The notes beneath the pieces were generated by a model that did not search any database, was not told the DNA's origin, and saw only the letters and a program-made list of their open reading frames with translations. Of a DNA stretch of 32,000 nucleotides, positions 1 to 32,000 are shown in pieces. The stretch spans positions 150,001 through 182,000 of the forward strand of contig JAUYHT010000002.1 of the NCBI GenBank assembly GCA_030688545.1, given 5' to 3'. Numbering within the stretch: position 1 is the first letter of the stretch; the number at the start of each line of letters is the position of its first letter. The DNA comes from Candidatus Iainarchaeum sp. Its GTDB lineage: Archaea > Iainarchaeota > Iainarchaeia > Iainarchaeales > VGJJ01. The translations under genes and the position numbers were made by a program.

Positions 1-237
1 CCCTGCAAGATGCTTTCCCCTATGCTCGAGGAAATGGAAAAGGATTTCAAGGGACGATTGATTTTTGCCAAACTTAACGTGGACGAAAACCAAGCCCTGG
101 CGCAGGAATATGGAATCATGTCCATCCCCTGCCTCGTGATGATCCAAAAGGGAAAAGAAGTGGGACGCATTGTTGGATTAATGCCCAAGGCCGAAATGAA
201 ACGGTTAATCGAAGACGAATTGAAGAAAGCTAAGTGA
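1..237 (+). CDS. trxA: thioredoxin (5' end outside window)
   Basis: The frame is open from base 1. The codons ccc tgc aag (P-C-K) are the tail of the WCGPCK active site. The rest (LIFAKLNVDENQALAQEYGIMSIPCLVMIQKGKEV) is a typical thioredoxin fold. Stop TGA at 235-237. Confidence 0.9.
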   Translation, partial: PCKMLSPMLEEMEKDFKGRLIFAKLNVDENQALAQEYGIMSIPCLVMIQKGKEVGRIVGLMPKAEMKRLIEDELKKAK

Positions 238-238
238 T

Positions 239-910
239 TTACGCCTCGAGATAGAAACCCTTTTTGGTCCGGCGGAGCTTCACAACCAATTTTTTCTTGG
301 AAATAACCCTGGGGGATATGACCCACACCTTATGGGGGCCTTGCCGCGCTTCGTAGGCACGCCATGCTCCTACCACATACCGTTCGTTCAATGCGTCGGG
401 GGAGAAAAAAAAAGTTTGGTCGGCCGAGAATAGATGTACCGCTTCCCGCAAGTCAAATTTTTTCTTTCCTCGAGCGATTTTCACCCTGGATTCTTGAGCG
501 TGTTTGGCAGCCCACGCACGAATACGGGAGGAAATTCCTTTTTTGGATCGGGAGAATGTGGCATGAATACGCGCGGCCACACGGCGTTTCTTTTTCTTGA
601 GCGAGTGGCGGGCTCGCGATGGGGCGTGGCGGAGGCGGTGGGCGAATAGGGAGGGGAAAGAGAGGATGCCCTCGCACATGGCCTTTAATACGCGTCCCAC
701 GGAAGGGATGCGGCGCTCCTGCTGGTAGATGGAGAACAAGGTGGACCCGAAATAAAGAGCAAGGAGCGCGAGAAAAAACCGCACGAGAAAACCTACATCC
801 CCGAAAGGGGACCAGACACCCAGAAAACCGAATGGCATGGGAAAGGAAACGAGGGGGAGAATTAAAGGCTGCCCTCGAAATGCGTCTAGTATGCTATTTC
901 TATGGTTCAA
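239..910 (-). CDS. hypothetical membrane protein with a very basic (K/R-rich) central region
   Basis: 223-aa ORF with a hydrophobic N-terminal third (LVRFFLALLALYFGSTLF) followed by K/R-rich stretches. The track start at 910 is TTG; the first ATG is at 838. No family recognised. Confidence 0.45.
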   Translation of the reverse strand: MNHRNSILDAFRGQPLILPLVSFPMPFGFLGVWSPFGDVGFLVRFFLALLALYFGSTLFSIYQQERRIPSVGRVLKAMCEGILSFPSLFAHRLRHAPSRARHSLKKKKRRVAARIHATFSRSKKGISSRIRAWAAKHAQESRVKIARGKKKFDLREAVHLFSADQTFFFSPDALNERYVVGAWRAYEARQGPHKVWVISPRVISKKKLVVKLRRTKKGFYLEA

Positions 911-970
911 GGAAATTTATATGGTTCTACTTACAGAGGTTTAAGATTGGTTAAGCGGAAGGTGGAATAT

Positions 971-1111
971 ATGAGCCCAAAAAAGACTACCATCCAAAAA
1001 ACTGAAAATATCCAATTGAAACGGTTGGAGAAACTCGATTTCGATCTAATCCACCAATTCAAGGATTCACTCAATGATTTGAAGGAAGGGCGATTTAGGC
1101 GCCTCGCATGA
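971..1111 (+). CDS. small hypothetical protein (46 aa); tail faintly resembles RelB-type antitoxin C-termini
   Basis: ATG at 971 lies inside track ORF 902..1111 and is preceded by aaggtgg. The tail DSLNDLKEGRFRRLA resembles antitoxin C-terminal motifs, but there is no adjacent toxin. Confidence 0.3.
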   Translation: MSPKKTTIQKTENIQLKRLEKLDFDLIHQFKDSLNDLKEGRFRRLA

Positions 1112-1149
1112 GGATTATTTTGAGCCAAGCGGTTCAATAGAAATGATAA

Positions 1150-1896
1150 TTACCCATGTGCGCCGAACCAGGCGCCGATGAGATATCCCACGAGGGCGGC
1201 GAGGCCGCCGATGAGGGCCAATTCTAATCCCGACCGCCACCAGGGGACTTTGGTGAATTTTCCTTTCCACGCCCCCGCGAGGAATAGAACTAGCAGGGAG
1301 AAAAGCAATGATATTGGAACCGCCATTGACACCGGGAAAAAGAAAAAAGGGAATAGGGGGAAGATGGCCCCCACGTGCGCGGCGATCCCCACCAGGATGC
1401 CCGAACGCAAGGGGGATTGGCGCTCAGGAAAAATCTTCAATTCCTCCTGCATCATCGTATCGAGCCAGCGGGCGCGGTTGGCGGTGATTTTTGTCACGAT
1501 GTATTCCAGGTGTTTTCCAGTGAATCCTTTGGCGCGGTAGATGCTGCGGACTTCTGCTTTCTCCTCATCGGGAAAATGGTCTATTTCTTGCATCTCGCGA
1601 CGGCGTTCCTTGTCATAGTATTCCTGCGCGGCCTTGGAGGAGGTGTAGGCCACGGCCCCCATGGAGATGCCTTCAGCGAACATGGCGGCCAGCCCCGCAA
1701 TGATGACGAGGCGCGCATCCTGCGTGGCGGTGGCGACACCGAGGATTAAACCTAATGTATTCACTAACCCATCCTGACCCCCCAGGATGGCATCGCGCAA
1801 CCATTCCCCTTTCACGGAATCGTTATTCTCGATGGGGTGATGCGGTCGGCGACGAGGGAAACGTGAATGGCTCTTTTTCTTCCGGGAAACCCGCAT
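1150..1896 (-). CDS. VIT1/CCC1-family iron/manganese transporter
   Basis: Carries the LGGQDGLVNTLGLILGVA signature, a cytosolic acidic helix region (EYYDKERRREMQEIDHFPDEE) and C-terminal TM helices. Confidence 0.85.
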   Translation of the reverse strand: MRVSRKKKSHSRFPRRRPHHPIENNDSVKGEWLRDAILGGQDGLVNTLGLILGVATATQDARLVIIAGLAAMFAEGISMGAVAYTSSKAAQEYYDKERRREMQEIDHFPDEEKAEVRSIYRAKGFTGKHLEYIVTKITANRARWLDTMMQEELKIFPERQSPLRSGILVGIAAHVGAIFPLFPFFFFPVSMAVPISLLFSLLVLFLAGAWKGKFTKVPWWRSGLELALIGGLAALVGYLIGAWFGAHG

Positions 1897-1918
1897 AGAT
1901 TTTCCAATGCGCGCGACT

Positions 1919-1927
1919 ATTTAATGA
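1919..1927 (-). promoter_or_regulatory. TATA-like box for the VIT1 gene
   Basis: The minus strand reads ATTAAATAG, centred about 27 nt upstream of the ATG at 1896. Confidence 0.35.
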
Positions 1928-2000
1928 ATGCCTCCCCGACCTAAAGGAGGGGCATCCTTCATCGAAAAACGCCAAATGCCCTAAGGGCGTTGTATCGGCT

Positions 2001-2160
2001 TTTTGATCAACTTTTTTTCCAAAAAAAAAGGCCCGTTTTTTGATCGAACTTATTATTAAAAAGTTCGTTTGATGAAACTTTTTTTCTCAAGAGTAGGGTT
2101 TTTGATCAAACTTTTTCTCAAAAAGTTTGATGATGAAGCTTTTTCTAAAAAAGTTTGAGG
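2001..2160. repeat. head-to-tail array of five (plus a partial sixth) ~31-bp A/T-rich units, TTTGAT(C/G)AAACTTTTT..AAAAAG
   Basis: Units start near 2001, 2036, 2068, 2099 and 2126, with a partial one at 2154. Four of the five fold as hairpins, for example TCAAACTTTTT-CTC-AAAAAGTTTGA (2106-2130, 11 bp perfect) and CGAACTT-9nt-AAGTTCG (2045-2067). Confidence 0.8.
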
Positions 2161-2167
2161 GGAAGAA

Positions 2168-3073
2168 TCACGCGGGCGCGTCTTGGGTTTCGAAGGAAGG
2201 GGTTCCATTCTCCCCATCTCCCGGAGTGGCCACCGCCACCATGATTTCTCCGAATAGATCATCCTGCCACGCGTTCACACGCTTTTCATGAAGGAGAAAG
2301 AGGAGCGAGAGGAAGAAATCGATTACCTCATGGGAAGAGCGCCCGTGCACGATGGAGTGGAAACGCGCGAACCCTGATTCGTCCGCGTGGCGGGGGATGA
2401 GGTCCATGAATTCCTCCATCTTGCCCTCAAGATTCATTTTGGGGATGGGGAGTGAAAATGCCTGATGGGATTTGCCCTCGCGTTCCTTCTGCGCTTTGGC
2501 CTTCGTCTTTTCGAGAATGGATTCAATGCTCTCCACGAGCATATCTAACGTGACTTTTCCTTCACGAGAAAAGCGTGGGGGAAGGAGTTCGGGCATCATG
2601 CCCCCCAATAATTCTTCCTCGGTGAGGAGTGCGCGAAGCTCAATTCCTTCTTCCTCCAGGGATGAAAGACGCAAGGCGCGTGCCTTGAACTTGAGGAGGA
2701 TGGCGGATGCCAGGATGGCATTGGCGGGGAGACGCAAGTCTGTGGATTGGAGGGAACGGATTTTCTCCAAATATTTGTGGGCCAACTCCTTCACGTCGAT
2801 ATTCCATGGATCCATCCGCTCGCGTTTCACTAGTGAAATTAGAATGGTCTTCCACGCGGGCTGGTCGATGAGATCCACCATGTCTTCCGTTTTATTTATT
2901 TGGGCGGAAGGATTTTCCATCAACTCGACGCCCTCGAAATCGGCATCTGGATCGTCAACCTTCTTTTTTTCAGTCACCCGTTTTCGATGGGACCGCGCAG
3001 TCATCCTTCGGGGGAGGGGGATTATCCATATAATCCTGTCTTTTGGGGGAGGGAAATTTTCTTCAATGGTCAT
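2168..3073 (-). CDS. scpA: segregation and condensation protein A (kleisin ScpA)
   Basis: MDPWNIDVKELAHKYLEKIRSLQSTDLRLPANAILASAILLKFKARAL matches the ScpA N-terminal domain. An alternative ATG at 3004 (MTARSH) would leave room for a divergent promoter. Confidence 0.8.
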   Translation of the reverse strand: MTIEENFPPPKDRIIWIIPLPRRMTARSHRKRVTEKKKVDDPDADFEGVELMENPSAQINKTEDMVDLIDQPAWKTILISLVKRERMDPWNIDVKELAHKYLEKIRSLQSTDLRLPANAILASAILLKFKARALRLSSLEEEGIELRALLTEEELLGGMMPELLPPRFSREGKVTLDMLVESIESILEKTKAKAQKEREGKSHQAFSLPIPKMNLEGKMEEFMDLIPRHADESGFARFHSIVHGRSSHEVIDFFLSLLFLLHEKRVNAWQDDLFGEIMVAVATPGDGENGTPSFETQDAPA

Positions 3074-3154
3074 TATATGGGGAAAAAAAATGCTATGGAA
3101 AACAATGGTTCTTGGGGGAAATCGTTTCAGGAAGGCCTAAACGGGCCCCACGGC

Positions 3155-3162
3155 TTTTTATT
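3155..3162 (+). promoter_or_regulatory. TATA-like box upstream of the KaiC-like ATPase gene
   Basis: TTTTTATT lies about 27 nt upstream of the in-frame ATG at 3185. Confidence 0.35.
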
Positions 3163-3172
3163 CCCCGAGAGA

Positions 3173-3901
3173 ATGGCTCGGAGTATGAAGCGCATGGCCT
3201 CCGGGGTGCCGGGATTTGACGAGCTGGTGGAAGGGGGTTTTCCGGAAGGGGCATCGGTGCTCATCAGCGGTGGACCAGGGGCGGGAAAAACCATTTTCGC
3301 GATGCAATACATCTATGAGGGGGCCCGCTCGTACAACGAACCCGGGTTGTATGTCACCCTCGAAACGGGTTTGAAGGACATCACCTGGAACATGCAGAGC
3401 TTCCGGTGGGATATCAAATCCCTTCAAGACAAAAACATGATGAAGATTTACCGGCTTAATTTTTCCCCTACTAATTCCACGGAGGAGGTGGAGGACCAAA
3501 TCTCAAAAGAATTGTCGATTATCACCAAGATGGTTGACTCCATCGACGCCAAACGCCTGGTGATTGATTCCACCACCGCCTTCGGGGTTTGGGTCAAAGA
3601 CCATGGGGCTCTGCGCCACCTCCTCTTCGAATTCGTGAATGGCCTAAAGGATATTGGATGCACCACCCTCCTCACGAGCGAAGTAGCAGGAGAAGATCGG
3701 AACAAGTTTTCCGCTTTTGGGGTGGAAGAGTTTGTGGTTGATGGAGTGGTGGCCCTGTATTTCATCCCTCCTAACCGGAGCATTTTCGTGCGTAAACTCA
3801 GGGGAACGGACCATTCTAAAGCCGTTCATGCCTTCGACATTGAAGAAAACGGCATCGTCGTCAGGCCTAAGGATGAAATTCCCTGGGGCGGGTTGCGTTA
3901 A
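3173..3901 (+). CDS. single-domain KaiC-like / RecA-superfamily ATPase
   Basis: GVPGFDELVEGGFPEGASVLISGGPGAGKT (Walker A) and LVIDS (Walker B-like). The first 91 codons of the track ORF (from 2900) overlap scpA and are rejected. In-frame ATGs at 3173, 3185 and 3194 are all possible starts. Confidence 0.85.
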   Translation: MARSMKRMASGVPGFDELVEGGFPEGASVLISGGPGAGKTIFAMQYIYEGARSYNEPGLYVTLETGLKDITWNMQSFRWDIKSLQDKNMMKIYRLNFSPTNSTEEVEDQISKELSIITKMVDSIDAKRLVIDSTTAFGVWVKDHGALRHLLFEFVNGLKDIGCTTLLTSEVAGEDRNKFSAFGVEEFVVDGVVALYFIPPNRSIFVRKLRGTDHSKAVHAFDIEENGIVVRPKDEIPWGGLR

Positions 3902-3972
3902 CACCCATCCAAAAGAAAGAATTTTATTCTCAAGAGGAGTTGGATGGGGCAGGGTTGTACTGGAGGAGTTGG

Positions 3973-4365
3973 ATGAATCGGGTTAAGGTTTGTGGGATTA
4001 TAGGGTTGGGAATCGTCATCGGTTTGATTTTTATGGGAAGTCTTGTGGTCGCGCGCCAACCGGAAGGCGCCCCCCAACGGGTGTGGGTGACGAACAAACA
4101 CGACGGCCAGAGTTTTGCTATGTTTTTGCTGGCCACGGGAAGGGTATCCAGGTGCCACGATACGGATGGGGGGATCAACCCTATGATATTCGGCACACTC
4201 TATGCCACTAATTGGGAAGGAAGCGGGACGCGGCACCTCACGGAATACTGGACGTCCTCTCGAAGAATAAGGGAGTTCGCGTGCGGGAAAGATATATTTA
4301 TCAATGGCATTCGGGGAGACCCCCACCTGGCCTATGCCTTCGATTTCTACCGTTTTCCCCACTAA
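3973..4365 (+). CDS. secreted/membrane-anchored hypothetical protein, paralogue A
   Basis: ATG at 3973 follows GGAGGAGTTGG. N-terminal signal/TM segment is MNRVKVCGIIGLGIVIGLIFMG. Shares C.D.D.G..P...G...R.HL.EY.T...IREFACG.DI.I.G..GDP..AYAFD with the next ORF. The track start at 3940 is TTG. Confidence 0.6.
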   Translation: MNRVKVCGIIGLGIVIGLIFMGSLVVARQPEGAPQRVWVTNKHDGQSFAMFLLATGRVSRCHDTDGGINPMIFGTLYATNWEGSGTRHLTEYWTSSRRIREFACGKDIFINGIRGDPHLAYAFDFYRFPH

Positions 4366-4430
4366 ACCAGGGCCAGAACCCATAAAAACTCCAACATCCA
4401 TCGAGGGACATTACCTCAGGAGGTTTCAGG

Positions 4431-4853
4431 ATGAAACGAAATATGATGATAGGAATAATTCTCCTTGCCCTGCTCGCATTTGGCGGGTTGGCCCTGGCGC
4501 GGGATCCCCAGACCATCCCACCCGGGTCGTGGGTGGAGAACCTGGACGATGGTTCAGGGTATTTTGCCGATGTGTTGATGGCAGCCAATGTTGATAATTG
4601 TGTCGATTCGGATGAGGGGATGAAGCCCCTTGAGATGGGAAGCATTGATGTCACCATGCCTGGGGCGAACCGAGCGCGACACTTAGGGGAATATAATACT
4701 CCCACCGGGAAAATTCGCGAATTCGCCTGCGGAAGTGATATCCTGATTGATGGCCAACCGGGAGATCCCGGGAAAGCGTATGCATTTGATTACACGCCCA
4801 GCCCCCCCATCCAGAAAGGGAATCAGACCGCATTCAATATCCAGACAATATAG
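4431..4853 (+). CDS. secreted hypothetical protein, paralogue B
   Basis: GGAGG at 4419-4423 lies 7 nt before the ATG. Signal peptide is MKRNMMIGIILLALLAFGGLALA. The conserved block RHLGEYNTPTGKIREFACGSDILIDGQPGDPGKAYAFDY aligns with paralogue A. Confidence 0.7.
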   Translation: MKRNMMIGIILLALLAFGGLALARDPQTIPPGSWVENLDDGSGYFADVLMAANVDNCVDSDEGMKPLEMGSIDVTMPGANRARHLGEYNTPTGKIREFACGSDILIDGQPGDPGKAYAFDYTPSPPIQKGNQTAFNIQTI

Positions 4854-4861
4854 TGAAGAAT

Positions 4862-4896
4862 GGGGGGCGCGGCCCCTCTCTTTATTTTCTTTTTTA
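4862..4896 (+). terminator. GC hairpin plus T-rich tract downstream of paralogue B
   Basis: GGGGGGCGCGGCCCC is followed by TCTCTTTATTTTCTTTTTT. Oligo-T tracts act as archaeal termination signals. Confidence 0.4.
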
Positions 4897-4988
4897 ACTT
4901 TGCCCTATGAGAAGAAACATTTCAGCATGGTCATTTTTATCATAATGACCCCTCGATCCAAACGCTGGTAATTCCACGATATTATAAT

Positions 4989-5624
4989 TCACTTCACCAT
5001 GTTCTCGATAAAGGGTTTCACCTGCGCCACCACATCCCGGTGAACGGATTCAATGGTTTGGTTGGCATTGATGAAGACAATATTTTCCTTGGGAAGCTTT
5101 TGGGGGAGCTGGGCGAATTCGTTCTTGACCCGTTCCAAGAAAGCGCGCTTCTCGAATTTGGCCAACGGCTTCCCGGCCTTCTCCATGCGGGAAACGCTCT
5201 CCTCCACGGGAATGTTGAATATCAGCACCAGATCGGGGATGGGAAAACCCTCATTCTCCTTGATGGCATGGGAAGAGAGAACCCCCTGCGCGGTTTGGTA
5301 GGCGATGGTGGCGTATTTGTACCGGTCGCAAATGATGAGAGCTCCTTGCTCCAGCATGGGGGCGATGATATGGTCGACATGATCCTCCCTATCTAAGACA
5401 AATAGTTCGAGCATGCGCTCCTTTTGGGTCGACGAGTCATCCGCTGTCTTGAACAGGCGCTCGTGGATCTCTTTCCCAAATTTGGAACCAGTGTATTCCT
5501 TGGTTAATACAATGGTGAATACGGGCTTGTAATGGTTGAACACCCATTCAGCCAGCTTTCCCGCCTGCACCGTTTTTCCACTCCCATCAATTCCATCCAG
5601 GACGATAAACAATCCCTTTCCCAT
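4989..5624 (-). CDS. tmk: thymidylate (dTMP) kinase
   Basis: LFIVLDGIDGSGKT P-loop plus the typical dTMP kinase layout. The ATG at 5624 is chosen; the track start at 5666 is TTG and overlaps adk. Confidence 0.9.
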   Translation of the reverse strand: MGKGLFIVLDGIDGSGKTVQAGKLAEWVFNHYKPVFTIVLTKEYTGSKFGKEIHERLFKTADDSSTQKERMLELFVLDREDHVDHIIAPMLEQGALIICDRYKYATIAYQTAQGVLSSHAIKENEGFPIPDLVLIFNIPVEESVSRMEKAGKPLAKFEKRAFLERVKNEFAQLPQKLPKENIVFINANQTIESVHRDVVAQVKPFIENMVK

Positions 5625-5629
5625 GCCAA

Positions 5630-6298
5630 CTACCTTCCTTTTTTCTTTTTTGGGCGAGTTCTCCAATTATCCAAGAGCCGCACAACCCGTTTAAATACGG
5701 TGGTAGGAGACCCTTTCCCATTGACTTCAAACACGGGATACCGCTCCGCGGCCCAATCGAGTAAGGGAAGGGTTTGCGTCCTATAAACGCGAAAGCGCTC
5801 ACGGATGACAGCAGGTTTATCATCGTCGCGCCGAATAAGCTTCCCGCCATCCGCATCGCACACTCCTACTTTTTTAGATGGATTCTGTTTTCCATACACG
5901 CGACCGCACATGGCGCATTGACGTCTGTTCGCCAGGCGTGCTACTACTTCATTCGTGGAAACTTCAAGAAAAATAAAGGCATCGAAATCCATTCCCAGAG
6001 GATTTAAACGGGTTCGGGCTCCCTTTCCCTGGGCGAGGTTCCGGGGAAACCCGTCGAAAAGGACGTTTTTTCCTTCCAATCGGGATAGGTTTTCCTGGAG
6101 AACATGATACGTGATGGCATCGGAGGCGAGATGACCTTTCGATAACAAGGTATCGATGCGCGCCGCGAATTTTCCTTTTCGCGCGGCATGATCACGCAAA
6201 GCTTGACCCGTGGAAAAGTGAACCCATCCTTTCTTGGTGAGCAACTGCGCAATCGTTCCTTTTCCCGAGCCGGGGGGGCCCATTAAGACGAGGTTCAT
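5630..6298 (-). CDS. adk: adenylate kinase, long-LID bacterial-type with a CxxC...CxxD zinc motif
   Basis: MNLVLMGPPGSGKGT P-loop, GFPRNLAQ, and LID segment RRQCAMCGRVY...VCDADGGKLIRRDDD. Confidence 0.9.
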   Translation of the reverse strand: MNLVLMGPPGSGKGTIAQLLTKKGWVHFSTGQALRDHAARKGKFAARIDTLLSKGHLASDAITYHVLQENLSRLEGKNVLFDGFPRNLAQGKGARTRLNPLGMDFDAFIFLEVSTNEVVARLANRRQCAMCGRVYGKQNPSKKVGVCDADGGKLIRRDDDKPAVIRERFRVYRTQTLPLLDWAAERYPVFEVNGKGSPTTVFKRVVRLLDNWRTRPKKKKGR

Positions 6299-7248
6299 GC
6301 CACTGCCCTCACCCGGTTTTTTTTAGGGGGTTGACGAATGGGCTTATTGGTTTTGGTGATACGTTTTCGAATGAATGACACCGAATGAATTTTTCGACGA
6401 GCGGATTTTGTTTGACCCACCTTGATTCCCACGCACACCTGTTGCACACTGGGAGAGAAATCGCTGACCTTCCGGAAGAAGGATATGCGCCAGGAACGAG
6501 TGGAATTGGAAAGAGATTCTGTAATGGCCGTGCGCAAAGAAATCTCTCCTCCATCCTTGGGCATGAACGCATACAAATGAATTAACCCCCCCTTGGGGGA
6601 AACCCATTCCACGGCCCGCGCGAGATAGGTGATGGCCGTCTCAGGGGCGGGCATGATCACGTGATCAAATTCAGGGATTGGGGAAATCTTGGAAATATCG
6701 CCCTGAAGAGGAACGATAATATTTTCCACTTTATTGCGCCTGATATTTTCATTCAGGAAAGGAATTGCTTGAGGATTCCATTCGATGGCCATAACACGAA
6801 TGGGATGGGCATGTTTGGCAATGGTTATAGCAAAAGGCCCTACGCCCGCGAAGAACACGCATACCTGTTGGCCTTTTTTTATGTCAGCGGCCACCCGTTG
6901 GCGCTCGGTGCCCAAGCGGGGATTGAAAAAGGCTTCCCCCACTTCCACTGCGAACACGCACCCCCATTCCTTATGAAGCGTGCGCGTCCCTTTTTGGCCG
7001 GCGAGCCAACGCACGTTTTCCAAACGGAATTTCCCCCCATGCTGACCCACTTTTTCATAGACGCGCGTCAGTCTTGGGTTGGCATCTAGCAGGGCATGGG
7101 CGATTTTTTTCTTTTTCTTCTGGAGGGGTTGGGGAATCTCGATCAGGGCTAAATCCCCGACCATATCAAAGGCATAGACGGCGTGACGCTTCTCGGCCGG
7201 GGTAAGGAGGGCATCCAAACGCTTCCGGAAGGGGGTTACTGGTTCCAT
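6295..7248 (-). CDS. trm5: tRNA (guanine37-N1)-methyltransferase Trm5/Taw2-like (Met-10+ family)
   Basis: FDMVGDLALIEIP, FFNPRLGTERQRV (NPR motif) and the SAM-binding VFFAGVGPFAI. Its stop TGA overlaps the adk ATG (ATGA). The track start at 7386 is GTG and overlaps the divergent gene, so ATG 7248 is preferred. Confidence 0.85.
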   Translation of the reverse strand: MEPVTPFRKRLDALLTPAEKRHAVYAFDMVGDLALIEIPQPLQKKKKKIAHALLDANPRLTRVYEKVGQHGGKFRLENVRWLAGQKGTRTLHKEWGCVFAVEVGEAFFNPRLGTERQRVAADIKKGQQVCVFFAGVGPFAITIAKHAHPIRVMAIEWNPQAIPFLNENIRRNKVENIIVPLQGDISKISPIPEFDHVIMPAPETAITYLARAVEWVSPKGGLIHLYAFMPKDGGEISLRTAITESLSNSTRSWRISFFRKVSDFSPSVQQVCVGIKVGQTKSARRKIHSVSFIRKRITKTNKPIRQPPKKNRVRAVA

Positions 7249-7270
7249 CCCCAAAAATTGGGAATAGAAC

Positions 7271-7278
7271 TTAAAAGA
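7271..7278 (+). promoter_or_regulatory. TATA-like box for the DUF63-like gene
   Basis: TTAAAAGA lies about 26 nt upstream of ATG 7301. Confidence 0.4.
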
Positions 7279-7300
7279 ACCAAGGGTGAAAGGATGCGTG

Positions 7301-8155
7301 ATGGCCTTCCCAAATGACTTCATCCAGGAATTCTTTATCCGGCCCATCGTGGACTCAAGTGTGCCGGGATATAACCCGGTGAACACCCTCGTGTACGGGT
7401 TGATCCTCCTGGGGGTCGCCTTCTATGTCATCTATCCCTATCTCACCAAGCGAGGAGTGGTGTTTAATTGGGATTTCATGCGGATGCTGATTCCCTATAT
7501 CCTTTTTGGGATTTCTTTGCGCGTGCTGGAGGACCAGGATATTATCCAGCGGTCGGTGAATCCCCTTGACGCGGGGTTCTATGTATTTACTCCCGGCATT
7601 TGGATACTTACCTTTGTATTGGTTGTACTGGGAATGGGTTTGGGGAAATTACTGTCTACCCCCCTCCACCGGAACGCCACAACCATTACTTTCGCCTTTG
7701 GCTTACTGGTGGCATTGCCGGTGTTCCTATTCAATCTGATGCGGGGAATGGAATGGGGAGCTTTCTTAGGCATCCTCGCGCTCGTCGCCATCGTGAGCGG
7801 GATCCTATTCTACATGGCCAAACGGCTAAAATGGGAATTTTTGGATGATAACCTCGCCAAGCTCGCCGTGAGCGGGCAGATTTTGGACGCCGGAGCCACA
7901 TTCGTGGCATTAGAATTCTTCCAGTGCGCGGAACAGCACGTGCTCCCCCGCCTCCTGTTTGGGGCATTCGGAAATATTTCCTTCTTCTTCATCAAGATAC
8001 CCCTCATCCTTTTCATCGTGTACTTCCTCCATAAAGAATTCACCAAGGACAACGACCCCAACATGCGGGGATACGTCCTCATCTTCCTCGCCATCTTAGG
8101 TTTAGCCACGGGGGGAAGGAATCTCCTGACCATCCTCGCAGGGACGTGTAGCTGA
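7301..8155 (+). CDS. polytopic membrane protein, DUF63-like
   Basis: The N-terminus (MAFPNDFIQEFFIRPIVDSSVPGYNPVNTLVYG) followed by about 7 TM helices resembles the archaeal DUF63 family. The family name comes from memory of the motif, not from a search. Confidence 0.65.
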   Translation: MAFPNDFIQEFFIRPIVDSSVPGYNPVNTLVYGLILLGVAFYVIYPYLTKRGVVFNWDFMRMLIPYILFGISLRVLEDQDIIQRSVNPLDAGFYVFTPGIWILTFVLVVLGMGLGKLLSTPLHRNATTITFAFGLLVALPVFLFNLMRGMEWGAFLGILALVAIVSGILFYMAKRLKWEFLDDNLAKLAVSGQILDAGATFVALEFFQCAEQHVLPRLLFGAFGNISFFFIKIPLILFIVYFLHKEFTKDNDPNMRGYVLIFLAILGLATGGRNLLTILAGTCS

Positions 8156-8180
8156 CACCCCATTTTTTAGCCCATAGGCC

Positions 8181-8187
8181 TTAAATG
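8181..8187 (+). promoter_or_regulatory. TATA-like box for dph5
   Basis: TTAAATG lies about 26 nt upstream of ATG 8210. Confidence 0.4.
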
Positions 8188-8209
8188 CCCCTCCCGACTT
8201 TCCTGGTTC

Positions 8210-8971
8210 ATGTTCTCCCTCATTGGATTGGGATTAAATCCACGGCAACTGACGCTGGAAGCCCTGCATGCCATCCAAGCGAGCGATTCGGCGTGGGTGG
8301 AGGGATATACATCCATGTATGCGGAAGGGAACCTGGAGGGGTTGGAAGGAATCGTGCATCGTAAATTATCCCCCATTGGGAGGAGTGACATAGAGGAAGG
8401 GATGAAAGGGTTTCTCTCGCGCGCCCAGCAAAACCACATCGCCCTCCTGGTTTATGGGAATCCCCTCACGGCCACGACGCACATAAGTCTTATCCAGGAA
8501 TGCGTCAGACAGCGCATTCCCTATCAAGTCATTCCGGGGGTGTCGGTGTTCGATTATCGCGGGGTATGTGGATTGGACGAATACAAATTCGGGCGCACAA
8601 CAACTTTCGTTTTCCCCGAGGAGGGGCATGAGCCTTTATCCCCATTTGACATCATCGTGAAAAACAAGTCCATGGGATTGCACACCCATTGCTTATTCGA
8701 TCTGCACCCTGAGAAACAGCGAATGATGCGCGTGGACGAAGCCATTTCTTTCATCCTGAAAGCGGGAGAGGCCCGCCGGGTCGTTGTGCACGAATGGGTG
8801 GGGGTAGGGTTAGGGGGGATGGGTTCACCAAATCCTGAGATTCGTGCCGCTAGGTTGGGGGAACTGCAGAAACAGAATTGGGAGAAATTCCCCCAATCCC
8901 TCATCGTGTGCGGGGACATGAATGCGCATGAAAGAGACGCGCTGCGCGCCCTCGGGGGGTGGGGAGGATGA
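8210..8971 (+). CDS. dph5: diphthine synthase
   Basis: MFSLIGLGLN...EALHAIQASD...VEGYTS, ALLVYGNPLTATTH and IPGVS are characteristic of the tetrapyrrole-methylase-fold DphB/Dph5 enzyme. Confidence 0.9.
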   Translation: MFSLIGLGLNPRQLTLEALHAIQASDSAWVEGYTSMYAEGNLEGLEGIVHRKLSPIGRSDIEEGMKGFLSRAQQNHIALLVYGNPLTATTHISLIQECVRQRIPYQVIPGVSVFDYRGVCGLDEYKFGRTTTFVFPEEGHEPLSPFDIIVKNKSMGLHTHCLFDLHPEKQRMMRVDEAISFILKAGEARRVVVHEWVGVGLGGMGSPNPEIRAARLGELQKQNWEKFPQSLIVCGDMNAHERDALRALGGWGG

Positions 8972-9300
8972 ATGAAAATGAGCAGGAAAAATGGCGGCTC
9001 GAGAATGAGAAACTGAGGGGGGATTTGGAGATACGAGTGGAGAAATATAAGAACACCACTCAATCGGCATTGCAAAAAGTGAGCCTCATCCCCAAAAAGG
9101 ATACGAAAGAATATACCATTGCCATGGATTTTCTGACCATGGCCAACCACTACTTCAACGACGGCCTCCATTTCCAGACGCAGGGGGATCTGCTCCTGGC
9201 CCTGGCCTCTTTCTCATACGCTCACGCCTGGCTGGACGCGGGGGTGCGGGCGGGCATCATGGATGGGAAGGACGACGACAAGCTGTTCACCCTCCCCTAA
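8968..9300 (+). CDS. DUF357-family protein
   Basis: YFNDGLHFQTQGDLLLALASFSYAHAWLDAGVRAGIMD matches the DUF357 signature (..SY.HGWLDAGV..G). ATG 8968 overlaps the dph5 stop (ATGA). The track start at 8959 is GTG. Confidence 0.7.
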   Translation: MNENEQEKWRLENEKLRGDLEIRVEKYKNTTQSALQKVSLIPKKDTKEYTIAMDFLTMANHYFNDGLHFQTQGDLLLALASFSYAHAWLDAGVRAGIMDGKDDDKLFTLP

Positions 9301-9336
9301 GCAAGCCTAAAAAAGGAGAACGGGGGGAATGGAAGG

Positions 9337-9804
9337 ATGAAGCTCTACCAGAAACAACTCCCGGGATGGGAAATCGTATCGGCTTTGAAGGATGGGAAAT
9401 GGATTCCTTTGGCGTTGGGAATTGTGCTTTTGGTGCTGATCGGGGCGCTCCTTCTGGATGGGGCCACCCAACCCATCGCGCTATCATTCTCCAAGAATCC
9501 AGTATCGTTATCCCAAAACGAATCAACGGTGTTGGAGGTGACCATTTCTAATCCCACGGGCCAACCGACGTATGGGTTGGTTATCCGTCCCACGGTCATC
9601 GACCAGGAGCAGGTGAGCATCTCCCCCGAACAACAAACCATTTCCTCATTAGGAGCGCAGGAAAAAAGAAAATTGCAGTTCCTCGTGCTCCCCCTCAACC
9701 CCACGTCCCATCCCTTCCTGCCCGGGAGCTACCGCATTGAGGTAAGTGTGGGAATGAATGAGCAATCTTATTCGCAGGCCATATTCTTGAATGTGGAGAA
9801 ATGA
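9337..9804 (+). CDS. membrane-anchored hypothetical protein with a beta-rich (Ig/CARDB-like) ectodomain
   Basis: One TM segment (WIPLALGIVLLVLIGALLL) is followed by alternating-polarity strands (STVLEVTISNPTG..YRIEVSV). No family assigned. Confidence 0.55.
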   Translation: MKLYQKQLPGWEIVSALKDGKWIPLALGIVLLVLIGALLLDGATQPIALSFSKNPVSLSQNESTVLEVTISNPTGQPTYGLVIRPTVIDQEQVSISPEQQTISSLGAQEKRKLQFLVLPLNPTSHPFLPGSYRIEVSVGMNEQSYSQAIFLNVEK

Positions 9805-9849
9805 CACATCTGATACTCAAATAGGATGCATCTCCACCCAACTTTTTTG

Positions 9850-11013
9850 TTAGGTCTGAGCGGCCGACGCGGCATGGGCGCGGAGGAAGGCTTTCACTCG
9901 CTCCATGAAGATCGCCTCATCCTCAGCCCGAATGATGCCTCCGGCCGCGGGAACATGACCCCCGCCATTGGCCTCAGGCAAACCCCGGGTCGCGGTTTCC
10001 AAGAGCACATTGATGGGAACCTTGAAGTCCTGCCGCCGACCAGAGATAAGAATCTTATCCTTAAATTCCTCGAGGAGAAGGATGGTTTGGTTGGGCATCT
10101 TCTGAGACAATTTATTGATGAGGATGCTCTTGATGTTGTGCCTGGGTTTGACCTTGCCAATATGGAGCTCGAGCTCGGGGAAATATTCCATCTCATTGGG
10201 AAGGCGCTCCAACCAGAAGTTCATCTCTTCCTCCATGATGGCCACCAAAGACATGAAACCGGAATCCAGCATGACCTTGGGAGAATTGGCTTCGATAAGG
10301 AGATCAAGCACCTCGGGTAATTGTCGGGAAGACAGGGCGCCCGTGGCATAAATCATCCCCGAAAGTCGGCCAAAGGCATTCTCAAAAGGAACATCCATGA
10401 CTGGGTAATTTCCTCTCATCAAAGAGGCGTCAACGAAATCTTTCCAGCGAGGATACGCAGCATCGGAAACAATGCCAATGCACGCGATCCAATCCGAATC
10501 CGTCACATCCATGAAGTGGGAAAACAACGTGTACGCGAACATCGCGGTGGGAAAAGAACTACTTTCGGTCTCCCAGATGATGTCGGGTTTGGCGATGATC
10601 ACTCCCTGCATTTGGAGAGGGGTTACGACGCGGTGGTGGTCGATGATCAATGTCTCGCAAGCCTCCCCCAAGCGGAGAAGGAATGGGACCCCCATCTGGT
10701 CTACGCTCTTGTCGAGGGTAATGAGCTTAGTCACTCCCAGTTTTTTCAATTGCTCAGGCAGATCATCCGCCACATACCCGCGAGAAAAAGGAAAAGGATG
10801 AATGTACTCGGGGCGTTTGCCCCGCCACTTCTTAAGCGCCCGCACCGTCACCGCGGCGGCGGAAATGCCATCCCCATCGGGGTCATAAATAATCGCTACC
10901 CGGTCTTCGACTGAAATCTCTTGAAGGAATGAAAGGGCCGCGTCCAGGTTGGATTGATCCTTGATAGGTAGTTTTGCAATCCATTCAGGTGAAGAAAGAG
11001 GCATCAAAACCAT
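9850..11013 (-). CDS. DHH/DHHA1 phosphoesterase (RecJ-like / nanoRNase-like)
   Basis: Motifs IIYDPDGDGISAA, IIDHH and GGGHVPAAGG. Confidence 0.85.
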   Translation of the reverse strand: MVLMPLSSPEWIAKLPIKDQSNLDAALSFLQEISVEDRVAIIYDPDGDGISAAAVTVRALKKWRGKRPEYIHPFPFSRGYVADDLPEQLKKLGVTKLITLDKSVDQMGVPFLLRLGEACETLIIDHHRVVTPLQMQGVIIAKPDIIWETESSSFPTAMFAYTLFSHFMDVTDSDWIACIGIVSDAAYPRWKDFVDASLMRGNYPVMDVPFENAFGRLSGMIYATGALSSRQLPEVLDLLIEANSPKVMLDSGFMSLVAIMEEEMNFWLERLPNEMEYFPELELHIGKVKPRHNIKSILINKLSQKMPNQTILLLEEFKDKILISGRRQDFKVPINVLLETATRGLPEANGGGHVPAAGGIIRAEDEAIFMERVKAFLRAHAASAAQT

Positions 11014-11056
11014 TCAAACATAAAATCCTTTTAAGGACACTTATTTTAGTTGAGGA

Positions 11057-12112
11057 ATGCGCCCCCTCCCTCCCGAATGGTTTACCCAAAATCGGGTGGA
11101 CACTGTACTTATCCGCACCAGCGAGGCGATCCAAGACCCCCTGCTCACCGGGTTTACAAATCTCTATCCCACAGATTTCACTTTCTTTTTCATCCAATCC
11201 CCCCAACGAAAACATTTTATCTGCGGCCACATGGAGAAAGGGGCCGTCAAAAAGAATTACCGGGGACCCCTCACGGTGATACAGAAAAAGTCTGATTGGG
11301 TCCGCGCGCTTAAACCATTCATGAGAGGGAAGAGAGTAGGAATCAACCTGCCCTATTTAACGGCGGCCCAGCTGGCCAATCTCAAAAAGGAATTTCCGCG
11401 CACGCGATTCACGGATGTGAGTGGGGCGCTGGAGGAGACGCGGAAAATAAAGGAAAAGGATGAACAGAAAAAGCTGATGGAGGGCGCGCGCATCACTCAA
11501 GAGGTGTTGCATGGCATGCATCATGTGGTAAAAACCGGGATGAAAGAAATAGAACTCGCTGCCGAAATTGACCACCAATTCCACAAGAATGGGTGCACCA
11601 ATTCCTTTTCCACCATCGTGGCGTTCGGGAAGAATTCAAGGAACATCCACCATTATAATTCGAGCGCCAAATTGAGAAAAGGAGATGTAATCCTGATGGA
11701 CGCGGGAGCGCGATATCAGGGGTATTGCGCGGACCTCTCGCGCACATTCGTTTTTGGGAACGCCACTTCCGAGCAAGAAAAATGGTATGCATTATGCCAT
11801 CGCGCGCTCCAGGAAGGAATGCGAGCCATTTTCCCTGGCGAAAAAGGGAAAAAAGCGTTCGCGATCGCGGAAAAAACATTGGGGAAAAAAATCCCGCATG
11901 CCTTGGGCCATGGTATCGGATTGGAGACCCATGATGTGCCCAGTGGGATTGGTCCCTCTGCAGAATGGGCATTCGAAAAGGATATGTGCTTGGCGGTGGA
12001 ACCAGGATATTATGGAAAAACATTCGGGATCCGCATCGAGGAGAATGGGATGGTCACGCGCGAGGGATTCAAACCCTGGAGCAAGGCCCCTAAGCGGCTG
12101 GTGGTATGGTGA
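11057..12112 (+). CDS. M24-family Xaa-Pro aminopeptidase/dipeptidase
   Basis: Metal-ligand blocks GDVILMDAGARYQGYCADLSRTF, GHGIGLETHD and VEPGYY. A creatinase-like N-terminal domain is present. Confidence 0.85.
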   Translation: MRPLPPEWFTQNRVDTVLIRTSEAIQDPLLTGFTNLYPTDFTFFFIQSPQRKHFICGHMEKGAVKKNYRGPLTVIQKKSDWVRALKPFMRGKRVGINLPYLTAAQLANLKKEFPRTRFTDVSGALEETRKIKEKDEQKKLMEGARITQEVLHGMHHVVKTGMKEIELAAEIDHQFHKNGCTNSFSTIVAFGKNSRNIHHYNSSAKLRKGDVILMDAGARYQGYCADLSRTFVFGNATSEQEKWYALCHRALQEGMRAIFPGEKGKKAFAIAEKTLGKKIPHALGHGIGLETHDVPSGIGPSAEWAFEKDMCLAVEPGYYGKTFGIRIEENGMVTREGFKPWSKAPKRLVVW

Positions 12113-12203
12113 AAAGGGGATATTTGAAAAAAAAAGAATCTTCTTGAGCGTATTGCCCCTCCTGGCTTGAGTGGAATATACGCTTAAAACACAGGGCGCC
12201 GTA

Positions 12204-12992
12204 ATGAGAAGGATGAACCTGGAAGCGGCCAAGAGACGGTTGGATAATGCACTCGCGCGGAAAGACCTCGTCATGCTCGTGGGAGAATGCAAGGTAAAAT
12301 ACCAGGGGCGGGCGGCCAGCAACCTGGCTTATGGGAGTAGGTTGTTGCTCATCAAGGGGGATGGGAGTTTTGCCATTCACCAAAACAGGTTGTTGCGTCC
12401 CACCAACTATTTGATGTCCTCTCATTGGTCAACTTCCCTGGAAGAAGGAAGATTAATCGTATCGGCCACGAAACGGAATCCCAAGGAGACCCTCATCGTC
12501 TCCCTGAAAGATGTGGAGATGCTCCAAGTGCACACCATGGAGGACCGGGATGACGATTTCAAGCTTGTGGGGACAGAGAAAGAGCTGAATGACCAGCTCA
12601 TGGGGAGCTTGGATGTCCTGGAAAAAGGATTGCGCCCGCTCAAGCAGGAGAGCGTACTAAGGAAGGGGTTGGTGGATATCATGGCGGAGGATACGAATGG
12701 AAATCTCTGCGTCATTGAACTGAAACGACGGCAGGCGGACTACAATTCCGTGATGCAATTACAACGATATGTGCACGAGGTGCGCAAGCAGAAGAATGCC
12801 AAGGTCCGTGGTCTCCTCGTGGCCCCCACCATCGGACGGCAAGCCCTGGAACTCCTGAAAGGGTATGGATTGGAATACTTCTCATACACATTTGATGTTA
12901 CTCAACCCCGGGTAACCATTGATGGTATCGACACCAAACAACGCACCATATTCCAGGCGCTCGGGAATAATGGGGCTACTAAAAAAATATAA
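12204..12992 (+). CDS. nucS: endonuclease NucS/EndoMS
   Basis: LVGECKVKYQGRAASNLAYGSRLLLIKGDGSFAIHQ in the N-terminal domain, and VDIMAEDTNGNLCVIELKRRQA in the RecB-like nuclease core. The C-terminal KQRTIFQAL loosely resembles a PCNA-interacting tail. The track start at 12171 is GTG; ATGs occur at 12204 and 12213. Confidence 0.9.
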   Translation: MRRMNLEAAKRRLDNALARKDLVMLVGECKVKYQGRAASNLAYGSRLLLIKGDGSFAIHQNRLLRPTNYLMSSHWSTSLEEGRLIVSATKRNPKETLIVSLKDVEMLQVHTMEDRDDDFKLVGTEKELNDQLMGSLDVLEKGLRPLKQESVLRKGLVDIMAEDTNGNLCVIELKRRQADYNSVMQLQRYVHEVRKQKNAKVRGLLVAPTIGRQALELLKGYGLEYFSYTFDVTQPRVTIDGIDTKQRTIFQALGNNGATKKI

Positions 12993-13063
12993 TCGACCGA
13001 CGAGGAGAAAAATAGGATAACAAGGGAAATATTGATTTGGTTTAACACTTCCATTAAATTATT

Positions 13064-13123
13064 CGGCCGCCGGGGATTCAAAGAATCCCCTCGTCCATCG
13101 GGGCGGCCGATCGAAAGCGGCCC
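13064..13123. repeat. GC-rich structured repeat, copy 1
   Basis: CGGCCGCC-GGGGATTC-AAA-GAATCCCC-TCGTCCATCGG-GGCGGCCG-ATCGAAAG-CGGCCC. Confidence 0.8.
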
Positions 13124-13161
13124 TGGTTGAAAAGTGGACATAGGAATGAAACAAATTGTTA

Positions 13162-13221
13162 CGGCCGCTGGGAGGTCAACGACCTCCCACGTCCCTCGGT
13201 GCGGCCGGACGAAAACGGCCC
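13162..13221. repeat. GC-rich structured repeat, copy 2
   Basis: CGGCCGCT-GGGAGGTC-AAC-GACCTCCC-ACGTCCCTCGG-TGCGGCCG-GACGAAAA-CGGCCC. Confidence 0.8.
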
Positions 13222-13280
13222 TCAAAATCGTGCAGCCGGAGGAAAGCGGAAATTGTCGTCGTTCGGATTAAGTGTCGTTC

Positions 13281-13339
13281 CGGCCGCCGGGAGGGTGTAA
13301 CCCTCCCTCGTCCATCGGGGCGGCCGGACGAAAACGGCC
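13281..13339. repeat. GC-rich structured repeat, copy 3 (abuts the stop codon of the minus-strand gene)
   Basis: CGGCCGCC-GGGAGGGT-GTA-ACCCTCCC-TCGTCCATCGG-GGCGGCCG-GACGAAAA-CGGCC. Confidence 0.8.
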
Positions 13340-13836
13340 TAGTGCTGCTGCAAAATCCCCCCCATGTAGATTAGGGGGAGGCCGCTCACCAGGGCAAGGG
13401 CTATGGATCCATTGTTCGCCAAGGTGGCAGGGGAGAATGTCAAGACGAGGAAGAGGAGCAGGTGCAATCCCCCCACGCCATACCAGAAATGCTTAGTCGT
13501 CCATACCAATCCGGTGGCCAGGAATCCGATGGCCGTGACCAATGCCCAGTAGGCCCATGGATCAGGGATGAGCGCGGGAACCAATTGGGAGGCAAACAGC
13601 CAATGATACACCATCCCGAGGATGACCACGACCAGCCAGACATGCACCACTTTGTTCTTGGACCAATGGGGAACCCATTTGATCATTCCTCCAATGCCAA
13701 TGAGGGAGAGCAATGTCCACAATGGCAAGGGGGTTGGGAAGGATGGATTATTCAAATAGAATTGATAAATCCCATATCCGAAGAGGGTGATGAGACCCCA
13801 CAATAGGATGGATTTGGAAAACCCGCTCATGGCCAT
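13339..13836 (-). CDS. hypothetical polytopic membrane protein (about 5 TM)
   Basis: 165-aa ORF that is almost entirely hydrophobic helices rich in W/Y/G. ATG at 13836 with a TATA-like box about 28 nt upstream. Confidence 0.6.
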   Translation of the reverse strand: MAMSGFSKSILLWGLITLFGYGIYQFYLNNPSFPTPLPLWTLLSLIGIGGMIKWVPHWSKNKVVHVWLVVVILGMVYHWLFASQLVPALIPDPWAYWALVTAIGFLATGLVWTTKHFWYGVGGLHLLLFLVLTFSPATLANNGSIALALVSGLPLIYMGGILQQH

Positions 13837-13860
13837 ACGCTTTCTCCTCCAGTGTTGGAT

Positions 13861-13868
13861 GTTAAAAG
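13861..13868 (-). promoter_or_regulatory. TATA-like box for the 13339..13836 gene
   Basis: The minus strand reads CTTTTAAC, 25-32 nt upstream of ATG 13836. Confidence 0.35.
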
Positions 13869-13882
13869 AGAAGGCTCAAAGG

Positions 13883-13890
13883 TTTAAAAG
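13883..13890 (+). promoter_or_regulatory. TATA-like box for the surface-protein gene
   Basis: TTTAAAAG lies 21-28 nt upstream of ATG 13911. Confidence 0.4.
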
Positions 13891-13910
13891 CCTGAAGCGG
13901 GTGGGAAGTA

Positions 13911-16343
13911 ATGGTTGATATGGCAAGGAAAATGGGAATCATTGGCCTACTCCTTTTACTGGCTACCAGTGGGTTCGCCCTGGCCGCCGATCCCCCGAGT
14001 GGGTTGGATGCCACGCTCGCGTCGATGGTGACGAATGGATATGATGCCATTTATTCCAATCGGGGATGGTCCTCCTTGTATGACTTGCCCCAGACACGAT
14101 TTTCGTTAGACGAAGCGGATTTTTATGATAATGCCGCCGACTTTGGAGAAACCGGGATGTATGGCCTTGCGCTGCGTCAATTGGCCAACCCGGAGTATGA
14201 CCCATTCGGTATTTCGGAGGATGTAGAAACGCAAACTAAGAAATTGGGAGCCAATATCCTACCGTGGATTTGGGTTCCCGATACGGAAGATTTTGGGACG
14301 GCGGATGGGGCGTTAATGCCCAATGGGGGATTGGCCTATGTTCGGCCGGAGGTGCATGGCATTGTTGTCACGGACAACCAGTGCCGGGATGCCACGCTTC
14401 CCTATAATGAATATAGCATTCCTATTGACACGGTTAACAAGATCCCATTCTCCAACCTGCAAGGGATTGCGGGAACAGGGATCGCCTTACTTAATGCCGC
14501 CCAGAAGGATGAGACGAATCGAGATTCCTATTTGCGCATTGCCGAGCGCATGGGAACCCTCATTCTGGACAGCATGATTACTCCCGAAGGGGAAACATTT
14601 GGATTTCACCCCAATGAGATAATGGACAAATATGATAAAAGTATTCCCATCGGGATGGTGCCGTACCAATTCGCCCTAAAAACCACGGGGGAAGACACCC
14701 TTTCCTGTGGGGATGGGGGGACCATCAAACTCAATGAGAACCGGAAGACCTATCTGGCTTTGGCGGGGGTGTTCCTACAACACTTGCATGCCCAAACCGG
14801 GGAAGAAAAATTCGAGCGCGGCGCGAACTATATCTCGGAAGCCATCCTCTCCCAATTACAGTGCGACGGGAGCTTTGTGGATTACACCCGTTGGGAGGGG
14901 CCGGGGATCTATTCATACGTATGCAAACCCACTGATGGGAGCGCGGAATACGAAGCCTATCCTTCCAATGTGGCCGTGAGCCAGACGCAGGGATGGATAA
15001 TTGATTCGGCGCTCATCCTCAACCTCTTGCGTCTGAAAGATGACACCATTTATGTGTCGGATAAAGAATACAAGCGGTCGGTGCACTATTTCTTGGAGCT
15101 TGAGGAAACCGAAACGGGATCGGGATTCACTCGAAATGGAGACCCCATCAAGTACGCGAGCTATTCATTGGACATCCAAAACAGAGCGTATGGCCAGGTG
15201 CTCTTGGCCAATGTTTTCCTCCGCGCCTCCTGCCAGGAAAACGATTCTGGTATTGAATCCCGGCTCCAGACGAAAGCCTATCAATTAATCAACGGGGCCA
15301 ACACCGTTGTTCCCGCGGAATTGGATTACAAGATCGGCAGTGCCTTCATAGGAGACCCGGGGTTGCATGCGTATGCGCTCTCGGCCGCTGCGGACTCATG
15401 GAAAATAATCACGCGGGGATGTGAGGATTGCCGTGATAACGATGGCGACGGATACATTGATGGGGGGTGCGCCGGGGATATTGTGAAATACGATTGCAAC
15501 GACAACGATGCCTCCATCCACCCAGGGGCAGAGGAGGTATGCGATATGGTGGACAACGATTGCGATGGCGTGGTTGATAATGGATTCGATTTTGATGGGG
15601 ATGGTTATAGTGTGTGCAGCGAACCGGCGGACTGCAATGATGACGAATCGGATATTTATCCCGGGGCACCCGAAATAATCGACCAGAAGGATAATGATTG
15701 TAATCTCATCCCAGATGATACGGGGGTGCAGATCCATGTCACTAATGATTTGAACGCGGGAATAGGGAACGTGGATATTCTCCTCGTGGATTATGGGAAC
15801 GCCTGCATCAATGCGTTCAGCGATTTGGTGGGGAGTTTCGACCTGATTCGAAATAAGTGCACCATCGTCAAAACCTGCACCACGGATGAAAATGGGAGCT
15901 GCCTCATGTCCCTTACTAATAGTGGAAAATTCCAAGCATTGGGGGTGGTGGGGGATAAGGGATTGGAATCCGGACCCATCGAGTTCTCCCCGGGAGGACG
16001 GAATGAGGTTTCTCTCCAGGCCAAAGGGTTTGACGATAGCGCCGTGGATCAGAATGATAGTCGGTTGGCCAACAACCCCTCTCTGCTGGAATCAAACCCC
16101 TATTTGGGATTGGGACTTCTCGTGGTGGTATTGATCATCCTCGGGCTGGGAGGACTCTATATGCACAAGACCGGGAGACTGGGTGCAAAAGGAAAAGGGA
16201 ATAGTAGCCCATCGGCCTTGGCCACCCCAAAGAAAGGGTTTTCATTTCCCAAGATTACATTGCCAAAAATCCCCAAAGTAAAAATTTCAGTTGAGCCGGA
16301 AAAGAAAGGAAAAGTGTTGGGAAAATCGGATGGGAAGAAGTGA
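13911..16343 (+). CDS. large secreted, C-terminally membrane-anchored surface protein with Cys/Asp-rich MopE-type (putative metal-binding) repeats
   Basis: Signal peptide is MGIIGLLLLLATSGFALA. Repeats include CRDNDGDGYIDGGC, CNDNDASIHPGAEEVCDMVDNDCDGVVDNGFDFDGDGY and CNDDESDIYPGAPEIIDQKDNDCN. A C-terminal TM segment (LGLGLLVVVLIILGLGGLY) is followed by a Lys-rich tail. Confidence 0.8.
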   Translation: MVDMARKMGIIGLLLLLATSGFALAADPPSGLDATLASMVTNGYDAIYSNRGWSSLYDLPQTRFSLDEADFYDNAADFGETGMYGLALRQLANPEYDPFGISEDVETQTKKLGANILPWIWVPDTEDFGTADGALMPNGGLAYVRPEVHGIVVTDNQCRDATLPYNEYSIPIDTVNKIPFSNLQGIAGTGIALLNAAQKDETNRDSYLRIAERMGTLILDSMITPEGETFGFHPNEIMDKYDKSIPIGMVPYQFALKTTGEDTLSCGDGGTIKLNENRKTYLALAGVFLQHLHAQTGEEKFERGANYISEAILSQLQCDGSFVDYTRWEGPGIYSYVCKPTDGSAEYEAYPSNVAVSQTQGWIIDSALILNLLRLKDDTIYVSDKEYKRSVHYFLELEETETGSGFTRNGDPIKYASYSLDIQNRAYGQVLLANVFLRASCQENDSGIESRLQTKAYQLINGANTVVPAELDYKIGSAFIGDPGLHAYALSAAADSWKIITRGCEDCRDNDGDGYIDGGCAGDIVKYDCNDNDASIHPGAEEVCDMVDNDCDGVVDNGFDFDGDGYSVCSEPADCNDDESDIYPGAPEIIDQKDNDCNLIPDDTGVQIHVTNDLNAGIGNVDILLVDYGNACINAFSDLVGSFDLIRNKCTIVKTCTTDENGSCLMSLTNSGKFQALGVVGDKGLESGPIEFSPGGRNEVSLQAKGFDDSAVDQNDSRLANNPSLLESNPYLGLGLLVVVLIILGLGGLYMHKTGRLGAKGKGNSSPSALATPKKGFSFPKITLPKIPKVKISVEPEKKGKVLGKSDGKK

Positions 16344-16396
16344 GGAAATATTTTTTATTCGTTAAGGGACAATTTTTTTCTTTTGCAGGAAATAAT

Positions 16397-17677
16397 TTAT
16401 TTCTTTCCGCCGAATTCGGCCTTTTTACCTAATTCTTCCTCGATGCGGAGGAGGCGGTTGTATTTGCTGGTGCGCTCGCCCCGCATGAGGCCGCCGCACT
16501 TGATGTAATTGGATTCCCATCCCACCGCGAGGTCAGCGATGAACGTATCTTCAGTATCTCCCGCGCGATCCGAGATGATGGTGGTCCACTTCGCGGTTTG
16601 GGCGAGCATAAATGATTCCAGGGACTCGGAAAGCGTACCCACTTGATTGGGTTTCAAATCTAACCCATTGCAGGCCTTGAGATCCAGAACGCGTTTGATT
16701 CGGGTGGGGTTGGAAACTAACAAGTCGTCCCCAACTATGGCATGCTTGTGGCCGAAACGCGTCATGGCCCCCTGGAAACCGGGAATGTCATCCTCGGCAA
16801 AAGGGTCAATGAGCAAGGAAATGGGATAGGATTCAAGAAGGTTAGAATAGAAATTGACGAGCTGACGGTGCGTCATGGTCTTCCCAGTCAGGTGATACAT
16901 CCCTTTTTTCCTGAAATGAGACGCAGCCACATTGATGCCTAAACGGATTTGCTTATCGTATCCCAACTCTTTCACGGACGCGAGGATGAGGTTGAAGGCA
17001 ACCTCAATATCGGCGGTTGCGAGCGCCATGCCCCCCGAATCCCCTGCATTGAGGGAATGGGAATCGAATTGTTTGGAAGCGGAATCGCGCACGGTATGAT
17101 AGATCTCTGACCCCATCTGGATGGCATGGGCCATGCTCCGGGCCTTCAGGGGTTCGAGGAGAATCTCCTGAAAGGGCAAAACATTTCCCTTGGCATGGCT
17201 CCCTCCCGTGAATAGGGTGAATAATGGCATGGGCAAGGAAAAGGGTTTGGTACTCCCATCCTTTAGGGTGCGCAGATGCTCATAGAGTGGTTTTTCCTGG
17301 AGCAAAGCCCCCAACCGGGCGACGGCGAGGGAGGCGGCGATGGTGGCATTCCCCCCCAATTTGGTCTTTTGAGGGGTTCCATCGGCGTCAAGAATGAGCT
17401 TATCTACCTCATTTTGAGCGCAGGCATTCGCATCCTTGAGCTCGCGGGCTAATACGGTGTGGATTGATTTCAAGGGGGACTGGACCCCCATTCCGAGAAA
17501 GGGTTTTTCGCCATCCCTCAAATCGTGGGCCTCAAACCGACCTTTACTGACTCCAGATGGGGCCATGGCCGTGCCGATCATCCCATTGGAATGGGCCTCA
17601 ACCTCCACTGTGGGAAACCCCCGGGCATCCAATACCCAGCGCCCCTTCAGTTTTTCGACAGCAAACGGACTTTTCAT
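16397..17677 (-). CDS. eno: enolase-family protein with substituted catalytic/metal-ligand residues
   Basis: Collinear enolase blocks are PSGVSKGRFEAHDLRDG, GGSHA, IVGDDLLVSNP, LKPNQVGTLSES, TEDTFIADLAVG and KYNRLLRIEEELG. However, GDSGG replaces GDEGG, GINVAAS replaces (A/G)(M/L)DCA(A/S)S, LLIDPF replaces SIED, and SDRAGD replaces SHRSGE. Confidence 0.9.
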   Translation of the reverse strand: MKSPFAVEKLKGRWVLDARGFPTVEVEAHSNGMIGTAMAPSGVSKGRFEAHDLRDGEKPFLGMGVQSPLKSIHTVLARELKDANACAQNEVDKLILDADGTPQKTKLGGNATIAASLAVARLGALLQEKPLYEHLRTLKDGSTKPFSLPMPLFTLFTGGSHAKGNVLPFQEILLEPLKARSMAHAIQMGSEIYHTVRDSASKQFDSHSLNAGDSGGMALATADIEVAFNLILASVKELGYDKQIRLGINVAASHFRKKGMYHLTGKTMTHRQLVNFYSNLLESYPISLLIDPFAEDDIPGFQGAMTRFGHKHAIVGDDLLVSNPTRIKRVLDLKACNGLDLKPNQVGTLSESLESFMLAQTAKWTTIISDRAGDTEDTFIADLAVGWESNYIKCGGLMRGERTSKYNRLLRIEEELGKKAEFGGKK

Positions 17678-17875
17678 GCTTGATTCACACGGGGAAAAAT
17701 ACTGCTGTTGTTATGCGTGTAACCCTTTAAGAGCTCATGGGTGGGAGTGAATCGGCCTATGTTTGAGGAATAATTGGAATTTTCATGCATTGATTTGTTT
17801 TTTAAAGAGGGGGAAAATTGATTAGAAATCTATTAATTATGTAGCAGTAAGGTGGGCTTATTTATGAAAACAGGA

Positions 17876-18595
17876 TCAGGACACCCCAGATCGTTCACGC
17901 TGGCGTTCCAAAACCACCTTCTTGATGAGGGGAAAACCCTTCCCGCCCAACAATTCCTCGGCGATGGTGGTGGTGACGAAGGTATCGAGAAAATTGTAAT
18001 TGGGAGGAGATTCTTTCCCCTCGAGGAGACGCTGAATGCTATTCCAATCCCGCGACACATACCATAACCCTTCAATTTTTTCAGCGATGGGTTTGTCTCG
18101 GGAGGAAAGGGCATCGGTCATGAATGCCATGTCCACTTTTGAGAAGCGCCGGGTGTAAAACCCATCAAACCAATAATCATGCCCGATCAGGAGGGCTTTT
18201 TCAGGGGTGGCTCCCTTTTTCTCCAGAATGGCTTGCATCTGGACCTGACGAAAATACTCATCTTTGCAGTATGGGTCTTCCCCGCAGCGTTGATCATAAA
18301 GGATTTTATCCTCAGGGGACTTGGACGCGATATAAGCCTCATCCACGGCAAACACCATGGAGGGGTCAAAATAGGAAAAGAGGCTGAAATCTTTCATTTT
18401 AGTGTCGAAAACCTCTTTCTGGAGGGTCGAAATGAGAAAAATCCTCAATTCTGGATGGGATTTTCCGAATGTTTTCATGCCATCTAATAATGCCTTCGTC
18501 CCCTCTATCTTTAGGTTTGGATTGATCTTCCCGGGGATGAGGATATCCTCCAGGCAGAAAATAAGTATATCCTTAACCAAGGTGGCCATTCCCAT
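17876..18595 (-). CDS. hypothetical protein, possibly a HAD-like fold with a non-canonical motif I
   Basis: LIFCLEDILI aligns by eye with HAD motif I (hhhhDxDGTL), FLIST with motif II, and LLIGHDYWFDG with motif IV. This is weak and not search-supported. Confidence 0.5.
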   Translation of the reverse strand: MGMATLVKDILIFCLEDILIPGKINPNLKIEGTKALLDGMKTFGKSHPELRIFLISTLQKEVFDTKMKDFSLFSYFDPSMVFAVDEAYIASKSPEDKILYDQRCGEDPYCKDEYFRQVQMQAILEKKGATPEKALLIGHDYWFDGFYTRRFSKVDMAFMTDALSSRDKPIAEKIEGLWYVSRDWNSIQRLLEGKESPPNYNFLDTFVTTTIAEELLGGKGFPLIKKVVLERQRERSGVS

Positions 18596-18671
18596 AAGGG
18601 GGGATGAACCCTTAAAAGGACTCCCGCATGACCCCTTTAAAACATTTTTTCACGTAAAATAGTTAAATATT

Positions 18672-18944
18672 ATGAGGGCACTATCTATGGCAACCCGGGC
18701 GATCCAAAAAATGAGTGCGTGCGTGGTATGCGGAAAAAAGGCCACAGTCGAGAATACCTTCAAACTAGCCAGTTGCGGGACGCACGCGGAGCTGGGCACG
18801 CAAGCGCCTCCGTGTCCGGACTGCGAAACCAAAATGGTGGTGAAGATGGGCACCTCCCGCGCGTTCTGGAGCTGTCCCAAATATCCTCTTTGCTTCGGCA
18901 CCCGAAACCTGCTCAATCCATTCGAGGAAGTGGATCAGCTGTAG
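18672..18944 (+). CDS. small zinc-finger protein with a topoisomerase-type C4 zinc ribbon
   Basis: CVVCGKK...CGTH is followed by CPDCETKMVVKMGTSRAFWSCPKYPLC, which follows the CxxC-x(16-18)-CxxYPxC pattern of zf-C4_Topoisom. The start is uncertain: ATGs at 18672, 18687 and 18711. Confidence 0.65.
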   Translation: MRALSMATRAIQKMSACVVCGKKATVENTFKLASCGTHAELGTQAPPCPDCETKMVVKMGTSRAFWSCPKYPLCFGTRNLLNPFEEVDQL

Positions 18945-19051
18945 CTCGCCCTTAAAAAAGTAAAAATGGTCACACGGGAAAACTTATCTAATTGGATTTG
19001 ACCTATTTTTTCCTGCTAATCGCTCCCATTTTTTATTACCAATTAAAAATA

Positions 19052-19699
19052 TCATTCCTCTATTTTCTCTTTCGACTCCACTTCTTCTTCCACTCGAACA
19101 TCTCGGGAACGCAAGGGGTTGGGAATTTTCCCCAAAGCTTGGCGCAACCGCTCACGGTTGCTGACGCGACTGGGAACCTCTCCCTTCCAACGGGGAATAT
19201 CCCCTATATGCGCCAAACGGTGTTCCAAGAGGGTATGCCAATGGTAAAATTTAGTAATATTGGACACATCCACGAAGAATGAACTCGTCTCCATCGCCTG
19301 CCCCGGAAACTTTTCCCTGAACAGCTTGATGAAGACCTGGTATTCCCCATAATCAGGGTGCAGGGATTCTAGAAGGAAATGATGATTATTCAATCCCTCT
19401 CCTTCCGCGGCGAAGACCACATTCCCCTGCTCATTCCCCCATTGAATAATTTTTTTAAGAATGGCCGGGTGGGCGGCCTTGACGAATGTGAACGCATGAA
19501 AATCCAGGCCGAACCTTTCCAGATTAGGGAGGATGAGAAACCGATCCACGAACTTCTCCTCCCACAACCTAGTGCGGATGCGGGTGATCGTGGGTTGGGA
19601 GGTCTTCAACCGCGACGCGAGCTCCCTATCCGACAAACGGGCATTACGCGAAAGCTCGAGCAAAACCCTCTTTTCCTTGGATGAAAGGCCATTCTTCAT
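19052..19699 (-). CDS. Lrp/AsnC-like winged-helix transcriptional regulator with an extended C-terminal domain
   Basis: LSSKEKRVLLELSRNARLSDRELASRLKTSQPTITRIRTRLWEEKF is a typical HTH_AsnC-type N-terminus. Confidence 0.7.
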   Translation of the reverse strand: MKNGLSSKEKRVLLELSRNARLSDRELASRLKTSQPTITRIRTRLWEEKFVDRFLILPNLERFGLDFHAFTFVKAAHPAILKKIIQWGNEQGNVVFAAEGEGLNNHHFLLESLHPDYGEYQVFIKLFREKFPGQAMETSSFFVDVSNITKFYHWHTLLEHRLAHIGDIPRWKGEVPSRVSNRERLRQALGKIPNPLRSRDVRVEEEVESKEKIEE

Positions 19700-19721
19700 A
19701 TAAGAAACATGGTTTCTCTCC

Positions 19722-19728
19722 TTTTAAC
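19722..19728 (-). promoter_or_regulatory. TATA-like box for the Lrp-like gene
   Basis: The minus strand reads GTTAAAAGG, centred about 26 nt upstream of ATG 19699. Confidence 0.4.
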
Positions 19729-19942
19729 GCTTCTCGCCCTCATGACAGAAAAACAAGGAATGGCCTCCATTCTCCAAATAATGGGATAGTACATCCTTCA
19801 ATATGACCATTTTCATACCAAATATGAATTTTTGATACAGAATAACGGAATTATGGTTTTGGCAGGATTAAATATCAGGAGAGATGTAGAATGACACGAG
19901 GTGGTTGATGAAAAACGTCGGAAAAAAGATTTCCTAAACCTT

Positions 19943-20009
19943 GGTTTGGGAGGATAGGCTCACTCGGCTTGAACGAGAACCGACTCCCAACCACCTTTTT
20001 TCCTTTTTT
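19943..20009 (+). terminator. stem-loop followed by two T6 runs (orphan plus-strand terminator or sRNA 3' end)
   Basis: GGTTTGGGAG (19943-19952) pairs with CTCCCAACC (19984-19992), leaving one bulged T. TTTTTT follows at 19996-20001 and again at 20004-20009. Confidence 0.35.
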
Positions 20010-20048
20010 CCCCAATGCCCCTCCAATCCTCTCCATAAATTCTCCTCC

Positions 20049-20087
20049 GGGGCCGGGCTCGCGCCCGGCTCCACCCAAACTTTTTTT
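20049..20087 (+). terminator. GC hairpin plus T7 run (orphan plus-strand terminator or sRNA 3' end)
   Basis: GGGGCCGGGC-TCGC-GCCCGGCTCC forms 10 bp including one G-U that is valid only on the plus-strand RNA. TTTTTTT lies at 20081-20087. Confidence 0.4.
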
Positions 20088-20308
20088 GGAAAAAAATTGC
20101 CCAATATGCAACTCCTTTTTAGAGAATGGTTTTCCATTACTGACCTCTTTTTTGTAAAAATGGCCAAAATATACATTGTTTTGTTTTGGATAAAAAATGA
20201 GTTAGATGAAATACCAAACAGGTAGAGGGTGTCACGGCCCAAATCCCTTCCCCCACTCCGAAAGCGGCGCCGCCCCGCCACCGGCATTTTAACCCTATCC
20301 ACGCCATT

Positions 20309-20316
20309 TCTATATC
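20309..20316 (+). promoter_or_regulatory. TATA-like box for lhr
   Basis: TCTATATC lies about 30 nt upstream of ATG 20346. Confidence 0.4.
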
Positions 20317-20345
20317 ATCCATCCTTTCCCCCTTTATTCCATCGC

Positions 20346-22940
20346 ATGATCACCACCCTCACCCAAAAAGCGTCCGAGAAGGAGGTCTATGCCTCGCTCC
20401 ATCCCCTATTGGGGGGATATTTCCGTCACCACTTCAAGGGATTCACCGAGCCCCAATTGTATGCCATCGTGAATATCCACCAGCGCCAAAACATTCTCGT
20501 CTCGGCCCCCACCGGAACCGGAAAAACCCTTTCAGCATTCGCCGCGGTGCTGAGCGAACTCATGCAGTACGCGGATGCGGGAAACCTGGAGGACAAAGTA
20601 TACTGCGTCTATGTCTCCCCCCTCCGAGCGCTTTCCAATGACATCGAAAAAAACCTGAATCAACCCCTCGAAGAACTCCAGAAAGCCGCCCAAAAAATGG
20701 GAAAAACATACGACATCCGGGTGGGGGTACGCACAGGGGATACGCCGGCCAGCGAGCGCAGCAAGATGCTCCGGAAGCCCCCCCATATCCTCATAACAAC
20801 TCCCGAAAGCCTGGCCATCATGCTCGTGGCCCCCAAATTCTCCCAATCCTTCACCTCCACCCAATGGATTATTGTGGATGAGATTCATGCCCTGGCCTCC
20901 GGAAAAAGAGGGACTCAATTGGCCCTCAACCTTGAGATATTGCAACGGTTCTCCCCCTCCGTGACGCGAGTGGGGTTATCGGCCACGGTGGCGCCCATCG
21001 ATGAGATGGCCCAATTCCTTGTGGGGAATTGGCACGCCGGCACCCCCCGGGATTGCAAAGTGGTTGATATTGCGCACTTCAAAAAGATGGACATGAAAGT
21101 CCTATCCCCATTGCCTGACCTGATCAACACTTCCCAGAAAAAAATGGATGCGGCCGTTTACAAAACCCTGGATGATCTCATCTCGGCGCATCGCACCACC
21201 CTTATCTTCACCAACACCCGCGCGGCCACGGAAAGGGTCGTGCACCATCTCAAGGACCGCTTCCCCCACAAATACGAAGGGTTGATCGGGGCGCACCATT
21301 CGTCATTATCACGCGAACACCGATTGCAGGTGGAAGACCGACTGAAAAAAGGGGAATTGAAGGTGTGCGTGAGCTCCACTTCCCTTGAATTGGGAATCGA
21401 CATCGGATATATTGATTTAGTCATCCTCCTGGGCAGCCCCAAAGGGGTGGCGCGTGCCTTACAACGCATTGGACGCGCCGGACACAAGCTCCACGACCAA
21501 GTGAAGGGACGCATTGTGGTGTTGGATAGGGATGATTTGGTGGAATGCGGGGTGCTCCTCAAGAACGCCCTCGAGAAAAAGATTGACCGAATCCACATCC
21601 CCCAACGCCCATTGGATGTTTTGGCGCAACACCTTATTGGATTAGTTGTCAATGAACCCCGGGGCATCGATGAAGTGTATGAGGAGGTGCGACGGGCCTA
21701 CCCCTATACTAATCTTTCCCGGACGGAATTCCAGAGCATCCTGGACTACCTCTCCGGGGTGTATGCGGGGTTAGAGGTGCGGCATGTCTACGCCAAGATT
21801 TGGATGGACGAGAAAACAGGATTGATGGGCAAGCGGGGAAAGATGGCCCGTATTCTCTATATGACGAATGTGGGGACGATTCCGGATGAAGCCAAGATAA
21901 CCGTGAAGGTAGGCGAAACCCGTATTGGGACATTCGACGAGGCCTTTCTGGAACGCTTGCAAAAGGGAGATCGATTTGTATTGGGGGGAAATACGTTCGA
22001 GTTCCAATTCGCTCGAGGAATGACTGTTCAAGCCAAGGGGGCCATTGGAAAGCTCCCCACCGTCCCCGCATGGATATCCGAGATGCTTCCCCTCTCCTAT
22101 GATTTGGCCACCGACATCCAGGCCTTCCGCCGGCTCATGGAAGAGAAACTGGCCGCCAAGCGGTCAAAAAAAGAGGTAATGGCATTCATCGATTCGTATT
22201 TGTACGTGGATAAGAATGCGGCGGCCGCCATTTATGAATACATGCGCGAGCAGTACCGATTCTCCCACATTCCTCACTCGGGAAAAATAGTGGTGGAACA
22301 AGTGAAGGAAGAAGGGATGACCAACCTCGTATTCCATACTCTCTACGGCCGCCGCGTGAACGATGCCCTATCCCGAAGCTATGCGTATGCGCTTGGAAAG
22401 CTGATCCACCAGGATGTGGATATTTTATTGGGAGATAATGGGTTTGTGTTACGCCACAACGGGCGGGCGAGCGTGGAGAAGCTCATTGATGTCGTCCATT
22501 CATGGGAATTGGAAAAGATCATGCACGTGGCCCTGCGCAACTCCGAAGTATTGCGGCGACGATTCCGCCATTGCGCGACACGCGCCTTCATGATACTGCG
22601 TACTTATATGGGGCGAACCAAATCCGTTGGAAGGCAACAGATGAGCTCCCGCCTATTGCTATCCGCCATCCAGCGCATGGACGAGAACTTCCCCATTCTC
22701 CAAGAGGCCCGGCGGGAAGTCCTTGAGGATCTTATGGATGTCCATCACGCCCAAAAGGTGTTGCAGGACATCGAACAACACATGATCAAGGTCCAGATTG
22801 TTCATCTTCCTACTTTCTCCCCATTCGCCTTCAACCTGGTGGCCCAAGGACACTATGACATCGTCAAGATGGAGGACCGGCTCAGCTTTATCAAGCGCAT
22901 GCACGAGAAGGTATTGGCTCATGTCGCCCAAACTGCCTGA
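20346..22940 (+). CDS. lhr: Lhr-type (Lhr-core) ATP-dependent DEAD/DEAH-box helicase
   Basis: VSAPTGTGKT (motif I), VDEIH (motif II), SAT, IFTNTR, ELGIDIG and QRIGRAGH (motif VI), plus the long Lhr winged-helix/domain-4 C-terminal region. The 39-codon N-terminal extension in the track (from 20229) is rejected. Confidence 0.9.
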   Translation: MITTLTQKASEKEVYASLHPLLGGYFRHHFKGFTEPQLYAIVNIHQRQNILVSAPTGTGKTLSAFAAVLSELMQYADAGNLEDKVYCVYVSPLRALSNDIEKNLNQPLEELQKAAQKMGKTYDIRVGVRTGDTPASERSKMLRKPPHILITTPESLAIMLVAPKFSQSFTSTQWIIVDEIHALASGKRGTQLALNLEILQRFSPSVTRVGLSATVAPIDEMAQFLVGNWHAGTPRDCKVVDIAHFKKMDMKVLSPLPDLINTSQKKMDAAVYKTLDDLISAHRTTLIFTNTRAATERVVHHLKDRFPHKYEGLIGAHHSSLSREHRLQVEDRLKKGELKVCVSSTSLELGIDIGYIDLVILLGSPKGVARALQRIGRAGHKLHDQVKGRIVVLDRDDLVECGVLLKNALEKKIDRIHIPQRPLDVLAQHLIGLVVNEPRGIDEVYEEVRRAYPYTNLSRTEFQSILDYLSGVYAGLEVRHVYAKIWMDEKTGLMGKRGKMARILYMTNVGTIPDEAKITVKVGETRIGTFDEAFLERLQKGDRFVLGGNTFEFQFARGMTVQAKGAIGKLPTVPAWISEMLPLSYDLATDIQAFRRLMEEKLAAKRSKKEVMAFIDSYLYVDKNAAAAIYEYMREQYRFSHIPHSGKIVVEQVKEEGMTNLVFHTLYGRRVNDALSRSYAYALGKLIHQDVDILLGDNGFVLRHNGRASVEKLIDVVHSWELEKIMHVALRNSEVLRRRFRHCATRAFMILRTYMGRTKSVGRQQMSSRLLLSAIQRMDENFPILQEARREVLEDLMDVHHAQKVLQDIEQHMIKVQIVHLPTFSPFAFNLVAQGHYDIVKMEDRLSFIKRMHEKVLAHVAQTA

Positions 22941-23676
22941 GAAAAAGCATTTCCTCCCCGTGGAGATCATTCCCGGATTCCATGCTTTAGATTTAGGGTT
23001 GTATATTCCTTCCGAGGATTGCCTAATCATTTCGGATTTACAATTAGGTCTCGAAGAACAATACAACCAACAAGGAATATTCATCCCCCGCTTCAATTAC
23101 AAGGAAGTGAAACAGCACTTGTTGGGCATATTCGAGAAGAAGGAAAACTTCTCCAGAATCATCCTGAATGGGGACATCAAGCACGGATTCGGAAAGGCAT
23201 CCAACCAGGAGTGGCGGGAAGTCATCGACCTACTTGAAACCATTTCCCCCCACGCGGGAAAAATAACTCTTATCAAGGGCAACCATGACATCGCCCTTGA
23301 CCCTATTGCCCGATTTGCCAAGCTCCACATCCTGAAAGAAGGATTGTTTCTCCCGCATGCCAACGCTTATGTGTGCCACGGCCACGAAATCCCTAAAGAA
23401 GCGGCCTTTCAGAAAGCCCAAACCATCATCATCGGACATGATCACCCTGCCATCCAATTGCAGGATGGGGCCACCCGGCAAAAATACAAATGCTTTCTCT
23501 CCGGAACCTGGGAAGGGAAACAGTTGATCGTCCTCCCGGGATTCAACTTCGCCCACATGGGGAGCGACCCCCGAGAAGGCGCCCTATCCCCCTTCCTACA
23601 ACAGCGATTGGACCACTTCCGTGCGTGGCTGGTGGAAGACCACGTGTACGAATTCGGGATGCTGGGGGATATTTGA
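22921..23676 (+). CDS. Lhr-associated metallophosphoesterase (MPE, calcineurin-like)
   Basis: ISDLQLG, NGDIKHGFG, KGNHD, CHGH and IGHDH metallophosphoesterase motifs. ATG 22921 overlaps the lhr 3' end by 20 nt. Confidence 0.85.
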   Translation: MSPKLPEKKHFLPVEIIPGFHALDLGLYIPSEDCLIISDLQLGLEEQYNQQGIFIPRFNYKEVKQHLLGIFEKKENFSRIILNGDIKHGFGKASNQEWREVIDLLETISPHAGKITLIKGNHDIALDPIARFAKLHILKEGLFLPHANAYVCHGHEIPKEAAFQKAQTIIIGHDHPAIQLQDGATRQKYKCFLSGTWEGKQLIVLPGFNFAHMGSDPREGALSPFLQQRLDHFRAWLVEDHVYEFGMLGDI

Positions 23677-23783
23677 GCCAATTGGCCCTATTTTTTCCGC
23701 GAGCCTCCCACCTATTTTGAAAATTTATTATTCTATTTTGGTTTCATTTCCATAATAAAATTCCTATCTAACACTGAAAAAAA

Positions 23784-24146
23784 TCAACGTCCTGGTCTCT
23801 TACGGGAACCGGGACCCTGATGGGGCTTAGGACCCTGAAGGGGCTTGCGACCTTGGGAGGGCTTGGGTGGCTTTCTATTAATGGAATAATAACGCATGAG
23901 TCTTGAGTCGCTTATAACTCTCTTTCTTCGTAAAATCGCTAAATCTCGGGACGTTAAATTCATTTCTATTTCTCTAATAGTAGGAACTTTTCTATCCACT
24001 GTATATTTATCGACAATCTTATACGCATCAAAAATCAGAATCCTTAAACCTGTTGTAAGTTTCAAAGCCAATTTTAATTTTCTCCCCTCTAATGTACCAG
24101 AAAACCACTCTTCACTGAACATTTTATCAGGCCCTTTATCCGCCAT
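23784..24146 (-). CDS. hypothetical protein with a Lys/Pro-rich repeat tail, in an AT-rich islet
   Basis: 120-aa ORF with a charged globular N-terminus and the tail KPPKPSQGRKPLQGPKPHQGPGSRKRPGR, encoded by 18-bp tandem repeats. The sequence is visibly more AT-rich than its neighbours. Confidence 0.5.
   Translation of the reverse strand: MADKGPDKMFSEEWFSGTLEGRKLKLALKLTTGLRILIFDAYKIVDKYTVDRKVPTIREIEMNLTSRDLAILRRKRVISDSRLMRYYSINRKPPKPSQGRKPLQGPKPHQGPGSRKRPGR
23811..23874. repeat. 18-bp tandem repeat, about 3.5 units
   Basis: gggaccctgatggggctt / aggaccctgaaggggctt / gcgaccttgggagggctt / gggtggcttt. Confidence 0.75.
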
Positions 24147-24210
24147 GCACCATCACCTGGTTCCTTCACCAGGTAGACCTATAATAAGCTTTCGGATGGG
24201 TGGAAAAGGA

Positions 24211-24396
24211 TCAAGAATCCACGAGCATGTTAGGAATCCCATTATGGATAGGGTATACGGTGGCGCAGGTTTGGCACGTGAGGGTGTGCTTGGTTTCATC
24301 GTAATCCAATTTGGAATGATCCTTGGGACAGACAAGAACTTCGCGGAGAAGGGGGGATAGGGATTTGTTTTCGGGGCTGGGAGGAAGGGGTTCCAT
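24211..24396 (-). CDS. trm112: Trm112-family zinc-ribbon protein (methyltransferase activator)
   Basis: LLREVLVCPKDHSKLDYDETKHTLTCQTCATVYPIHNGIPNMLVD matches the Trm112/DUF343 pattern. Confidence 0.8.
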   Translation of the reverse strand: MEPLPPSPENKSLSPLLREVLVCPKDHSKLDYDETKHTLTCQTCATVYPIHNGIPNMLVDS

Positions 24397-24416
24397 GCAC
24401 CCATTGCCCCATTAGG

Positions 24417-24427
24417 GGTTTTTAATG
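24417..24427. promoter_or_regulatory. single shared A/T box between divergent trm112 and traB-like genes
   Basis: GTTTTTAATGG is centred near 24422. That is 26 nt from ATG 24396 on the minus strand and 27 nt from ATG 24449 on the plus strand. Confidence 0.4.
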
Positions 24428-24448
24428 GCGTTTGGACACGATTCCCGG

Positions 24449-25618
24449 ATGCCCCCTCACTACCTTCGCATAGGCGAAAAAGACATCATCCTCTTGGGGA
24501 CGGCGCACATCTCCCGGGCGAGCGTGGACCAGGTGCAGCAGCTCATCCTGGATGAAACTCCGGATGTCGTGGGGGTGGAATTGGATGATCTCCGGTTGCG
24601 CCAATTGGTTTCCGGACAGAAATGGGAGAATACCAATATTCTTCACCTGGTGCAACGGGGGGAATCCGGGTTAGTACTTCTCAATTTGTTCCTCGCCAAC
24701 CTCCAGAAACAATTAGGGGAACAGGTGGGGGTGAAGCCCGGGGAAGAGATGCTCGTGGCGGTGCGGATTGCGCAAGAGAAGAAAATTCCCATTTTGCTCA
24801 TGGATAGAAGCGTGCAGATCACCATGAAACGCGCCCTCAAAGTATTGTCCCTCTGGGAAAAGATGAAACTGGGCGGCAGTCTGGCCATGGGGTTGTTCAT
24901 GGGCGGGGAAGGATTGGATGCCCAGAAGATTGAGGAACTGAAAGAGGATGATCTGCTGAACAAACTCATGCACCAATTGAGTAAGGAATATCCCAAACTG
25001 AAACGCACGCTCGTGGACGAAAGGGATATGCATATCGCCCATGCCCTCATCCATGCTCCCGGAAAGAAAATCGTTGGAATTGTAGGGGCCGGACACGTGG
25101 AAGGAATACTCCTCCACCTTCGGGCGCATCAAGAGAAGAAAGAATGGCCCATTCCCATTGAGGAGTTGAACCGGGTTCCCGAGGACCGGCCCAACCTATT
25201 ACTCACGTGGGGCATCCCTATCCTTTTTTTGGGCATCCTCATGTATCTCCTCCTTCAGGAAGGATTCACATCATCCTTCCAATTCATCGCCTTCTGGGTC
25301 ATCGGCCATGGAATATTAGCTGGATTAGGGGCGCTCATCGCCGGGGGGCACTGGCAAACCGTTTTGGGAGTAGTGGCCACCGCGTGGTTGGCGGCCCTGC
25401 ATCCCTTAATCGCCGCGGGCTGGATTGCCGCCGCCCTGGAGACCAAACGCCACAGTCCCACCGTAAAGGACTTCACCCAACTGAATACCCTCAACTCGAT
25501 CGGGGATTTCCAGAAGAACCGGGTAACCAAAATCCTGCTAATCACCGTCCTCACCAACATCGGCAGCATGCTCGCCACGTTCGCGGTTATTCCGTATTTG
25601 ATCGGGGTCCTTGGGTAA
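24449..25618 (+). CDS. TraB/PrgY-family protein with a C-terminal membrane domain
   Basis: IILLGTAHISRASVDQVQQLILDETPDVVGVELD and VGAGHVEG are TraB family signatures, and the C-terminal half has about 4 TM helices. The track start is ATG 24425; 24449 fits the promoter spacing better. Confidence 0.85.
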   Translation: MPPHYLRIGEKDIILLGTAHISRASVDQVQQLILDETPDVVGVELDDLRLRQLVSGQKWENTNILHLVQRGESGLVLLNLFLANLQKQLGEQVGVKPGEEMLVAVRIAQEKKIPILLMDRSVQITMKRALKVLSLWEKMKLGGSLAMGLFMGGEGLDAQKIEELKEDDLLNKLMHQLSKEYPKLKRTLVDERDMHIAHALIHAPGKKIVGIVGAGHVEGILLHLRAHQEKKEWPIPIEELNRVPEDRPNLLLTWGIPILFLGILMYLLLQEGFTSSFQFIAFWVIGHGILAGLGALIAGGHWQTVLGVVATAWLAALHPLIAAGWIAAALETKRHSPTVKDFTQLNTLNSIGDFQKNRVTKILLITVLTNIGSMLATFAVIPYLIGVLG

Positions 25619-25630
25619 GGAAAAACAAAA

Positions 25631-25640
25631 GATATATATT
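25631..25640 (+). promoter_or_regulatory. TATA-like box for the small membrane-protein gene
   Basis: GATATATATT lies about 26 nt upstream of ATG 25662. Confidence 0.4.
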
Positions 25641-25661
25641 CTATTATTGGTTCCCGTCGGG

Positions 25662-25946
25662 ATGAAGGTATGGGATTTTGTCCGCCCCACTTTTTTGAAG
25701 GTAATTTTAGCGATTGTATTGTTTTTCGTTTTTTCCCTCCTGTGGGGGGAGATCAACGTCATGTTCGATGCTACAACATTCGGGTTTCCATTCACTGTCT
25801 CTGCCGCGAATGGTTTTTGTGGACCGATTGAATTCGATCCCACCTGCGGACAACCCGTTTACAATTTTAGTGGTATCATTTTGAATGCCGTTTTTTGGTA
25901 TCTGGTAAGTGCGGGGATCCTTTCATTATGGAATAAAGAGAAATAG
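25662..25946 (+). CDS. small hypothetical membrane protein (2 TM)
   Basis: MKVWDFVRPTFLKVILAIVLFFVFSLLWG ... ILNAVFWYLVSAGILSLW. Confidence 0.45.
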   Translation: MKVWDFVRPTFLKVILAIVLFFVFSLLWGEINVMFDATTFGFPFTVSAANGFCGPIEFDPTCGQPVYNFSGIILNAVFWYLVSAGILSLWNKEK

Positions 25947-26152
25947 GGTAAGTGCGCATTGGTGACGGGGTTCTGTTGCAATTACCTGAGTGGAGCTAAC
26001 CATGATCCCATCATTGATCAGGAGTGTTCGGGTAAAAGCGGTATTGCGAATGCTTCATATATTCAAAGGACGCCGATCGAAACCGGCCCCATTATATACT
26101 ATTTCATACCTATTAGATACGAATTCATATCATTTCCTGATGAGAGAATCCT

Positions 26153-26470
26153 ATGCAAACTACCTCCCAAAATCAGTATACTCCTTCCCCTACGCTGGAC
26201 ACCATCCGCATGGTGGAAGAGACGATCCGCCAAGCCCCCACCAGTGTCATCAAATTAGCCGATTTGAAACGGTTGCTCCCTCGCCAGGTTAATCATAATA
26301 CGCTTAAGGTGATTCTGGAATATCTCGAGGAAAGCGGAAAAATATACGTAGGGATAAAAGGCATTGCCTGGATCGAAAACAACAACCCGAGATTCAGGGA
26401 AATGCTGGAAAAGAGTTGGGTATATGAAGGTCCAGGTCATCTTGAGCCCTACCGCAAAAGAGACCTATGA
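26153..26470 (+). CDS. hypothetical protein, putative antitoxin partner (possible winged helix)
   Basis: 105-aa ORF directly upstream of a RelE/ParE-like gene, overlapping it by 47 nt. The segment LKVILEYLEESGKIYVGIKG is wHTH-like. The assignment rests on position only. Confidence 0.45.
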   Translation: MQTTSQNQYTPSPTLDTIRMVEETIRQAPTSVIKLADLKRLLPRQVNHNTLKVILEYLEESGKIYVGIKGIAWIENNNPRFREMLEKSWVYEGPGHLEPYRKRDL

Positions 26471-26774
26471 TTTTCTGGTGCGTAAAGCTCCCTTCGATAA
26501 AAAATCCAAAACCATCCTTCGGGGACTTGAAGCCAAACTCGAATTGATCCGAAATAATCCTAATTATGGAAGGCCAATCGCCAAAAAACGCATTCCTAAA
26601 CGCTACCTCGATGCCTATGGCATCACCAATTTATTCTGGATTCCTTTGCCAGTCTATTGGCGAATGCTTTATTCGACGGCGAGAGACCCTGATGTGATAA
26701 TCCTTATCGTCACGGTGATCGAAATCATTGATCATCCTACTTATGATAGGCATTTTGATTACGGGAAAAAATAA
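26424..26774 (+). CDS. RelE/ParE-superfamily toxin
   Basis: Size (116 aa) and the pattern NPNYGRPIAKKRIPKRYLDAYGITNLFWIPLPVYWRMLYS....VIILIVTVIEIIDHPTYDRHF fit RelE/ParE-type addiction toxins. Confidence 0.7.
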   Translation: MKVQVILSPTAKETYDFLVRKAPFDKKSKTILRGLEAKLELIRNNPNYGRPIAKKRIPKRYLDAYGITNLFWIPLPVYWRMLYSTARDPDVIILIVTVIEIIDHPTYDRHFDYGKK

Positions 26775-26791
26775 TCCCCGTTAAACACCCA

Positions 26792-27166
26792 TCACCTAAT
26801 TTCCGTTCCCGACTTTACCGGACGCTCACTCACGAGCAGGGAAAAATGCCCCTCATCATCTAACGCACCCAATAGCATCCCCTGGCTCAAAACCCCTCCC
26901 AATTTCTTGGGCTCGAGATTGGCGACGATGGCAATTATCTTCCCCCGCAAATCATCTTTAGTATACCATTTCTTGATTCCCGCCACCAGGGTACGCGTCT
27001 CTTCTCCCAGGAGAATGGTTAATTGATATAGGTTATCTTTTCCCGGAATATCATCTACTTCCACGATTTGGGCGGTGCGCAATTGCACGGTAGACTTGAA
27101 TTGATCCACAGACAAGGGAGGGAATTTTTGGGGTAAGTTATCGGGGGAATTAGTGGGGGGCATCAT
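26792..27166 (-). CDS. tRNA-binding domain protein (Trbp111/CsaA/EMAP-II-like OB fold)
   Basis: LRTAQIVEVDDIPGKDNLYQLTILLGEETRTLVAGIKKWYTKDDLRGKIIAIVANLEPKKLGGVLSQGMLL. The ATG at 27166 has a TTTAAAA box about 29 nt upstream (27191-27197); the track start at 27238 is TTG. Confidence 0.8.
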   Translation of the reverse strand: MMPPTNSPDNLPQKFPPLSVDQFKSTVQLRTAQIVEVDDIPGKDNLYQLTILLGEETRTLVAGIKKWYTKDDLRGKIIAIVANLEPKKLGGVLSQGMLLGALDDEGHFSLLVSERPVKSGTEIR

Positions 27167-27240
27167 GAAATAATGGAGGGTCAAATGGGATTTTAAATCT
27201 TCCAAAAGGATGGCGGGTTTTTTCCCTGATGAAACCAATT

Positions 27241-27271
27241 GGTGCCATGTCTGAACAAAAAAAATGGCACC
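27241..27271 (-). terminator. 8-bp hairpin with a T8 loop (minus strand) downstream of the CDP-alcohol phosphatidyltransferase gene
   Basis: GGTGCCAT (27241-27248) pairs with ATGGCACC (27264-27271). On the minus strand the loop contains TTTTTTTT. Confidence 0.3.
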
Positions 27272-27313
27272 ATGTCTTCAGGGAAAGATACATTGTTTTA
27301 TCCGGGCCATCGG

Positions 27314-27958
27314 TTACCTTTCCTTCCCGGATTTCAAATAAGGCAACACGTTCCCTTCTTTTTCGGCCGAGGCGATAAGCCGTTTGGCATAGGTCATACG
27401 TTGGAGTGTGCCAATGAATGAGATGATGGCAATAACCCAGAGAGTAATTTCAAGGATATCCATTCCCTGGAAGGACGGATAGAAAATCGTGAGGAGGGTA
27501 CCCAAAAACAACAGAACGAATTTATCAGCATGTTCACCAACCGCTGGCCAGTCGCGATTATCCGTAACGATAACCAATCCCACGCGGGGTTTGGCATAGC
27601 TGCTCCATAAACCGAAACCCAGTGCGGCGATGGCCGCGATAGGATATACAAAAGCCAAGCCAAGGAAGAGGATGATTTCAATGAGCTTATCCACCATGGT
27701 CTCGAAATAATTCCCCCAGAGACTCTGCTTTCCCTGCGCCCGCGCCACGGCACCATCGATTCCATCCCAGATGGTGGCAAGAATGAGGAGGATGAGGGCG
27801 AGAGAAAAGTTTTGGTTGGCGTAACCCCAAGCGGCAGCCAGGGCAAAAGGGATGCCTAACCAGGTAATCCAAAATGGATTAATTCGTAGGACGATGAAGG
27901 GCTGGGCGAGCGCCCTGAAAAAGGGTTTGGTTATTCCACGGAGGAGCGCACCCAGCAT
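27314..27958 (-). CDS. CDP-alcohol phosphatidyltransferase-family lipid synthase
   Basis: WDGIDGAVARAQGKQSLWGNYFETMVDKLIE fits the DG(x2)AR(x7-8)G(x3)D(x3)D signature, and the protein is multi-TM. Confidence 0.85.
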   Translation of the reverse strand: MLGALLRGITKPFFRALAQPFIVLRINPFWITWLGIPFALAAAWGYANQNFSLALILLILATIWDGIDGAVARAQGKQSLWGNYFETMVDKLIEIILFLGLAFVYPIAAIAALGFGLWSSYAKPRVGLVIVTDNRDWPAVGEHADKFVLLFLGTLLTIFYPSFQGMDILEITLWVIAIISFIGTLQRMTYAKRLIASAEKEGNVLPYLKSGKER

Positions 27959-28336
27959 ACGAAGGAATGGAAGGTGATGTATTTGAACGAGGGGGGTGTG
28001 AGGATGAAAAAATATATATTATGTAGTAATATGGCTATATCTTTCACCCTTTTTTGAAACCTATTTACAAAAAAAGTAAAGGGCCAATTGACGAAAAATT
28101 AATTCACTTCTAACCGTGAAAGCATTACTTTTTCTCTCCATTTGGTGAAATAAGGGTATTCCAGGCACCCTTTTTCATTCAAGAACCAGAAAGCCGGCCG
28201 TAAGGCATATAAAGGAGAAAGTATAGAAAGCGAAACCAGAGGGCACGGGAGGGTTCGGTTTTGCCCACCAGAACCTTAATGAATGCCCGAAACCAGAAAA
28301 GAGCGCCCGAAAAGGGCGGAATGGGGTGATAGAAAC

Positions 28337-28708
28337 ATGAGTCTCGTAAGCCTAACGTTCGGCGATGGCCGAAATAAAATGAGCGTGGCCTCGCCCATTC
28401 GGGTGATCCACCGCCCGGAGGACCGCATCCAGGTCAAGGAGGGAGCAGAACCCAGGCTCCACGTTCAGAAAGTATCGACCTTTTTGGGATTCGATGGGGT
28501 ATATATCATCGGCAAGGTTACCTCGGGTTGCATCTCCACGGATATGATTGGCATGGCCAATGGCCGCCCCTTTACCATTAGTGAGATTGAGAGCAAATAC
28601 CCCAATTGCCAGGTCGCTAAGGAAGGAATGACGGTCGGAATTTCCGCGCACGGGGTAAACAAGCACGACATCATGGAAGGGGCGGAACTTCAATTCGATT
28701 CGGCTTAA
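28337..28708 (+). CDS. small beta-barrel protein resembling EF-Tu domain 2
   Basis: YIIGKVTSGCISTDMIGMANGRPFTISEIESKYPNCQVAKEGMTVGISAHGVNKHDIMEGAEL resembles the translation-factor domain-II barrel. The start is uncertain: ATGs at 28283, 28337 and 28379. Confidence 0.5.
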   Translation: MSLVSLTFGDGRNKMSVASPIRVIHRPEDRIQVKEGAEPRLHVQKVSTFLGFDGVYIIGKVTSGCISTDMIGMANGRPFTISEIESKYPNCQVAKEGMTVGISAHGVNKHDIMEGAELQFDSA

Positions 28709-28765
28709 CCCCCTCTTCGTCGCCCGCCACCCTTAAATCATCCCATCTCCCAACCTTGACTTATC

Positions 28766-29341
28766 ATGCGTCGGGTCCATTCGACTATCCCCGCTTTCGT
28801 CCGGGAAACCCTTCCCGTCCTCTTTTTCGCCGCCACCATCGAGATCTTAGCTGGGATGTGGCTGCAGGCCAATATTACCCTCATTGCCTCCTTCCTGGGA
28901 GCATTCATTTTGTTGCCGGCGCTCAACAACATCCGGGGAAGCATCGCCGCGTCGACGGCCTCCCAATTAGCCAGCCACACGCACTTGGGGCTTATTGACT
29001 TGCGGCGGAAGAACATTGATTCCAATCCCGATGTGAAAACCATATTCGAGAGCCGACGCATCCTCACATTAGTCTTATGCATCGCCACAGGGGTGGGGGC
29101 CTTCCTCCTAATCCCGCAGGCCACTTTTCCCCATCTTCTCCAATTAGTGGGAATATCCGTGGTAACTGGATTAGTGACGGGGGAAATCCTCCACGTGCTG
29201 CTCATCCAATTGCTGCTTCTCTCCCATCGACGGGGGTGGGATCCTGACAACACCCTCATCCCTCCGATTATGGCTTTGGGGGATTTGTTCACCATCATTT
29301 TCATCATTTTCTTCCTCCAAATTTTAGGGGGCTTGGCTTGA
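28766..29341 (+). CDS. MgtE/SLC41-type divalent-cation transporter membrane domain, half 1
   Basis: LLPALNNIRGSIAASTASQLAS and GWDPDNTLIPPIMALGDL are the MgtE TM-domain PDN motif region. Confidence 0.8.
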   Translation: MRRVHSTIPAFVRETLPVLFFAATIEILAGMWLQANITLIASFLGAFILLPALNNIRGSIAASTASQLASHTHLGLIDLRRKNIDSNPDVKTIFESRRILTLVLCIATGVGAFLLIPQATFPHLLQLVGISVVTGLVTGEILHVLLIQLLLLSHRRGWDPDNTLIPPIMALGDLFTIIFIIFFLQILGGLA

Positions 29342-29369
29342 TGAATTCCATTCGCCGAGGGTTTCTCGC

Positions 29370-29927
29370 ATGAACCACGCGACGCTATCCATATTGCGGC
29401 AGAGCGGCACCGTCCTGTTAATCTTACTTTTCTTCTCCCTCATGGCCGGGGAGGCTATCGAATCCAGCGTCCTCCTTTTCCAGGCATTCCCGGTGCTCCT
29501 CATCATCCTCCCCGCGTTCATCAATGCGTGCGGAAGCATCTCCGACAATGTATCCAATCATGTGACTACTGCATTGGGATTGGGCGGATGGAAATCCTCC
29601 CGCGTGACCCGGGTTTGGTTCACGAGCGGGGTGGGGGGGTTGCTGACCACCTTCCTCCTTTTCGGCGTATTAGTGGGGGTGCTCCACACCCTCTCCCCTT
29701 TCGTGGGATGGAGATCCCCTTCTTTGCCGGCATTCATGCTCGTCGTCATCCTTCCGGGAATACTCACCGTCCTCATTGGAAGCCTCGCGGCCCTGGCCAT
29801 CGCCTATGCCGCCACCAAGTATGGGTGGGACCCCGATAATGTGGAAACCCCCATCCTGAACACCCTTTCCGATTGGGTCGGGGTCTACCTTTTTATTTGG
29901 ACAAGCGGGTTATTACTGCAAGGATAA
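29370..29927 (+). CDS. MgtE/SLC41-type divalent-cation transporter membrane domain, half 2
   Basis: ILPAFINACGSISDNVSNHV and GWDPDNVETPILNTLSDW. It is a paralogue of the preceding gene. Confidence 0.8.
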   Translation: MNHATLSILRQSGTVLLILLFFSLMAGEAIESSVLLFQAFPVLLIILPAFINACGSISDNVSNHVTTALGLGGWKSSRVTRVWFTSGVGGLLTTFLLFGVLVGVLHTLSPFVGWRSPSLPAFMLVVILPGILTVLIGSLAALAIAYAATKYGWDPDNVETPILNTLSDWVGVYLFIWTSGLLLQG

Positions 29928-29935
29928 AAAAAGGA

Positions 29936-30517
29936 ATGTTAATGCGTATGGTCGAGAACGAATTCAAATCGGTCCTGGATTACATCCATGAGATGTACAA
30001 CCGTTCCTCCGTCGCCATCAACCTGGCTTTTTCAGCGATCATCCTGAATGATAAGGAATTGGCGGAGGATGTCATTGCCATTGAACACCAGATGAATGAA
30101 TTGAAAGTGGAACTGGAAAAACGGGTTATTTCCTCCCGCGTCCCCGCGGAGGAAGTGGAAAGTATGGCCGGCGTCCTCGAAGTGGCCCACGCGACGGAAC
30201 AGATTACCAATAATGCCCGCACCATCGCGGCCTTTACGGCCTCGGATAGAAAACATCATCCCATTCTCACCAAAGCCCTTTCGCACCCCAACAAACAGGT
30301 GTATAAGGTGGCCATCAAGAAAGGAAGCACGGTGGACGGGAAACTGCTGGGGGAAGCGCACATCGAGGATTTGAGCGGGGTGAGCCTCGTAGCGGTCAAG
30401 CAGAAAAAACAATGGCTCCGCTCCCACCTGGTGGAAGGAACGTTGAGTGCGGGGGATTTACTCTTGGTCAGCGGCACGGAGGAGCAGTTCAAAAAGCTCG
30501 AAAAAATGGTGCACTGA
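29936..30517 (+). CDS. PhoU-like plus TrkA-C (RCK C-terminal) domain regulatory protein
   Basis: The N-terminal helical region (AINLAFSAIILNDKELAEDVIAIEHQMNELKVELE...VAHATEQITNNARTIA) is PhoU-like. The C-terminal part (YKVAIKKGSTVDGKLLGEAHIEDLSGVSLVAVKQKKQW...LSAGDLLLVSG) is TrkA-C-like. Confidence 0.65.
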   Translation: MLMRMVENEFKSVLDYIHEMYNRSSVAINLAFSAIILNDKELAEDVIAIEHQMNELKVELEKRVISSRVPAEEVESMAGVLEVAHATEQITNNARTIAAFTASDRKHHPILTKALSHPNKQVYKVAIKKGSTVDGKLLGEAHIEDLSGVSLVAVKQKKQWLRSHLVEGTLSAGDLLLVSGTEEQFKKLEKMVH

Positions 30518-30539
30518 CCGCACACAGGGGGAAAAGCAT

Positions 30540-30884
30540 ATGTTGGAACAAGGACCCATGTCCGTGGAAAAATGGAAAGAAACCATGCATGCGGGTATAC
30601 GTCGGTGGAAAGGGGTCACGCAGGAACGGAAGGGGTTGGGGGACATCTTCCATGTGAATGGGAAGGTATTCGCCGAGACGCATGACACCATGCGCCTCAT
30701 CCAGATGCGCGTGCGCTTACCTAAGACGCATCAAGGACGGGCAATCCAATTAGGGATGGCCGAACCCTCTCGAAATCCCATAGCTGCCAAGGAGGGATGG
30801 GTGGAGATCGAAGTGGATTCCGATACCGCCCTCCAGAACGCCCTCACCCTGGCCCGGCAAGGGTACATGGGGGTGGCGCGATAA
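30540..30884 (+). CDS. small hypothetical protein (YjbR/DUF5519-like by eye)
   Basis: DIFHVNGKVFAETHD...MRVRLP....EGWVEIEVDSDTALQNALTLARQGY. This is a weak family impression only. Confidence 0.45.
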   Translation: MLEQGPMSVEKWKETMHAGIRRWKGVTQERKGLGDIFHVNGKVFAETHDTMRLIQMRVRLPKTHQGRAIQLGMAEPSRNPIAAKEGWVEIEVDSDTALQNALTLARQGYMGVAR

Positions 30885-30980
30885 GCTAACGGTGAAATAA
30901 ATAATTAGGTTTCAAAACCAAAAATAATATTTCCGAGAAAGAAGAAAACAGTTCCAATGGCTGTCCAACTTTCATTGGCC

Positions 30981-31436
30981 TCAATCCGGTAGCTCGTATT
31001 CCACATAGGGTTGTTCGGACGAATAGATGGATTCCAGCCACGTCGAGGTGAGGGGCCCGATGCCCCGGAAGGTTTGGAAGCATTCCCTCAGGTCGGGAGC
31101 TAATACGGGTGATTTTTTGATTTCCTCCTTCGCGTGAGCGATCCAGTTCAAGACCGTTTCATGGTTGTCCCTCAGTTCCGCGCATTTCCTGGCATTGATG
31201 AGGACAGAATGAATCTTCCATGGGTTTTTTATCATTCCGGGAGCGCGGAGGAAGGGTTCGAGGTCATTCTCATCCATTTTGGATAATCTATCGATATTGA
31301 AATGAAAGAATGCCTTCTCAATCTGCGGCCATTTCGCCTCCACCACTTTGTAGTTGAACCGCACCACGAACACGATGAATGACACCTGATTCAGGAAGTT
31401 ATCATCGGTCTTCGCTTTGTAGGCGCGCTTTTTCAT
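30981..31436 (-). CDS. DNA-3-methyladenine glycosylase I (Tag)-like helix-hairpin-helix protein, divergent
   Basis: AFFHFNIDRLSKMDENDLEPFLRAPGMIKNPWKIHSVLINARK aligns by eye with the Tag block CFHQFDPVKVAAMQEEDVERLVQDAGIIRHRGKIQAIIGNAR. A GTTAAAAGG box (31460-31466, minus strand) lies about 28 nt upstream of ATG 31436. Confidence 0.55.
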   Translation of the reverse strand: MKKRAYKAKTDDNFLNQVSFIVFVVRFNYKVVEAKWPQIEKAFFHFNIDRLSKMDENDLEPFLRAPGMIKNPWKIHSVLINARKCAELRDNHETVLNWIAHAKEEIKKSPVLAPDLRECFQTFRGIGPLTSTWLESIYSSEQPYVEYELPD

Positions 31437-31500
31437 ACGATCATTCCGCCAAAGACCCCTTTTAACTCGAACGAGGGCGCGCCGCCGCGATCCCAAAGGA

Positions 31501-31508
31501 TTTTATAT
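31501..31508 (+). promoter_or_regulatory. TATA-like box for the 31529 gene
   Basis: TTTTATAT lies about 25 nt upstream of ATG 31529. Confidence 0.4.
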
Positions 31509-31528
31509 CCGCCCCCCCTTTCCCCAGA

Positions 31529-31816
31529 ATGGCATCTAATCCACCCCCCCGACGCCCAGATTTGGAAAGGTTGAAAGAAGGGTGGAATGCGTTTGTGAAA
31601 GCAAACGGTGGAAAAGAGACGAGGAAATTGTTGATCAAATGGTACCAACATTGTGGGTTTTCCAAAGCTGAAGCTGAGGTGGCAGTCAGACTTCATAAAA
31701 TCGAAATCGCCCGGGCCGAGATGGCTGAACGCATGAGGAAAGAACATGAACGCATCAATCCCCCAAAACCCTCTAAGCCCCCCAAACCCCCCAGGCGTCG
31801 CCCGGGTTCCCGTTGA
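31529..31816 (+). CDS. hypothetical helical protein with a Pro/Lys-rich tail
   Basis: 95-aa ORF with a TATA box at leaderless spacing. The tail is INPPKPSKPPKPPRRRPGSR. Confidence 0.45.
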   Translation: MASNPPPRRPDLERLKEGWNAFVKANGGKETRKLLIKWYQHCGFSKAEAEVAVRLHKIEIARAEMAERMRKEHERINPPKPSKPPKPPRRRPGSR

Positions 31817-31856
31817 ACCTTTTTTCAGGGAAGGCTTTTAATCGGCTTCCCGCCCC

Positions 31857-32000
31857 ATGCAGGACATGACCACACCCTTCTTGGATCCCTGGGGGGATAA
31901 TCTCATCGCGGATTATTCCAGGGTGGCCACGCATTTCGGTTTGGAACCATTCGACGCCAAACTATTCCCCCAGCCCAACCGACTCATGCGCCGGGGCATC
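31857..32000 (+). CDS. trpS: tryptophanyl-tRNA synthetase, 5' end (continues beyond the window)
   Basis: Open frame MQDMTTPFLDPWGDNLIADYSRVATHFGLEPFDAKLFPQPNRLMRRGI. It fits the archaeal/eukaryal TrpRS N-terminus pattern (T/D)PW...DY..L...FG....RRG. ATGs at 31857 and 31866. Confidence 0.7.
   Translation, partial: MQDMTTPFLDPWGDNLIADYSRVATHFGLEPFDAKLFPQPNRLMRRGI

Follow-up and report, generated by a model that had tools for sequence, protein, structure and literature searches.

The window, a 32,000-nt stretch of a Candidatus Diapherotrites (DPANN) genome, carries a cluster of short direct repeats between two convergent genes. The upstream gene encodes archaeal NucS, with a 226-bit match to NF003270 and the Pfam domains NucS_N and NucS_C, and its start most likely lies at 12204. 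The other is a lineage-specific gene for a 165-aa membrane protein, for which no Pfam or NCBIfam match was found. As originally predicted, the cluster occupies the gap between them and the membrane-gene stop codon adjoins the third copy: the end of that copy's core shares one base (13339) with the stop codon at 13339-13341. Each copy comprises a 5' arm, a hairpin (H1), a linker and a 25-nt core containing a second hairpin (H2).

12204 to 12992, + strand: nucS (EndoMS), in the same orientation as the elements
12993 to 13063, + strand: spacer from the nucS stop to w1, without a T-run or terminator; its 3' end is AAATTATT
13064 to 13124, + strand: w1; 5' arm CGGCCGCC 13064-13071, H1 13072-13090 (GGGGATTC aaa GAATCCCC), linker 13091-13097, core 13098-13122, H2 13105-13122 (GGCCG ATCGAAAG CGGCC)
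13162 to 13222, + strand: w2; 5' arm CGGCCGCT 13162-13169, H1 13170-13188 (GGGAGGTC aac GACCTCCC), linker 13189-13195, core 13196-13220, H2 13203-13220
13228 to 13251, + strand: degenerate core remnant without H1, TCGTGCAGCCGGAGGAAAGCGGAA, in the w2-w3 spacer; repeat family D2
13281 to 13341, + strand: w3; 5' arm 13281-13288, H1 13289-13307 (GGGAGGGT gta ACCCTCCC), linker 13308-13314, core 13315-13339, H2 13322-13339
13339 to 13836, - strand: membrane-protein gene (165 aa), convergent with nucS

A repeat search recovered the three predicted copies as 61-nt direct repeats with 72-77% identity to copy 1, and a pattern derived from their flanks matched three times in the window against 0.00 expected from 100 shuffles. 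It also emerged that the cluster holds a fourth, hairpin-less unit that had gone unnoticed, the remnant at 13228-13251, which is the sole additional core match in the window (up to six edits, both strands). Covariance model R1 scores w1, w2 and w3 at 73.7 bits (E 1e-16), 76.7 bits and 78.9 bits, and the RNA fold z-scores of w1 and w2 are -2.46 and -2.97. The 5' arm, linker and core are approximately 90% identical among the window copies, similarity between the inter-copy spacers is not detectable, and start-to-start periods are 98 and 119 nt. The H1 stems (GGGGATTC/GAATCCCC, GGGAGGTC/GACCTCCC and GGGAGGGT/ACCCTCCC) vary at five of eight positions and every change is compensated, just as had been described. 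The same holds for two further pairings: the 5-bp GGCCG/CGGCC stem can form in all three copies, and CGTCC can pair with GGACG in copies 2 and 3 only. The AAATT(A/G)TT motif said to precede the copies does lie directly 5' of copies 1 and 2 but sits approximately 35 nt upstream of copy 3; left/right-flank similarity gives p = 0.024, and the motif is local to two copies, not a feature of the family.

At the orthologous site in four relatives the spacer between nucS and the membrane-protein gene is only 10-62 nt long, which identifies the window cluster as an insertion. Where that spacer was read, it contains a hairpin followed by a T-run, a terminator that the window gene pair does without. The cluster itself does not supply one of the intrinsic type: 12993-13345 contains no terminator-like site, and neither hairpin is followed by a T-run, hence neither is a canonical terminator. 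The density is one cluster in ~50 kb, and three independent short-read assemblies end within the window cluster.

Ten additional copies were found in related groundwater archaea, giving 13 distinct full copies from at least eight genomes or contigs in ~220 kb of clade DNA searched. The order of modules is a variable, perfectly paired H1, a short linker and the nearly invariant 25-nt core (TCGGTGCGGCCGGACGAAAACGGCC) with H2. H1 is GC-clamped, with 7-11 bp and a 3-4-nt loop, and is free in sequence and strict in pairing; the linker is pyrimidine-rich and ends in TCG; H2 has a GGCCR/YGGCC stem and CGAAA in its loop. H1 is 100% paired in the 13 copies, with double-sided changes at eight of eight pairs, which none of 500 shuffles equalled; its covariation score of 0.63 compares with 0.19 for shuffled sequences, and pairing in slid controls is 28-54%. 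This upholds the view that the inner hairpin is constrained for pairing and not for sequence. For H2, 95% pairing and a compensated variant, GGCCAG/CTGGCC (a G-C to A-T swap), in three genomes give modest support for a pairing constraint. Two wobble pairs, a G.U within H2 and a U.G that lengthens H1, fall on the + strand. The core of w2 is letter for letter that of the Hainich groundwater copies and of L051, and is identical to that of genomes whose enolase has only ~62% protein identity.

The copies lie at gene boundaries, where they closely follow stop codons, occupy leaders or fall between convergent genes. Enolase and nucS have them on the 3' side, a NOG1-type GTPase gene and tRNA-Val on the 5' side. 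One copy is antisense inside a duplicated 5' end of a nuclease gene. Close relatives do without the element, which is absent from L026, from L027 and from the window genome's own enolase locus. The family forms short tandem arrays, with periods of 98, 119, 99 and 105 nt, and these arrays later decay; decayed copies lie at window 13228-13251, directly after the L018 enolase stop and at L051 2071-2119.

The original prediction also proposed an outer helix between the 5' CGGCCGCC and GGCGGCCG, mutually exclusive with H2 and hence switch-like. The helix itself can form, reaching 9 contiguous pairs in copy 1 and 10 in copy 3 when flanking bases are included, but copy 2 has only 7, with a T.T mismatch in place of the eighth. 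The 5' arm is missing in 10 of the 13 copies, so that the enclosing helix is confined to the three window copies, and within the window it shows no covariation, its sole variable pair becoming T.T. In addition, CGGCCG is its own reverse complement, a palindrome overlooked earlier, and any two occurrences are therefore able to pair; with three direct copies, all the alternative pairings necessarily arise. In RNAfold, copies 1 and 2 indeed use a pairing partner other than that of copy 3. A riboswitch-like two-state switch is therefore not supported. The restriction-site idea was rejected as well, since the rest of the window shows no avoidance of GGCC or CGGCCG.

The failure to recognise the element as a known RNA family is borne out. 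Rfam (15) gave no gathering-level match across the whole window and nothing overlapping the elements in seven related loci; in 12900-13500, at E up to 10, only PreQ1-III appeared, with an E-value of 6.8 and 13 bits where its threshold is 63. Self-cleaving ribozymes (hammerhead, HDV-like, twister, pistol and hatchet) gave no Rfam match at E up to 10, and by inspection the CUGAUGA box is absent and the helix order does not suit an HDV-type nested pseudoknot. Neither the Rfam tRNA model nor ARAGORN matched the element, and by eye none of the K-turn, H/ACA, C/D-box, SECIS, attC or BHB-intron layouts fits. A CRISPR array is contradicted by the 72-77% identity, the variable repeat centre and the spacings of 98 and 119 nt, and no cas genes lie near the cluster. 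Six-frame translations of the elements had no match in a protein database at E up to 10. A full-pattern scan of GTDB-representative contigs, among which the window genome is not included, returned three matches, all in GC-rich bacterial records, and the one inspected was due to chance. Viral contigs, scanned with the exact core and with a 16-base degenerate version, yielded either no match or chance matches in GC-rich phage DNA, and a literature search on the core sequence and on DPANN repeat elements found nothing.

Since template-switch mutation can produce perfect compensation in one step (PMC8794818), perfect compensation alone is not proof of selection on RNA. Evidence for selection comes from six related loci, in which the element lies 5 nt past the enolase stop. 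Orthologous elements there differ at 8-15% of positions, compared with 42-52% of the adjacent enolase third-codon positions (binomial P 3e-5 to 3e-11), a rate ~4x slower than that of adjacent synonymous sites. The conserved block begins at the enolase stop codon, which is TAG with a-type and TAA with b-type elements. Individual copies are thus under purifying selection. This already weakens the notion that the copies are ordinary terminator-type hairpins without function, multiplied by local tandem duplication and kept perfect by template switching or gene conversion. The tandem periods would suit it, as would the likeness of the b-type H1 to a native terminator hairpin downstream in L051, the gene conversion that is clearly active on adjoining duplicated gene ends (L054) and the documented template-switch mechanism (PMC8794818). 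However, it leaves unexplained a 25-nt core that is identical between genomes whose synonymous sites are saturated, the recurrence of the element at unrelated loci, window copies that keep their flanks between spacers diverged beyond recognition, and hairpins that lack a T-run. We consider it very unlikely.

At the six enolase loci and at L014 the core is directly adjoined by a duplicated stretch of the neighbouring gene's end. In L014, L017a, L017b, L050, L051 and L054 the duplicated flank starts at position 0 after the core. Duplication lengths vary (6, 25 or 41-44 nt), and so does the left boundary of the element (0-24 nt). In a flank comparison, three copies had a 25- or 41-44-nt duplication, five had none, and w1 had none beyond the repeat-unit motif. 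In relatives the true hairpin-plus-T-run comes only after the element and the duplicated gene end. Such a duplicate is wholly absent from the window cluster: spacer 12993-13063 shows no significant likeness to other spacers or gene ends, and a by-eye likeness of the window spacers to decayed enolase, nucS or membrane-gene ends, as in the relatives, was not significant in shuffle tests and a window-wide ranking. Read-through translation into the second gene end is contradicted by a stop codon in the H1 loop of L051 and by an out-of-frame copy in L050; differences inside the element show no third-position bias in a codon-position count on the enolase-locus sequences. The gene-end duplications evolve like coding DNA, and they bear on how the element can insert without killing its target genes.

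A gene 3' end in duplicate beside a GC-rich hairpin a few nucleotides past the stop recalls the cis elements of diversity-generating retroelements (DGRs), in which such a hairpin follows the variable repeat and the template repeat copies the gene's 3' end (IMH plus GC hairpin, TR copy). DGRs are common in DPANN. In contrast to a DGR, however, the two gene-end copies do not differ in an adenine-specific manner, the 42-nt repeat lies in the housekeeping gene enolase, neighbouring genes have no RT domain, the surrounding 10-25 kb contain no gene for RT or Avd, and the element is also present at sites, such as the window cluster, where the gene-end copy is absent. For practical purposes this refutes a DGR origin, to which we assign only a minimal chance.

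The duplications could also be taken as traces of a self-contained small RNA, either a trans-acting sRNA or a self-processing RNA such as a new ribozyme or RNase P/Z substrate. Its 3' end would coincide with the core end, and new copies would arise SINE-like through an RNA intermediate. Invariant junction and loop nucleotides beside stems of free sequence are a ribozyme- or aptamer-like architecture, and the right boundary is exact, with the duplicated flank at position 0 in the six loci named above. The variable left boundary and duplication lengths, together with the 3'-only remnant, are reminiscent of target-primed reverse transcription. The L015 core stops 1 nt short of a tRNA-Val gene (Rfam tRNA, 50.6 bits) with no TATA-like sequence in between, so that this copy must lie in the pre-tRNA leader, and RNase P cleavage would release an RNA ending in CGGCCA. 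On the other hand, the copies share no upstream promoter motif, no reverse transcriptase was found at any locus examined, there was no match to known ribozyme models, and the enolase-locus arrays are explicable by one old tandem duplication plus unequal crossing-over. We regard a self-contained small RNA as improbable. Its mobile form, in which a new ribozyme or RNase P/Z substrate is copied via RNA and duplicates a variable terminus of the target gene, strikes us as more doubtful still: the junctions, duplications, remnant and tRNA-adjoining copy fit such a module and none proves it. If true, DPANN archaea would harbour a SINE-like retroelement or a new class of ribozyme.

Mobility at the DNA level has more to commend it. 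The elements could be REP/REPIN- or PATE-like selfish DNA whose single-stranded hairpins are recognised by a Y1/HUH-type transposase encoded elsewhere in the genome, with copies tolerated between genes and stems kept perfect because the enzyme needs them. Like bacterial REP/BIME sequences, they are short, GC-rich, palindromic, hairpin-forming and extragenic, occur in small arrays between convergent genes just past stop codons, and preserve pairing through compensated changes; loci differ among genomes, and orthologous sites are occupied in some and empty in others. At one groundwater site, near-identical copies sit at three unrelated loci (L011, L013 and L014), which also dismisses H1 as a fold-back copy of the local target flank, since the same H1 recurs at all three. 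Assemblies break at the cluster, and recognition of hairpin shape, as in REPIN and PATE systems, which are likewise non-autonomous and without a fixed target-site duplication, would explain why all 104 modelled H1 pair cells are Watson-Crick with zero wobble.

The differences are nevertheless considerable. The copies are archaeal, direct and not alternating, at a low density of one cluster in ~50 kb, and gene-end duplications adjoin them. REPINs are inverted doublets of a conserved REP and PATEs have two conserved sub-terminal hairpins with a fixed tetra- or pentanucleotide target, whereas here the larger hairpin, the expected transposase site, varies in sequence beside an invariant 25-nt core; with no common motif 5' of the copies either, an IS200/IS605-derived PATE was rejected. 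A GTAG-like box is not conserved (the linker reads GTAGT, GTAAT, GTATT, CGTCC or GTTTC), nor are a fixed target, a target-site duplication or inverted doublets seen. A MITE fares no better: the sole 'terminal inverted repeat' is the palindrome CGGCC(G), in the window subfamily only, and no fixed-length target-site duplication exists. No transposase, reverse transcriptase or integrase domain was detected in genes called from ~-12 kb to +26 kb of the cluster or at the relatives' loci, and no Y1 (RAYT) transposase among the called genes of the loci examined. Above all, orthologous copies are conserved through speciation far above the neutral rate, which host-level selection explains and a selfish repeat does not. 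A purely selfish origin is therefore on balance unlikely, albeit a serious contender.

Selection maintains the family, and it has reached new sites too. Selected copies at loci that differ across genomes leave room for both a structured RNA and hairpin-recognised mobile DNA, and the copies are best read as a structured module of UTRs or intergenic regions, under selection and spreading by duplication. The three window copies belong to an undescribed, lineage-restricted family of ~50-61-nt two-hairpin elements in a small groundwater Candidatus Diapherotrites clade; to this together with the functional reading that follows, the best explanation as a whole, we give slightly less than even credence. 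The element would most likely act as a UTR module in transcripts of adjacent genes, in which H1 may serve as a stable structural clamp protecting or delimiting the RNA end and the invariant H2/core as a putative site that a protein or nuclease recognises by its sequence. The three-copy array would then serve the convergent nucS/membrane-gene pair, which lacks its relatives' hairpin-plus-T-run terminator. Some bacterial REPs are mobilised by RAYT transposases and have been co-opted as mRNA 3'-end stabilisers or protein-binding sites; by analogy, the present family may be both mobile and co-opted. Transcription of the elements is suggested by the L015 copy in the pre-tRNA leader and by the G.U and U.G wobbles on the + strand. 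Against a UTR module stand the mixed gene positions, as no single cis function explains them all, the enolase loci without the element (L026, L027 and the window genome) and the missing T-runs. Furthermore, the lack of G.U pairs in H1 and some paired insertions are unusual for gradually evolving RNA stems; they fit DNA-level copying from arm to arm (PMC8794818) or recognition of a DNA hairpin.

DPANN genomes are tiny and have very little non-coding DNA. To our knowledge, almost nothing has been established about their RNA biology and small mobile elements. Here, an element of ~55 nt unites an invariant core, cross-species selection at the end of a housekeeping gene and arrival at new gene boundaries. 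It is a candidate for a new cis-acting RNA signal (in archaeal 3'-end formation, stability or processing) or for the first REP-like system of DPANN, and with the covariance model from this analysis the question can be put directly to groundwater metagenomes and metatranscriptomes that already exist.

Two minor observations concern H2. The UCG of the linker could pair with the CGA of the H2 loop in a pseudoknot, and the bases involved are all invariant. H2 also resembles the tRNA T-arm, with a 5-bp stem closed by G-C, CGAA(A) in the loop and one copy directly 5' of a tRNA gene, but this is a resemblance only, as its loop has 8 nt (6 in a-type elements) instead of 7 and lacks U54-U55.

A repeat search of the window returned a 61-nt GC-rich unit in three direct copies within 12993–13338, and the pattern formed by the conserved flanks matched three times in the window and never in shuffled sequence. 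The G+C content of the window is ~51%, and the label under which an identical membrane protein is recorded makes its source a Candidatus Diapherotrites (DPANN) archaeon. The copies and their setting are as follows.

Most likely 12204–12992, archaeal nucS, upstream neighbour of the cluster
13064–13124, + strand, copy 1 (w1), from the repeat search
13162–13222, + strand, copy 2 (w2), from the repeat search
13228–13251, degenerate remnant of the 3' core without hairpin (TCGTGCAGCCGGAGGAAAGCGGAA), between copies 2 and 3
13281–13341, + strand, copy 3 (w3), from the repeat search
Minus strand, membrane-protein gene of 165 aa, its stop codon touching copy 3

The intervening remnant accounts for the longer spacing of 119 nt. 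Three copies with compensated inner stems had been predicted from the sequence, and the stems indeed read that way, with 5 of 8 positions variable between copies and all changes compensated. Rfam gave no match at gathering thresholds across the whole window, its sole match in the cluster region being a meaningless PreQ1-III of 13 bits, and nothing overlapped the elements in seven related loci; the original prediction likewise recognized no known RNA family. No tRNA was found in the whole window, and no terminator-like or promoter-like sites in the cluster.

Scanning metagenomes with the 3' core recovered four true relatives, all on Hainich groundwater contigs (L011, L013, L014 and L015), and the other matches were chance occurrences inside GC-rich coding DNA. 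Loci encoding homologues of the neighbouring proteins added six more copies, in the related contigs L017 (two), L050, L051, L052/L053 and L054. Two covariance models, run over ~220 kb of DNA from the clade, added no full copy and gave one extra match, a decayed copy (L051 2071–2119, minus strand) with an intact hairpin (GGGAGAAT/ATTCTCCC) and an eroded core, which lies between two same-strand genes in the same orientation as both. Scans of viral contigs and of GTDB representative genomes found none. The module consists of a hairpin, H1, of 7–11 bp, usually with GGG at its start and a 3–4-nt loop; a pyrimidine-rich linker of 5–14 nt ending in TCG; and a core, most commonly TCGGTGCGGCCGGACGAAAACGGCC, whose final 18 nt form a second hairpin, H2 (GGCCG, 8-nt loop, CGGCC). 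It is outside all known families. The closest kind is the REP-type structured intergenic repeat, from which it departs in joining a hairpin of free sequence to an invariant core and in the gene-end duplications at its 3' edge.

Selection on structure, as originally predicted, was borne out. In a model-based alignment of 13 distinct copies, which was fitted to the tested structure and so favours it, all 104 H1 cells were paired and all 8 pairs changed on both sides, none showing a one-sided (G.U) state; this was reached by 0 of 500 shuffles, and sliding the partners by 1–3 columns lowered pairing to 28–54%. The stems are evident in the raw sequences too. H2 was 95% paired, with one G.U, three mismatched cells in decaying copies and a single compensated G-C to A-T swap, seen in the three copies of the a-type described below, which also gain a sixth pair. 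The relatives' elements fold as H1 plus H2 with z-scores of -2.5 to -4.0.

The original prediction also described a helix enclosing the hairpin and a competing one as a switch, a reading that finds no comparative support: the 5' arm, CGGCCGC(C/T), is confined to the three copies of the window, the outer helix has one variable pair and this is mismatched (T.T) in copy 2, and CGGCCG, self-reverse-complementary and present in three direct occurrences per copy, makes several mutually exclusive helices inevitable. The best pairing of 5' flank with tail is 7–10 bp in the window copies versus 3–6 bp in the other ten. In RNAfold predictions the partner of the arm is the 3'-terminal CGGCC for copies 1 and 2, and the middle GGCGGCCG for copy 3. 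The arm may nevertheless matter in the window subfamily, because these copies have retained it while the spacers between them diverged past recognition, and because L015 and the a-type copies of L050 and L054 also have a GGCC box 5' of H1 (GGCT in L017a, one of the two L017 copies).

In L017, L050, L051, L052 and L054 the element begins 5 nt past the enolase stop codon, and the related locus L018 retains a decayed H1 after this stop. Two types occur here: a-type copies are preceded by TAG GCCTA and have GGCCAG/CTGGCC as H2, and b-type copies are preceded by TAA TCCTC and have the canonical core; in L017 the two stand in tandem. Divergence between orthologous elements affects 8–15% of positions, versus 42–52% of third codon positions in the adjacent 93 enolase codons (binomial P of 3e-5 to 3e-11). 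Recent transfer of the whole region does not account for the conservation, since the conserved block starts at the stop codon and the final enolase codons are as diverged as the rest. Among the window copies, arm, linker and core are ~90% identical, H1 differs at up to 5 of 8 pairs and the spacers are unalignable, and w2 shares its exact core with genomes whose enolase is ~62% identical at the protein level. We take these patterns as purifying selection on the core sequence and on H1 pairing.

In all complete enolase units (L017a, L017b, L050, L051 and L054) the core runs directly into a second copy of the 3'-terminal 42 nt of the enolase gene, stop included; L017 has three such enolase ends and L052 a truncated one.

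Elements with displaced enolase ends
L017 245–490
L050 3039–3142
L051 10570–10668
L052 5259–5343
L054 1925–2029

A comparable arrangement is found at L014 1752–1880, where two copies of the 5'-terminal 25 nt of a gene for a PD-(D/E)XK-like nuclease, encoded on the minus strand, bracket the element and 24 nt more; these copies differ at 3 sites, all synonymous. From the upstream copy a frame of 33 codons runs through the element and stops in TGATG at the true start codon, with a GGAG 8 nt earlier. The repeat on the two sides in L015 is AGGCCC alone, which is not significant, and no gene-end duplication is detectable in the window cluster. In every case the junction on the right coincides precisely with the core end, and the left-hand copy ends 0–24 nt before H1. 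An exact 3' boundary with variable duplications would fit a self-processing or retro-mobile small RNA, an improbable reading.

Displaced and functional enolase ends differ mostly at third positions (24 of 28 differences), and differences among displaced copies number 9, 3 and 32 by codon position, so that these copies evolve like coding DNA. Gene conversion between the two enolase-end copies is the likely cause; in L054 the neighbouring copy has converted the displaced one. All displaced copies have GAT (Asp) where every real enolase has GAA. Read-through translation into the displaced copy is unlikely, given that the H1 loop of L051 contains a stop codon, that the L050 copy is out of frame and that differences between the L017a and L054 elements lack third-position bias (hand count). 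The enolase-end differences are not adenine-specific, and a DGR repeat pair was rejected; DGR elements are scarcely credible as an explanation. Pure duplication without function is very unlikely.

Two settings bear on what the element does. In L015 (1510–1631, minus strand) a single base separates its end from a tRNA-Val(GAC) gene and nothing TATA-like intervenes, so that the pre-tRNA leader must contain this copy; at the enolase loci the element follows the stop codon and precedes the real terminator. We infer that the element acts within its neighbours' transcripts. Bacterial REP elements can be co-opted, and by analogy our leading, still tentative, reading is a UTR module in which H1 would act as a stable clamp and the invariant H2/core would be recognised by a protein or nuclease. 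The main rival, a single-strand DNA element of REP/REPIN type that depends on a transposase binding its hairpins, is possible and somewhat unlikely: it draws on the complete absence of wobble pairs and on paired insertions in H1, features that template switching can also produce (PMC8794818), and the conservation of orthologous copies speaks against it. Of the original interpretation, selection on structure thus stands and the switch does not, and its RNA and DNA readings both persist, with the UTR module preferred here.

The window cluster is an insertion. The spacer between nucS and the membrane-protein gene is 10–62 nt in the related loci L017, L018/L019, L027 and L050, versus 346 nt in the window. 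Where read (L017, L018), it holds a hairpin followed by a T-run (L017 4219–4263 and L018 10496–10533, then 4–8 T within a T-rich stretch); this resembles a bidirectional intrinsic-type terminator, unusual for archaea, and the window is without one. Three independent short-read assemblies from this organism break off inside the cluster, at window positions ~13191, 13252 and 13289, the ends of contigs L006, L005 and L004 (two Logan contigs from one run and one NCBI contig), which suggests that more near-identical copies exist or that copy number varies among strains. No transposase, integrase or reverse-transcriptase domain is seen in the genes called around the cluster (~12 kb on its left, 26 kb on its right). 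Taken with the relatives, the cluster shows a family that combines a structure-constrained hairpin with a sequence-constrained core at gene boundaries; selection maintains its copies, and copies are also acquired, amplified in tandem and lost.

The membrane-protein gene adjoins a gene for an 810-aa MopE-type metal-binding-repeat protein (window 13911–16343), and the synteny of these two genes with enolase is clade-wide. CTAG is strongly avoided across the whole window (9 found versus ~125 expected from base composition), and GGCC, CCGG, GCGC and CGCG are not. The Lhr-type helicase of the window (~20229–22940, 864 aa as called) is without an intein, and the copy at L018 1–2221 (1334 aa) carries one with a LAGLIDADG endonuclease.

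Follow-up and report, generated by a model that had tools for sequence, protein, structure and literature searches.

Few enzymes are as strongly conserved across biology as enolase, whose catalytic residues are regarded as invariant. The locus described here raises the question of what a protein does that is named enolase and lacks several of these residues. It lies in a stretch of 32,000 nucleotides from contig JAUYHT010000002.1 of Candidatus Iainarchaeum sp., hereafter called the window. A preliminary description, made by eye from the sequence, had reported an enolase homologue with four substituted catalytic or metal-binding positions, and had proposed that the protein is either catalytically dead or has a rewired active site or a different chemistry. 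A literature search on the variant clade, inactive enolases and glycolysis in Iainarchaeota returned nothing specific.

Active site of the window protein

The open reading frame extends over positions 16,397..17,677 on the (-) strand, as do all features given below, and encodes 426 amino acids plus stop from an ATG start. Its product is identical to GenBank MDP2666144.1 ("phosphopyruvate hydratase", Candidatus Diapherotrites archaeon), and near-identical proteins are present in two further assemblies. It consists of an N-terminal Enolase_N capping domain (PF03952, residues 7-135, 17,273..17,659, Pfam 4.8e-37) and an Enolase_C TIM-barrel domain (PF00113, residues 146-426, 16,400..17,242, Pfam 4.5e-82). 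This two-domain architecture of cap and barrel was also seen in the AlphaFold2 model (pLDDT 88.8), which superposed on solved enolases by Foldseek with an rmsd of 1.5-1.7 Å. The fold is thus the same as that of the canonical enzymes from yeast (ENO1), T. brucei (2PTW) and M. jannaschii (MJ0232, 2PA6), with a TM score of 0.95 and a sequence identity to canonical enolases of 40-47%. The TIGR01060 model matched the window protein with 382.7 bits and the other clade members (see below) with 405-435 bits, against 510-535 bits for canonical relatives. All of these scores exceed the equivalog cut-off of 300 bits, and annotation pipelines therefore call the proteins enolase; UniProt lists the clade protein as "Enolase".

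We established residue correspondences, given in yeast enolase numbering, by three routes: pairwise HMMER alignment with the T. brucei enolase 2ptw, a MAFFT alignment of the window protein with yeast ENO1 and the best 120 database homologues listed, and the Foldseek superposition of the AlphaFold2 model. The HMMER alignment extended over residues 4-426, confirming the collinearity noted earlier, and had no gaps around any of the sites. In all three alignments, the general acid Glu211 is replaced by Ser214 (codon TCG, 17,036..17,038), the Mg(I) ligand Asp246 by Asn249 (AAT, 16,931..16,933), the Mg(I) ligand Glu295 by Ile290 (ATT, 16,808..16,810), and His373 by Asp370 (GAT, 16,568..16,570). The by-eye register of the preliminary description was therefore right, and the positions it gave for the four codons are exact. 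We found further changes at Ser375, which binds phosphate (Ala372, 16,562..16,564), and at Leu343, which lies on barrel strand 6 two residues ahead of the base Lys345 (Asp340, 16,658..16,660). Glu47 is replaced by Asp52, Pro216 by Leu, Ala399/Pro400 by Gly/Leu and Asn155 by Thr, and the His159 loop carries a one-residue insertion, Lys163. In the variant clade described below, new acidic residues (H373D, L343D/N, D210E) lie beside the lost ones.

In canonical enolases, Mg(I) is bound by the equivalents of Asp246, Glu295 and Asp320 and Mg(II) by that of Ser39, while the substrate is contacted by the equivalents of Glu168, Glu211, Lys345, Arg374 and Ser375 (PMC4450660). The Mg(I) triad of the window protein reads Asn249/Ile290/Asp317, so that one of three carboxylates is left, and the general acid motif GDEGG has become GDSGG, with Asp370 in place of the assisting histidine. 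Altogether, Glu211, Asp246, Glu295, His373 and Ser375 of canonical enolase (EC 4.2.1.11) are all missing. The two proteins share Ser39, His159, Gln167, Glu168, Asp296, Asp320, Asp321, Lys345, Arg374 and Lys396. The base Lys345 is present as Lys342 (16,652..16,654) and the enolate-stabilising Lys396 as Lys393; Glu168 and Asp320, also expected to be retained, correspond to Glu171 and Asp317, and Asp296 to Asp291. Of the binders of Mg(II) and of the substrate phosphate and carboxylate, the lid-loop Ser39 (Ser44, 17,546..17,548), His159 (His161), Gln167 (Gln170) and Arg374 (Arg371) are present, but Ser375 is replaced by Ala372 and the His159 loop is one residue longer.

Among the matches listed, Glu211, Asp246, Glu295 and Asp320 are unchanged in all 92 nearest canonical homologues, and His373 has a single exception in the same set (Gln in P0117). 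The substitutions are therefore not due to chance. A total of 17 positions conserved in at least 90% of canonical enolases are switched in the variant, mostly around the pocket.

A clade of variant enolases at the ancestral locus

The window protein belongs to a clade whose roughly 30 sequence clusters (P0001-P0027, P0037, L008 and L092) come from metagenome-assembled genomes of Diapherotrites/Iainarchaeota, and which was monophyletic in 100/100 neighbour-joining bootstraps. Among 1.8 billion entries, it forms one cluster at 50% identity that scored 839 bits, the next representative reaching 470 bits. All members lack Glu211 and Asp246 and carry S375A. These core substitutions thus define a monophyletic group, as a phylogeny had been proposed to reveal, but the loss of Glu295 is not clade-wide: this residue is kept in most members and replaced by Ile or Val in six. 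The losses occur in the window protein and in a group comprising P0016, P0020, P0023 and L092, and appear to be two independent events, with 82% bootstrap support from neighbouring genes. A single loss was rejected, since the proteins concerned were monophyletic in just 6/100 bootstraps of the enolase tree and 15/200 of the neighbour-gene tree.

The gene order Lhr helicase, Metallophos, HTH, 250-aa protein, enolase, MopE protein, NucS, M24 peptidase and DHH is common to the window and loci L003, L004, L005, L007 and L092. In a related lineage (L088), this genomic slot is occupied by a canonical enolase, and the canonical enolases of L093 and L094 follow a homologue of the 250-aa upstream partner. 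Because of this conserved synteny, the variant is a positional ortholog of canonical enolase and not an additional paralog. Moreover, no second enolase was seen within any of the 20-kb clade loci examined. The upstream partner itself (17,876..18,595, 239 aa in the window) is conserved and lies on the same strand as the enolase gene. It had no Pfam match even at E<=1, and profile searches against the PDB returned only spurious coiled-coil and Rab matches. Its predicted fold gave weak HAD-like matches (TM 0.4-0.5), with the Asp nucleophile absent. Homologues of this gene precede variant enolases and outgroup canonical enolases alike, and neither a partner nor an RNA-related gene context specific to the variant was found in the window or the clade loci examined.

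Selection on the gene and on its pocket

We compared the most degenerate form of the variant (L092) with L005. The dN/dS ratio of the enolase gene was 0.025, compared to 0.028 for Lhr, 0.034 for NucS and 0.036 for M24; since dS was near saturation (1.3-2.2), these values are comparable between genes but not absolute. Within the clade, enolase identity was 58-78%, that of NucS 69-89% and that of M24 46-67%. The variant enolase is therefore under purifying selection as strong as that on the neighbouring housekeeping genes, and is not a decaying pseudogene. We did not find a strong rate burst on the clade stem (stem length 0.28; mean depth 0.52 versus 0.41 in the sister group), and the ratio of enolase to NucS identity between the clade and L088 was not below that within the clade.

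Constraint is distributed unevenly over the pocket. Position 211 is occupied by T, S, N, K, L or G and position 246 by S, N, V, I or T; in variability within the clade they rank at the 91st and 86th percentile, respectively, and positions 216, 252 and 400 likewise belong to the most variable ones. Invariant are Ser39, His159, Glu168, Asp296, Asp320, Asp321, Lys345, Arg374 and Lys396. The lid loop carrying Ser39 (SKGRFEAHDLRD), which is part of the N-terminal capping domain, is unchanged across the clade, and the lid and His159 loops as a whole are largely invariant. An N-terminal MKSPFA motif is also invariant in the clade and absent in canonical relatives. The retention of nine pocket residues alone does not exceed background, since 60/74 (about 81%) of the canonically near-invariant columns are kept anyway. 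Among the columns conserved in canonical enolases, losses are concentrated in the first shell (5/11 versus 9/63, p=0.028).

Several of the replacements vary together. Position 343 is N or D in most members and D wherever Glu295 is lost (5/5 versus 3/24, p=0.0005, uncorrected for phylogeny), and five of the six members without Glu295 have Asn246, the sixth (P0016) having Ile. Asp occupies position 373 in 26/29 members covering the site, and Ala, found in P0020, P0023 and L092, occurs only together with Q167E (3/3); these covariation statistics comprise just two to three independent events. The state N246/I295/D343 appears to have arisen convergently in two lineages. In L092 and P0020, Asp320 is the sole remaining residue of the Mg(I) triad, and neither Glu211 nor an acid or His at position 373 is present. 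At positions 211/246/295/373, the window protein reads S/N/I/D, the mainstream member P0004 S/S/E/D and QQR92353.1 L/N/I/A.

Possible functions of the variant enolases

The published roles of the replaced residues suggest that dehydratase activity has been lost. Our leading interpretation, which may well be correct and is held with middling confidence, is that of a functional protein that still uses its ligand pocket and would not be able to carry out the textbook dehydration of 2-phosphoglycerate. The gene has been inherited vertically, as the positional ortholog of glycolytic enolase, in one Diapherotrites/Iainarchaeota (DPANN) lineage. At the base of this lineage, one half of the site, which is responsible for the second step of the reaction and for holding Mg(I), was dismantled by replacement of Glu211, His373 and Asp246, and the organism of the window has lost Glu295 in addition. 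The other half, consisting of the Ser39 lid with Mg(II), the His159 loop, Gln167/Glu168, Asp320/Asp321, Lys345, Arg374 and Lys396, has stayed intact. Such a pocket could bind a phospho-acid resembling 2-phosphoglycerate or PEP and perhaps still abstract the alpha-proton, so that the protein may act as a ligand-binding protein or as an enzyme with altered chemistry. If acid-catalysed dehydration with two Mg ions is indeed impossible, the protein is not a flux-carrying glycolytic enolase. What databases call "enolase" would thus probably do something else.

A bolder proposal, which we put forward tentatively, is that the clade represents a naturally rewired enzyme of the enolase fold, in which metal site and acid would have been reconstructed on adjacent strands of the barrel after the loss of Glu211 and Asp246; the candidates are Asp320, Glu295 or Asp343, Asn/Ser246, and Asp373 or Glu167. 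Such a site would either still produce PEP, with an arrangement of catalytic groups that has never been seen in an enolase, or carry out another reaction that starts with alpha-proton abstraction, for example the epimerisation of a phospho-acid or an exchange in which no water is eliminated. The N246/I295/D343 state, convergent in two lineages, would in that case represent a second functional arrangement. Mandelate racemase, muconate cycloisomerase and glucarate dehydratase share the barrel with a Lys base and the metal-assisted abstraction of an alpha-proton from a carboxylate. In glucarate dehydratase, one of the metal ligands is Asn. A site of two carboxylates and an amide is therefore not unprecedented in the superfamily. 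Unlike these other subgroups, however, the window protein nests in the enolase subgroup by sequence and shows the N-terminal domain and the loops typical of enolase, and its similarity to MR_MLE_C is weak. The possible carboxylate shifts from Glu295 to Asp343 and from Glu211/His373 to Asp373 would also resemble the residue migration described for some pseudoenzymes (PMC10211241).

Could the protein nevertheless be a genuine enolase that interconverts 2-phosphoglycerate and PEP with relocated groups, and thus the sole glycolytic enolase of its organism? We regard this as unlikely, despite several points in its favour. The gene is the positional ortholog of canonical enolase with no second copy in the 20-kb loci, is selected at the strength of a housekeeping gene, and encodes invariant Lys345, Lys396, Glu168, Ser39, His159 and Arg374. 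The new acids next to lost ones could serve as replacements, with Asp373 (Glu167 in the L092 group) as candidate acid and Asp320, Glu295 or Asp343, and Ser/Asn246 as candidate metal site, and carboxylate and amide are apparently swapped between E295/N343 and D343/N246. Diapherotrites are generally regarded as fermentative, and in glycolysis-dependent genomes without another enolase any non-enolase function would interrupt the pathway. Genes for pyruvate fermentation have been reported for this group (PMC8561730). But the candidate replacements are not conserved: position 211 can also be L, G or K and position 246 V or I, the L092 group has Ala at 373, and Glu295 has given way to I or V in six members. 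In L092 and P0020, the triad is reduced to Asp320, and both Glu211 and an acid or His at 373 are missing. The TIGR01060 scores also lie 100-150 bits under those of canonical relatives. Finally, mutagenesis has established that single changes of Glu211 are near-fatal to turnover: Poyner and coworkers reportedly found in 1996 that E211Q lowers activity roughly 10^5-fold, with C2-proton exchange still allowed.

The opposite view, that both catalysis and ligand binding are lost and the protein is kept only for a structural or moonlighting role which the ancestral enolase already had, is likewise improbable in our opinion. It would explain the stepwise and repeated erosion of the site, with Glu211 and Asp246 lost at the base, Glu295 at least twice and Asp373 replaced by Ala once, as well as the variability of positions 211, 216, 246, 252 and 400; the clade-specific MKSPFA motif could be a new interaction surface. 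There is also a precedent in Methanococci and Thermococci, where a rapidly evolving enolase paralog that stayed in situ has been inferred to play a non-glycolytic ancillary role (Makarova et al. 2015; PMC4390880), and an RNA-processing or ribosome-linked function, as proposed for divergent archaeal enolase paralogs, is conceivable here. These arCOG01170 paralogs are similar to the variant in that an enolase-family gene at the ancestral locus has diverged, with an inferred shift away from glycolysis (PMC4390880). But they coexist with a canonical copy and lie beside ribosomal genes, whereas the variant is itself the positional ortholog and has other neighbours. Membership in NF006223/PRK08350/arCOG01170 was rejected: the window protein scored 49.2 bits over residues 326-419 and clade members 62-70 bits, compared to a cut-off of 624, and the model covers about 341 positions, as opposed to a full-length protein of 426 aa. 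By sequence, the variant agrees with the definition of a pseudoenzyme, a concept rather than a family, in that catalytic residues are missing and the protein is yet kept by purifying selection (PMC10211241). A purely structural scaffold is nonetheless difficult to reconcile with the nine invariant first-shell residues, with a Ser39 lid and His159 loop that serve mainly to close over a ligand and are largely invariant, and with the coordinated swaps at 246/295/343 and 167/373, which imply selection on the pocket. The gene context in the loci examined provides neither a partner nor an RNA-related gene that is specific to the variant. The earlier alternative between a dead and a rewired or chemically different protein is partly supported, by the clade-wide core losses and by purifying selection, but its version as a pure scaffold is disfavoured by the constraint on the pocket.

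That the feature is an artefact, caused by a misaligned register or by errors in sequencing or assembly, or else a pseudogene in decay, is highly improbable even for a metagenome-assembled genome, since the reading frame is intact, an independent record holds the identical protein and two other assemblies near-identical ones, about 30 orthologous clusters from many samples share the substitutions, three alignment methods concur, and dN/dS is 0.025.

In a whole lineage of tiny DPANN archaea, the acid and one metal ligand of enolase have been exchanged in the ancestral gene copy itself, and this copy has remained under selection at housekeeping level. For these genomes, public annotation and automated metabolic reconstruction probably overstate the completeness of lower glycolysis. 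The clade also offers a natural experiment, in which the upkeep of fold and pocket can be set against bulk dehydration of 2-phosphoglycerate, and thereby bears on the non-glycolytic roles of enolases. Should these proteins prove to be active, they would show that a textbook enzyme can solve its catalytic task in another way.

The enolase homologue and its active site

The open reading frame at window 16397-17677 (minus strand), previously described as an enolase homologue, is real and encodes 426 amino acids from an ATG start. Its product is identical to GenBank entry MDP2666144.1, encoded on a 418,565-bp contig in a MAG labelled 'Candidatus Diapherotrites archaeon', and nearly identical to MDZ4256795.1. 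Both enolase Pfam domains are present (PF03952 at residues 7-135, PF00113 at residues 146-426), and the protein scores 382.7 bits (cut-off 300) against TIGR01060, the NCBI equivalog model for phosphopyruvate hydratase. Its AlphaFold2 model (pLDDT 88.8, pTM 0.90) superposes onto solved enolases in Foldseek with a TM score of 0.95 and an rmsd of 1.5-1.7 Å. By fold, domain models and ancestry, it is an enolase-subgroup protein.

The preliminary description had reported four active-site substitutions (canonical residues in yeast numbering): Glu211 to Ser214 (codon 17036-17038), Asp246 to Asn249 (16931-16933), Glu295 to Ile290 (16808-16810) and His373 to Asp370 (16568-16570). Three independent alignments agree on all of them: an HMMER pairwise alignment with T. 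brucei enolase, free of gaps around each substituted site, a MAFFT alignment that included yeast ENO1 as well as 120 homologues, and the Foldseek superposition. The codon coordinates were exact, and the residues listed as retained (Ser39, Glu168, Asp320, Lys345 and Lys396) are indeed present. We additionally found S375A, L343D, E47D, P216L, A399G/P400L and N155T, the latter being Thr155 (window 17213-17215) in place of a conserved Asn, as well as one additional residue inserted into the His159 catalytic loop, Lys163 (17189-17191; GGSHAKGN versus GGKHA-GN). This insertion is unique to the window protein within the clade described below. E211, D246, E295 and D320 do not vary among the 92 nearest canonical homologues, and H373 hardly does. 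Therefore, the substitutions do not represent chance variation.

A clade of variant enolases

The question whether the substitutions define a clade was answered by phylogeny, with the variants monophyletic in 100/100 neighbour-joining bootstraps. A search of 5.8 billion clustered proteins showed that the core pattern is common to the window protein, 27 further clusters (55-64% identity; 57-64% for full-length ones) and two more genomic loci. Glu211 is lost in all members (Thr in 13, Ser in 10, Asn in two, otherwise Lys, Leu or Gly), as is Asp246 (Ser in 17, Asn in four, Val in three, Ile and Thr in two each). S375A and Arg at 42 are universal, and H373D, D210E and L343N/D occur in nearly all members. 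Among the next matches listed below the clade, at no more than 47% identity, nearly all homologues carry the complete canonical residue set. In a search of 1.8 billion 50%-identity representatives with the clade profile, scores dropped from 839 bits for a single match to at most 470 bits, indicating that no intermediates connect the clade to other enolases. Its stem branch is moderately long (0.28) without dramatic acceleration, and the window protein forms its longest terminal branch. We found no description of this clade in the literature. The first six residues, MKSPFA (codons 1-6, window 17660-17677), are invariant in 26/26 aligned full-length members and missing in canonical DPANN relatives, whose N-termini are variable and mostly shorter; they could represent a new interaction or processing motif.

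Canonical relatives have 74 columns with at least 97% conservation; the clade retains 60 of these, and first-shell active-site residues are enriched among the other 14 (5/11 versus 9/63, Fisher p=0.028). Positions 211, 216, 246, 252 and 400 are relaxed (84th-91st percentile of clade variability) and accept even hydrophobic residues. Newly fixed are D373 (mostly), A375, E210, D47, S325, R42, His at 251 and Tyr at 394. Ser39, His159, Glu168, Asp296, Asp320, Asp321, Lys345, Arg374 and Lys396 are invariant, together with much of the lid and His159 loops. Other changes are coordinated. Glu295 gives way to Ile or Val only in members with Asp at 343 (5/5 versus 3/24, p=0.0005, uncorrected for phylogeny and with few independent events), five of the six members without Glu295 have Asn at 246, and His373 is changed to Ala only jointly with Q167E, again in few independent events. 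The invariance of these mobile loops and the coordinated swaps suggest that selection still acts on the pocket itself. The N246/I295/D343 state was reached by both the window protein and the group of P0020 and locus L092. These are not sisters in the enolase tree, nor in a NucS+M24 tree rooted on L088, a Diapherotrites locus with a canonical enolase, where the window joins the main group in 165/200 bootstraps; this points to two independent events.

Origin, selection and neighbouring genes

A common gene order is found in the window and at five further loci of the clade, among them CP064981.1 (a single 1.05-Mb record, 'Candidatus Iainarchaeum archaeon'): Lhr helicase, Metallophos, MarR-like HTH, a protein of about 250 amino acids, enolase, MopE-motif protein, NucS, M24 peptidase and DHH. 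In a related Diapherotrites MAG, the fully canonical enolase P0029 occupies the same position, flanked by Lhr/Metallophos and NucS/M24/DHH. In the more distant loci L093 and L094, the 250-aa protein has a homologue with 33% identity (2215-2919 and 2537-3247, respectively) that lies 32-39 bp upstream of an enolase that is fully canonical in L093 and canonical across the readable N-terminal half in L094. The shared position and partner show that the lineage's own enolase gave rise to the variant in situ, making it the ortholog of a canonical one. L088, L060 and L093 have a divergent PRPP synthase gene upstream. In L088, an AbiEi/AbiEii toxin-antitoxin pair (12987-14206) between NucS and M24 peptidase breaks the otherwise conserved order.

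Over the same genome pairs, identity is 58-78% for the variant enolase, 69-89% for NucS/Lhr and 46-67% for M24/DHH. The closest pair, L005 and L092, carries the most degenerate form (Q167E, E211L, D246N, E295I, H373A); its dN/dS is 0.025, compared to 0.028 for Lhr, 0.034 for NucS and 0.036 for M24, values meaningful solely between genes because dS is near saturation. The variant enolase is under strong purifying selection, and its gene is plainly functional.

The 250-aa protein (window 17876-18595, minus strand; L003 9156-9923, L004 9173-9922, L005 8404-9201, L007 9132-9890, L092 10001-10765) has no Pfam match and is always encoded directly upstream of enolase on the same strand. Only 24 homologues were found among 5.8 billion proteins. 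Its AF2 model (pLDDT 90) shows a weak similarity to HAD phosphatases (TM 0.4-0.5). The protein lacks the Asp nucleophile of motif I (x-L-E replaces D-x-D), contains a nearly invariant block, GHDYWFDGFYTRRFSKVD, and may act with enolase as a pseudo-phosphatase partner.

The MopE-motif protein of about 810-840 amino acids (window 13911-16343, plus strand; L003 11321-13837, L004 12061-14559, L005 11095-13623, L007 11290-13803, L092 13122-15608) carries a signal-like segment at the N-terminus, two Cys-rich metal-binding motifs of the MopE type and, at the C-terminus, a hydrophobic anchor bearing a Lys-rich tail. In all clade loci, its gene runs convergently to that of the variant enolase; it is missing from L088 and evolves fast (45-58% identity, dN/dS 0.083). 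Elsewhere in the window, the mechanical ORFs of a ScpA-like protein (2168-3073, minus strand) and a KaiC-family ATPase (2900-3901, plus strand) overlap by about 170 bp. Since the KaiC domain begins at residue 101, the true start of the latter is probably further downstream.

Catalysis, function and annotation

In enolases, Lys345 is the base that removes the C2 proton, and Glu211 the acid that protonates the departing hydroxyl. Poyner et al. are said to have found in 1996 that E211Q lowers activity about 10^5-fold with C2-proton exchange still present. Mg(I) is held by the equivalents of Asp246, Glu295 and Asp320 and Mg(II) by that of Ser39, while the substrate is held by those of Glu168, Glu211, Lys345, Arg374 and Ser375 (PMC4450660). 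Tested for two defining features of this mechanism, the acid and the complete Mg(I) triad, the window protein has neither. Because the window protein lacks the acid, His373 and two of three Mg(I) carboxylates, the textbook mechanism would be unavailable to it.

The reading we favour, at about an even chance, is a protein whose pocket still accommodates a phospho-acid and a metal and which might catalyse part of the reaction or an altered one, without being a flux-carrying enolase. That it is a genuinely rewired enolase seems unlikely: one could imagine Asp340 or Asp370 rebuilding a metal or acid site, and orthology as well as the lack of a second copy in the 20-kb loci viewed would fit, but every candidate replacement residue is non-conserved and the L092 form argues against it. 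We likewise doubt a moonlighting scaffold independent of the pocket, which would agree with the repeated further erosion of the site and has a precedent (Makarova 2015; PMC4390880), but not with the conservation of loops and pocket. An artefact or pseudogene is excluded.

The nearest conceptual precedent for the variant is the divergent paralog family of Methanococci and Thermococci; membership in it was ruled out (NF006223 score 49 bits, cut-off 624). At least one key site departs from the canonical residue in 23 of the 149 nearest 50%-identity representatives, a few of these being fragments or alignment gaps; their substitutions differ, and none has the clade's pattern. Examples are P0156, P0184, P0195, P0201, P0249, P0266 and P0267, and further P0136, P0257, P0264, P0176, P0226 and P0232. 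E168D with H373A recurs in seven 50%-identity representatives, and singletons include P0136 (S39T, D210Y, E211T, D246H, E295T, K396Q), P0257 (D210L, E211V) and P0264 (D210V, E211S). Deviant enolases thus seem commoner than usually assumed. A group of DPANN-like enolases (P0083, P0098, P0115, P0117, P0118, P0120) shows N155E and D210C/F, some also K396M/I or H373Q, with E211 and the Mg triad intact. Fusion proteins with canonical key catalytic residues also occur (P0071, P0091, P0121-P0126, P0133), joined to an RpiB/LacA domain (PF02502) in P0071, to glycosyltransferase domains in P0091, and to N-terminal extensions of 140-430 aa in others (totals of 888, 845, 690, 668, 645 and 548 aa). Public records name the variant 'phosphopyruvate hydratase', 'Enolase' or 'enolase C-terminal domain-like protein', and every clade member tested exceeds the TIGR01060 cut-off. 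Therefore, automated metabolic reconstructions will count the variant as an enolase.
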